Source: an uncultured Bacilli bacterium (GTDB taxonomy: Bacteria; Bacillota_I; Bacilli_A; RF39; UBA660). Taken from it: 48,433 bases of DNA. The notes beneath the pieces are model-generated. The model was not told the origin of the DNA and did no database searches. It worked only from the letters and a program-made list of their open reading frames with translations. The stretch lies in NCBI GenBank assembly GCA_944359025.1, contig CALVSM010000001.1, forward strand, positions 1 through 48,433, in the 5' to 3' direction. The position numbers and the translations under genes are program-made. This document shows positions 1 through 48,433 of this stretch, piece by piece (within the stretch, counting starts at the first letter, position 1; each line of letters begins with the position of its first letter).

Positions 1-105
1 CGCGAACCGTACGTACGGTGGTGTGAGAGGGGCAAAATAATTTATTTATTTTCCTCTACTCGATTTGTTTATAAGGCCTTAAGTTCTTTTTAATTCTTAG
101 ATAAA

Positions 106-333
106 GTGTTTTCAAAGTGCAATTATGTAATTTCAAAGTGCAAAAATTGCACTTTGGAAGAACAAGCGATTATAAATATTATTAAAAGTAATCCGATGAT
201 TAAACAAGAAGAAATTGCTAATGTGATTAACAGGTCACTAAGAACAGTTAAAACAAGAATGAATGAAATGCAAGAAAAAGGACTTATTGCTAGAAAAAAC
301 GGAAAACGAAACGGAGAATGGGTAATTTTATAA
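106..333 (+). CDS. Small winged-helix DNA-binding protein. It resembles the C-terminal wHTH module of larger AlbA_2/ATPase-type regulators, so it may be a gene remnant.
   Basis: The ORF-track protein ends in ...EEQAIINIIKSNPMIKQEEIANVINRSLRTVKTRMNEMQEKGLIARKNGKRNGEWVIL, a typical wHTH tail. The start is GTG with no RBS, and the first about 20 codons overlap direct and inverted repeats. The same frame upstream is closed by TAA at 91..93. Confidence 0.4.
   Translation: MFSKCNYVISKCKNCTLEEQAIINIIKSNPMIKQEEIANVINRSLRTVKTRMNEMQEKGLIARKNGKRNGEWVIL
110..156. repeat. Direct repeat TTTCAAAGTGCAA (110..122 and 131..143) plus a perfect 10-bp inverted repeat CAAAGTGCAA-AAA-TTGCACTTTG (134..156). Operator-like or hairpin element.
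   Basis: Read directly from the sequence. There are three copies of the CAAAGTGCAA half-site, two direct copies 21 nt apart and one inverted. Confidence 0.5.
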
Positions 334-495
334 AGATAATTTAGAATGGTAAAATTAATATCATTGCGACTACTGATGAGTTTAAATTTAATATATTATT
401 TAAATTTATATTTTTATTATGATTTAAAAATTAATTTGATAACTTATAAAAAGATTATAGAAAAATTATATAATATAAAACAAAGTGAAACATGG

Positions 496-547
496 CTACT
501 TATATTATGAAAAGTTAAATACCTTTCATATATAAGTAGTTTTTTTT
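496..547 (+). terminator. Rho-independent terminator
   Basis: Stem CTACTTATAT(T)ATGAAA / TTTCATATATAAGTAG with an 11-nt loop, followed by a run of 8 T. Confidence 0.6.
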
Positions 548-595
548 AAATATTTTATGATATAATTTTGTTGAAAAATAAAATGGTGATTAACG

Positions 596-940
596 ATGTT
601 AGAAACTATGTTATTAAAGTTAAATAAATCAAAATTTAGAAGTAGTTTTAAATTAAAAGAAAAAGAAAAATTATATATTAAAGAAAAGGGAATGGAAAAA
701 ATAAAAGAACATGCTTATGATTTTATCACTAAAAGATTAGCTAATTATCCTACTGTAAACGATGGTAAACAAACACCAATGAAGGGACATCCCGTTTTTA
801 TAGCCGAGCATGCGACAGCTACTTGTTGTCGTAAATGTTTATCTAAATGGCATAAAATTCCTCCTAATCGAAATTTAACTAAAGAGGAAATTGATTATAT
901 AGTAAATTTAATTATGTTATGGATAGAAAAAAATAGATAA
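596..940 (+). CDS. DUF4186 domain protein
   Basis: KFRSSFKL...NDGKQTPMKGHPVFIAEHATATCCRKCLSKWHKIP matches the conserved DUF4186 core as I remember it. RBS GGTGA lies 6 nt upstream of the ATG. Confidence 0.7.
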   Translation: MLETMLLKLNKSKFRSSFKLKEKEKLYIKEKGMEKIKEHAYDFITKRLANYPTVNDGKQTPMKGHPVFIAEHATATCCRKCLSKWHKIPPNRNLTKEEIDYIVNLIMLWIEKNR

Positions 941-985
941 TTGAAATAGTAATTATAATATTATATAATAATTATGAGGTGTAGT

Positions 986-1777
986 ATGAATAAAAAAATA
1001 AAAGAATTAATTAAAGGTAGTGATAAAAAAACATTAGCTGTTTATTTTATTTTAAGATTTTTAGTTATAATGATAATGATTGTTCAAATATTTCATCATA
1101 ATTGGCAAGATGTTTTCTTATGTTTTTTAACTTTAATTTTATTTATTATTCCGTTTGTTATCGATCGAAAATTAAAAATAGATTTACCCACACCTTTAGA
1201 AATAATTATTTTACTTTTTATATTTTCGGCTGAAATATTAGGCGAAATTCAAAACTTTTATGGCCAAATTCCATATTGGGATACAATGTTACACACCATT
1301 AATGGCTTTTTATGTGGAGCTATTGGTTTTTCGATGATCGATATATTAAATAGAAATGAAAAATTACATATTACTTTAACGCCTATTTTTGTTGCTTTTG
1401 TTGGTTTTTGTTTTTCAATGACGATTGGGGTTTTATGGGAATTTTTCGAGTTTAGTGGCGATTACTTATTAAATATGGATATGCAAAAAGATCGAATTGT
1501 CGATAGTGTTTCTTCAGTTTATTTAAATGAAGAAGGAAAAAATGTACCAGTTATTATTGAAAATATTGATCATACGACAATTTATTATAAGGATAATAAT
1601 GATATGCTAGAAATTACTATCGACGGATATTTGGATATTGGTATTATCGATACAATGAAAGATTTACTAGTTAATTTTATTGGCGCTATTGTTTTTTCTT
1701 TCATTGGATATTGGTATATTAAAAATCGTGATAAATATAAATTGGCTGGTAATTTTATTCCTAAATTAAAAAAATAA
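986..1777 (+). CDS. Polytopic integral membrane protein of unknown function
   Basis: Multiple hydrophobic segments. The start was moved to ATG 986, preceded by GAGGTG. The ORF-track start at 974 lies inside that RBS. Confidence 0.6.
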   Translation: MNKKIKELIKGSDKKTLAVYFILRFLVIMIMIVQIFHHNWQDVFLCFLTLILFIIPFVIDRKLKIDLPTPLEIIILLFIFSAEILGEIQNFYGQIPYWDTMLHTINGFLCGAIGFSMIDILNRNEKLHITLTPIFVAFVGFCFSMTIGVLWEFFEFSGDYLLNMDMQKDRIVDSVSSVYLNEEGKNVPVIIENIDHTTIYYKDNNDMLEITIDGYLDIGIIDTMKDLLVNFIGAIVFSFIGYWYIKNRDKYKLAGNFIPKLKK

Positions 1778-1800
1778 CAATTTAATGTTATACTTTAATA

Positions 1801-1809
1801 TGATATAAT
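1801..1809 (+). promoter_or_regulatory. Extended -10 element (TGaTATAAT) upstream of the vbhA-like/fic pair
   Basis: TGATATAAT at 1801..1809, about 20 nt upstream of the 1829 start. The -35 is weak (TTTAAT). Confidence 0.35.
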
Positions 1810-1828
1810 AAAGGTAGTTGGTGGTTTT

Positions 1829-1990
1829 ATGAAAGAAAAAGAACAAGCGGTTAAACAGGCAATCGCTAGTATGAGTTTAGATGGGATTTTAGTTAGTAGC
1901 GAGTGTGTTGATAAAGTGTTGAAAAAGCAACAAACTAAGGTAAAAGTATTAAATTTAAAGGATAAAACTTATGAAAAAAGATTACGATAA
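1829..1990 (+). CDS. VbhA-like Fic antitoxin (53 aa, not in the ORF track)
   Basis: Translation: MKEKEQAVKQAIASMSLDGILVSSECVDKVLKKQQTKVKVLNLKDKTYEKRLR. The AV..AIAS..L(D/E)G segment matches the VbhA inhibitory-helix motif (S/T)xxxE(G/N), but with D. A GGTGG RBS lies upstream. The ORF overlaps the fic start by 20 nt. Confidence 0.65.
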   Translation: MKEKEQAVKQAIASMSLDGILVSSECVDKVLKKQQTKVKVLNLKDKTYEKRLR

Positions 1991-2591
1991 ATTATGGGAT
2001 GATTATTTTATTGAAGGAACTAATGTTTTTAAAAATAAACTAGGAATAACTGATTATGAAGAGTTAAGAGAAAAAGAAGTAGAAATTACTTTTGAAAAAT
2101 TAGTTGAATTATATAAAGAGCCTATTAAAGGTAATTTCGATAAAGAGCACTTGTGTAAAATTCATGAATATATTTTTGGTGATATTTATCCTTTTGCTGG
2201 TAAGTATCGTACCGTATACATGCAAAAAAATCATTCATATTTTACTGGCGAAGATGATATCGACTTTCATTTGAAAGAAGTATTAAAAGAGATGAATAAT
2301 GAGATTCTTTCTTGTCAAACTTTTAATGATTATACTATTTTTTTAGCCCAATATTATTATGATTTATTAGTTGTCCATCCTTTTAGAGAAGGTAATGGCA
2401 GAACAATTAGAGAATTTATTAGGGAATTTGTTTTAGAAAAAATTCCGAATTATACTTTAGATTGGTCGTTGATGAATAAAGAAAATTTAGACCAAGGAAT
2501 CAGTTATGGTTTTTTTACTAAAACTTTAATTATCAATGAGTTTGCTAGAGCTTTAGTACCAAGTGAACAAAATAGTATAAAAATGAGGTGA
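1971..2591 (+). CDS. fic: Fic-family protein adenylyltransferase (class I, toxin of a FicTA pair)
   Basis: Canonical Fic motif HPFREGNGRTIRE. I found no internal (S/T)xxxE(G/N) inhibitory motif. An upstream antitoxin-like ORF is present. Confidence 0.85.
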   Translation: MKKDYDKLWDDYFIEGTNVFKNKLGITDYEELREKEVEITFEKLVELYKEPIKGNFDKEHLCKIHEYIFGDIYPFAGKYRTVYMQKNHSYFTGEDDIDFHLKEVLKEMNNEILSCQTFNDYTIFLAQYYYDLLVVHPFREGNGRTIREFIREFVLEKIPNYTLDWSLMNKENLDQGISYGFFTKTLIINEFARALVPSEQNSIKMR

Positions 2592-2594
2592 GTT

Positions 2595-2984
2595 ATGTTT
2601 AAAAAAAGATTTAAAAAAAGTAAACCGTCATTAATTAAAAGCTTTTATTATGCTTTTCAAGGAATTAAAGTAAATATTTTAACGGAAAGAAATTTAGCTA
2701 TTCATTTTTTAGCAATGTTATTAGTGATTGTTTGCGGTTTTATTTTTAAAATTAGTGTAACTGAATGGTTAATATGTATTTTATTATTTGGCTTTGTTAT
2801 TACTTTAGAACTTATGAATACAGCTATTGAAACTGCTATTGATATTTGTATGCCAGAGATTAATCCAAAAGCAAAATTAGCTAAAGATACTTCAGCTGGT
2901 GCTGTATTAGTAGTAGCAATTGTTGCTGTTGTTATAGGAATAATAATATTTGGTCCTAAAGTATTAGATTTAATAATTAAATAA
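2595..2984 (+). CDS. dgkA: DgkA-family diacylglycerol/undecaprenol kinase
   Basis: Small 3-TM protein with FQGIK...ERN, ELMNTAIETAID and KDTSAGAVL motifs. RBS GAGGTG. Confidence 0.85.
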   Translation: MFKKRFKKSKPSLIKSFYYAFQGIKVNILTERNLAIHFLAMLLVIVCGFIFKISVTEWLICILLFGFVITLELMNTAIETAIDICMPEINPKAKLAKDTSAGAVLVVAIVAVVIGIIIFGPKVLDLIIK

Positions 2985-2995
2985 GGAGGAATTTT

Positions 2996-4348
2996 ATGAT
3001 TAATCAAACTATTTTTAGAGCTTATGATATTAGAGGTATTTATGAAGAACAAATAACTGATGAAACAGCTTATATTTTAGGTAAAAGTTTTGGTAGTTAT
3101 GTTAAATTAAGAGGCAAAACGGAAGTTTTAGTAGGTTATGACAATAGATTATCTTCACCTGTTTTAGCGGATAATTTAATTAAAGGTTTATTAGAAACTG
3201 GCGTTAATGTAACTAGTTTAGGTTTAGTTACAACGCCAATGTATTATTTTGCAAGACAACATTTAAATAAATGGGCAGCTATTATGATTACTGCTTCACA
3301 TAACCCTAGCAATCATAATGGTTTTAAAATATCATTTGATGAAAGAGGTAATGCTGCTGGCGAAGAAATAATCGAGTTTAGAGATTTTACTAATAAAGGA
3401 GAATTTTTAACAGGTTTAGGAAATTTAACTACTTATGATATTAAGGATGAATATATTAATTTAATTGTTAATAGTTTAAAAATTAATAAAAATATTAAAG
3501 CAGTATTTGACTGTGGTAATGGAACGGTTTCTATTATTATTAAAGAAATATTAGATAAATTAAATATCACTTATGATTTATTATATTGTGATAGTGACCC
3601 TACTTTTCCAAACCATCATCCTGATCCATCTGTAAGTGAAAACTTGGTAGATATTCAAAAAAGAGTAGTTGAACTAGGATATGATATTGGTATTGCTTTA
3701 GATGCTGATGGTGATCGTGTTAGAGTTATCGATGAAAAAGGTAATGTTATTAATTCTGATGTATTTATGATTGTTATGTATCGTTATTTAAATAATAATT
3801 TAAAAGTACGTAAAGCTTTATATGATGTTAAGTGTTCTAAAGCATTAGTTGATGAATTAGAAAAATTAGGTTTAGATCAAATTATGTATCGAACAGGTAA
3901 TTCTTATATGTATCGCAAAATGCATGAAGAAAATTTAGAATTTGGTGGGGAATATTCTGGTCATATGTGGTTTGGCGATAGATTTTATAGTTTCGATGAC
4001 GGCTTATATGCGGGACTTAGAATGATCGAAGTATTATCTAATACTGATAAAAAAATGTCAGATTTAGATAGCGATATAAACATTTACTATTCAACCGATG
4101 AATTAAAAATAAATACAACGGAAGAAAATAAATATAAAATAGTTGAAGAAGTAAAAAAATACGCTATTGCTAAAAATTATAAATATAACGATATTGATGG
4201 AATTAGAGTAGAATTTAATGATGGTTGGGCTTTAGTTAGATATTCAAATACTGGTCCTGTTATAAGTGCAAGATTTGAAGCTAATAGTAATGAAAGATTA
4301 AAAGAAATTAATGATGAATTTATGTCTTTAATTAATAAAATGATATAA
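2996..4348 (+). CDS. Phosphohexomutase (phosphomannomutase/phosphoglucomutase type)
   Basis: Active-site loop TASHNPSNHNGFK, metal loop DADGDR and sugar loop GEYSGH. RBS AAGGAGG. Confidence 0.85.
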   Translation: MINQTIFRAYDIRGIYEEQITDETAYILGKSFGSYVKLRGKTEVLVGYDNRLSSPVLADNLIKGLLETGVNVTSLGLVTTPMYYFARQHLNKWAAIMITASHNPSNHNGFKISFDERGNAAGEEIIEFRDFTNKGEFLTGLGNLTTYDIKDEYINLIVNSLKINKNIKAVFDCGNGTVSIIIKEILDKLNITYDLLYCDSDPTFPNHHPDPSVSENLVDIQKRVVELGYDIGIALDADGDRVRVIDEKGNVINSDVFMIVMYRYLNNNLKVRKALYDVKCSKALVDELEKLGLDQIMYRTGNSYMYRKMHEENLEFGGEYSGHMWFGDRFYSFDDGLYAGLRMIEVLSNTDKKMSDLDSDINIYYSTDELKINTTEENKYKIVEEVKKYAIAKNYKYNDIDGIRVEFNDGWALVRYSNTGPVISARFEANSNERLKEINDEFMSLINKMI

Positions 4349-4377
4349 CTTATTCACTTCTGAATAAGTTTTTATTT
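4348..4377 (+). terminator. Rho-independent terminator
   Basis: ACTTATTCA-CTTC-TGAATAAGT followed by TTTTATTT. Confidence 0.7.
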
Positions 4378-4429
4378 GCTTAAAAACACATTATATAGTA
4401 TAATCATATAATGAGAAATGGGTGAAATT

Positions 4430-5485
4430 ATGATTGAAAGGTTAAATGCAATCGAAGAAAGATATAATGAAATAAATAATGAATTAATGAATCCGGAAAT
4501 CGTTTCTGATATAAAAAAAACTACAGAATTATCTAAAGAGCAAGCTAGTTTACAAGAGGCCTATGATGCATATCAAGAATATAAAAAACTAAGTTCTGAT
4601 ATTGAAGAAGCTAAAGAATTGGTCAAAGATCCGGAATTAGGTGAATTTGCTAAAGAAGAATTAGAAACAAATCAATTAAAATTAGAACAATTAACTAAAG
4701 ATATCGAAATATTATTACTACCTAAAGATCCTAATGATGGTAAAGATGTAATGGTTGAAATAAGAGGAGCAGCAGGTGGGGATGAAGGAAATATTTTTGC
4801 CGGTGACTTATTCGATATGTATAAAAAATTAGCTGAAAGAAATGGTTGGAAAATTGAGATAGTCGAAGAAGAAAAATCTGAATCTGGGGGATATACATTA
4901 ATCAGTTTTATTGTAAGAGGAGAAAATGTTTATTCTAAATTGAAATATGAATCAGGTGCTCATCGTGTTCAAAGAGTACCAGTTACGGAAACACAAGGTA
5001 GAGTACATACTTCAACAGCAACTGTATTAGTAATGCCAGAAGCAGAAGAATTAGATTGTGATTTAGATATGAACGATGTTAGAATCGATATTACAAGAAG
5101 TAGTGGATGTGGTGGTCAAGGTGTTAATACAACTGATTCAGCAGTAAGACTTACGCATATTCCTACTGGTATTGTTGTTTATTCTCAAACCGAAAGAAGT
5201 CAAATCAAAAATAAAGAAAAAGCAATTAAAATATTACAAACTCGTCTATATGATTTAAAGATGCAAGAACGAGAAAAAGAATTGGGTGAAGAAAGAAGAA
5301 GTAAAATTGGTACAGGTGATAGATCAGAAAAAATAAGAACATATAATTATCCACAAAATAGAGTAACTGATCATCGAATTGGTTTTACTTTAAATACTTT
5401 AGACCGTGTTATGCAAGGTGATATTGATAAAGTAATCGATGCTTTAATTACTGAAGATCAAAATAGAAAATTAAGAGGAGAATAA
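4430..5485 (+). CDS. prfA: Peptide chain release factor 1
   Basis: PVT tripeptide (PVTETQGR) and GGQ motif ([15 protein letters not shown]). The N-terminus [12 protein letters not shown] aligns with RF1 starts, so ATG 4430 is preferred over 4418. Confidence 0.9.
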
Positions 5486-5486
5486 T

Positions 5487-6194
5487 TTGACTGAATTAGA
5501 TTATTTAAAAAAATATTTACCAAAAGAAAAATTAGAAGAAGGAATCCATAAATATCAATTAGGGATTCCTGTTCAGTATATTGTGGGAAATGTTGACTTT
5601 TATGGTAATATTATTGAAGTCAATGAAAATGTTTTAATTCCTCGGTTTGAAACTGAAGAATTAGTAGATCGTGTAATTAAAAGATTAAAAGATAAAATTA
5701 ATTTAGATATTGTCGATTTAGGAACTGGTAGTGGCTGTATAAGTATTGCTTTAGCTAAAAATTTAAATTGTGTGATTGATGCTGTGGATATTTCTAATGC
5801 TGCTTTAGAAGTAGCTAAAAAAAATGCTATTAATAATAATGTTGATATTAATTTTTATTTAGGAGATATGTTAGAACCATTAAATAAAAAATATGATTTA
5901 ATAATAAGTAATCCACCTTATATCGCTTATGATGAAGAAATAATGAATATTGTTAAATATAATGAACCAAGTATTGCTTTATATGCGGATAATGGTGGTT
6001 TATATTATTATGAGCAAATATTAAAAAAATGTGCGAAATATCTTAAAAAAAACAGTTTAATAGCTTTTGAAATCGGTTATAAACAAGCTGAAGCAATTAA
6101 AAAAATAGCTTATAAATATTTAGATTGTGATGTCGAAATTGAACAAGATTTACAAGGTAAAGATCGATATATATTTATTAAATATTTAGGTTAA
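5487..6194 (+). CDS. prmC: Release-factor glutamine N5-methyltransferase
   Basis: SAM motif DLGTGSGCI and NPPY motif (ISNPPYI). It lies directly downstream of prfA. TTG start with an AGGAG RBS. Confidence 0.85.
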   Translation: MTELDYLKKYLPKEKLEEGIHKYQLGIPVQYIVGNVDFYGNIIEVNENVLIPRFETEELVDRVIKRLKDKINLDIVDLGTGSGCISIALAKNLNCVIDAVDISNAALEVAKKNAINNNVDINFYLGDMLEPLNKKYDLIISNPPYIAYDEEIMNIVKYNEPSIALYADNGGLYYYEQILKKCAKYLKKNSLIAFEIGYKQAEAIKKIAYKYLDCDVEIEQDLQGKDRYIFIKYLG

Positions 6195-6207
6195 ATTTGG
6201 GGGATAT

Positions 6208-7053
6208 ATGAAAAAGATATTTATCGTTAATGCTAAAGCTGGTAATGGTAAAGCTAAAGAAATAGCCAATTATTTAAAAAACTTATCTTATTCAAACATA
6301 ATTTATACTGATAATAAACAAGAAACCAATGAGGTAGCTAATTATTTTAAAAATGATGATTGTGTTATATATAGTGTTGGTGGCGATGGTACTTTAAATG
6401 ATGTAGTTAATGGACTAGCTTTAGGTAATGCTTATTTAGGAATAATTCCTTGTGGTAGTGGTAATGATTTTATACGTAATATCAATTTAGAAACTAATAG
6501 TATTAATTTGGGTAAAGTTAATGAACGTTATTTTATCAATGTCGTTTCTTTTGGTATTGATGCAAGTGTAGCCAATAAAGTTAATTTATTGAATCAAAAA
6601 AGTAAATCTAAATTTGTTTATCCTAAAGGAATCTTATTAACATTTCCTTCTTTTAAGCCAGTGGAGTTAACAGTTAATAACGATAATAAAAAAATAACTA
6701 TTTTAGCTATTTGTAATGGTAGTTATTATGGTAATGGCATTAAAATTGCCCCTGGCGCTAATATATGTGATGATAAATTTGATTTATATTTAGTAGAAAA
6801 AGTAAATAAATTAAAGATGCTTTATTTATTTTCTAAATTATTAAAAGGTAATCACGATAAATGTGCTAAAGTTCAAAAAAGTTATGTTACTAATTTGGTT
6901 ATAAATAGTCATAATTCGGTTATTTGTAATATCGATGGTGAAATAATTCAAGATAGTAATTTTAAAATATCTTTGCAAAAAGAAAAAATTAAATATTATC
7001 AAGAAGATGATATTAAGTTGAAAAAACTAATATATCCTTTTATGGGAAAATAA
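6208..7053 (+). CDS. DAGK_cat-family lipid kinase (YegS/DagK-like)
   Basis: GGDGTLN motif and a GSGNDF segment. RBS GGGGGA. Confidence 0.8.
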   Translation: MKKIFIVNAKAGNGKAKEIANYLKNLSYSNIIYTDNKQETNEVANYFKNDDCVIYSVGGDGTLNDVVNGLALGNAYLGIIPCGSGNDFIRNINLETNSINLGKVNERYFINVVSFGIDASVANKVNLLNQKSKSKFVYPKGILLTFPSFKPVELTVNNDNKKITILAICNGSYYGNGIKIAPGANICDDKFDLYLVEKVNKLKMLYLFSKLLKGNHDKCAKVQKSYVTNLVINSHNSVICNIDGEIIQDSNFKISLQKEKIKYYQEDDIKLKKLIYPFMGK

Positions 7054-7122
7054 TATTAGTTTTTTTATTTGGAACTATTTAAAAAAATGAATAAATTTGG
7101 TAAAATTATATTGGTGGTAAAA

Positions 7123-10100
7123 ATGCAAGATAAACTAAAAACTTTATTAGAACAAATTAATTTTGATAACAATTTATTTGTTTTTTTTAACGATGGAAAA
7201 TTAAATAAAATTGTTGGTAATAAAGATAAGACAAAGTATAATTTTTATATTAGTTTAATTGAAACTTTACCAATCGATGTATATACTAATTTTATGGATA
7301 ATTTAAAAAAACACTTTAGTAATTATAAAGTTAAAGTGTCTTTTACTGTGGATAAACAAAATAATGAATTAATCAAAGATTATTACCAATATTTGATTAA
7401 AAAGAATGTCGAGGAATTTCCTTTATTAGAAACATTTTTAGATAATGAAATTAACTATGAAAATAATATTTTAACTATCGAAGTAGCTAATAAAGCCGAA
7501 CAAATGAAATTAGATTCTATAGCTAATAAATTAATTGGTTTACTTGATAGTGTCGGATATGATACTGTTAATATTAATATTGTGGTTAACGAAGCTAAAA
7601 GTGAAGAAATAAGAAAAGAAATTGAACAAGCTAAAACAGTAGAAGTTAAACCAGAAAAAAAGGAAATAATCGAAATAGTAGGAAGTTATATCCCTAAAGT
7701 TACACACGAGATAAGTGGTATTTTTACTGAAGAAGATAATGTCAGTTTAGAAGCTTATGTATTTGAGGTTGATATTTTTGAATCTAGTAAAACTAATTTT
7801 AAAGTATTTACTTTAAAAATAACCGATTTTACGGATAGTATGTATGCTAAATTATTTGTTAAAGAACAAAGTGATTTTGATTTTTATAAGAAACATATAA
7901 AAAGTAATACTTGGTATAAATTTAGAGGATATACTAAATTTGATAAATATTCCAATGAAATAGTTTTAAATATAAGAGACTTAAATAAAAGCGATAAAGT
8001 AATTGAAACACCTAAAGATGAAGAAGAAGAAAAAAGAGTGGAATTACATGCTCATACAATGATGAGTCAAATGGATGGGGTTGTTGATGCTAAAACATTA
8101 GTAAAACAAGCTTATAAATGGGGACATAAAGCAATCGCTATAACTGATCATAATGGTGTTCAAGCGTATCCAGATGTTTACCACTTAGTTTGTGATTTAA
8201 ACAAAGGGAAAGAAGAAAATGAAAAGTTTAAAGCCATATATGGTGCGGAATTTACTTTAATTGATGATAGTGTTAATATTGTCGTAAGAGAAAATGATAG
8301 TATTTTATTAGATAATACTTATGTGGTATTTGATTTTGAAACTACTGGTTTTAATGCTGGTGGTGGGGATACGATTATCGAAATTGGTGCAGTTAAAATT
8401 CATAACGGGGAAATAATTGATAGATTTAACGAGTTAATTAATCCTGGAAGAAATTTACCACGTAAAATAACCGAAGTAACTAATATTACCGATGATATGT
8501 TAAAAGATAAAGATAACGAAGAAAATGCGATTAAAAGATTTATTAAATGGTTTGAAGATTTACCAATGGTAGCGCATAATGCGAAATTCGATGTATCTTT
8601 TTTAGAGATGTGTTATCAAAAATATAATTTAGGGGAATTTAAAAATATCGTTATCGATACTTTAGAATTATCAAGAGTCTTAGATAATAATTATGCTCGC
8701 CATAATTTAACGGCTTTGGTTAAACGATATGATGTTCCTTGGGATGAAGATTCCCATCACCGCGCCGATTATGACGCTGAAGGAACAGCTTTAGTATTTC
8801 ATAAAATGATGCAAAAGCTATCTAGTCAAAATATCGAAAAAGTATCACAATTAAATAAAATGATCGATAAAAGTGAAATTCATAAATATGGCCGAAGTTA
8901 TCATGTTAATATTTTAGTTAAAAATAAAACAGGTTTAAAAAACTTATTTAAAATAGTATCTTTAGCTAATACAAAATATTTATATAAAACACCTAGAATT
9001 TTAAGAAGTGTTTTAAATGAATTAAGAGATGGCTTATTAATTGGTAGTGGTTGTTATGAAAGTGAAGTATTTGTCGAAGCTAAAAGTAAATCGGATGAAG
9101 AGTTAGCCAATATCATTAATTTTTATGATTATGTTGAAGTACAACCGTTAGATGTTTATAACCATATGTTGCAAACAAATGATTTTGGTTCAATTAGTGA
9201 ACTGATGGAACACATTAGAAAAATTATTAGAGTAACAAAAGATTCCGGTAAATTAATCGTCGCTACTGGTGACGTTCATCATTTATTTAAAGAAGATAAA
9301 ATTTATCGGGAAATAATTGTTAATCAAAAAGTACCTGGTGGTGGAAGGCATCCTTTAGCTAAAAATAATATTACGGAAATACCTAGCCAACATTTTCGCA
9401 CAACTAAAGAAATGTTAGATGATTTTGATTTTTTAGATGAAGAAACTAAAAAAGAAATAGTTATAACTAACCCTAATAAAATAGCTGATATGGTTGATAT
9501 AATCGAAGTTATTATTGAAACTGGAGGTGTTCCATTTTCTCCTAAAATCGATAAATCAGTCGAGACAGTAACAGAATTAGTTTATAATAAAGCTAAAGAT
9601 TGGTATGGTGATCCATTACCTTATAATATTGAAGAAAGAATTGCTAAAGAATTATATGGCGATGGTATATTTGATAGTATTAAAGCGGAACTTAAAAGAA
9701 ACAATGTCGAAAATATAACGGAAGAATCTTTTAAAATATTACACGATACTATTTTAAAAGGTTTTGATGCGGTTAAAGATAAAATTAAAAACGAATTAAA
9801 AATTCAAGAACCAGAAATAGATGATCAAGAATTAGAAAAAAAATTAAAGAAAACATTAGGTGGTATTATCGGTGGGGGCTTTGATGTTATTTACTTAATC
9901 GCTCAAAAATTAGTTAAAAAATCTAATGATGATGGTTATTTAGTTGGCTCACGTGGTTCTGTTGGTTCAAGTTTTGTCGCTACTATGATGGGTATTACTG
10001 AAGTTAACCCCTTACCAGCCCATTATCGTTGCCCAAATTGTAAGCATAGTATTTTTGAATTAGATAGTCAACCTTTAGCTAATACTTATTCTTCCGGTTT

Positions 10101-11643
10101 TGATTTACCTGATTATAATTGCCCTAAATGCGGAAGTAATATGATTAAAGATGGTAATGATATGCCATTTGCGACTTTCTTAGGTTTTAATGCGGATAAA
10201 GTACCGGATATTGATTTAAATTTCTCTGATTTAAACCAAGCGGCAGCTCATGAATATACGAAAGTATTGTTTGGCGAAGATAATGTTTATCGCGCAGGAA
10301 CAATTGGTACGGTAGCAGATAAAACGGCTTATGGCTTTGTTAAAGGATACTGTGAAGATAAGGGAATAACTAAAAAAACTGCGGAAATTGAAAGATTAGC
10401 GATAGGATGTACTGGGGTTAAAAGAACTACTGGTCAACATCCAGGCGGAATTGTCGTTATTCCTGGTTATATGGATGTCTTTGATTTTACGCCTTTTCAA
10501 TATCCCGCTGATGACCCAACTAGTGCTTGGCGTACTACCCATTTTGATTATCACGCTATCGATCAAGATGTTTTAAAGTTAGATATTTTAGGTCATTCTG
10601 ATCCAACGCAATTAAGAATGATTCAAGATTTATCAGGACATGATGTTACTAAAGTTCCTTTGGATGATAAAGCGACTATGGGAATATTCTTATCACCGGA
10701 ACCATTAGGGGTTACTAAAGAACAAATATTAAATGAAACGGGAACTTTAGGCATACCGGAATTTGGTACTCCTTTTACAATTAGCTTGGTTGCGGAAACT
10801 AAACCGACAACTTTTGCTGAATTAATTAAAATATCAGGTTTATCTCATGGTACTGATGTTTGGTTAGGTAACGCTCAAGAATTAATTAAAAATAATATCG
10901 TCCCTTTTAAAGAGGTTATCGGATGTCGTGATGATATTATGGTTTATTTAATGCAAAAGGGAATGAAGCCTTTGAAAGCATTTAAAATAATGGAATTTGT
11001 TAGAAAAGGTAAAGCTAGTAAAGAACCAGATAAATGGGGGGAATTTGAAAAAGAAATGAAAGAAGCAGGAATTGAAGATTGGTATATTGATTCTTGCCGT
11101 AAAATAAAATATATGTTCCCTAAAGCTCATGCTACCGCTTATGTAACTAGTGCTTTTAGAATTGCTTACTATAAGGTTCATTATCCAAGTTATTTTTATG
11201 CTTCTTGGTTTTCAACTAAAGCTACTGACTTTGATATTGAAACAATGATTAAAGGATATGATGCTATTAAAGCTAAAATGCAAGAAATTAGTAATAAAGG
11301 TTTTGATGCTAGTAATAAGGAATCAGGTATTTTAGAATGTTTGAAATTAGCTTTAGAAATGACGGCTCGTGGCTTAAAATTTAAAAATGTCGATTTGTTA
11401 AAAAGTAACGCTACAACCTTTGCTTTAGATGAAGAAGGTAATTTGATACCACCATTTAGTACGATTGATGGCTTGGGTGATACGGTGGCTAAAACAATCG
11501 TCGAAGAAAGAAATAAAGGGGAATTTTTAAGTATCGAAGATTTACAAAAAAGAGGTAAAGTATCTACTACTTTAATTGAAAAAATGCGTAATATGCATAT
11601 TTTAGATGGATTAGATGAATCAAGTCAATTAACATTGTTTTAA
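7123..11643 (+). CDS. polC: DNA polymerase III PolC-type alpha subunit
   Basis: PHP domain (HAHTMMS), DEDDh exonuclease (FDFETTG ... HNAKFD ... HRADYDA), Zn module (CPNC...CPKC) and polymerase core. Start set to ATG 7123, downstream of GGTGG. Confidence 0.95.
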   Translation: MQDKLKTLLEQINFDNNLFVFFNDGKLNKIVGNKDKTKYNFYISLIETLPIDVYTNFMDNLKKHFSNYKVKVSFTVDKQNNELIKDYYQYLIKKNVEEFPLLETFLDNEINYENNILTIEVANKAEQMKLDSIANKLIGLLDSVGYDTVNINIVVNEAKSEEIRKEIEQAKTVEVKPEKKEIIEIVGSYIPKVTHEISGIFTEEDNVSLEAYVFEVDIFESSKTNFKVFTLKITDFTDSMYAKLFVKEQSDFDFYKKHIKSNTWYKFRGYTKFDKYSNEIVLNIRDLNKSDKVIETPKDEEEEKRVELHAHTMMSQMDGVVDAKTLVKQAYKWGHKAIAITDHNGVQAYPDVYHLVCDLNKGKEENEKFKAIYGAEFTLIDDSVNIVVRENDSILLDNTYVVFDFETTGFNAGGGDTIIEIGAVKIHNGEIIDRFNELINPGRNLPRKITEVTNITDDMLKDKDNEENAIKRFIKWFEDLPMVAHNAKFDVSFLEMCYQKYNLGEFKNIVIDTLELSRVLDNNYARHNLTALVKRYDVPWDEDSHHRADYDAEGTALVFHKMMQKLSSQNIEKVSQLNKMIDKSEIHKYGRSYHVNILVKNKTGLKNLFKIVSLANTKYLYKTPRILRSVLNELRDGLLIGSGCYESEVFVEAKSKSDEELANIINFYDYVEVQPLDVYNHMLQTNDFGSISELMEHIRKIIRVTKDSGKLIVATGDVHHLFKEDKIYREIIVNQKVPGGGRHPLAKNNITEIPSQHFRTTKEMLDDFDFLDEETKKEIVITNPNKIADMVDIIEVIIETGGVPFSPKIDKSVETVTELVYNKAKDWYGDPLPYNIEERIAKELYGDGIFDSIKAELKRNNVENITEESFKILHDTILKGFDAVKDKIKNELKIQEPEIDDQELEKKLKKTLGGIIGGGFDVIYLIAQKLVKKSNDDGYLVGSRGSVGSSFVATMMGITEVNPLPAHYRCPNCKHSIFELDSQPLANTYSSGFDLPDYNCPKCGSNMIKDGNDMPFATFLGFNADKVPDIDLNFSDLNQAAAHEYTKVLFGEDNVYRAGTIGTVADKTAYGFVKGYCEDKGITKKTAEIERLAIGCTGVKRTTGQHPGGIVVIPGYMDVFDFTPFQYPADDPTSAWRTTHFDYHAIDQDVLKLDILGHSDPTQLRMIQDLSGHDVTKVPLDDKATMGIFLSPEPLGVTKEQILNETGTLGIPEFGTPFTISLVAETKPTTFAELIKISGLSHGTDVWLGNAQELIKNNIVPFKEVIGCRDDIMVYLMQKGMKPLKAFKIMEFVRKGKASKEPDKWGEFEKEMKEAGIEDWYIDSCRKIKYMFPKAHATAYVTSAFRIAYYKVHYPSYFYASWFSTKATDFDIETMIKGYDAIKAKMQEISNKGFDASNKESGILECLKLALEMTARGLKFKNVDLLKSNATTFALDEEGNLIPPFSTIDGLGDTVAKTIVEERNKGEFLSIEDLQKRGKVSTTLIEKMRNMHILDGLDESSQLTLF

Positions 11644-11699
11644 TTGACTTTTTTCATATTTAAATAAATGTTTAATATAATTTAATAGAGGTGTTATAG

Positions 11700-12020
11700 A
11701 TGGAAAAAAAGTTACCTAAAGTATTTGCTAATAAAATTGATAAAATAATAAAAAATAATGAAACGGTGTATTATAATCGCAATGAGGAAAAAAAAGAAGA
11801 ACCAGTTAAAACTAATTCAACATTATCAATAAATCAAAAAATTAATCAAATATTTGGCTCATCAAGATATGTTTATAAAGCTGATGTGATTATAACAACT
11901 AAAGACGGAGTTTTAAATAAAAAAATAATTGGTCGTAATCGTAGTGAATTAATAACGATGGATAATGAAGTAATTCCGATTAATAGTATTATCGATATTG
12001 CATTTAAAAACAACGAATAA
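11700..12020 (+). CDS. Hypothetical protein (106 aa)
   Basis: Good RBS (AGAGGTG) and its own terminator. I recognised no family. Confidence 0.55.
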   Translation: MEKKLPKVFANKIDKIIKNNETVYYNRNEEKKEEPVKTNSTLSINQKINQIFGSSRYVYKADVIITTKDGVLNKKIIGRNRSELITMDNEVIPINSIIDIAFKNNE

Positions 12021-12030
12021 TCGTTGTTTT
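12007..12030. terminator. Bidirectional hairpin terminator between convergent genes
   Basis: AAAACAACGA-ATAA-TCGTTGTTTT, a 10-bp perfect stem with A/T runs on both sides. Confidence 0.65.
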
Positions 12031-12033
12031 AAT

Positions 12034-12474
12034 TTAGACACCTTCAACATATGTATCTTGTAAACATTTTAAACTACATACACAATTTAAATTCATTGTG
12101 AAAAATGAATTAGTTGCAATATATGGAGATAAAGCTGTTGGTTCTGGGTTAGGCGCTAAAACTCTAAATGTTGCACAACAACCGTCTATTTTTTCGACAC
12201 GGAAGACGCTTGAGCAAGATCCTGGCGTTGTTGTACAATCAACCACATCTTTGCTAGTAGGCATTGTCCAAGGTGTTCCGTTACCCGCACAGGTATATAA
12301 AGTAATTGGTCGTGTGTTACAATTAAATGTCGTTGTACCACAACCTAAAAAGCCACGGTCACAAGTATCTAGACAACAGTCACCACAACAACTAGCGTTT
12401 TGTTGTAAAATATTAATTACAGTTAATATTTCGGCTATACATTTACAAGATTCATTTTCGGTATTATTACACAT
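12034..12474 (-). CDS. CotY/CotZ/ExsY-family cysteine-rich spore coat protein
   Basis: Segments C.CIAEIL..I..LQ, CC..CC, NTRPITLYT and FRVEKIDGCCATFRVL resemble the CotZ family. The 149-codon ORF has 18 Cys. Start moved to ATG 12474 because the GTG at 12483 is part of the GGGGTGG RBS. Confidence 0.8.
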   Translation of the reverse strand: MCNNTENESCKCIAEILTVINILQQNASCCGDCCLDTCDRGFLGCGTTTFNCNTRPITLYTCAGNGTPWTMPTSKDVVDCTTTPGSCSSVFRVEKIDGCCATFRVLAPNPEPTALSPYIATNSFFTMNLNCVCSLKCLQDTYVEGV

Positions 12475-12605
12475 ATAATCCACCCCTTCTTTTCTAATAT
12501 AGCATATTCATTAAAGGCAAAAGGGTGTGAATTAAAAACCTAGATTTAAGATTATTATATTGATAAATGTCGAAAAATTAGATATAATAAATAATAGGTG
12601 ATGAT

Positions 12606-13865
12606 ATGCGTAGACTATTTTTTATGTTAGTAATATTATTTTTATTTTATTTAGGTATTCAATTTGCTTTTTATTGGTTTAGTGGTGGACAAGATAATGT
12701 TTATGAAATAACTGATGAGGGAGCGACTTTTGAAGTAAGTGAGAAATCTAATTTTAATTTAGCTTTAAATAGTTATGATTATGATGTTACTATCGATGAT
12801 ACGACATTTAGTTTTAAAATTTTTAAAAATTATAATAAAGCTTCTAAAGTTTTAGAAAAAATCGAATATTATACCGAAGAAGATACTAATTTTAAATGTA
12901 TTTTACCTATTTTTAAAGATGACGAAATATTTTTAGATATGATGTGTTACGATGGAGAAAGTTATAATTACTATTTTAATATTAAAGGAAAAAATGAAAA
13001 TTTAGATAAATTTGTTAGTAGTATTGAAGAATATGACATTAACCAATTTGTCGATGATGCGCAAAAGCAAATAATCGAAGAACTTAATGTTTTACCAGAA
13101 AATTTAGTTGAACATCATTATATTAGTTTTAATAATTATCGTGGCGTTTATATTGTAAGTGATAGTTTTAATAGTCGTGTTTATAACATTAGCCTTTTTA
13201 ACAAAGATGTTTATAAACAAGAATTAGGACAATTTGTAGATAGATATTATGTTATACCTGATTATAGTAAAGAACACGAATTTAATGAAATTGAAGTAGT
13301 TGATTTAGTAAGTTTAGACACTAAAACAATCGGTTCAGATCATATGATATCTTTTGATAGCTATATTCAAGGGGTTGTCGATAATAAAGTTTATTTATAC
13401 GACAAAGATAATGCGGTTCAATATGAGATAGACCCTAGTAAAGAAACGATTGTTAGATTAAGTAGTAATGAAATTAAATATTATGATGGACAGTGGAAAA
13501 CAATGACGCAAGCCGAAGCTAATGATGAAAAAAAATTTATTACAGATAAAGTTGATTATGTTGATGAACAATATGTAAGAATCGATAAATCTCATGATGA
13601 TTTTGGTTACTATTATTTATATAAAAAGAATGGCAATAAGTATGATGTTTATCGAATGAGTACCCAAGATAATAAAGGTTTAATTTATATATTTACGACA
13701 TCTAGTCTTAATTATATTCGTTATGTTGAAGATTATGTTTATTATATCGATGGTAATCAAGTTAAAGTATATAACGATAAATTTGGAGTTAGAAGATTAA
13801 TCGAATATAATGAATTAAACTTTAATAAAGATTTTAATTTTAATGTTTTCGCAACACAATGGTGA
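12606..13865 (+). CDS. Membrane-anchored hypothetical protein (419 aa)
   Basis: N-terminal TM helix followed by a large hydrophilic domain. RBS AGGTGA. No family recognised. Confidence 0.6.
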   Translation: MRRLFFMLVILFLFYLGIQFAFYWFSGGQDNVYEITDEGATFEVSEKSNFNLALNSYDYDVTIDDTTFSFKIFKNYNKASKVLEKIEYYTEEDTNFKCILPIFKDDEIFLDMMCYDGESYNYYFNIKGKNENLDKFVSSIEEYDINQFVDDAQKQIIEELNVLPENLVEHHYISFNNYRGVYIVSDSFNSRVYNISLFNKDVYKQELGQFVDRYYVIPDYSKEHEFNEIEVVDLVSLDTKTIGSDHMISFDSYIQGVVDNKVYLYDKDNAVQYEIDPSKETIVRLSSNEIKYYDGQWKTMTQAEANDEKKFITDKVDYVDEQYVRIDKSHDDFGYYYLYKKNGNKYDVYRMSTQDNKGLIYIFTTSSLNYIRYVEDYVYYIDGNQVKVYNDKFGVRRLIEYNELNFNKDFNFNVFATQW

Positions 13866-13869
13866 TAAT

Positions 13870-15036
13870 ATGTTAGCTATTGTTTTGTCTGGTGGTGGCG
13901 CAAAAGGTTCTTATGAGATGGGAGTTTGGAAAGCATTAAAAAAATTAAAAATAAAATATCAAATAGTTACGGGAACCTCAATTGGGGCTTTAAATGGAAT
14001 GATGATGGTCCAAAATGATTTTTATAAATGTTTGAAAATGTGGGAAACCATCAATTATGATGTTTTATATGATAATTTCACGAAAGTTGATACGACACAG
14101 GAATTGTATTTGACTTATTTAAACAAAATAGTTGATGGGGGTATCGATACTAAGAAAATTGAAAAATTAATTGAAGATAATTATCGTCCTAATAAAATAT
14201 ATAAATCTAAAATTCAATTTGGGGTAGTTGCTTTTAGTTTGAAAAATATGAATGTTATTTATGCTACTAAAAAAAATACTCGACCGGATAAGTTAAAAAA
14301 ATATATATTAGCTTCGGCTACTTGTTTTCCTGTTTTTAAACCGACGAAAATTGGGACCGATACGTTAATCGATGGGGGATATTACGATAACTTACCGATT
14401 AATTTAGCTATCGATTTAGGTGCTACGGAAATTATCGCGGTTGATTTAGGGGCGATTGGTTTAAGAAAAAAAATTCGCGATAAAAAAATTAAAATAACTT
14501 ATATTATTCCTAATAATAAGTTAGATTCTTTTTTGATGTTTGATTCTAATGTGACTAAAAGAATGATTAATCTAGGTTATAATGATACGATGAAGATATA
14601 TAAAAAATTAGAAGGTAATTTATATACTTTTAAAAAAGGAACGATTTTTAAATTATATTATCATTATAAAGCTAATATTTTAAAAATTATAGATAATTTA
14701 GATTATGTTGGAAATTTTAAGGGTTTTAGTAATTTGAAAAACCCAATTAATAAATTTACTAAAATAATCGAAGATACTTTGGAGATATTTAAAATTGATG
14801 TATCTAAAATATATAATTCACGAAAAATAAATAAAATTTTATTAGAAAAATTAGAACAAACTGATGATATTGAGTTTGAAAAATTTGAGCTTGGGGAAAT
14901 AAAAAAAATGTTTAATAGTGCGATTATAACAAAATATATTTATCAAAAATTAAAAAATTGTGATAAAATAAATGTTGTTTTCAATTTTTTTCCTAAAGAA
15001 TTTGCTGCAGCAATTTATTTACTAGCATTGAGGTGA
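13870..15036 (+). CDS. Patatin-like phospholipase
   Basis: Oxyanion motif SGGGAKG, nucleophile elbow GTSIG and catalytic DGG. Start set to ATG 13870, after GGTGA. Confidence 0.85.
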   Translation: MLAIVLSGGGAKGSYEMGVWKALKKLKIKYQIVTGTSIGALNGMMMVQNDFYKCLKMWETINYDVLYDNFTKVDTTQELYLTYLNKIVDGGIDTKKIEKLIEDNYRPNKIYKSKIQFGVVAFSLKNMNVIYATKKNTRPDKLKKYILASATCFPVFKPTKIGTDTLIDGGYYDNLPINLAIDLGATEIIAVDLGAIGLRKKIRDKKIKITYIIPNNKLDSFLMFDSNVTKRMINLGYNDTMKIYKKLEGNLYTFKKGTIFKLYYHYKANILKIIDNLDYVGNFKGFSNLKNPINKFTKIIEDTLEIFKIDVSKIYNSRKINKILLEKLEQTDDIEFEKFELGEIKKMFNSAIITKYIYQKLKNCDKINVVFNFFPKEFAAAIYLLALR

Positions 15037-15040
15037 GATA

Positions 15041-16045
15041 ATGAAAAATATTTTAACGGGTATTAGACCAACTGGTAATTTACATTTAGGTCATTATTTT
15101 GGGGCTGTTTCTAATTGGGTTAAATTACAAGATAGTTATAATTCATTTATCGAAATAGCTGATGTTCAAGCTTTGACCGATAATTTTAATAACCCTGATA
15201 AGGTTAGAAAAAATGTAAGAGAATTGACAATCGATTTATTATCATGTGGTATTGACCCTAATAAATTAACTATTTTTGTTCAATCAATGATACCGGAAAT
15301 TGCCGAGATGACCGTTTATTTTTCTAATTTGGTAACGATTGCTCGACTTTATCGCAATCCGACTATTAAAACAGAAATAAGTCAAAAAAAGGAACTGTTT
15401 GGTAATAGTGGCGAAAGTGTTACTTATGGTTTTTTAGGTTATCCGGTTAGTCAAGCTGCTGATATTACAATATTTGATGGAGCTTTAGTTCCTGTTGGAG
15501 AAGATCAATTACCGCTTTTAGAGCAATGCCGTGAAATTGTTAGAAAATTTAATACTATTTATGGTGAAACTTTTGTTGAACCAGAACAATTGCTAACGGA
15601 AAATATGCGAATTAAAGGTTTAGATGGTAATGAGAAAATGGGTAAAAGTTTAGGTAATGCAATTTTCTTAAATGATGATGATGAAACGATTAGTAAAAAA
15701 ATTATGTCAGCTGTGACTGATCCTAATAAAATTAAAAAAGATGATAAAGCTAACCCTAACGTTTGTATGGTTTATTATTATCACAAATTAGTTAATAAAG
15801 ATAATTTAGAAACGGTTTGTTCAGAATGTAAAAATGGTAGTCGGGGTTGTGTTGCTTGTAAAAAAGAACTTATTAATAAGATGATGGAATTTTTAAAGCC
15901 AATTCAAGAAAAAAGAAAGTATTATGAAGAGAATATCGATATAGTTGATGATATATTAAAAAAGGGCACTTTAAAAGCGCAAGAATATGCAAAAAATAAA
16001 ATGAAATTAATAAGAAAAAACATGAAGATAGATTACTTTGAATAA
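15041..16045 (+). CDS. trpS: Tryptophan--tRNA ligase
   Basis: HIGH-type motif (TGNLHLGHY), KMGKS (a KMSKS variant) and overall TrpRS layout. It starts 4 nt after the patatin gene. Confidence 0.9.
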   Translation: MKNILTGIRPTGNLHLGHYFGAVSNWVKLQDSYNSFIEIADVQALTDNFNNPDKVRKNVRELTIDLLSCGIDPNKLTIFVQSMIPEIAEMTVYFSNLVTIARLYRNPTIKTEISQKKELFGNSGESVTYGFLGYPVSQAADITIFDGALVPVGEDQLPLLEQCREIVRKFNTIYGETFVEPEQLLTENMRIKGLDGNEKMGKSLGNAIFLNDDDETISKKIMSAVTDPNKIKKDDKANPNVCMVYYYHKLVNKDNLETVCSECKNGSRGCVACKKELINKMMEFLKPIQEKRKYYEENIDIVDDILKKGTLKAQEYAKNKMKLIRKNMKIDYFE

Positions 16046-16069
16046 GATGTTATAACAACATCTTTTTTT
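16044..16069 (+). terminator. Rho-independent terminator
   Basis: AAGATGTT-ATAAC-AACATCTT followed by TTTTT. Confidence 0.7.
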
Positions 16070-16079
16070 GAGGTGGTTT

Positions 16080-16907
16080 ATGGAATTTTTAATATTATTT
16101 TTGAAAGGCTTTATTATCGGAATTGCTAAAATAATTCCTGGAGTTAGTGGTGCATTAATTGCAATTAGTTTTGGTATTTATGAAAAAGCTCTTAAGGCAA
16201 TTGGTAATTTTTTTAAAAACCCAATTGATAATTTTTTATTTTTGTTTCCTATCGGTTTAGGAGTATTATTATCTATTTCTTTAACTAGTAGTTTAATAAT
16301 TTATTTAATCAATAATTATTATCTTTCGACAATGTTACTTTTTATTGGTTTAATTATAGGAGGAATACCTAATTTAATCGAAAATTTAAATATTAAAAAA
16401 ATAAATTTTAAACATATTTTAATCTTAATTTTTACTTTTTCGCTAGTCTTTTTAATATCGTTAGTCGGTAATCAAAATTTTTTTATTGAAACAACTAATC
16501 ATTTTACTAACTTTATTTTATTTTTTATTATTGGCATTATCGATGCAATGACGATGATTATCCCAGGAATAAGTGGTACTGCCGTGATGATGATATTAGG
16601 TTGTTATAATTTATTGTTATCATTTTTAGAATCTTTAACTAGTGTATCTAATATATTAAATAATATTTTTAAAATTATTCCTTATTTTTTAGGTATTGTT
16701 TTATGTGTGATTTTTTTATCTAAATTAATGACTTATTTATTTAATAAGAAAAAAGAATATATGTACTTTGGAATAATTGGGTTTACTTTGAGTTCTAGTT
16801 TGTCATTATTTTTTGCAACATTTAAAAACAATTATAGCTTTTTAGAAACTATAATTGGTCTAATATGGTTATATATCGGGTATAAAATAGCGCGAAAATT
16901 GGAATAA
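16080..16907 (+). CDS. DUF368-family membrane protein (family implicated in undecaprenyl-phosphate recycling)
   Basis: Duplicated IIPG(V/I)SG(A/T) motifs (KIIPGVSGALIA and MIIPGISGTAVM). ATG 16080 follows GAGGTGG. The ORF-track start at 16068 lies inside the terminator T-run. Confidence 0.75.
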   Translation: MEFLILFLKGFIIGIAKIIPGVSGALIAISFGIYEKALKAIGNFFKNPIDNFLFLFPIGLGVLLSISLTSSLIIYLINNYYLSTMLLFIGLIIGGIPNLIENLNIKKINFKHILILIFTFSLVFLISLVGNQNFFIETTNHFTNFILFFIIGIIDAMTMIIPGISGTAVMMILGCYNLLLSFLESLTSVSNILNNIFKIIPYFLGIVLCVIFLSKLMTYLFNKKKEYMYFGIIGFTLSSSLSLFFATFKNNYSFLETIIGLIWLYIGYKIARKLE

Positions 16908-16908
16908 T

Positions 16909-17988
16909 TTAGTATTTATTTTTTTTAAATTTGGTAACTATTAAGACTAAAAAAGGGATAATTAAGAAAAATATTAGCGTTAAAAAAGGATAAATGTTTT
17001 TATAAAATGATTCGGCTATGGTATTATTAGGAAAAATATATTTGGTAATTATTAATATACTAATTAAACTTATAATATTTATTAAATTGAATTTATTTTT
17101 AAAATTAAATGTTTTAGTAATACTTTCTTTTATATAATAAATACATAGAGCAATTGCTATAACAGCTTCAAATATCCATTGAATAGATAAAATAGATTCT
17201 ACTCTTTGAAAGAAGTTAGCAATATTAATTGTTTTTAAAATATGGTATTCTGGATATTGATAAAGGTTAGTTAATTCGATACCTAAAATAGAAATACAAA
17301 TTATCAATACAGAAATCATACATATAAAACGAAAAATATAGACTTTAAAAAAAGAGGATAATAATTTGTTACTATTTTTAATAGCGTTTTTTGGAATAAT
17401 TAAAATGATAAAAATCGGAAATATATTTAGACCTAAAGAGGCAAAACTACCTTTTAAAATAGAACTAAAATTAGAGTTTAAAACAGGTTTTAAACCATTT
17501 AAATCACATTCACCAGCTAAAGAAAAAGCCGCTACAAAAAATAAAATAGTACTAATAATAAAGAAAACGGTACCAGTTCTAGCTATGGTGGTAATGTTTT
17601 GAATACTGACATAAAATATACTGATGGCTAAAACGATCGATATAACTAAAAGTGGGGTTTGAAATAAAAACTGTGAATAGATAAAATTAGTTAAATTCCA
17701 TAAAATTAAACCAGCGTGAAAAATGATAAATAAAATTAATAACATATTAATTAATTTGCCTAATGTACCTAATTTATTATTAATACTAACAATATTATCA
17801 TGAGGATTATGATTTAATAATTTATAATAGATGATTAAAGGAATAAAACTTAAGATAAAAGATATAATAAGACTTATCCAACCATCTTGTAAGGCAAAAT
17901 GAAGAATACTATAAATGGCTGGACCGAAAAATAAAGAGCGAATTAAAAAAGAAGTTAAATAAGAATATTCTGAACTAGTTACTTTCAT
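16909..17988 (-). CDS. Spore germination protein, GerAB/GerKB-type (spore permease family)
   Basis: About 10-TM permease-like protein and last gene of the ger operon. It overlaps the gerC-type gene by 4 nt. Confidence 0.8.
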   Translation of the reverse strand: MKVTSSEYSYLTSFLIRSLFFGPAIYSILHFALQDGWISLIISFILSFIPLIIYYKLLNHNPHDNIVSINNKLGTLGKLINMLLILFIIFHAGLILWNLTNFIYSQFLFQTPLLVISIVLAISIFYVSIQNITTIARTGTVFFIISTILFFVAAFSLAGECDLNGLKPVLNSNFSSILKGSFASLGLNIFPIFIILIIPKNAIKNSNKLLSSFFKVYIFRFICMISVLIICISILGIELTNLYQYPEYHILKTINIANFFQRVESILSIQWIFEAVIAIALCIYYIKESITKTFNFKNKFNLINIISLISILIITKYIFPNNTIAESFYKNIYPFLTLIFFLIIPFLVLIVTKFKKNKY

Positions 17989-19145
17989 TCTTTCACCTCG
18001 ACAATATTATTAATAGATCCTTTGGCTTGTAATCTTAAATTTACTTCTATTTCAACTTCTAAATTAGGAAATATTTCATCATCCCATTTATCTTTTATTT
18101 CATTCCATTTTTTTGGATTATTTTTATAAACATAATTACCAAAACCAAATATATCGGTTTTATTTTTTTTAGCTAAATCAATCGCCATATTAATATATTC
18201 TTTTATTTTTTCTATATCAGCATTTTGTATTTTTTCAATAGTTTTAGTATCATATAAATTTAAATCAGCATTCATCTCTTGGATAGCGCCAACAGTATCG
18301 ACGGTTATTTTTACTTTATTATTTTCTACTTTGAAAGAGGTTTCCATTTCAGTTATTTCGGTAACTATTTTTTTATTTTCCTTTTCAATAATAACTCCTA
18401 AAATATAGATTTTATTGTTTATTATATTAATACCCTTACTTTCATCAGGACTAGCCCAAGTAACAAATTTATCACCTTTAAATAGTCCTAACATATCTAA
18501 TTTTAAATAGGTGGTTGGTTCACTTTGTTCTTTATTTTCATCTTTATTACCTTCTATGGTATTACCAATTATGGTAACTGATGGAAGAATCGGGTTTATT
18601 CCTTCTGATACAAGTGATTTAGTAAAGTCAGTAAAATCAACAGTATAGGTAAACCCTTGTAATTTATCGGTTATTTCTAAATTTTTAGCTAGGTTTTGCG
18701 AAGGAAATGTTTCTAGTGGTGTGGTTATTTTTAAAATATCACCGGCTTTTTTAGCTTTAGCTAAAACTAAATAAAAATTGTTTCTCGTTTGGGGATAGCG
18801 AAATAAAAAATCGATAACATCCGTTAAATTGTTTTTAGCTATTTCTTCAGATAACACTAAGACATCGATATGACTTAAATATATTTGTTTCGATACACTT
18901 AAAGATGTATCTTTAAAAGCTTCGTATATCGTTTTACCTTTTCCTTCATAAACTGCCGCTGAAGGGGTGATACTACCATCAGAACCACTTCCTTTTTTGG
19001 AATTAGCAATCATAATAGTTATTTTATAATTTTCATTTTCTTTATCGACGGCGATACCAGTAGTTATAGCTAATTGGTTTAGTTCGCGATAATTCCAACA
19101 CCCAGTTAATAACAATATTAAAGGAATAATTAATAATTTTTTCAT
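17985..19145 (-). CDS. Spore germination lipoprotein, Ger(x)C family
   Basis: Lipobox LLLTGC followed by WNYRELNQLAITTGIAVD, which is typical of GerAC-family N-termini. Confidence 0.85.
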   Translation of the reverse strand: MKKLLIIPLILLLTGCWNYRELNQLAITTGIAVDKENENYKITIMIANSKKGSGSDGSITPSAAVYEGKGKTIYEAFKDTSLSVSKQIYLSHIDVLVLSEEIAKNNLTDVIDFLFRYPQTRNNFYLVLAKAKKAGDILKITTPLETFPSQNLAKNLEITDKLQGFTYTVDFTDFTKSLVSEGINPILPSVTIIGNTIEGNKDENKEQSEPTTYLKLDMLGLFKGDKFVTWASPDESKGINIINNKIYILGVIIEKENKKIVTEITEMETSFKVENNKVKITVDTVGAIQEMNADLNLYDTKTIEKIQNADIEKIKEYINMAIDLAKKNKTDIFGFGNYVYKNNPKKWNEIKDKWDDEIFPNLEVEIEVNLRLQAKGSINNIVEVKE

Positions 19146-20599
19146 TTGTCACTTCCTATTCTATGGATATTTTTTTTATTGAAATATGTTGGTCGTGTTT
19201 TTATTTTTTGTTGAGGGAATCTAGTTAAAGAGTTTTTAAAATCTTTAAAACTAAGCGGAGATAAAGGGGCTAAATAAGGAGTTCCTAATACTTCGATACT
19301 ATTTAATTTAGTTAAGAAAATAATAAACAAAACGACGATTCCGACAATGCCAAATAGACAAGCTGCTAACATAAATAAGATTCGCCATATTCTAATAGCA
19401 TTAGTAATATCAGGATCATTAAATCCCATACCGGCTACAGCAGAAATTGAGATGACGATAACGACAATTGGCGATATAATTCCCGCAGAAACAGCTGCTT
19501 CTCCTAAAATTAAAGCGCCTACTATACTAATTGATGCTCCCATAATTTGCGGTTTTCTTGTATCGGCTTCTCTTAATATCTCGTAAGATATTACTAAAAT
19601 TAAAACTTCTATTATCGTAGGGAAGGGAACGCTATCCCGTTGAATAGAAAAAGATATAAGTAAAGTACTGGGGACCATTTCCATATTAAATGTTGTTACA
19701 GCGATATAAAAAGCAGGTATTAAAATAGCAATAAAAAAAGCAATATATCTTAAAATTCTAGTGAATGAGGCATTAAAAGGTTTAGTGTAATAATCTTCAG
19801 TTGATTTGAAAAAATCAGCGAATACAGTTGGTAATAATAAAACATATGGTGTGTTTTCCACAATAATAGCAATTTTACCATTTAATATTCCCATTGTTAC
19901 TAAATCTGGTCTTTCTGTAGAGATAACTCGTGGTAAAAAAGATTTTTGATTATTGCATAGCAGTTCTTTTATATAATTAGAATCAATTATGCCATCAATA
20001 TTAATTTTTTCTAGTTTTTGTTTTAATAAATTTACTTTTTCTTCATCAGCAATATCTTTAATATAACCAATTACAACTTTAGTTTTGGTTCTTCTGCCAA
20101 CTTTAGTCTCTTCAAAATAAAGATTAGGATCTTTAATTCTTTTTCTAATTAAACCCATATTAGCTAATATATTTTCGATAAAACAATCTTTAGGCCCTTT
20201 TAAGACTGGTTCACTAGTCGCTTCAGTGATACTTCGATCTAATAAAGCTTTAGTTTCTAAAGTGATTGCTTTATTGTAACCATCGATAAATACACAAGTA
20301 AAACCGCTTGCTAAATGATAAAAAATATCATCATAATTATTTATTATTTTTACTTTACTATTGGGAATAGTATTATTAATATGATTAAATAAATCTTCAA
20401 ATAAATTTTTTTTACTTCTTACACTAATACTTAAGCTTTTACCTAAGAAATTACTAATTTTGTCATCGTTAGCGACGCTTTCTAAAAACATAAAAGCTAC
20501 TTTTTGATTATGAATGTTGAAATATCGAACATTGATATCAGTACTATTACCATTTATTGTTTTAATATGATTAATTATTTTATCTAATTCTTGATCCAT
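19142..20599 (-). CDS. Spore germination protein, GerAA/GerKA family
   Basis: Soluble N-domain plus a C-terminal 5-TM region, typical of GerA A-subunits. RBS AGGTGA. It is the first gene of the A-C-B operon. Confidence 0.85.
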   Translation of the reverse strand: MDQELDKIINHIKTINGNSTDINVRYFNIHNQKVAFMFLESVANDDKISNFLGKSLSISVRSKKNLFEDLFNHINNTIPNSKVKIINNYDDIFYHLASGFTCVFIDGYNKAITLETKALLDRSITEATSEPVLKGPKDCFIENILANMGLIRKRIKDPNLYFEETKVGRRTKTKVVIGYIKDIADEEKVNLLKQKLEKINIDGIIDSNYIKELLCNNQKSFLPRVISTERPDLVTMGILNGKIAIIVENTPYVLLLPTVFADFFKSTEDYYTKPFNASFTRILRYIAFFIAILIPAFYIAVTTFNMEMVPSTLLISFSIQRDSVPFPTIIEVLILVISYEILREADTRKPQIMGASISIVGALILGEAAVSAGIISPIVVIVISISAVAGMGFNDPDITNAIRIWRILFMLAACLFGIVGIVVLFIIFLTKLNSIEVLGTPYLAPLSPLSFKDFKNSLTRFPQQKIKTRPTYFNKKNIHRIGSDK

Positions 20600-20684
20600 A
20601 AATTCACCTACTTTTTAATTATTATGAGTAATTTTTATAAAATTAATACATTTTATTGTATAATAAATTAAAAGAGGTTTAATT

Positions 20685-21113
20685 ATGAATTTAATGGATA
20701 AAATTTTAAACATAAAAAATGTCAATTATGAAGAATGTATTAAAAAAGCAATTCAAAAAACTAAAATAGAATTAAAAGATTTAGATGAAGAGAGAATGTG
20801 TTTTATTTATAGCAGTTATTTATATCAAAATTTATTAGAATTTCATTTATTAGCGCGTATTATTGATACTAAAGATTTGGGTTTTTCTTTTTCTCATCGC
20901 TTTGTTTTGGTATATGATAACAACTATTATTATTTATTAGATTTAACTTATAAACAATTTTTAAATAAAGATGCTCGATTTTTAAAATTATTAAAAGAAG
21001 GTTATCAAAAAATAAATAATGATGATTTTAATTATTATTTAAAAAATATTTTAACTAGTGAGTTTAAGAATAAAGATTTAGAAGATGCATTTTATTTTAA
21101 TAAAATTAAATAA
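20685..21113 (+). CDS. Hypothetical protein, possibly a minimal transglutaminase-like/papain-fold core
   Basis: Ordered Cys (RMCFIYSSYLYQNLLEFHLLARII), His (SHRFVLVY) and Asp (YLLDLT) resemble the transglutaminase-like C-H-D core spacing. The family call is tentative. Confidence 0.5.
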   Translation: MNLMDKILNIKNVNYEECIKKAIQKTKIELKDLDEERMCFIYSSYLYQNLLEFHLLARIIDTKDLGFSFSHRFVLVYDNNYYYLLDLTYKQFLNKDARFLKLLKEGYQKINNDDFNYYLKNILTSEFKNKDLEDAFYFNKIK

Positions 21114-21181
21114 TATATTTTCTTATAAGAAAATATAATTTAAAAAATAGATGTATATTTTCTTTTGAAAAAATATAATTT
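21114..21181. repeat. Two copies of a 28-nt palindromic motif, at 21114..21141 and 21154..21181
   Basis: Copy A is TATATTTTCTTATAAGAAAATATAATTT and contains the perfect 22-bp palindrome ATATTTTCTTATAAGAAAATAT. Copy B is TATATTTTCTTTTGAAAAAATATAATTT, with 3 mismatches. Copy B abuts the -35 of the downstream promoter. Confidence 0.6.
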
Positions 21182-21208
21182 GACAAAATGTGAAAAGTAT
21201 AGTATTAT
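21180..21208 (+). promoter_or_regulatory. Sigma-A-type promoter (TTGACA - 17 nt - TATTAT) for the AAA ATPase gene
   Basis: TTGACA at 21180..21185, a 17-nt spacer, TATTAT at 21203..21208, then RBS GGTGA and ATG 21226. Confidence 0.6.
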
Positions 21209-21225
21209 TAAATTGGTGATTATTT

Positions 21226-22428
21226 ATGATAAAAAGGGAAAAATATTTAACAAAAATTAGAGAATTTTATGATATTGACTTAATTAAGGTAATTACTGGA
21301 ATTAGAAGATGTGGGAAATCAATTTTATTAAAACAAATTATCGAAGAATTAAAAGAAAAAGGAATCGATAATAATCAAATAATTTATATTAATTTTGAAG
21401 ATGTTGAATATGCCTTTATTAAAGACTACCTAGATTTGAATAAATATGTCAAAGAAAAAATAAAAAATTCTTCTAAACATTATTTATTTTTTGATGAAAT
21501 TCAAATGGTAAATGATTGGGAGAAAGCTATTAACTCATTTAAAGCCACTTTAAATGTTTCTATTTTTGTTACTGGATCTAATTCTAAATTATTATCAGGA
21601 GAATTAGCAACTCTTTTATCAGGACGATATGTTGCTTTTAATTTAGCGCCTTTTTCTTTTGAAGAGGTAATTCAATACAAAAATATAACTGATAAACAAG
21701 AAATAGAGATAGCATTTAATGATTATTTGTTGTGGGGTGGGATGCCACAGCGTTTTGACCTACCAAGTGAAGAAGCTACTAAAATATATTTAATGGATGT
21801 TTTTGATGCAATTGTTTTAAAGGATATTGTAAGAAGGCATAATATAAAAAATGTTAATATATTTAAAAGAATAATGGAGTATTTAGTAACTAATCCTAGT
21901 CAAACATTTTCTCCGACTAATATGATTAAAGAATTTACTAAAGAGCAAATTCCTATTTCGGCTAAAACTATTTATGATTGTTTAGAATATGCTTTAGAAG
22001 CTTTATTAATGAATAAAATATCTACCTATGATGTAAGGGGCAAAAGAATTTTAACCCGTAAAGATAAATATTATTTGACTGATTTAGGTTTAGGGCAAAT
22101 TCTAAATATTAATAAAAAAACGCAGTTTGGAGCTTATTTAGAAAATATTGTCTATAATGAATTGATTTATCGAGGATATGATGTAAGTATCGGTAATAAT
22201 AATGGTAAAGAAATTGATTTTGTAGCTACTAAATATAATCAAAAGGAATATTACCAAGTTACTTATACTTTGGCTAATGAAGAGACAGAAAAAAGGGAAT
22301 TTTCTGCATTTGATGATATTAAAGACAATTATCCTAAATATGTTATTTCAACTGATAAGTTAGATTATTCGCAAAATGGTATTATCCATAAAAATATAAT
22401 TGATTGGTTATTGAAAGAAGAAAGTTGA
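21226..22428 (+). CDS. AAA_14 ATPase with a C-terminal DUF4143 (PD-(D/E)xK-like) domain, COG1373 type
   Basis: Walker A GIRRCGKS, Walker B HYLFFDEIQ, and a C-terminal GKEIDFV...YYQV nuclease-like motif. Confidence 0.8.
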   Translation: MIKREKYLTKIREFYDIDLIKVITGIRRCGKSILLKQIIEELKEKGIDNNQIIYINFEDVEYAFIKDYLDLNKYVKEKIKNSSKHYLFFDEIQMVNDWEKAINSFKATLNVSIFVTGSNSKLLSGELATLLSGRYVAFNLAPFSFEEVIQYKNITDKQEIEIAFNDYLLWGGMPQRFDLPSEEATKIYLMDVFDAIVLKDIVRRHNIKNVNIFKRIMEYLVTNPSQTFSPTNMIKEFTKEQIPISAKTIYDCLEYALEALLMNKISTYDVRGKRILTRKDKYYLTDLGLGQILNINKKTQFGAYLENIVYNELIYRGYDVSIGNNNGKEIDFVATKYNQKEYYQVTYTLANEETEKREFSAFDDIKDNYPKYVISTDKLDYSQNGIIHKNIIDWLLKEES

Positions 22429-22436
22429 TGTTTTAA

Positions 22437-22913
22437 ATGAAAAAAATTTTAAACATAGGTTATATTATATTATTTTTATTTTTAATTTTAATGTTGTATT
22501 TAGAATATGATAATTATAAAAACTTAAATTTTAAAATTGACGCTAGAAATTATTCTAATGAAATAGAAAAGTTAAAAAATAATCTTAATATTATTAGTAA
22601 TTATGATATTGATAATCATGAATTAACAGTAACAATAAATAGGTGTCAAAATAGTATAAAATATAAAGATATATTAAATAAGGATTTTATTACTATTGCC
22701 GATATTTATTATATTAATCAAAATAGTGCTAGTGGAGTATGTAATGGTATGAATTATGGTATCGAAAATTCATATGAAAAGAAAAATGTTGATTTGAATC
22801 AATATATAAATATATATAACGATAAAAATATCGAAGAATCATTAAAAATAACATTAAATAATGAAATAAATATAACATCAGCTTTTATAGAAATGGTGGA
22901 AAGTTATGAATAA
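22437..22913 (+). CDS. Membrane-anchored hypothetical protein (158 aa)
   Basis: Single N-terminal TM helix and an Asn/Ile/Lys-rich ectodomain. It starts 8 nt after the ATPase stop. Confidence 0.5.
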   Translation: MKKILNIGYIILFLFLILMLYLEYDNYKNLNFKIDARNYSNEIEKLKNNLNIISNYDIDNHELTVTINRCQNSIKYKDILNKDFITIADIYYINQNSASGVCNGMNYGIENSYEKKNVDLNQYINIYNDKNIEESLKITLNNEINITSAFIEMVESYE

Positions 22914-23583
22914 GTTTAATTTAATCTTAAATTTTATCGTTGTTATTGGTTTATTTATTATCGATGGTTTGACTGGCAGTATTTTAGGACTATTTTCGGT
23001 TACTTTATTGTTATTATTGCCTAAAATTAGAGGAATATTGTTGGATAAAGAGATTAATTCTAATTTTATGTATGAAATATTAGAATTTTTAATAAATATA
23101 TATTTGATATTTATAATTTTAAGAGCATTATTTGATAACTCATTAAATTTTAATAATTTTAATGTTTTTACTTATAATTATATGGTTATTCGCCTATTAT
23201 TAATAAATTTATTATTAATACTATTAAATTTATTATTAGTTAAAAATCATAATATAAAAAATAAAATTAATGTGGATGATTTTAAGTTTGGTTATGGGAT
23301 ATTTTTTATATCTTTACTGGGCATGTATTTTTCTTTTACTAGATATTCCAATTTTAATATGATTGTTAAGTTGATTTTTTGTATTTTAAGTATTTATTTT
23401 TATTTTAAATTATTTGAATCGTTAAAATATAAAGAAAGTGGATTCTTTTTCGCTTTAATGATAGCTATTTTGGGAATATTGTTAAGTAATGAACTATTAA
23501 TATTAGGATTTATAAGGTTTTTCGCAGTAACTTATAAACACGATAAAATAATTTTGTCGAATAAAAAAAATAATATTAGATGA
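22906..23583 (+). CDS. Polytopic membrane protein of unknown function (225 aa)
   Basis: About 6 hydrophobic segments, RBS GGTGGA, and an 8-nt overlap with the preceding ORF. Confidence 0.55.
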   Translation: MNKFNLILNFIVVIGLFIIDGLTGSILGLFSVTLLLLLPKIRGILLDKEINSNFMYEILEFLINIYLIFIILRALFDNSLNFNNFNVFTYNYMVIRLLLINLLLILLNLLLVKNHNIKNKINVDDFKFGYGIFFISLLGMYFSFTRYSNFNMIVKLIFCILSIYFYFKLFESLKYKESGFFFALMIAILGILLSNELLILGFIRFFAVTYKHDKIILSNKKNNIR

Positions 23584-23614
23584 AAATTCTAATATTTTTT
23601 ATTAGGTGATAATA

Positions 23615-26176
23615 ATGGGACTAACGGATAATGAAGTGATTGAATCAAGAAAGAAGTTTGGTTCTAATATAATAAATTCAAGTAAGAGAAATAGTTTTAT
23701 AAAACAATATATTGCAACTTTAGGTGACCCAATTATTAGAATTTTATTAATTGCTTTGGGTATTAAAACCGTTTTTTTAATTCAAAGTTTTGATTGGTAT
23801 GAAACAGTAGGAATCGTTATTGCTATTTTTTTGGCTTCTTTTATTTCGACAGTTAGTGAATATGGTAGCGAGAAAGCTTTTGAAAAATTACAAGAAGAAT
23901 CTTCAAAAATAAAATGTCGAGTATTAAGAAATAATAAAATTGAAGAAGTTGATATCGAAGATGTTGTTGTTGGGGATATTGTATTATTGGAATCTGGCGA
24001 CAAGATTCCAGCTGATGGTGAGATTATCGAAGGAGAGATTAGTGTTGATGAGTCTAGTTTGACAGGTGAAACAAAAGAAGTATATAAAAATATAGAAGAA
24101 AAACTAGTTTTTAGAGGAACAATTGTTTATTCTAAACAAGCTAAAATGATTGTTACTAAAGTTGGCGATAATACTTTTTATGGAGCAATTTCAAAAGAAT
24201 TACAACAAGAGCAACCCGAAAGTCCACTTAAATTAAGATTAAGAAAATTAGCGCAAATAATTAGTAAAATTGGTTATATTGGAGCTTTTTTGGTTTTTAT
24301 TTCTTATTTATTTTCGGTTATTTTTATAAAAAATAATTTTAATATTGATTTAATTAAAGAAACAGTCACTAATTTACCGTTAATAAGTGGTCATATTTTA
24401 TATGCTTTAACTTTATGTGTAACGGTAATCGTAGTAGCAGTTCCCGAAGGATTGCCGATGATGATTACCTTAGTTTTATCTTCCAATGTTAAAAGAATGC
24501 TTAAAAATAATGTTTTGGTTAGAAAGTTAACAGGAATAGAGACAGCTGGAAGTATTAATATTTTATTTAGTGATAAAACAGGAACAATTACTAAAGGTAA
24601 TTTAGAAGTAACTCATTTTTTAGATAGTGATTTAAAAAAATATGATAGTTTTGATAAAATTGATAGTAATTTAAAAGAAATAGCTTTAATTTCGTTAGTA
24701 TATAACAATGCAAGTTGTTATGATAAAGATAAAATTATCGGAGGAAATATTACGGATCGAGCTATTTTAAAATTTACTAATATTAAAAATAAAAGTAATT
24801 ATGATATTATCGATACTGTTCCTTTCGATAGTAAAAATAAATACTCTTCGACTACAATTAAATATAAAAATGAAAATGTTTATTTAATTAAGGGAGCTCC
24901 TGAAGTTATTTTAAAAAAATGTGAATTTTATTTTGATAAGGAAGGCAATAAAAAGTTTTTAAAAAAGAAGTTAATTATTGAAGATAATTTAAAAAAATTA
25001 ACTAAAGAAGGTAATCGAATAATAGCTTTTGCATCTTCTATGGAACATACTAAAAATTTAACTTTAGTTGGTTTTGTTTTAATAAAAGATGAAATTAGAA
25101 AAGAAGCCTTTGAAGGTATTGACTTAGTAAAAAAAGCTTCGATTCAAACCGTTATGGTAACTGGTGATAATAAATTAACTGCTTTAGCTATTGCTAAAGA
25201 AGTTGGTCTATATCAAGATGGCGATTTAATTTTAACTAGTGATGAGATGAAAAATATGTCTGATGAGAAGTTAAAAGAAGTTTTGCCGAAATTAAGAGTG
25301 GTAGCTAGGGCGATTCCTCAAGATAAAAGTAGATTAGTTAGAATTAGTCAAGAATTAGATTTAGTAGTTGGAATGACGGGGGATGGCGTTAATGATGCTC
25401 CAGCTTTAAAAAGAGCCGATGTTGGTTTTGCTTTTGGTTCTGGTACGGAAGTTGCTAAAGAAGCTAGTGAAATCGTTATTTTAGATAATAATTTTTTATC
25501 GATAGCTAAAGCAATTTTATTTGGTCGAACTATTTTTAAAAGTATTCGTAAATTTATAATTTTTCAACTAACAGTTAATATATGTGCAGTAAGTTTATCG
25601 ATAATAGGGCCTTTTATTGGTGTAGATACCCCAGTTACAGTTATTCAAATGTTGTGGATAAATATGGTAATGGATACTTTAGCGGCTTTAGCTTTCTCTT
25701 TTGAAGCACCTTTAAAAGAATATATGTGCGAATTACCGAAAAAAAGAGATGAACCAATTATTAATCAATATATGAAAGATGAAATATTATTTACGGGAAT
25801 TTATTCAACTTTAATTTGTATTTTATTTTTAAAGTTACCTATTTTTCATCAGTTATTTAGAAGTGGTGAACAATATCTTTTAACTGCTTTCTTCGGTTTG
25901 TTTATATTTATTAGTATATTTAATAGTTTCAATGCGAGAACTCATCGTTTAAATTTATTGTCACATTTAAGTTTAAATAAAGCTTTTATATTTATTATTA
26001 GTTTTATTGTTATTGTACAAATTCTATTAATTTATTTTGGTGGGAATTTATTTAGAACTTCAGGCCTTACTTTCTTTGAATTTCAAATTATGTTTTGGTT
26101 AAGTTTTACAGTTGTACCAGTTGATTTTTTAAGAAAGATTTATTTAAGAAAAAAAGGAATAATTGGTGGTGTATAA
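23615..26176 (+). CDS. Calcium-type (P2A-like) cation-transporting P-type ATPase
   Basis: DKTGTIT phosphorylation site, PEGLP, TGDN and GDGVNDAPAL motifs. ATG 23615 is preferred, with AGGTG 7 nt upstream. Confidence 0.9.
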   Translation: MGLTDNEVIESRKKFGSNIINSSKRNSFIKQYIATLGDPIIRILLIALGIKTVFLIQSFDWYETVGIVIAIFLASFISTVSEYGSEKAFEKLQEESSKIKCRVLRNNKIEEVDIEDVVVGDIVLLESGDKIPADGEIIEGEISVDESSLTGETKEVYKNIEEKLVFRGTIVYSKQAKMIVTKVGDNTFYGAISKELQQEQPESPLKLRLRKLAQIISKIGYIGAFLVFISYLFSVIFIKNNFNIDLIKETVTNLPLISGHILYALTLCVTVIVVAVPEGLPMMITLVLSSNVKRMLKNNVLVRKLTGIETAGSINILFSDKTGTITKGNLEVTHFLDSDLKKYDSFDKIDSNLKEIALISLVYNNASCYDKDKIIGGNITDRAILKFTNIKNKSNYDIIDTVPFDSKNKYSSTTIKYKNENVYLIKGAPEVILKKCEFYFDKEGNKKFLKKKLIIEDNLKKLTKEGNRIIAFASSMEHTKNLTLVGFVLIKDEIRKEAFEGIDLVKKASIQTVMVTGDNKLTALAIAKEVGLYQDGDLILTSDEMKNMSDEKLKEVLPKLRVVARAIPQDKSRLVRISQELDLVVGMTGDGVNDAPALKRADVGFAFGSGTEVAKEASEIVILDNNFLSIAKAILFGRTIFKSIRKFIIFQLTVNICAVSLSIIGPFIGVDTPVTVIQMLWINMVMDTLAALAFSFEAPLKEYMCELPKKRDEPIINQYMKDEILFTGIYSTLICILFLKLPIFHQLFRSGEQYLLTAFFGLFIFISIFNSFNARTHRLNLLSHLSLNKAFIFIISFIVIVQILLIYFGGNLFRTSGLTFFEFQIMFWLSFTVVPVDFLRKIYLRKKGIIGGV

Positions 26177-26423
26177 AAAAAACAGAAATTATTTTTTCTG
26201 CTTTATCAACACTTTATAATCGGTATTTTTAGCTGGTGAATCTAATATAAGCATCTCATCACCGGCTTTTTTTGTTTCTTCAAATGTTTCTTTAATATGT
26301 TCACGCCATTTTTCTAAACTTGGTTGATTAAACATCAAATATTGTTGTGAGAAGTGAGTACAATTACATAAAACGATAAAGAAATTTTTATTTTCTTCGT
26401 TAGATTTTTTAATAATTAAGGTT
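26176..26423. repeat. Direct repeat copy 1 (248 bp, 246/248 identical to 27967..28214)
   Basis: Base-by-base comparison at offset 1791. The only mismatches are 26346 T vs 28137 C and 26404 A vs 28195 C. Confidence 0.95.
26189..26423 (-). pseudogene. Displaced 3' fragment (codons 142-218) of the 218-aa gene at 27980..28636
   Basis: It lies within repeat copy 1. There is no start codon, and an in-frame TAG sits three codons upstream of the junction. It carries two nonsynonymous differences from the intact gene (A148S, R167Q). Confidence 0.85.
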
Positions 26424-26568
26424 ACACACTATAATAAAAATTTAATTGCTTTTAACTTTATACATTTTTAATAAAAAGAAAAATAGGGCTCCATCAGTTA
26501 AGACAGTGCCCTTGCAAAAATGATTTAACATTTTTTCCTTGCATAGATAATATAGCATATATTTTTAC

Positions 26569-27576
26569 CTATGTCAAACTATTTTGGTCAATATTTACAT
26601 TATATTGATTTTGAATTATTTTATCAAAATAACTATATATTGATTTTAATAGTTCATTATTATTATAGTATTCTTTATGTATAATTATTCGTTTATAAAA
26701 TAAATTATTAATTTCATTAGCAATATTTTTTTTAATACCTAAACTAGTTACAACTTCGTTAAACATATATAATGTATAAGTTATTTGTCTTATTCTTGAA
26801 TTACTTAATTTATTATCTCTAGTTTCTTTTTTAATTTTACAATTGTTTAAGTAATTAATTATCTTATAATCTGGATTATATGTATTGTCTTTTCTGTCTA
26901 AATCACATAAAACGCAAGAATTATGTGCTACTGCATTTCTCAGTTTTACTATGTCCCTCAAAATAAATACATTTTTAAGTTCGTTTTTTAGTTTGTATTC
27001 TTTGGAAAAAAATTCATAAAAATTTACTAGTTCGCCAAATGTTATTATTTCAAGAAATTCCCAAATGGGTATATTATCTAATTTTTTATCTTTATCAATA
27101 TCATATTTAGAAAATATTTTATTATAGTATTCACTTCCTACTTTTTTAAATATACTATTATGTACTTTTTTGGGGAATTTTTCATCATTGAAATCTTTTT
27201 CGAGGTATAGATTAACTATTTTATATCCATCCTCTTCGAGGATATTTTCAATTAAATTTAATATTCTTATTTTTAAATAATGTTCAATGTTGATTATTAT
27301 TTTAAATAATAATAATCTAACTCTGTAATCAATAATTGCTAAATCTTTAAGATACGCAAAATCTAAATTAATATATTTATCGATAAATTTACCATCAATA
27401 AAATATCTTTCAAAATTATGTTTATAAGAGGTTAAATTATAATAGTTATTATTATCTCTTAAATATTTTTCTGCTTCTGCCTCTGTTATTATTTCAAATT
27501 TAATATTTTTATTTTTAAGATAAGGGACCATTTCACTGATTTTCATCATAGGTCTTTTTTCATTTACTATCATCAT
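26569..27576 (-). CDS. Abi_2-family (AbiD/AbiF-like) abortive-infection protein with a HEPN Rx4H motif
   Basis: DFAYLKDLAIIDYRVRLLLFKIIINIEHYLK, WEFLEIITFGELVNFYEF and LRNAVAHNS (an Rx4H motif) match the Abi_2 layout. RBS GGGAG lies upstream of ATG 27576. Confidence 0.8.
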   Translation of the reverse strand: MMIVNEKRPMMKISEMVPYLKNKNIKFEIITEAEAEKYLRDNNNYYNLTSYKHNFERYFIDGKFIDKYINLDFAYLKDLAIIDYRVRLLLFKIIINIEHYLKIRILNLIENILEEDGYKIVNLYLEKDFNDEKFPKKVHNSIFKKVGSEYYNKIFSKYDIDKDKKLDNIPIWEFLEIITFGELVNFYEFFSKEYKLKNELKNVFILRDIVKLRNAVAHNSCVLCDLDRKDNTYNPDYKIINYLNNCKIKKETRDNKLSNSRIRQITYTLYMFNEVVTSLGIKKNIANEINNLFYKRIIIHKEYYNNNELLKSIYSYFDKIIQNQYNVNIDQNSLT

Positions 27577-27966
27577 ATCACTCCCTAAATACTAAAAGAT
27601 ATTATAACAACATTATGGCATATATTATTTTAGAACAAATAGTTTAATATTTACTAAATCAATATACTTTTCCATTTTTTCATCACTTGTTAGTTAATTA
27701 TATCACGCGAACATATATTTGTAAATGTTTTTTCTATGATTTAATTATTTTCGCAATTTTTTATATAAAAAATAACTAATATTAAAATAAATATGCGTTT
27801 TTCATATTCTAAATGCAAAGTAAAAAAAGTTATTAATAAAGATATAATGAATAATATAAATCATAATAATTTTAATGGTCGTACTATTTTTAAATATATA
27901 AATTGCAATGTTAGAATGTATCTTATTGCGATTAAAGTTGATTATTAATTTTATTTTCTATTGGTT

Positions 27967-27991
27967 AAAAAAACAGAAATTATTTTTTCTG
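27967..27991 (-). terminator. Hairpin terminator of the 218-aa gene. A duplicate at 26176..26200 directly follows the ATPase stop.
   Basis: CAGAAA-TTATTT-TTTCTG with a 7-8 nt A run on the plus strand, which is a T run for the minus-strand transcript. Confidence 0.55.
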
Positions 27992-28214
27992 CTTTATCAA
28001 CACTTTATAATCGGTATTTTTAGCTGGTGAATCTAATATAAGCATCTCATCACCGGCTTTTTTTGTTTCTTCAAATGTTTCTTTAATATGTTCACGCCAT
28101 TTTTCTAAACTTGGTTGATTAAACATCAAATATTGTCGTGAGAAGTGAGTACAATTACATAAAACGATAAAGAAATTTTTATTTTCTTCGTTAGCTTTTT
28201 TAATAATTAAGGTT
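27967..28214. repeat. Direct repeat copy 2 (248 bp), forming the functional 3' end and terminator of the 218-aa gene
   Basis: See copy 1. Confidence 0.95.
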
Positions 28215-28636
28215 GTGGCTTCACAAGGTAAGATACCCACTAACAAGTCATATTGGCTAACTGAATCTTTAATATTGAAATCTTTTTTTACTAATTTAAT
28301 GCCTGATAAATTTTGGGTTACTAACATTTTATCATATACGGTAATAGTGCCTTTTTTAGTTTGTAATTGTCGATTGTGGACATGGGTAGCAAAAGCTGGA
28401 TAAAAGCCACCACCAATTTCTAATATGTTAGAAGAGATATCAAAGTACTTTTCTAATAATTTTAAATAATCAGCATAAGGGATTTCATCTTTATACATTC
28501 CTAAAGCATCATATACTTGATTTAATATATCTGGGTTATCTAAAGGTAACATTTTCCCAAAATTATTCATAATATATTCAACGGCAGCTGGTGGATATTG
28601 TGTTTTATATTTAGCTAAAAATTCTTTTAAGTACAT
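27980..28636 (-). CDS. Hypothetical protein with a Rossmann/SAM-methyltransferase-like motif I
   Basis: ILEIGGGFYP resembles methyltransferase motif I (hhDhGxGxG). RBS AGGGGG. No confident family assignment. Confidence 0.6.
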   Translation of the reverse strand: MYLKEFLAKYKTQYPPAAVEYIMNNFGKMLPLDNPDILNQVYDALGMYKDEIPYADYLKLLEKYFDISSNILEIGGGFYPAFATHVHNRQLQTKKGTITVYDKMLVTQNLSGIKLVKKDFNIKDSVSQYDLLVGILPCEATTLIIKKANEENKNFFIVLCNCTHFSRQYLMFNQPSLEKWREHIKETFEETKKAGDEMLILDSPAKNTDYKVLIKQKK

Positions 28637-28688
28637 ATTATTACCCCCTTTTTAAGTAGTTATTATTATAATAAAAAAAAATAAAAAG

Positions 28689-29621
28689 TCAAATTAAAAA
28701 AGTTGTATCATCGATAAATTGATAGTCATTATATTTTAATAATCTTACTAGTTTGAATAAAGCTTCATCTTTAGCTTTAGCTTCTAACATAATATCTAAA
28801 TCAATATTTAAATGTTTAATTTTGTTTAAAAAATTAATAAAATCTTCTATATTTATATAATCGTGATGTGAGCGAAAATCTTTTTTGGTTTGATTTTTAG
28901 GGGAAGAAAAATGAATTTTAGGAGTTGTTGTCCAAGTTGAAAAAATGGCCCTTAAATATTTATCAATATCGATTTCATCGTTATTGCATATGTGATGATG
29001 GTAATCTAGGACAAAAGGAATGTTTAATTTTTTAGCCAAATTTAAACAGTCGATGACATTATATATCTTGTCATCATTTTCGATAGCGATACTTTTTTGG
29101 AGGTAGTCTGGGAGTTTATAAAAATTATTAATAAATCTTTTAATACTATTTTCTTTACCAAAGACACTACTACCGATGTGAAGAATAATAATTTTATTTT
29201 TAATATTCAAAGCTTCTAAAATTTTATAATGATATTCTAATATTGTAAAACTATTTTCTAAAACTTCTTTTTTTGTACTATTTAAAATACAAAATTGATC
29301 GGGATGTACATCGATACGCATTTTATTATTATTTATTTTCTCGCCAATTTTTTGATAGTATTTTTGATATTTTAAAATATAGTCAAAAATCACTTCTTTT
29401 TTCGTGGCTAAAGGAATTAATTTGGAAGTTAAACGGTAAAAATGAATATTATTTTTAATATTGTAATCAATTATTTTTTCTAAATTATTTAAGTTATCCA
29501 CAATAATTTTATCAATCTTATCAAAATTTTCATCTTTTTTAAAATTAGTATAAGTAATTGTTTTAGAACAACTTATATCTAATGTTTTAGAAATAGATAC
29601 ATATCCTAATCTTATCTTCAT
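28689..29621 (-). CDS. uvsE: UV damage endonuclease (UvdE/UvsE)
   Basis: N-terminus MKIRLGYVSIS, a TIM-barrel-type length of 310 aa, and HIGS/DYHHH metal-ligand segments typical of UVDE. Confidence 0.8.
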   Translation of the reverse strand: MKIRLGYVSISKTLDISCSKTITYTNFKKDENFDKIDKIIVDNLNNLEKIIDYNIKNNIHFYRLTSKLIPLATKKEVIFDYILKYQKYYQKIGEKINNNKMRIDVHPDQFCILNSTKKEVLENSFTILEYHYKILEALNIKNKIIILHIGSSVFGKENSIKRFINNFYKLPDYLQKSIAIENDDKIYNVIDCLNLAKKLNIPFVLDYHHHICNNDEIDIDKYLRAIFSTWTTTPKIHFSSPKNQTKKDFRSHHDYINIEDFINFLNKIKHLNIDLDIMLEAKAKDEALFKLVRLLKYNDYQFIDDTTFLI

Positions 29622-29694
29622 ATAATCACCAATTATAGTATGGATATAATTTAATTAAATATGATATAATTTTAATTAGAAAGAAGGTTGTGTG

Positions 29695-30345
29695 ATGAAG
29701 AAATATATTTGTCCGATTTGTGGGTATGTCTATGATGAAGCAAAAGAAGGCGTTAAATTTGAAGATTTGCCAGATGATTGGAAATGTCCTTTATGTGGTG
29801 CTCCTAAAAATTTATTTAAAGCTGAAGCTATCGAAGTGACTAAAGATGAGATTAAAGATGAAGTTGTAGAGTCATCAGAAACTAAAGAAGATTTAAGAGA
29901 AATGAGTGATTTAGAAATAAGTGCTTTATGTAGTAGTTTAGCTAGAGGATGCGAAAAACAATATTTAGATGAAGAAAAAGAATTATTTACTAAATTAGCT
30001 AATCACTATAAAAATAAAGCGCAAAATAAAGAATCTAGTGATTTAGAAAGCTTAATTTCTAAAATTAATGAAGATTTAAATATTAATTATCCCAAAGCAA
30101 GAAAAGTAGCAGAAGAAAAAATGGATCGCGGAGCTTTAAGAGTAATTACTTGGGGGGAAAAGGTTTCAGCTATTTTAAATTCGTTATTAAGTCAATATCA
30201 AAATGATAAAGAGTTTACTAAAAACACTAAAATTTATGTATGTGATATTTGCGGTTTTATCTATGTTGGTGATGAAAAGCCAGAAATATGTCCTATTTGT
30301 AAGGTCCCTAGTTTTAAATTATTAGAAGTGAAAAGAGGTGCTTAA
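29695..30345 (+). CDS. Rubredoxin-domain protein: N-terminal rubredoxin, a helical middle domain, and a C-terminal rubredoxin-like CxxC...CxxC knuckle
   Basis: The N-terminus [10 protein letters not shown]...[10 protein letters not shown] is a canonical rubredoxin. The C-terminus is [22 protein letters not shown] saw no ExxH di-iron motifs in the middle domain. Confidence 0.75.
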
Positions 30346-30346
30346 A

Positions 30347-30844
30347 GTGAGTAAGTTAAGAGCGGTTAGAAATTTAAGAATTTGTAGCAAAGATTGTTTA
30401 TGTTTATATGTTTGTCCAACTGGGGCTACTGATACAGAAACTGGACAAATTGATTTTGCTAAATGTATCGGTTGTGGTGCTTGTAGTAAAGCTTGTCCTT
30501 CAGGCGCTATTTCAATGGTCCCATATCAATATCCTAAACAACAAATTAAAGATGAATTAGTTATTACTGACTTAAATAAATTAATAAAAAATAAAGTTTT
30601 AGAAGAACAAATTGCCGAAACAATTTATAAAAATAGTAATGATGAAATAGAAAAACAATTATTTAAATCAATAGCACGCGCTAATCGTTTAATGGCTGAA
30701 GATTTATATCGGGAAGCGGGATATATGTTACCACAAAGTAAAAATACTAAAGAATTTTTAGAAAGATTATTAGAAGAAAATAAAAACATTGAATTAAAAA
30801 CTGATATTGAAAAGTTATTAAATTTATTAGAATGTAACGAATAA
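30347..30844 (+). CDS. 4Fe-4S ferredoxin-domain protein
   Basis: CIGCGACSKACPSG plus an atypical first cluster motif CSKDCLCLYVCPTG. GTG 30347 is preferred, 9 nt after AGAGG. GTG 30338 is an alternative. Confidence 0.7.
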   Translation: MSKLRAVRNLRICSKDCLCLYVCPTGATDTETGQIDFAKCIGCGACSKACPSGAISMVPYQYPKQQIKDELVITDLNKLIKNKVLEEQIAETIYKNSNDEIEKQLFKSIARANRLMAEDLYREAGYMLPQSKNTKEFLERLLEENKNIELKTDIEKLLNLLECNE

Positions 30845-30852
30845 AATTGAAA

Positions 30853-30879
30853 TACAATCGTCTAGATTGTGTTTTTTTT
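30853..30879 (+). terminator. Rho-independent terminator
   Basis: ACAATC-GTCTA-GATTGT followed by G and 8 T. Confidence 0.65.
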
Positions 30880-30948
30880 AATCTTTTTTATTAAAAATCT
30901 TTTCAAAAGTTGATAAAAATGGTATTATTAAGATAATGGGAGGGTAAT

Positions 30949-31200
30949 ATGGTAACGAAAAAAGTTGTTGTAAAAAAAGAAACAGGGTTGCATGCTAGAC
31001 CTGGAAGTGAAGTTGTCGATATAGCAATGAAGTTTCAATCAGATATAAATTTAAAAAAAGGTGATAAAGTAATTAACGCGAAAGAAGTATTAGAAATATT
31101 ATCCGCGGATATTAATTTTAACGATGAAATTATAATTGAAGCTAATGGTGTAGATGAAAACGAAGCAGTTAAAGCTTTAGAAGAATATATAGGAAGTTAG
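30949..31200 (+). CDS. ptsH: Phosphocarrier protein HPr (His15 present, Glu at position 46)
   Basis: GLHARP with His at residue 15. A gap-free alignment to Bacillus HPr places NAKE where NLKS (Ser46) normally is. Confidence 0.85.
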   Translation: MVTKKVVVKKETGLHARPGSEVVDIAMKFQSDINLKKGDKVINAKEVLEILSADINFNDEIIIEANGVDENEAVKALEEYIGS

Positions 31201-31201
31201 T

Positions 31202-32914
31202 ATGGAATTATTAGGAATTAAAGTCGGAAATGGTTTAGGTTTAGGTAAATGTTTATTTGTCGATACTAAATTACCGAATCTTAATCAAGAAACTGCAACT
31301 TCTTTAGAAGAAGAAGTAATAAAAGTAAATAATGCAATCGATGAAGCAATTAAAGATTATGAAGATATTATCGCTTCATTAGATGATGAAGATTTAAAAT
31401 CTTTAACCGAATTTAATAAAAATGTTTTAATCTCACCAAGTATAAAAAAAGATATAACTAATATTATTAACGATAAAAAATGTTATGGTGATTTAGCTAT
31501 TGATATTTATTTTAATAATAAAATTAAGCAATTAGAAAATTTAGATAATAACTATTTAAAAGAAAGAGCTAAAGATGTTAAAGATATTCGCCACAAAGTA
31601 TTATCAAAATATTATGGAATCGTTGAATTTAACCCTGATAATTTAAAAGAAGATGTTATTTTAGTATCACATGAAATGACAGCTAATGTTTTATTGACGG
31701 ATAATATCGAGCATATTAAAGGTATTGTTTCAGAATTAGGAGGTAAAACAAGCCATATTGGTATTTTAACTACTTCTTTAGGCATTCCTTCAATTTTCGG
31801 TATCGATATTAAAAATTTAAAAAACGATGAATTGTTGTTTATCGATGGTAATAAAGGAATTATCGAAAATGAATTAAGTGAAGAAAGAATCAAAGAAATT
31901 AAAGAAAAAATAGCGACTGAATTAGCTTTAGCTAAAGAGTTAGATGATATTAAAGAGGCTAGAACTTTAGATAATTATTTATTTGAAGTAAGCGCTAATA
32001 CAGGTGATTTAACGGAATTAGAAAGAATTGATGAAATACCACTTGATGGCATTGGTTTATTTAGAACAGAATTTTTATATTTAAATAAAACTACCCCACC
32101 AGATGAAGATTATCTATTTGAAGTTTATAAGAGTTTTGCTACTAAATTAAATGGTAAACAAATGATTATTAGAACGCTTGATATCGGTGGCGATAAAAAA
32201 TGTCCTTATATCGATATTGGGGAAGAAGCTAATCCATTTTTAGGATATCGAGCTATTAGATATTGTTTAGATCATAAAGATTTCTTTAAAACATCTTTAA
32301 AAGCTATTTTAAGAGCTAGTGCTTTTGGTAATATTGCAATTATGTATCCGATGATTTCTTCAATTGAAGAATTAAGACAAGCTAATTTAATTTTAGAAGA
32401 AGCTAAACAAGATTTAAGAGATAATAAAATTAGTTTTAAAGAAGATATTAAAGTTGGAATTATGGTGGAAATACCGGCAGTTGCGGCAATGGCGGATATG
32501 ATGATAGAAGAAGTCGACTTCTTTAGTATTGGAACTAATGATTTAGTTCAATATACGACTGCAGTCGATCGAGGTAATACCAAAATTAGTAAATTATATG
32601 AATGGTTTAATCCTGGTGTAATTAGACTAATTAAAAATGCTATCGATGTTACTAAAAATTATGATGATAAATTTGTTGGAATGTGTGGGGAAATGGCGGC
32701 TGATCCATTAGGAATAATATTATTAGTTGGACTAGGTTTAGATGAATTTAGCGTTAATATTAATACTGTTAAAAAGACTAAAAAATATATTTCTTTATTA
32801 AATAAAAAAGAAACTGAAGAATTTGTAAAAACATTATTAAATTTAAAAACAGTTAAAGAAATAGAAGATAAATTAAATAAGTTTGCTAATGAAAAATATG
32901 GGAAATATTATTAG
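31202..32914 (+). CDS. ptsI: PTS enzyme I (phosphoenolpyruvate-protein phosphotransferase)
   Basis: GGKTSHIGILTTSLGIPS (active-site His), a PEP-utilizer TIM domain (FFSIGTNDL) and a length of 570 aa. Confidence 0.9.
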   Translation: MELLGIKVGNGLGLGKCLFVDTKLPNLNQETATSLEEEVIKVNNAIDEAIKDYEDIIASLDDEDLKSLTEFNKNVLISPSIKKDITNIINDKKCYGDLAIDIYFNNKIKQLENLDNNYLKERAKDVKDIRHKVLSKYYGIVEFNPDNLKEDVILVSHEMTANVLLTDNIEHIKGIVSELGGKTSHIGILTTSLGIPSIFGIDIKNLKNDELLFIDGNKGIIENELSEERIKEIKEKIATELALAKELDDIKEARTLDNYLFEVSANTGDLTELERIDEIPLDGIGLFRTEFLYLNKTTPPDEDYLFEVYKSFATKLNGKQMIIRTLDIGGDKKCPYIDIGEEANPFLGYRAIRYCLDHKDFFKTSLKAILRASAFGNIAIMYPMISSIEELRQANLILEEAKQDLRDNKISFKEDIKVGIMVEIPAVAAMADMMIEEVDFFSIGTNDLVQYTTAVDRGNTKISKLYEWFNPGVIRLIKNAIDVTKNYDDKFVGMCGEMAADPLGIILLVGLGLDEFSVNINTVKKTKKYISLLNKKETEEFVKTLLNLKTVKEIEDKLNKFANEKYGKYY

Positions 32915-32924
32915 GAGGTAAATT

Positions 32925-33395
32925 ATGGCAAAGAATAATATTTTATTAACAAGAATCGATAATCGTTTGATTCATGGACAAGTTGTTTGTAACTGGGCGG
33001 GAACAGTTGGAGCTAACTTAATTGTTGTCGTTGATGATGAGACTGCTAATAGTGATACCGAAAAAAGTATTATGCAATTAGCTGCTTCTTCATTAGGTTT
33101 CGATTCAAGATTCTTCACTGTTCAACACACTATCGATGTTATTGCTAAAGCTAGTGATAATCAAAAAATATTGTTAGTGTGTAAAACACCAGAAGTTTTA
33201 AGAAAATTAATCGAAGGAGGTGTGGAGATAAAGAAAGTAAACATCGGAAATATGCATTTTTCAGAAGGTAAAGAAAAAATTTCCGATAAAGTTTACGCCG
33301 ATAAAAAAGATTTGGATGATTTAAATTTCATTAAAAGTAGGGTTGATGAAATTTATATTCAGGATACGCCTGATTTTAAAAAAGAAGATTTTTAG
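32925..33395 (+). CDS. PTS mannose/sorbose-family EIIB
   Basis: RIDNRLIHGQV active-site His motif. Confidence 0.85.
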   Translation: MAKNNILLTRIDNRLIHGQVVCNWAGTVGANLIVVVDDETANSDTEKSIMQLAASSLGFDSRFFTVQHTIDVIAKASDNQKILLVCKTPEVLRKLIEGGVEIKKVNIGNMHFSEGKEKISDKVYADKKDLDDLNFIKSRVDEIYIQDTPDFKKEDF

Positions 33396-33404
33396 GAGGA
33401 AATT

Positions 33405-34172
33405 ATGGAAGTTACTTTACTTATGGGGATTATTATTACCCTAATTGCAATGGTTGTAGCTTTAGATAGTTCTTTGGAAGGGTTTTTTATCTTTCGTCCT
33501 ATCATTGTCTGCCCATTAATTGGTTTAGCAGTTGGTGATTTGGAAACAGGTTTACTTGCTGCTGGTATTGTCGAACTTGCTTTTGCTGGTATTACAGCAG
33601 TAGGAGGAGTTGTTCCACCAGATGCAGTTATGACAAGTATTATGACAGTTGTTTTAGCTAAAACGACTGGTGAACCAGTTGCTGCTGCTTTTGCTTTAGC
33701 AGTACCATTTGGTTTATTAGCGCAATTTATCGGTAACATTAAATCTACTGTTTTATCTTTCTTTAACAAAACAGCTGATCGTTACGCTAAAGAAGCTAAT
33801 TTAGGTGGTATCATGAGATTATGTATCTTTGGTATGACATTAACTGTTGTTATTTATGGTGTTTTAACCTTCTTATCAGTTTATGTTGCTCAAGATGCAT
33901 TAGTTGATTTAGTTAATATGATGCCAGAATGGTTAACTCATGGCTTCTCTGTAGCTGGCGGTTTATTACCAGCAATTGGATTTGCTATGTTATTAAGAGT
34001 AATCTTAAAAGCAAAATATGTACCATATTTATTAGCTGGCTTCTTATTTGCTACATTTATTCCAATTGATAATATTTTACCAGTTGCTATCATGGGTGTT
34101 GCTTTTGCATTATTAGAATATTATCGTGTTAATAACACAAATAAAGGAGGCGAATCTAATGAAGGCATCTAA
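33405..34172 (+). CDS. PTS mannose/sorbose-family EIIC
   Basis: Polytopic, Gly/Ala-rich, 255 aa, positioned between the IIB and IID genes. Confidence 0.8.
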   Translation: MEVTLLMGIIITLIAMVVALDSSLEGFFIFRPIIVCPLIGLAVGDLETGLLAAGIVELAFAGITAVGGVVPPDAVMTSIMTVVLAKTTGEPVAAAFALAVPFGLLAQFIGNIKSTVLSFFNKTADRYAKEANLGGIMRLCIFGMTLTVVIYGVLTFLSVYVAQDALVDLVNMMPEWLTHGFSVAGGLLPAIGFAMLLRVILKAKYVPYLLAGFLFATFIPIDNILPVAIMGVAFALLEYYRVNNTNKGGESNEGI

Positions 34173-34971
34173 AAAAGAAAAAAAATATCAAAAAGTAAGT
34201 AAAAGAGATATTACAGCGTTAGGATATCGTTCTTTACTTAACCAAGCTATTTTCAACTATGAAAGAATGCAAAATATTGGATTCACTGCTACTTTAGCTC
34301 CTTGTCTTAAGAAAATTTATAAAAACGACAAGAAAAAACTTGCCGAAGTTACGGAAGATAACCTAGAATTTATCAATACGCATAATGTTTTGGTACCATT
34401 CTTGGAAGGTTTGATGGTTTCATTATATGAAGGTGGCGAAGATCCAGAAACAGTTAAGAAAATAAAGATTTCGATGTTTGGACCTTTAGCTGGTATTGGT
34501 GATGCGATTTTCTGGTTTACAGTAATGCCTATTATGTCAGGTATTTGTGCATCTTTAGCTAGTGAAGGTAATGTTTTAGGACCTATTTTATATTTCTTAG
34601 TATTCTTAGCTGTATTTATTTTAAGATTCCCACTTGCTCATATGGGATATAGCACTGGTGTTAGTGCTTTGGATAAAATTCAAGCTAATACAGAAAAAGT
34701 TGGTAATTCAGCATCTATTTTAGGTGTTACAATTTTAGGTGGTTTAATTGCTAGTTATGTATCTATCACTTTATTACCACAAATTGAAATTAGTGATGGA
34801 ACATTTATTAGTTTACAAACTGATTTATTTGATAAGATTATCCCTAATTTATTACCATTTGCCTTTACATTCTTAATTTACTTCTTACTTAAGAAGAAAG
34901 TTAATCCAACTATATTAATTCTATCTACTTTAGTTGTTTCAGTTTTATTAGCATTCTTCGGAATTTTATAA
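34159..34971 (+). CDS. PTS mannose/sorbose-family EIID
   Basis: FNYERMQNIGF and NTHN... segments are typical of IID. ATG 34159 follows AAGGAGG. Confidence 0.8.
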   Translation: MKASKKEKKYQKVSKRDITALGYRSLLNQAIFNYERMQNIGFTATLAPCLKKIYKNDKKKLAEVTEDNLEFINTHNVLVPFLEGLMVSLYEGGEDPETVKKIKISMFGPLAGIGDAIFWFTVMPIMSGICASLASEGNVLGPILYFLVFLAVFILRFPLAHMGYSTGVSALDKIQANTEKVGNSASILGVTILGGLIASYVSITLLPQIEISDGTFISLQTDLFDKIIPNLLPFAFTFLIYFLLKKKVNPTILILSTLVVSVLLAFFGIL

Positions 34972-35375
34972 TGAAATATCTAGTAATAACTGGTCACGGC
35001 AATTATGCTAGTGGTGTGAAAAGTGCTTTAGAATTAATAATTGGACCAAAAGAAAATGTTTTTGCTTTTGACTTTTTGAAAGAAGAAAGTGAAGAAGAAT
35101 TTAGTCTAAAATTCAAAGATTTAGATAAAAACAATGAATACTTATTTGCTTGTGATTTAATGGGTGGAACACCTTATAAAGTTGTTTCTCGTCTTGATTT
35201 AAATAAAGAAATTTTAATTGGAACTAATTTAGGAGGATTACTTGATACAGCATTAAAAATGGATAAGTTATCTTTAACGGAATTAGCTGATAATTTAAAA
35301 GAAACAAGTTTAAAAAGTGTTGTTAATATCAAAGATTTGAAAATAGTAGAAAAGGAAGTAACCGATGGCATTTAA
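34971..35375 (+). CDS. PTS mannose-family EIIA
   Basis: The N-terminus VITGHGNYASG contains the phosphorylatable His. 134 aa. TAATG overlap with the IID gene. Confidence 0.8.
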   Translation: MKYLVITGHGNYASGVKSALELIIGPKENVFAFDFLKEESEEEFSLKFKDLDKNNEYLFACDLMGGTPYKVVSRLDLNKEILIGTNLGGLLDTALKMDKLSLTELADNLKETSLKSVVNIKDLKIVEKEVTDGI

Positions 35376-35979
35376 AAATTATATTTTCGATATCGATGGC
35401 ACTTTATTAAATACTTATGAGGTGGCTTATAAAGCTAAAGCAAAAGTATTAAAAGAATATAATATTCCTTTAGATAAAAAAATGTTTGATATAGGCTTTG
35501 CTTCAACTTCTGAAAAATCTTTAGAATTATTAGGAGTTGATTTAAATACTAAACAAGGTCAAGATATTTTGAAGAAGGAAAGTATTTATTACAATGAATT
35601 TGCTAAAGAAATTGAGATGTTTGATAATGCTTTAGAGGTTATTAAATATTTAAAAAATAATCATAATTTAGCTATTGTAACCTCAAGAAATAAAGATGAA
35701 GTTTATAACGAACCAAAATTAAATGAATTACTACCTTATTTTGATTATGTTATTACTGCTAGTGATGTTAAAAGTCCTAAACCGGATAAAGAAAGTTTAG
35801 AGGTATTATTTAAACAGTCTAATTGGAAAAAGGATGAATCTATTTTCATTGGTGATAGTAACAATGATAGTATGTGTGCTAATAGTTTTGGTATTAAATT
35901 TGGTCTTGCTGGTTGGGGTGCAGTTGATGAAGTAAAATATGATTATTATTTTAAAAATCTAGATGATTTAAAAAGTTGA
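35365..35979 (+). CDS. HAD-superfamily phosphatase
   Basis: Motif I FDIDGTLLNT, motif II VTSR and motif IV GDSNND. It overlaps the IIA gene by 11 nt. Confidence 0.8.
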   Translation: MAFKNYIFDIDGTLLNTYEVAYKAKAKVLKEYNIPLDKKMFDIGFASTSEKSLELLGVDLNTKQGQDILKKESIYYNEFAKEIEMFDNALEVIKYLKNNHNLAIVTSRNKDEVYNEPKLNELLPYFDYVITASDVKSPKPDKESLEVLFKQSNWKKDESIFIGDSNNDSMCANSFGIKFGLAGWGAVDEVKYDYYFKNLDDLKS

Positions 35980-35998
35980 CTTGATGGTCAACTTTTGT
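35971..35998 (+). terminator. Rho-independent terminator of the PTS operon
   Basis: AAAAGTTGAC-TTGATG-GTCAACTTTT followed by GTT. 10-bp perfect stem. Confidence 0.65.
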
Positions 35999-36021
35999 TA
36001 TGATTTAATTGGTGGTTTATT

Positions 36022-36456
36022 ATGAATAAATGGTTAAAAGGTATAATCTTTGTTGTTACTTCATTTTTATTGACATTGGTTATTTTTGAATTGACTGGCT
36101 GGCATCATTTTATGGATGCTTTAACGCCAATGGTTATCTTTAAGATGACGACATTTTTTATTTTAATTTTAGCTTTATTGTTAGAAATTGCTTATTTTCC
36201 TGAACCAAATGATAAGAAAATGTGGCTTATTTTATTAATTGTGGCTATTTTACCTTTTTTAACAGCTTTAGTTTTAGGAATTTATTTTGCTATTACAGGT
36301 TTTTCCGGTTTATGTTTATGTGGTAATTTTTATGGTTTTAAAGCTTTTTATGAAAGTATTTTGTTATATTTATATAATTATTATCCTAATTGTATAATTG
36401 GTCTTATTTTAATTGTATTAGCGATAGTTAAGATTAAAAAAACTCACCGAGTGTGA
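36022..36456 (+). CDS. Small polytopic membrane protein (144 aa)
   Basis: Four hydrophobic segments. RBS GGTGG. Confidence 0.55.
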   Translation: MNKWLKGIIFVVTSFLLTLVIFELTGWHHFMDALTPMVIFKMTTFFILILALLLEIAYFPEPNDKKMWLILLIVAILPFLTALVLGIYFAITGFSGLCLCGNFYGFKAFYESILLYLYNYYPNCIIGLILIVLAIVKIKKTHRV

Positions 36457-36462
36457 GTTTTT
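36436..36462. terminator. Bidirectional terminator shared by convergent genes
   Basis: AAAAAACTCAC-CGAGT-GTGAGTTTTT. Confidence 0.65.
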
Positions 36463-37495
36463 ATATTGTTTCAATATGTTCTAAAACTTTGTGGAAATCA
36501 GGATTATTACCTCTTAAAACTGATAATTCATTTGTGAATAATTGTAATGTGATTGCTGAAGTAAAGATAGCATATTTATCTTCGACATCATAATATAATG
36601 AATAATCAGCTTCTTTAGCAATTTCTTGATTATTTGTGAAAGCAATTGTTTTTACATTTAAGCTTTTTAAATCTTTAATCATTTTTAAGATATTATCGTT
36701 AGTTACTTTGTCGACACCAAAAAGGATAGTTGGTGTTTTCTCACTAGCCATAACAATTGGTCCGTGATAGAATTCACTACATGGATAAGCATGAACTGGA
36801 TAATGTGATGTTTCTTTGATTTTTAAAGCTAATTCCATCGCTAGTGATAGATCTTTACCTCTTGCCATAACTAAAGTATTTTCTGCATCTTTTAAAGTTG
36901 ATGCTAGAGTTTTAATTTCTTCATAATGATTTAACCCTTCATTTAAAGCATTAATTACTTTGTCGCTTTCTAGATTTAAATCTTCGTGATTAGTTAATTC
37001 ATAAATTAAAGATATTAGTAAATATAGTGAAGAAGTATAAGTTTTAGTAGCGGCATATGATACAGCTTCATCAACATCGTTCCATAAATTATATTTACAT
37101 TCGTTAGCAATAATAGATCCTTTAGTATTAGTTATCCCTAAAGTTAGAGCGCCTGTCTTATTAGCTTTTTCAACGACTTTGCAAATATCTTTACCTTTTC
37201 CTGATTGGCTTATTGCAATAACTAATGTTTTACTTAAATCAACTTCAACGTCATAAACAGTAAATACTGATGGTGTAGCAATGCTTACTGGTAAATGGTA
37301 GTATAGTTGAAATAAGTATTTTGCTAAAATCCCACTATGTAGGGAAGTTCCTCTTGCCGCAATTAAGATATTAGTTGGTTTAAATTCTTTAATTGCTTCT
37401 CCTATTTCTTTGATTAAATCTTTGTTAGTTTCCATACATCTTTTGATTAATTCTGGTTGTGCTTTGATTTCACTTAACATTATTGTTTCGTTCAT
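36461..37495 (-). CDS. Tandem SIS-domain sugar-phosphate isomerase/deaminase (AgaS / FrlB / GlmS-C-terminal-like)
   Basis: Two SIS repeats (IAARGTSLHSG..., VIAISQSGKGKD). 344 aa. RBS AGGAGG. Confidence 0.75.
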   Translation of the reverse strand: MNETIMLSEIKAQPELIKRCMETNKDLIKEIGEAIKEFKPTNILIAARGTSLHSGILAKYLFQLYYHLPVSIATPSVFTVYDVEVDLSKTLVIAISQSGKGKDICKVVEKANKTGALTLGITNTKGSIIANECKYNLWNDVDEAVSYAATKTYTSSLYLLISLIYELTNHEDLNLESDKVINALNEGLNHYEEIKTLASTLKDAENTLVMARGKDLSLAMELALKIKETSHYPVHAYPCSEFYHGPIVMASEKTPTILFGVDKVTNDNILKMIKDLKSLNVKTIAFTNNQEIAKEADYSLYYDVEDKYAIFTSAITLQLFTNELSVLRGNNPDFHKVLEHIETI

Positions 37496-37608
37496 ATTTT
37501 ACCTCCTATAATAATCATAACATAAATATAGTTATTTAGTTAAGTTTTTATTTAAAAATATTTAGAAAATGTGTAAATGTTTGATATAATTAATTTGAGG
37601 TAATTAAT

Positions 37609-38178
37609 ATGAATGTAGGAATTAAAGAATTGTTTTATCCTTTTCGTTGGATTTTAATAATTGGTTTGGTTGTCTTATTTATTTTGATGTCTTATATGAT
37701 TTTAAGGCATGGAATTTATAATCAAAATTTATTTGAAATAAAATTGAATGATATGTTGATAGTTGGAAATTATAAAGAAAATATTTCAAGTAATTTGTTT
37801 GTTCATTTTAATGATGAAGGTGATAATTATACTGATAAATCTATAAATAAGGTTATTTTAAGCGATAAGATGATTTTACAAATAGATGAATACGAAGTTT
37901 ATAATAAAGCTGGAAGAAGAGTTTCTGCTGATGATTATTGGGTAAAATTAGATGATTATATTTATGAAAAAGTTGATTATTCTAAAATTGAATTAGAAAT
38001 AAAAAGAATGGATAAAATTTTATATAGTGGTGATTATATAGCTGATATAAGTAATTATCTTAATGAAAACGGAAGATATTATATTCATATTTATGTTAAT
38101 AGGAAAGATGGTTGGTTTAGTGGTGTTAAAACACATTTTAGTTTTAATGTGATTGTTGGTGATGAATATGAAAAGTAG
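37609..38178 (+). CDS. Membrane-anchored hypothetical protein (189 aa)
   Basis: One N-terminal TM helix. RBS GAGGT. Confidence 0.5.
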   Translation: MNVGIKELFYPFRWILIIGLVVLFILMSYMILRHGIYNQNLFEIKLNDMLIVGNYKENISSNLFVHFNDEGDNYTDKSINKVILSDKMILQIDEYEVYNKAGRRVSADDYWVKLDDYIYEKVDYSKIELEIKRMDKILYSGDYIADISNYLNENGRYYIHIYVNRKDGWFSGVKTHFSFNVIVGDEYEK

Positions 38179-38563
38179 CTTAAAAACACATTTTAAACGA
38201 TATCTTTTTCACTATATATTTTTAGGTTTATTATTAATACCTTTAAGTATATTAGTTATTGTATTTATAAGAGATTTAAAACTTTATTTGGAAGATAAAA
38301 ATAAACTTCCTGATTATACTGAAGAAGTAAAGCAATTATATGAAATTAAGCCTAGCTTATTTCAGTTTGATGAAAACGATACTTTTGTTTTGAAAGTAGA
38401 TTATTTGTTGGAAACCGAAATTGACGATAAAATTATAAGAATTGTTAAAAGACCTTATTTAAGTGAAGATTTTGAACAATGTGTAGGTTATTTAATTGTA
38501 AAAAATATAAATGGTAATATTGTTGTGGATAATTCGCATATTTGTGATGTTATTGATTATTAA
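38168..38563 (+). CDS. Membrane-anchored hypothetical protein (about 131 aa)
   Basis: One TM helix. ATG 38168 follows GGTGA and overlaps the upstream gene end by 11 nt. Confidence 0.5.
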   Translation: MKSSLKTHFKRYLFHYIFLGLLLIPLSILVIVFIRDLKLYLEDKNKLPDYTEEVKQLYEIKPSLFQFDENDTFVLKVDYLLETEIDDKIIRIVKRPYLSEDFEQCVGYLIVKNINGNIVVDNSHICDVIDY

Positions 38564-38567
38564 AAAA

Positions 38568-38588
38568 CTAATAGTATTTAACTATTAG
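38568..38588 (-). terminator. Hairpin terminator for the minus-strand gene
   Basis: CTAATAGT-ATTTA-ACTATTAG, with a T run on the minus strand. Confidence 0.5.
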
Positions 38589-38594
38589 AATAAA

Positions 38595-39032
38595 TTACAA
38601 AAACTGTTTTAACTTTTCCACAGCTTTTTCTTGTATGTCAACATATTTTTTAACTAATTCATTGATTTTTTTGTCAGTATCTTTATGATTTAATAATTTT
38701 CTTCCTTCAATAATTCCCATATTCGTTCCTTGAAGTAATAATTCAGTTATTTTAGATGTGCTATCATCTATCATAGTTTTCATTTCAATTCCATACCAAG
38801 TCATTGCTTTATTCATAGCATTTGTCTTATGTGGTTCTTCTTGTTTGTTATAATTTTTATATATTTTATTTATCTCTTCAGATATTTCTTTGTATTCACG
38901 ATATTGACGATCCAATTCTTTTTTTAAATCTTCATCTTCTACTTTGTCTAAAATATAGTGAATAGCATCCATTCCCATACAAGCTCCTTTATTTAATTCG
39001 TCTAAAACATTAATTTCATTTTTATCATTCAT
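38595..39032 (-). CDS. Helical-bundle protein, possibly a DUF2383/ferritin-like four-helix bundle
   Basis: Predicted all-helical, 145 aa, N-terminal LNKGACMGMDAIHY segment. RBS GGAGGG. The family call is tentative. Confidence 0.5.
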   Translation of the reverse strand: MNDKNEINVLDELNKGACMGMDAIHYILDKVEDEDLKKELDRQYREYKEISEEINKIYKNYNKQEEPHKTNAMNKAMTWYGIEMKTMIDDSTSKITELLLQGTNMGIIEGRKLLNHKDTDKKINELVKKYVDIQEKAVEKLKQFL

Positions 39033-39119
39033 AATTTCCCTCCTTTTATATATTGGCTATTTTTTTAAATAATATACTATTTTTAAAATTAATTCATAAA
39101 TTATTATGGGTGATTGTTA

Positions 39120-39572
39120 GTGAAAATAAAAATATATTTTGAAGCAATATTATTTCCTTTAATTATCGGAGGTTTGGTGGGGTTAATTACAGCTAATTTT
39201 ATCGATTATACTTATTTAACAAAGCCATTTCTTTCACCACCTGGTTATTTATTTCCTATTGTTTGGAGTATTTTATATGTTTTGATGGGAATATCTTATG
39301 GTAGGTTGAAAAATCTTGATTTGAATGATTCAAAAATAGAGCTAATTTATTATATTCAGTTGCTTGTTAATGCTTTATGGCCAATTTTCTTTTTTGTTTT
39401 AAAATGGCGACTATTTTCTTTTTTTTGGATATTATTGTTGCTAATTTTAGTAATTATTATGATTTATTGCTTTTATCAAAAGGATAAATTAGCAGGTTTA
39501 TTACAGTTACCATATTTGATTTGGATATTATTTGCTTCATATCTAAATTTAAGTATTTATTTATTAAATTAA
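39120..39572 (+). CDS. tspO: TspO/MBR-family tryptophan-rich sensory protein
   Basis: PPGYLFPIVWSILYVLMG and NALWPIFFF motifs with 5 TM segments. GTG 39120 is preferred, 6 nt after GGGTGA. Confidence 0.8.
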   Translation: MKIKIYFEAILFPLIIGGLVGLITANFIDYTYLTKPFLSPPGYLFPIVWSILYVLMGISYGRLKNLDLNDSKIELIYYIQLLVNALWPIFFFVLKWRLFSFFWILLLLILVIIMIYCFYQKDKLAGLLQLPYLIWILFASYLNLSIYLLN

Positions 39573-39602
39573 AACCTATAAAGTTTTTTCTTTATAGGTT
39601 TT
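39571..39602. terminator. Bidirectional terminator overlapping both stop codons
   Basis: AAAACCTATAAAG-TTTTTT-CTTTATAGGTTTT, a 13-bp stem. Confidence 0.7.
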
Positions 39603-40557
39603 ATGCCGTTAAAAAGTTTATTACTAAATCAATTAAAATATCTTTTTCTTTAGGATTAGATTGAGCAATAAGAATGGTAATAGCAACTAATGTATTGTTA
39701 TCGATAACTTGTCTATTTTCTTTATATAAAATATTATAAAAATCTAAAAAGTATATAAATAATGTCGCAGCTATTCTTTTGTTACCATCGATAAAAGTAT
39801 GATTTTTGGTAACTAAATATAGAAAATTAGCGGCTTTTTCTTGAACTGTTGGATATAAGTCATTGCCATCGAAAGACTGATAAATATTACCGATAATACC
39901 TTTTAGTCCTTCGTTTCGTTCTAAAGCAAATAAATCACTATCACTGTTAAATTTTAATTTACTAATTATATCTAAACAATTTTCATAAGTAATTTTTTTA
40001 TTATTTTTAGTTCCTTTAGGTTTAGCTATACTTTTATGGTCATAATCATCAAGGAGATTTAAGGCATTTGAATAATTATTAATAACTTTAATTATTTCTT
40101 TAGCATCTTGACCACTTAATTCAGTATCGATTCTTCCAGCTATATCGATTAATTTGATTGTTTTTTCAAGGTACTCTAATCTTTTTTCGTTAACAGCATA
40201 ACCTTTTAATAAATAGTCTTTGATGATTTTATTAGCCCATTTTCTAAATATAATACCATTTTGTGATTTAACGCGATAGCCGACACTTATAATAACATCT
40301 AAGTTGTAGTAATCAACAGTATGAGTTTGTGTTTTTCCTTCAATTGCTCCGTGCTTAGTGGTTGTCGCAAATTTTGCGACAACCATATCTTTATCTAATT
40401 CTTCCTTTAATGCATTATTAATATGCTTTCTAATAGTTTTATAGTCTCTATCGAATAATTTTGCCATTTGTTCAGCATTAAGCCAAACTGTTTCGTCTTT
40501 CATATTTACTTCTAATTTGATGTTTTGATTTTCAAATAATACTATTTCATTTTTCAT
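39601..40557 (-). CDS. RhuM-family N-terminal domain fused to a Doc (death-on-curing, Fic-fold) toxin domain
   Basis: The N-terminal WLNAEQMAKLFDRDYKTIRKHI ... YYNLDVIISVGYRVKSQNGIIFRKWA is RhuM-like. The C-terminus carries the Doc motif HTFIDGNKRIA. ATG 40557 follows GGAGG, and the upstream ATG at 40656 lacks an RBS. Confidence 0.8.
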   Translation of the reverse strand: MKNEIVLFENQNIKLEVNMKDETVWLNAEQMAKLFDRDYKTIRKHINNALKEELDKDMVVAKFATTTKHGAIEGKTQTHTVDYYNLDVIISVGYRVKSQNGIIFRKWANKIIKDYLLKGYAVNEKRLEYLEKTIKLIDIAGRIDTELSGQDAKEIIKVINNYSNALNLLDDYDHKSIAKPKGTKNNKKITYENCLDIISKLKFNSDSDLFALERNEGLKGIIGNIYQSFDGNDLYPTVQEKAANFLYLVTKNHTFIDGNKRIAATLFIYFLDFYNILYKENRQVIDNNTLVAITILIAQSNPKEKDILIDLVINFLTA

Positions 40558-40790
40558 ATTTTCTACCTCCTTATATTTAAAATTTTGTTTTGCGATAAGA
40601 TTTAATCTCCTACAATTTTTTATAATAATATCCTTTTTTCTATATCCCAGTAACATTATAACAATAATCTAAATAAAAAAAAATATAATTTATTTAATTT
40701 TTTTTAAAAGTGTTTGCAAAAGAAAAACTATATTATAATAAACTATGAACTTGTTTTATTATGTTGAATATAATAGGTTAGAGGTGGAAG

Positions 40791-41240
40791 ATGTATAGTA
40801 TATATGAAGTTTTAAACAATGAAAATTTAAATGATATAGCTCAAAAATTAAATGTTGATATTGAGGAATTGGTAAATTTAAATGGTCAATTAGATATAAA
40901 ACCAGGACAGTTAATAATTGTTCCAAAAAATGATAGCGTTTATCAAACGTATATTGTTCAAAAAGGCGATAGTTTATATAGTATCGCTCAAAAGTACAAT
41001 ATTGATACTAATACATTAGAAGTATTAAATGGTTTAGATAGTGACGATTACATATATCCTAATCAAAAATTATTGATTCCTAAAGAAAACATCGGTATTT
41101 ATATAGTTAATAATAACGAAACTATAGCCGATTTAATCGATAGTATTCCTGTCGGTTTTGACAATTTAAACCGTTTAAATAAAAAAATTTATTTGGAACC
41201 TAATCAGATTATAATTTACGATAAAAAAGATTTGAAATAA
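40791..41240 (+). CDS. LysM-repeat protein with three LysM-like repeats and no signal peptide
   Basis: YIVQKGDSLYSIAQKYNIDTNTLEVLNGL...NQKLLIP, flanked by two degenerate repeats. Confidence 0.75.
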   Translation: MYSIYEVLNNENLNDIAQKLNVDIEELVNLNGQLDIKPGQLIIVPKNDSVYQTYIVQKGDSLYSIAQKYNIDTNTLEVLNGLDSDDYIYPNQKLLIPKENIGIYIVNNNETIADLIDSIPVGFDNLNRLNKKIYLEPNQIIIYDKKDLK

Positions 41241-41276
41241 GTCTTTTTTTATTGTATAATGATAAAGGTGAGATTT

Positions 41277-41681
41277 ATGAAAAAGATATTATTAATTTTA
41301 ATGAGCTTATTTTTAATTACAGGATGTGGTAAAAGAGAATATATCAAATTAACCTATAATGATTTAGAAACAAAGTTGAACAATAAAGATAATTTTGTTT
41401 TAGTAATTGGTTCGGCAACTTGTGTAGCTTGCGATACATATGAAAAGACGATGCAAGATGTTATGACGAAAAATGATATTGAAATATTTTTCTTAGATTT
41501 AAATGCTTTAACTGATGAAGAAGCAACTAAAGTATATAGTAAATTCGTTTATAGTTATACTCCAACAACGATATTTATTAAAGATGGTGAGGAAACTGAC
41601 ACGCATAATCGCATTGTTGGTGCTGGCGAATATGATGATGTTTTAAGTAAACTTGAAAAATTAGGATATATAGGTGAATAA
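41277..41681 (+). CDS. Thioredoxin-fold lipoprotein
   Basis: Lipobox LITGC and a CxxC motif (CVAC) in a thioredoxin-like context. ATG 41277 follows AAGGTGA. The ORF-track ATG at 41259 lies within a TGTATAAT -10-like element. Confidence 0.7.
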   Translation: MKKILLILMSLFLITGCGKREYIKLTYNDLETKLNNKDNFVLVIGSATCVACDTYEKTMQDVMTKNDIEIFFLDLNALTDEEATKVYSKFVYSYTPTTIFIKDGEETDTHNRIVGAGEYDDVLSKLEKLGYIGE

Positions 41682-41683
41682 TT

Positions 41684-42631
41684 ATGTATAGTGTATTAGA
41701 TACATATGGTGATGATTTAACTAAAAAAGAATATGTTACCAACCCTGCTATTGCTAGGGATGAGGAAATAAAAAGGGCAATTGTTATATTATTAACTCCG
41801 GAAAAGTCAGCTTTATTAGTTGGTAAACCTGGTATTGGTAAAACAGCTATTGTCGAAGGAATAGCTTATTTGATTCAAAAAAATGAAGTCCCAGAAGCAT
41901 TGAAAGGGTATCGAATAATTCGTTTGAATTCGACGGCTTTATTAGGAACGATGACCGTTGATGGTCATGAGGTATTGGTGGCGACACAACTAGTTGAAGA
42001 GTTAAAAAGAGTTGAAAAAGTTATTCTTTTTATCGATGAAATTCATATGCTTATCGGCAGTAAAAGTGATGGTCCAATGGACTTGGCTAATACTTTAAAA
42101 GCGGGTCTTGATCGTGGTGATATAAAGGTTATTGGTGCGACGACTACCGTTGAATATGAGACATATATTTTAAGAGATAGGGCTTTTTTAAGAAGATTCG
42201 AGAAAATTGATGTTTTAGAACCTGATGAAAATACTACTGTAAAGATATTAATGGGGACTATTCCTAAATTAGAAAAACAAACTGGCGTTAAGATGAAATA
42301 TAATGAATATGTTACTAAATTGTTAGTAAAAGCTATTGTCAGTGCTACTAGTGAATTTAAAAGAGTTTATGGTATTGCGGCAATGTACCCTGATGTAGCT
42401 TTGTCGGTTTTGTCACAAGCTTTTTCAACGGCTTTGTATTACAATAAAAAAGAAGTTGATGTCGAAGATTTTTATACGGCGATTAAAAGTAGTCGAAAGA
42501 TTTATCCAGATAGTATAATTAAAGAATTAGATCAATTTAGAGAAACTTTTAAAGATTTATGTAAACAAGAAAATGTAATTTTACCTGTTGTTAAATTAGA
42601 AGATTTAGAAAGAGAACAAACCGAAGTATGA
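41684..42631 (+). CDS. Stand-alone ClpA/ClpB D1-type AAA+ ATPase module (315 aa)
   Basis: It aligns by eye to ClpB D1: NPAIARDEEIKR, Walker A GKPGIGKTAIVEG, Walker B ILFIDEIH, IGATT, and RRFEKI as the Arg finger region. It has no N-domain, M-domain or D2. Confidence 0.75.
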   Translation: MYSVLDTYGDDLTKKEYVTNPAIARDEEIKRAIVILLTPEKSALLVGKPGIGKTAIVEGIAYLIQKNEVPEALKGYRIIRLNSTALLGTMTVDGHEVLVATQLVEELKRVEKVILFIDEIHMLIGSKSDGPMDLANTLKAGLDRGDIKVIGATTTVEYETYILRDRAFLRRFEKIDVLEPDENTTVKILMGTIPKLEKQTGVKMKYNEYVTKLLVKAIVSATSEFKRVYGIAAMYPDVALSVLSQAFSTALYYNKKEVDVEDFYTAIKSSRKIYPDSIIKELDQFRETFKDLCKQENVILPVVKLEDLEREQTEV

Positions 42632-43128
42632 TTCATGTGGTTTTATATGAACCGGAAATACCACAAAATACGGGTAATATTATGCGAACTTGTGTAGCGA
42701 CTAATTCTAAACTGCATTTAATTGAACCGTTAGGATTTAAGTTAGACGATAAAACAATCAAAAGATGTGGCGTTAATTATATTGATAATTGCGATTATCA
42801 GGTGTATTCTAATTTTGATGATTTTAAAAGTAAAAACCCTGGGACCTATTATTATTTTACAAGATATGGTAAAAAGCCACATTCAGATTTTACATTTAAG
42901 GATAAAGAAATTTATTTGATTTTTGGTAAGGAAAGTACGGGAATTCCTAAAGAAATTTTGAAAAATGATTTAGAACATTGCATGCGTCTACCAATGACGG
43001 ATAAAGTTAGAGCTTTAAATTTGTCAAACTGTGTAGCTATCGCTGTATATGAGGTTTTAAGGCAAAATAACTATTTTGATTTACTTAGAACAGAACCTTT
43101 TAAAGGTGCTGATTATTTAGAAAATTAA
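42628..43128 (+). CDS. trmL: tRNA (cytidine/uridine-2'-O)-methyltransferase TrmL (SpoU family)
   Basis: MIHVVLYEPEIPQNTGNIMRTC... and LNLSNCVAIAVYE SPOUT motifs. ATGA overlap with the upstream gene. Confidence 0.85.
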   Translation: MIHVVLYEPEIPQNTGNIMRTCVATNSKLHLIEPLGFKLDDKTIKRCGVNYIDNCDYQVYSNFDDFKSKNPGTYYYFTRYGKKPHSDFTFKDKEIYLIFGKESTGIPKEILKNDLEHCMRLPMTDKVRALNLSNCVAIAVYEVLRQNNYFDLLRTEPFKGADYLEN

Positions 43129-43192
43129 AAAAAGTATTGAAAATATATCAAAAAAATGATATTATTATTACAAGAATAAGGAGGAGTTAAGG

Positions 43193-43795
43193 ATGGATTT
43201 TATAATGGATAATTATGTTTGGTTTATTGTTATTGGTGTGATTGTGTTAATGGCTATTATAGGTTATTTTGCTGATAAAACTGATTTTGGCCGTAAGACA
43301 AAAGAGGAAAAGTCAGATAAGGTAGAAAAAGTCGATAAAAAGAAAAATAAAAAAGAAAAAAATAAAAAGGTTACAAAAATAGAAATTGATGCTAAAGGAA
43401 TCGATGAATTAAGTAAAGATGTGGCTAATAAAAAAAATAAGAAAAGTGAAGTAAATGATATTATAGATAATGTTAATTTAGAGCAACCTTTAGAACAACC
43501 TTTAACTGATGTTCAAGATATGCCTTTGCCTACTGCTAATGAAACTGTTGATCAATCTTTATTTGCCCCTTTATCTGATCAACCTAGTGAAGTTATCGAT
43601 AATACAGTAAATAATGAAACAGTGGTTAGTGAAGAAAATACTAATGATATTAATACAATTAATGAAGTCGTTAATGATGAACCGGAAAGTCAACCCGAAG
43701 ATTTAAAAAATATTGAACCTGCAACTTTACCAGATATTGAAGATAAAAAGAAAGATGAGAAAGTAGCGGAAGAAGAAGATATTTGGAAATTTTAA
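43193..43795 (+). CDS. Membrane-anchored low-complexity protein with a Lys-rich then an acidic tail
   Basis: N-terminal TM helix, a KKNKKEKNKK tract, an EQPLEQPL repeat and an acidic C-terminus. RBS GGAGGAG. Confidence 0.55.
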   Translation: MDFIMDNYVWFIVIGVIVLMAIIGYFADKTDFGRKTKEEKSDKVEKVDKKKNKKEKNKKVTKIEIDAKGIDELSKDVANKKNKKSEVNDIIDNVNLEQPLEQPLTDVQDMPLPTANETVDQSLFAPLSDQPSEVIDNTVNNETVVSEENTNDINTINEVVNDEPESQPEDLKNIEPATLPDIEDKKKDEKVAEEEDIWKF

Positions 43796-43797
43796 AA

Positions 43798-43819
43798 CCT
43801 AGCATTTGCTAGGCTTTTT
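43798..43819 (+). terminator. Rho-independent terminator
   Basis: CCTAGC-ATTT-GCTAGG followed by CTTTTT. Confidence 0.6.
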
Positions 43820-44111
43820 GCATTATTTTTAACAATTTTTCAAAATCATCATCATTGGCGATTATATTTTTATGAATTGTTTTACATTTTGCACATTTAT
43901 AAACAATTTTATAAGTGTTTTTAAATTTTTCAATGTCGATTGGTACTAATAATCCACAGCATTCGTTTTTTCTATCACCTGGCATAATATCGACATGTTT
44001 AGAATATAGACAGTATGGGCAATGGTCTCGTGCTGTATAGTTTAATTTACTAACTTTTTTTCCACAGTTTTCACAAATAAATTCTTCATCAATCATATTA
44101 AATCGTTTCAT
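43809..44111 (-). CDS. RNHCP-domain zinc-ribbon protein
   Basis: CENCG ... RDHCPYC ... CCG ... CAKC. The signature RNHCP reads RDHCP here. No obvious RBS. Confidence 0.65.
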   Translation of the reverse strand: MKRFNMIDEEFICENCGKKVSKLNYTARDHCPYCLYSKHVDIMPGDRKNECCGLLVPIDIEKFKNTYKIVYKCAKCKTIHKNIIANDDDFEKLLKIMQKA

Positions 44112-44186
44112 ATATAATATTTTACATTAATTTTTGATATTGTCAATGACTCTAAAAAGATATATAATATAAATGGAGTTGGTATT

Positions 44187-46127
44187 ATGAATAAGTATTT
44201 TTTAAAAATGTTTTTAGCTAGTTTTTTAAGTTTTTTATTTATAGAAATATTGTTTAAAATTTTATCTTTTGGAACTTTTTTTGATTTTGAATTATTAAGA
44301 ATATTTCTATTTACTTTAGTATTTAGTTTAATTATTTCTTTTATTTATACATTATTTAAACCATTAATAGCTAAAATATTAACTTGTCTAACTACTTTAA
44401 TAATTGGTTTTTATAGCTTGTTACAATTAAATTTTAAAAATTTTATGGGTAATTATATGTCTTTAAGTATGCTTGGCGGTGGTGGTGATGCTGATCGAAT
44501 TAGTAACGAGGTATCGACTTTTATTTCGAGTATACGACCAGAATATTTTTTATGTTTTTTACCTTTAATTGTTTTAATAATTATTTTTATTTGGAAGAAA
44601 AAATGGTTTAGTTATGAAAAGCCAACTTGGAAGAATAGTTTAATCGCAATTGGTGTAATCATTATTCTTCATATTATATCGTTATTGACTTTAAATATAA
44701 CGCCAGAAAATCAATTAAAAAATAATCATGATTTATATAAAACACCAACTTTAATCGACATTTCTTTAAAAGAATTTGGACCTACTAGATTTATTATAAG
44801 AGATTTTATTTATTTTATCGTTGGTGATGAAACACACAATATGATTGAAATAGAAGAGCCGCCGGTTGAAGAAGAAGAGCCGACTGATTATACTAGATAT
44901 TTTGATGATACAGCTTGGCAAGAATTAATCGATAACGAAGATGATGAGGTAATTAAGAATCTGCACCAATATTATATGAGCCAATCTATCACCGATAAAA
45001 ATGATTATACTGGTATCTTTAAAGATAAAAATTTAGTTTTGATTATGGTTGAAGCTTTAGATTTAGCGGCTATCGATCCCGAATTAACGCCAACTTTATA
45101 CCGTTTAACTAAAGAAGGGTGGTATTTCGATAATTATTATGCTCCTAAGTTTAGTTGTACAACAGGAGAAAGTGAATTTATCGCTTTAACATCAATTATT
45201 CCAAGTAATTCAGTATGTACACCATTTACTTATGTTAATAACAATTATAGTTCAAGTATTTTTAATTTATTTAATCATTCCGGTTATACTTCTACTTCTT
45301 ATCATGGATGGAGTGATAATTATTACCCAAGAACTAAACTTCATAAAAATATGGGTTCAACTTTTTATAATTCCGATAAATTAGGCTTTAGTACAAGTGG
45401 TGGTTGGACTAGCGATTTAGAACTTATGAAAAAAATATATCCGATGTTTACTGAAAACGATAAATTTTTTAGTTTTGTTATAACGGTTTCAATGCATTTT
45501 TCTTATGAGTTTGACGATGCAACAACTAGAAAAAATTGGTCACAAGTTAAAGATTTGGATACAGGAATAACAATGAAAAGATATTTAGCTAAAGCAATTG
45601 AATTTGATCAAAGTTTGGAATATCTTATCGATAGTTTAGAACAAGATAATAAGTTAGATGATACCGTTATTGTTATATTTGGTGATCATCATCCTTATAA
45701 TTTAGATTTTGATTATTTAGCTGAACGTTCACCAATTGATCGTTATGAGGGTTTAAATGAAGATAGAATGCCTTTCATTATTTATAATAGTAATGTTGAA
45801 CCTCAAGTAATCAATAAAACAGCTAGTACTTTTGATATTTTACCTACTTTAGCTAATTTATTTGATTTAGATTATGATCCAAGATATTATATTGGTAAAG
45901 ATTTATTTTCTGATGAGGAAACAATTGCTTTATTTCCAACTGGTAGTTGGGTAACAGATAAAGCTATATATTTAGCAAGTAAAAATGAATTTGAATTAAA
46001 AGATGATAGTGTCGATGAAAGTTATATTCAAAAAATTAATAAAATATTAAATAATAAATTTACAGCTAGTGATAATACATTAAAAAAAGATTATTTTAAA
46101 TATAGTGTTTTAAGTTCTACCGAGTAG
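44187..46127 (+). CDS. LtaS-family lipoteichoic acid synthase / sulfatase-domain membrane protein
   Basis: Five N-terminal TM helices plus an extracellular sulfatase-type domain (MVEALD ... TTGESEF ... HGW ... FGDHHP). Confidence 0.8.
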   Translation: MNKYFLKMFLASFLSFLFIEILFKILSFGTFFDFELLRIFLFTLVFSLIISFIYTLFKPLIAKILTCLTTLIIGFYSLLQLNFKNFMGNYMSLSMLGGGGDADRISNEVSTFISSIRPEYFLCFLPLIVLIIIFIWKKKWFSYEKPTWKNSLIAIGVIIILHIISLLTLNITPENQLKNNHDLYKTPTLIDISLKEFGPTRFIIRDFIYFIVGDETHNMIEIEEPPVEEEEPTDYTRYFDDTAWQELIDNEDDEVIKNLHQYYMSQSITDKNDYTGIFKDKNLVLIMVEALDLAAIDPELTPTLYRLTKEGWYFDNYYAPKFSCTTGESEFIALTSIIPSNSVCTPFTYVNNNYSSSIFNLFNHSGYTSTSYHGWSDNYYPRTKLHKNMGSTFYNSDKLGFSTSGGWTSDLELMKKIYPMFTENDKFFSFVITVSMHFSYEFDDATTRKNWSQVKDLDTGITMKRYLAKAIEFDQSLEYLIDSLEQDNKLDDTVIVIFGDHHPYNLDFDYLAERSPIDRYEGLNEDRMPFIIYNSNVEPQVINKTASTFDILPTLANLFDLDYDPRYYIGKDLFSDEETIALFPTGSWVTDKAIYLASKNEFELKDDSVDESYIQKINKILNNKFTASDNTLKKDYFKYSVLSSTE

Positions 46128-46136
46128 AACTTTTTT
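46112..46136 (+). terminator. Rho-independent terminator
   Basis: AAGTTCTAC-CGA-GTAGAACTT within a 6-T run. Confidence 0.65.
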
Positions 46137-46160
46137 CATACATTTTAATAGGTGGAATAT

Positions 46161-46376
46161 ATGGTAAAATTCTTTTTTTTTCTTGTAGGTTTTGGTTTAA
46201 CTTTAATTGGTTGTATTTATATAATTATTTATCTTAATTTAACTACTCTTGGGTATAATTTTTTCGAATATGTCAATTTTATAATTAGGAAGCCAGAATG
46301 TATGATTGCTATTTTAGGTTTTGTTTTAATGGCTATAAATATACCAAAGGAGGAAAAAAATGAATTACATATATGA
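46161..46376 (+). CDS. Small two-TM membrane protein
   Basis: Two hydrophobic helices. ATG 46161 lies 6 nt after AGGTGG. Confidence 0.45.
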   Translation: MVKFFFFLVGFGLTLIGCIYIIIYLNLTTLGYNFFEYVNFIIRKPECMIAILGFVLMAINIPKEEKNELHI

Positions 46377-46992
46377 TATATTTTTAAACTATGATAAAAA
46401 TTTATATGAAGTTTTTGATTGGAATAAGGAAGATAAAATTACCCATATTCGGAAAATACCACTAGTTATAGTTAAAACTGAAGATTTATATAATTTAGTT
46501 AATAAAATAGTTACATTTGATTTGGAATTTTTAAATAAAATTTATCAAAAAACTGAAATTTTTAATAAAAGAAAGATTGAATATATTGAATATAGTTTTT
46601 TAGCTACTGATAAAAAAGAATTAATCGCTTTTAAATTAAATAAAAATGGTAATATTATTCAATATAGTAAATTACTTTATGAGGAGGAAGAAGAAGTATT
46701 AAATTATAGTAAATCTTTAGGTTTTAAAAATATTAATTATAAGGTTCAAAAGAAAAAAGAGAATTTTAGTTTTAAAACCCGTAACGAAGATAAAATAAAG
46801 AAATATATCTATGAAGAGCTAGAAAAGATAAAAAATAATTCCAATAAGATTAAGTTTTTATATTTTGAGTGTTTTGGAAATACTAAAAATAAAAATTTAT
46901 TAAAAGAAATACATTATAAATTAGAAAATAATTGGGAAAATAACTATATTGAAGTTTATAATTGTTTAAAAAATATTGCTATTAAAAGATAA
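46360..46992 (+). CDS. Hypothetical protein (210 aa)
   Basis: Strong RBS AAGGAGG. It overlaps the preceding small ORF by 17 nt. No family recognised. Confidence 0.55.
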   Translation: MNYIYDIFLNYDKNLYEVFDWNKEDKITHIRKIPLVIVKTEDLYNLVNKIVTFDLEFLNKIYQKTEIFNKRKIEYIEYSFLATDKKELIAFKLNKNGNIIQYSKLLYEEEEEVLNYSKSLGFKNINYKVQKKKENFSFKTRNEDKIKKYIYEELEKIKNNSNKIKFLYFECFGNTKNKNLLKEIHYKLENNWENNYIEVYNCLKNIAIKR

Positions 46993-47049
46993 AAATAGCT
47001 TTTTTTTTTATTTTTTGTTATAATTAATAAGGTTAGAGGAGGTAATAAC

Positions 47050-47760
47050 ATGGATTATTGTTTTACAATCGATAAGTTTTCGGGTCCCCTTGATTTATTA
47101 CTGCATCTAATTAAACAATCTAATATTGATATTTACGATATTAAAATTGAAGAAATAACGAATCAATATTTAGATTATATAAAAAAAATGGAAGAGTTGA
47201 ATTTGAATATTGCTAGTTCATATTTAGTTATGGCTGCTGAATTAATCGAGATGAAAGCTTCGATGTTATTACCTAAACCAGAAATTGCTGAGGATGAGTA
47301 TGAAGAAGACCCCAAAGAAAGATTGATTAAGCGTTTGATTGAATATCAAAATTATAAAGAAATTACGACTAAATTTCATGAATTAGAGTTAGACCGTCAA
47401 CAGTATTATACTAAACAATCGAGCGATATAAGCGAATATGAAGTCAACCCTAATTTATCAGATGATATAAGTTTAACTGATTTATTAAAAGCGTTTGAAC
47501 AATTTTTAAATCGCCAAGAAAATAATAAACCTTTAAATACCAAAATTACGACGAAAGAATATTCAATTACTAAAAGAAGTAAAGAGATAAAAGATTTAAT
47601 TAAAAAAAATAAAAAAATTAATTTTACTGATTTATTTGAAATTAAAACAAAAAGTTATATTATCGTTACTTTTTTATCAATTTTAATGTTAGCAAAAAAT
47701 AACGATTTGAGAATTATCCAAAATAATAATTTTGAAAATATATTACTTTGTGAGGTGTAG
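47050..47760 (+). CDS. scpA: Segregation and condensation protein A
   Basis: FSGPLDLLLHLIKQSNIDIYDIKIEEIT.QYL is the typical ScpA N-terminus. It is followed by scpB. Confidence 0.9.
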   Translation: MDYCFTIDKFSGPLDLLLHLIKQSNIDIYDIKIEEITNQYLDYIKKMEELNLNIASSYLVMAAELIEMKASMLLPKPEIAEDEYEEDPKERLIKRLIEYQNYKEITTKFHELELDRQQYYTKQSSDISEYEVNPNLSDDISLTDLLKAFEQFLNRQENNKPLNTKITTKEYSITKRSKEIKDLIKKNKKINFTDLFEIKTKSYIIVTFLSILMLAKNNDLRIIQNNNFENILLCEV

Positions 47761-47761
47761 G

Positions 47762-48313
47762 ATGAATTATAATTCTATTTTAGAAAGTTTATTATTTGTT
47801 GTTGGCGATGAAGGTTTAAGTTTAGATGAAATAAAAAAAATATTAGAAGTGGATGATTCTAATTTAAAAGAATTGATTACTAACTTAAAAGATAGTTACG
47901 ATAATCGTGGAATTGAATTAGCCGTTTTAGGTAATCGTTTAAAATTAGTTACTAAAAAAGAAAATAAATCATATATTCAAAAATTAGTTACTTTAGATGA
48001 AAGTGATACATTAACTGAATCGGCTTTAGAAACTTTGGCAATAATTGCTTATAATCAACCAATAACAAGAGTTATGGTCGATGAAATAAGGGGAGTTAGT
48101 AGCGCTTATTTAATTAGAAAGTTAGTTTATAAAAATTTGATATGTGAAGTTGGACGAAGTGAATCAGCTGGGCGACCAGTTTTATATGGGACAACTTCTT
48201 GGTTTTTAGATTATTTCGGTTTAGAATCAATTGATGAATTGCCTAATATTGAAATAACTAAAGATGATACTGAAAAAGATTTATATAATTCAAAATACCA
48301 TGAAGATGAATAA
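47762..48313 (+). CDS. scpB: Segregation and condensation protein B
   Basis: ILESLLFVVGDEGLSLDEI and ALETLAIIAYNQPITR motifs. ATG 47762 follows GAGGTG. Confidence 0.9.
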   Translation: MNYNSILESLLFVVGDEGLSLDEIKKILEVDDSNLKELITNLKDSYDNRGIELAVLGNRLKLVTKKENKSYIQKLVTLDESDTLTESALETLAIIAYNQPITRVMVDEIRGVSSAYLIRKLVYKNLICEVGRSESAGRPVLYGTTSWFLDYFGLESIDELPNIEITKDDTEKDLYNSKYHEDE

Positions 48314-48319
48314 AATCTA

Positions 48320-48348
48320 TTTAAAAAAATAAGATTATATGCTATAAT
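48320..48348 (+). promoter_or_regulatory. Probable tRNA promoter with an extended -10 (TGcTATAAT)
   Basis: TATAAT at 48343..48348 is preceded by TGC. A weak -35 TTTAAA sits 17 nt upstream. The element lies inside a 12-bp inverted repeat, AATAAGATTATA-TGC-TATAATCTTATT. Confidence 0.35.
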
Positions 48349-48358
48349 CTTATTAATT

Positions 48359-48433
48359 GCTTGTGTGGCGGAACTGGTAGACGCGCACGACTCAAAATCG
48401 TGTGGCTTATGTCATGTGGGTTCGATTCCCACC
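48359..48433 (+). tRNA. tRNA-Leu (anticodon CAA), truncated at the window edge
   Basis: Acceptor GCTTGTG, D-arm, anticodon stem CACGA/TCGTG with loop CTCAAAA, a long variable arm and T-arm GTGGG-TTCGATT-CCCAC. The 3' acceptor strand is cut off. Confidence 0.85.

Follow-up and report, generated by a model that had tools for sequence, protein, structure and literature searches.

Many defence genes lie in chromosomal hotspots without mobile-element genes nearby, and their arrival there has mostly been inferred. Campbell-type integration, a homologous single crossover related to 'ends-in' recombination, is the laboratory route for non-replicating plasmids. Some integrative elements insert at the 3' ends of genes, and these have integrase-less derivatives, such as CIMEs, satellites and tycheposon-like islands. 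Homology-facilitated illegitimate recombination and the resulting displacement arrays have been described for T6SS effector-immunity modules and for Rhs/CdiA orphan tips (Kirchberger et al. 2017, PMC5361080). The core defence hotspots of Pseudomonas aeruginosa are reported to lie between conserved core genes and to carry no mobile-element genes (PMC10250203). As for Abi_2 genes themselves, the AbiF/Abi_2 protein of the Clostridioides difficile prophage phi027 has an RNA antitoxin, RCd22. This RNA carries two abiF motifs (RF03085) and is encoded upstream of the toxin gene, abiF, which is part of the lysis module of the prophage (Saunier et al. 2025, PMC12373285).

Here we compare these systems with an insertion in the window (the whole 48.4-kb stretch of DNA that was analysed, from an uncultured bacterium of the gut), where one Abi_2/AbiD-type gene is bracketed by two copies of a target segment. 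As in Campbell-type integration, the insert lies between direct repeats of its target, one copy being contiguous with the gene and the other truncated and displaced, a topology that the original prediction had recognised correctly. The empty site holds exactly one copy (contigs L010, L003, L001 and L002), and the arrangement is reversible and needs no dedicated recombinase. Unlike its laboratory counterpart, the insertion is natural, population-polymorphic and loaded with a defence gene, and no donor was observed; elsewhere, the repeats around this cargo family range from 55 to 1,749 bp, and most sites have no repeat. The locus resembles displacement arrays in the host-homologous anchor, the illegitimate join of the other end and the old 3' part that is pushed downstream and kept. 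It differs from them in that what is displaced exactly duplicates the 3' end of the same gene rather than representing a variant, an unrelated defence gene takes the place of a new C-terminal domain with its immunity gene as cargo, and the neighbouring gene is preserved unchanged. A restored gene, a displaced fragment as the distal repeat and defence-related cargo are shared with 3'-end-targeting integrative elements, but here there is no integrase, the long repeat is identical to host DNA at the level of alleles, and there are no conserved ends. Core hotspots of P. aeruginosa are likewise reported to hold variable defence cargo between conserved flanks and are presumed to exchange it via homologous recombination in those flanks, whereas the window has a single gene with an explicit scar, the 248-bp target duplication, and not a simple flank-to-flank replacement.

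A 248-bp target duplication around one Abi_2 gene

Repeat search, alignment and the list of open reading frames (ORFs) reproduced the predicted repeat around a one-gene Abi insert. Copy 1 (26176..26423, minus strand) and copy 2 (27967..28214, minus strand) are identical at 246 of 248 positions with a spacing of 1791, and the similarity between them drops sharply at both ends. This is the sole dispersed direct repeat of at least 40 bp and at least 90% identity in the whole 48.4-kb window, and thus not a chance pair. The repeat comprises the last 77 codons of a 218-aa gene (27980..28636, minus strand; ORF list), its stop codon, a hairpin (CAGAAA/UUUCUG, extended to 10 bp; -8 to -10 kcal/mol; z -3 to -4.9) and a U7 run. 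The 218-aa gene, which is intact and was the target of the duplication, belongs to a rare family of 29 proteins and had no match in Pfam, NCBIfam or PADLOC. Copy 2 forms its functional 3' end and terminator and is joined to new DNA, and copy 1 occupies the ancestral junction. The left neighbour of the insertion site is a P-type cation ATPase (23606..26176, plus strand; ORF list, with Pfam E1-E2_ATPase, Cation_ATPase_C and related domains), whose stop codon adjoins copy 1 as it adjoins the single copy at the four empty sites. As had been claimed, copy 1 is a displaced fragment: it abuts the ATPase stop, lacks a start codon and has an in-frame TAG just upstream of its inner boundary (...TAG TGT GTA ACC...). 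It still supplies the terminator beside the ATPase, and both neighbour genes are intact despite the insertion.

The two mismatches between the copies, A148S (GCT to TCT) and R167Q (CGA to CAA), are both nonsynonymous, as first reported, and copy 2 has the ancestral base at both positions. A148S is confined to displaced copies (the window, L005 and L006). The reading of R167Q as pseudogene decay specific to the displaced copy had to be abandoned, since the same A allele occurs in the intact genes of L005 and L006 and in the empty-site contig L010; it is a standing population polymorphism.

The 1,543 bp between the copies contain the Abi gene as the only ORF of at least 60 aa, so that the claim of an insert without a recombinase gene between two intact neighbours held. 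Upstream of the gene, the original prediction had noted a 390-bp non-coding stretch, which we find as described (27577..27966, minus strand; ORF list and promoter scan); it is very AT-rich and holds a ribosome-binding site and promoter-like sites, namely an extended -10 TGTTATAAT at 27609-27601 and TTTACA-17-TATAAT at 27725-27697. The sequence beyond 27618 is strain-variable and unique to the species, to which the 390-bp part as a whole is likewise confined, and a 51-aa ORF on its plus strand (27793..27948) is probably spurious. At the other end, about 45 nt at the distal right of the insert (26424..26468, minus strand) are unique to the insertion of this species and not common to Abi loci elsewhere, the homology of other contexts stopping at 26465-26479; they are probably flanking DNA brought along from a former location. 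Between-strain SNPs are present at 26449 and 26470.

Empty sites and strain variation

Comparison of related loci, which had been proposed as a check, yielded empty sites in the same species (L003 and L010, the latter a 43,954-bp contig with an identical 853-aa ATPase) and in two related species (L001, L002). In all of these the stop codon of the 218-aa gene, the hairpin and the T-run lie directly against the ATPase stop, which is 11 nt from the 218-aa gene. Removal of one repeat unit restores this ancestral locus exactly, in agreement with the prediction. Both junctions of the filled site were reproduced in contigs from six other samples. L004 contains 54 nt of copy 2 followed by the insert, a full copy 1 and the ATPase. 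L005 and L006 run from the gene through copy 2 and the insert into copy 1, of which they include 75 nt. The contigs end about one k-mer inside the repeat.

Given that all data are short-read metagenome contigs, and that the copies do not differ over the last 170 nt of the repeat, which makes paths through the assembly graph ambiguous, a metagenome assembler might have made the duplication from strain variants. We regard such an artefact as extremely improbable. Seven contigs from different samples and assemblers hold either repeat-insert-repeat or both new junctions, the join of the insert to codon 141 of the 218-aa gene is found on single contigs in L004, L005 and L006, and A148S marks only the displaced copies in three contigs (window, L005, L006); breaks of contigs inside the repeat are what a genuine repeat would be expected to cause. 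The structure of the locus is real.

The presence or absence of the insert does not track the flank haplotypes: relative to the filled window, 9 SNPs are common to the filled L004 and the empty L010. L004 also has a diverged block, with 108 mismatches in 1 kb at 23000-24000 compared with a background of about 0.4%, from which we conclude that the locus actively undergoes homologous recombination with diverged DNA. In one genome, both copies carry that genome's allele at position 28001/26210, and at 28137/26346, a population-polymorphic site, the copies of the window differ. Overall, the repeat resembles the species' own alleles as closely as they resemble one another. Because its alleles fall within the polymorphism of the species and the 28001/26210 allele is common to both copies, the duplicated segment is, judging from these sequence comparisons, conspecific DNA from a chromosome of the same species.

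A module shared by other Abi_2 contexts

The Abi gene (26569..27576, minus strand) encodes 335 aa, or 334 aa from the second ATG. Its product matches Pfam PF07751 with 87 bits (cut-off 25.6; E 2.6e-24; profile positions 5-182 of 184) and AbiD of PADLOC at 1.2e-17, and has 881 homologues. The translation contains a HEPN-type Rx4-6H motif (R-N-A-V-A-H, in KLRNAVAHNS), which is kept in both homologues in which we read it (L038 and L039). In at least 12 other genomic contexts, the homologues share with the window only the stretch from about 27556 to 26470, that is, the Abi coding sequence and roughly 95-110 nt downstream. This runs counter to the original view of the 1,791-bp segment as a discrete element. 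Instead, sequence comparison across these contexts defines the shared unit as about 1.15 kb, consisting of the Abi gene and a 3' three-hairpin RNA, which is one of two new points.

The RNA element (26469..26582, minus strand), delimited by conservation, covariation and a covariance model, has three hairpins, the last of which is an intrinsic terminator with a U-run. A conserved promoter-like motif found in the promoter scan, TTGACA-17-TGnTATATT, overlaps the Abi stop codon. The element is 80-92% conserved in every context; in the covariation analysis 91.4% of cells are paired as against 40-52% in slid controls, and 11 pairs have changed on both sides. The covariance model R1, which matches 26469-26582 with 124.8 bits, found one copy beside each of the 27 Abi genes searched and solo copies in three loci. 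The RNA has no Rfam family, and RF03085, the abiF motif, gave no match at E up to 5-10 in 26000-28400 or 26430-26620.

The pairing recalls AbiF-RCd22: in both, a small structured RNA of some 100 nt, equipped with a sigma-A-type promoter of its own (here a promoter-like motif) and an intrinsic terminator, is in tight linkage with the single gene of an Abi_2 HEPN protein. Whereas RCd22 lies upstream, the RNA described here follows the Abi gene and overlaps its stop codon; it folds differently, into three hairpins, and lacks an Rfam match. The gene, unlike abiF of C. difficile, is a stand-alone chromosomal insertion. We consider the RNA a candidate regulatory or antitoxin-like RNA. If its family and the AbiF-RCd22 precedent are a guide, the cargo would be a HEPN RNase toxin that is restrained or regulated by the adjacent RNA and released by phage infection.

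Possible routes of insertion

The insert has no terminal inverted repeats (best end-to-end inverted alignment 13, compared with a shuffle mean of 14.1), no transposase was found, and the duplications around this family (55, 248 and 1,749 bp) are not of a fixed short length; a transposon, IS or MITE was rejected on these grounds. The locus has the classical topology of a site-specific element, in which the 3' end of a gene is entered and restored and a displaced fragment is left at the far end, and the insert is polymorphic within the species. It might accordingly be a decayed or non-autonomous, CIME- or satellite-like element, mobilised in trans by the integrase of another locus, with the repeat as attL/attR and a supplied replacement 3' end. 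We judge this very unlikely. No integrase is present in the insert and none is suggested in the 48-kb window, a minority of whose ORFs were domain-scanned and whose flanks are syntenic with L001 and L002; neither a tRNA at the locus nor a match to phage or plasmid DNA was found. A mimic carried by an element should have diverged, but the 248 bp, at 99.2%, are indistinguishable from the species' own alleles, so that the replacement 3' end first proposed, in the sense of phages and ICEs, is improbable. Furthermore, the independent insertions, in at least 12 Abi contexts, share no att core, att-like flank or defined element ends; flanks and repeats differ in every context, and the other repeats are unrelated and of other lengths. 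The locus lacks two features of site-specific elements of the known types (prophage, ICE, IME, CIME), an integrase in the insert and common ends.

The similarity of the repeat to the species' own alleles instead argues for homology-driven or duplication-generating recombination. In the reading we prefer, to which we give about an even chance, the module arrived by a duplication-insertion, either of Campbell type or anchored by homology, which its repeats make reversible. The incoming DNA would have carried the module, comprising promoter, Abi_2/AbiD HEPN gene and 3' RNA with terminator in about 1.15 kb of self-contained sequence, together with a few hundred bases of former flanking DNA and a stretch of a conspecific 218-aa gene. 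Host homologous recombination would have acted on this DNA as a small circle, by a Campbell single crossover, or as a linear fragment anchored by homology or 'ends-in', presumably with no part for a dedicated recombinase. The 1,543-bp fragment would thereby have entered the 11-nt junction of the convergent ATPase and 218-aa genes, and the same event would have duplicated 248 bp of target, the 3' end and terminator of the 218-aa gene. Only duplication of the shared stop-codon and terminator segment spares both genes and their terminators, which would explain the survival of the product. Since the repeats are direct, the insertion is reversible, and a crossover between them would restore the empty site precisely; the polymorphism of the locus in the population fits this. 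Among the seven contigs of this species, we found no donor molecule, circle or R-X configuration without copy 1, although the allele patterns would be compatible with such a donor.

Dispersed direct repeats (at least 40 bp, at least 90% identity, 0.2-6 kb apart) in 471 kb comprising the window and related loci amount to three pairs only, each of which brackets a copy of this Abi family, the second new point, although this enrichment test was post hoc: the 248-bp pair of the window, a 55-bp pair at L039 (98%) and a 1,749-bp pair at L055 (99.7%). The L055 insert is spanned from repeat to repeat by L056 and L057, which come from other samples. For neither L039 nor L055 did we find a true empty site; in its place, relatives of L039 carry a remnant consisting of the last ~20 nt of the Abi gene and the RNA element. 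At least 20 Abi contexts, the majority, have no bracketing repeat, which implies that a duplication-free route must also exist. Counting against the preferred route, the 55-bp repeat of L039 is short for an efficient RecA-dependent crossover.

The same final structure would also arise via end joining or template switching, with no homology in the incoming DNA. An Abi fragment lacking target homology could have been captured at the junction, either by end joining of sister chromatids with staggered breaks or by template switching at the terminator hairpin, and would leave a long target-site duplication of variable length. Repeat lengths do vary widely with context (55, 248 and 1,749 bp), the repeats of both the window and L039 include a terminator hairpin, that of the window ending exactly at the end of the U-run, and the context-specific extra DNA on either side of the conserved module looks like that of an arbitrarily cut fragment. 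The finding that both copies of one genome carry its 28001/26210 allele fits as well. Against this, neither new junction has informative microhomology; the ATTGGT motif reported earlier is present, but it is no better than chance and is needed by no model. The difference between the copies at 28137/26346 would be easier to understand if one of them had been derived from a different strain, although allelic exchange after the insertion could have had the same effect, and a capture pathway of this kind is without direct evidence in these organisms. We hold homology-independent capture to be somewhat improbable.

Alternatively, the repeat may be what is left of a larger duplication, a whole- or multi-gene tandem or merodiploid that trapped an Abi fragment and was trimmed to 248 bp. 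The partial gene copy that forms the 1,749-bp repeat of L055 could be an earlier stage of such a process, the remnants in the L039 relatives look like deletion derivatives, and in Streptococcus pneumoniae transformation is documented to induce tandem duplications (PMC3784515). This scenario needs an extra deletion whose end left no other trace, the 248-bp boundary is uniform in all seven contigs of this species, and a mechanism for the initial insertion would still be required; we consider it unlikely.

The locus is a molecularly clean case, with a filled site, conspecific empty sites and a 248-bp duplication scar, which together point to ordinary host recombination rather than a dedicated recombinase. 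The same type of scar recurs around this Abi family at unrelated sites. Taken jointly, and tentatively, as we think it doubtful that every part will hold, the Abi_2 gene and its 3' RNA may form a recombinase-less mobile defence module that has repeatedly entered compact gene junctions of gut Bacilli by recombination that duplicates 55 to 1,749 bp of target, leaves the neighbours functional and is precisely reversible, a route that is not known to have been described as a general means of defence-gene mobility; the RNA would then be a new class of partner, a type III-like antitoxin or a regulator, for Abi_2/HEPN toxins. The covarying 3' RNA extends the recent finding of RNA control of Abi_2/AbiF toxins to a different RNA in a different position. 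If the recurrence of the scar holds in a larger survey, it would offer a general mechanism, open to testing, by which gut Firmicutes with reduced genomes gain single-gene defences and lose them precisely.

Filled and empty sites at the ATPase/218-aa gene junction

A repeat search of the window returned a single 248-nt family, with copies at 26176-26423 (copy 1) and 27967-28214 (copy 2; 99% identity, 1,791 bp apart), and a whole-window scan found no second dispersed direct repeat of ≥40 bp at ≥90% identity. Aligned with their flanks, the copies are identical at 246 of 248 positions and similarity drops abruptly at either boundary, which bears out the near-perfect direct repeat and spacing of the original prediction. 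The gene layout it described was likewise recovered by the ORF list together with Pfam and PADLOC: a P-type ATPase on the plus strand ending at 26176, a minus-strand Abi_2/AbiD ORF of 335 aa at 26569..27576 (Pfam Abi_2, 2.6e-24; PADLOC AbiD, 1.2e-17; no solved structure by sequence search) and a minus-strand 218-aa gene at 27980..28636, to which domain-library searches assigned no family. The repeat takes in the final 77 codons and the stop codon of the 218-aa gene together with a hairpin and a U7-8 run (folding energy −8 to −10 kcal/mol, z −3 to −4.9). Copy 1 adjoins the ATPase stop codon and is closed upstream by an in-frame TAG; the differences between the copies are A148S and R167Q. The motif AACC opens both the repeat and the inserted DNA in gene orientation (28214-28211 and 27966-27963, minus strand), a post hoc observation with a chance of ~0.2-0.4% given base composition and explained by no model considered here. 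The ATTGGT microhomology reported just outside the repeats carries no weight, as it was noted post hoc and is required by no model.

We compared the locus in related genomes, as the original prediction had proposed, and found empty sites both in related species and within the same species. On two MAG contigs labelled uncultured Bacilli (L001 and L002; 79% protein identity), the 218-aa gene and the ATPase converge 11 nt apart with nothing between them. At this ancestral junction the stop codon of the 218-aa gene sits inside the hairpin loop and the U-run touches the ATPase stop codon. The copy 1/ATPase junction of the window reproduces it base by base, and new DNA forms the outer flank of copy 2. 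Within the species, L010 (a 43,954-bp contig) encodes an identical 853-aa ATPase and L003 an identical 218-aa protein, both beside an empty site. Alternative cargo at this junction was a further check proposed there, and no other defence cargo was seen among the relatives compared. A relative at 68% identity in the 218-aa protein has a 367-nt spacer (L071, 5661-6027) versus 11 nt; the opposite strand of the spacer carries a small ORF in decay, which shows that other DNA has occupied the junction in another lineage; in a relative at 73% identity the neighbours differ.

Six further contigs from other samples encode an identical or near-identical Abi protein at the same position. The filled same-species contig L004 runs from 54 nt within copy 2 through the insert and a complete copy 1 into the ATPase, and the filled contigs L005 and L006 extend from UvdE across the 218-aa gene with copy 2 and the insert, ending 75 nt within copy 1. 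Short-read assemblers break contigs in this way, about one k-mer into a genuine repeat, and these paths place the repeat-insert-repeat order on single contigs from independent assemblies. That an assembly artefact made the duplication is, given this order, highly improbable. The insertion is genuine and polymorphic within the species.

A conserved module of Abi gene and 3' RNA

Homologues of the Abi protein were detectable in large number (881, many 78-87% identical, from gut and animal metagenomes), and 43 metagenome loci plus seven more were fetched for context comparison. Clustering of neighbouring proteins placed the Abi gene in at least 12 unrelated contexts; it lies, for example, 3' of recG, 3' of a 306-aa gene, beside a cation-efflux gene or flanked by two large paralogous genes for surface proteins. 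The stretch of DNA similar to the window always extended from ~27556, just within the coding sequence, to 26465-26479, ~95-110 nt beyond the stop codon. Neither the 390 bp upstream of the coding sequence nor the final ~45 nt of the insert occurred outside this species. Together these limits define a conserved module of ~1.15 kb in which a proximal promoter precedes the Abi gene and a 3' element follows it; this module, and not the 1,791-bp segment originally proposed, is the mobile unit. What else the 1,543-bp insert contains resembles DNA that flanked the module at an earlier location and travelled with it. A 24-nt match (GRTIFK, 25522/27876) had raised the idea of an ATPase remnant in the 390-bp upstream region, which was rejected because tblastn stayed at chance level (best E ~0.03). 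The insert had no blastn match in 50,697 phage and 72,556 plasmid records. At two loci 3' of recG (L050 and L051, ~6001-6420), only the last ~100 codons of the Abi gene and the RNA element described below remain; these are erosion intermediates of the module, whose gene is complete in other genomes in that context.

Strain comparisons were read against the ATPase-side flank, where strains differ by ~0.4% except in a single 1-kb block. That block (23000-24000; 108 mismatches between L004 and the window) spans the start of the ATPase as well as a 225-aa membrane-protein gene (22906..23583), and looks like either DNA imported by recombination from a diverged lineage or a surface gene that evolves fast; a first estimate of 2% background, driven by this hyperdivergent block, was wrong, the true value being ~0.4-0.8%. 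Between strains, the outer insert segments show 5-11 differences per 390 bp, and mismatches to the window number zero at 26471-27617 in L004 and zero at 26541-27617 in L005. With ~5 differences expected per comparison at that background and 0-1 observed, the SNP-free core at 26471-27617 is suggestive but not compelling.

The 3' element, delineated by covariation and a covariance model (26469-26582, minus strand), is a conserved structured RNA of ~110 nt. It has three hairpins and sits immediately 3' of the Abi_2 stop codon. The stop codon is embedded in a conserved ATAGTTTGACAT, and the promoter scan found TGnTATATT 17 nt downstream, giving a promoter-like TTGACA-17-TGnTATATT that overlaps the first helix; the stretch terminates in a GC-rich hairpin and U-run. 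When the three-helix model was tested on 30 distinct sequences, standard pairs filled 91.4% of cells versus 40-52% with partners slid by 1-3 columns, two-sided changes occurred in 11 of 26 pairs, and none of 500 shuffles matched the observed covariation. That G-U pairs are frequent on the sense strand of the Abi gene points to an RNA rather than a DNA hairpin. The covariance model found exactly one copy beside each Abi gene (L011-L060 included), solo copies at 3830-3941 in L061, L063 and L065, where the Abi gene is deleted; it had no further match in the window and no match in the empty-site loci.

Rfam searches of the 3' RNA and the upstream region returned sub-threshold noise only, the abiF motif (RF03085) being among the non-matches. 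In a Clostridioides difficile prophage, AbiF is preceded by a 100-nt RNA, RCd22, which carries two abiF motifs and neutralises the toxin through direct binding (PMC12373285). The RNA described here differs from RCd22 in both position and fold; by analogy, it may have a regulatory or antitoxin role.

Origin of the duplicated segment

Alleles were compared across all repeat copies. At both sites that differ within the window, the copy 2 base is that of the related species. R167Q (A at 28137/26346), at first taken for a pseudogene change, is shared by the empty-site strain L010 and by the intact genes of L005 and L006, and is therefore a standing population polymorphism. A148S (T at 26404) is restricted to the displaced copies of the window, L005 and L006, the displaced copy of L004 being without it. 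Site 28001/26210 is G in both window copies and A in both L004 copies. These patterns indicate that the duplicated segment is ordinary DNA of the same species, its copies tracking their own genome. That a 248-bp repeat should be indistinguishable from alleles of the species itself speaks against an element-borne att site or replacement 3' end.

No recombinase ORF was found in the insert by ORF search and no terminal inverted repeats by an end-to-end check of its ends; the window holds no tRNA or tmRNA that could have served as target, and no common element ends emerged across the Abi contexts. Mobilisation in trans of an integrase-less element is quite improbable. Of the original prediction, the core, a recombinase-less, target-preserving insertion with Campbell-type topology, is reasonable; its mobile unit and element-borne 3' end do not stand, the segment being host DNA and not a mimic.

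The best-supported reading, to which we give about an even chance, is that host homologous recombination integrated DNA carrying the Abi module and a piece of the 218-aa gene from the same species. The donor could have been a circle, entering by a Campbell single crossover, or a linear fragment, homology-anchored or ends-in. Illegitimate recombination facilitated by homology was put forward for T6SS displacement arrays (PMC5361080), and in pneumococcus transformation-driven interchromatid integration creates duplications (PMC3784515). The main rival, possible but rather doubtful, is a homology-independent duplication-insertion through end joining between staggered sister-chromatid breaks or template switching at the terminator hairpin. 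The ancestral junction leaves no free space, so by any route only a segment-duplicating product keeps both genes and both terminators intact, and selection would favour such an architecture. A larger duplication that was later trimmed is improbable.

The repeats allow precise loss. Nine SNPs relative to the filled window are common to filled L004 and empty L010; flank haplotypes therefore do not predict whether the insert is present, a mismatch that fits either repeated loss via the repeats or homologous exchange of filled and empty alleles. Precise loss is consistent with this mismatch and with the same-species empty sites; allelic replacement accounts for both equally well.

Bracketing repeats elsewhere in the Abi family

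We scanned the window and all loci of at least 4 kb (471 kb) for direct repeats of ≥40 bp at ≥90% identity, 0.2-6 kb apart. In this post hoc test, the matches bracketed this Abi family only: in the window and conspecific partial contigs, in L039 (55 bp, 98%) and in L055 (1,749 bp, 99.66%), two other Abi contexts. Most Abi contexts had no bracketing repeat, and no true empty site was recovered for L039 or L055.

The 55-bp unit of L039 starts just 5' of the upstream gene's stop codon, includes that gene's terminator and the promoter of the downstream gene, and stops just 5' of the RBS; this insertion, too, keeps both neighbours equipped. In the L039 relatives L061-L068, three additional genes are found along with a solo RNA element to which the final ~20 nt of the Abi gene remain attached; with this remnant in place of an empty site, the 55-bp repeat counts as a candidate target duplication. 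The L055 repeat (771-2519 and 4773-6521; GCA_948539605.1, CAOUSD010000034.1) is the 5' 1.75 kb, namely the 5' UTR and first ~567 codons, of two adjacent paralogous genes (729 and 759 aa, weak TSP1-repeat matches) whose C-terminal parts differ and which have the Abi module between them. Contigs from three other samples (L056-L058) start 34-81 nt within one copy; two of these, L056 and L057, reach 62-100 nt into the other before ending. The arrangement resembles C-terminal displacement with the Abi gene as passenger.

Three further candidates were set aside. The repeat flanking the Abi gene in L038 (204 bp at 78%) is a dispersed non-coding repeat of ~200 nt in three copies (5584-5787, 7105-7306 and 3630-3692), ending in a terminator with compensatory stem changes (GGAGCC/GGCUCC versus GGACGC/GCGUCC); it is therefore no target duplication, and may be a small-RNA gene family or dispersed repeat element. 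A 42-bp match at 88% in L037 was too weak to count, and a 166-bp repeat in L054 brackets the neighbouring cation-efflux gene instead of the Abi gene.

Within the window, a 400-aa AAA_14/DUF4143 ATPase (21226-22428, plus strand) matches PDC-S01, a candidate defence family of PADLOC (1.6e-150). L001 and L002, from related species, lack it at the syntenic position, making it a second variable gene of defence type, ~4 kb away from the Abi insertion; no repeat flanks it.

Taken as a whole, the case is a new variant of known processes, and it yields two leads: the recurrent bracketing repeats around this Abi family and its unannotated 3' RNA.
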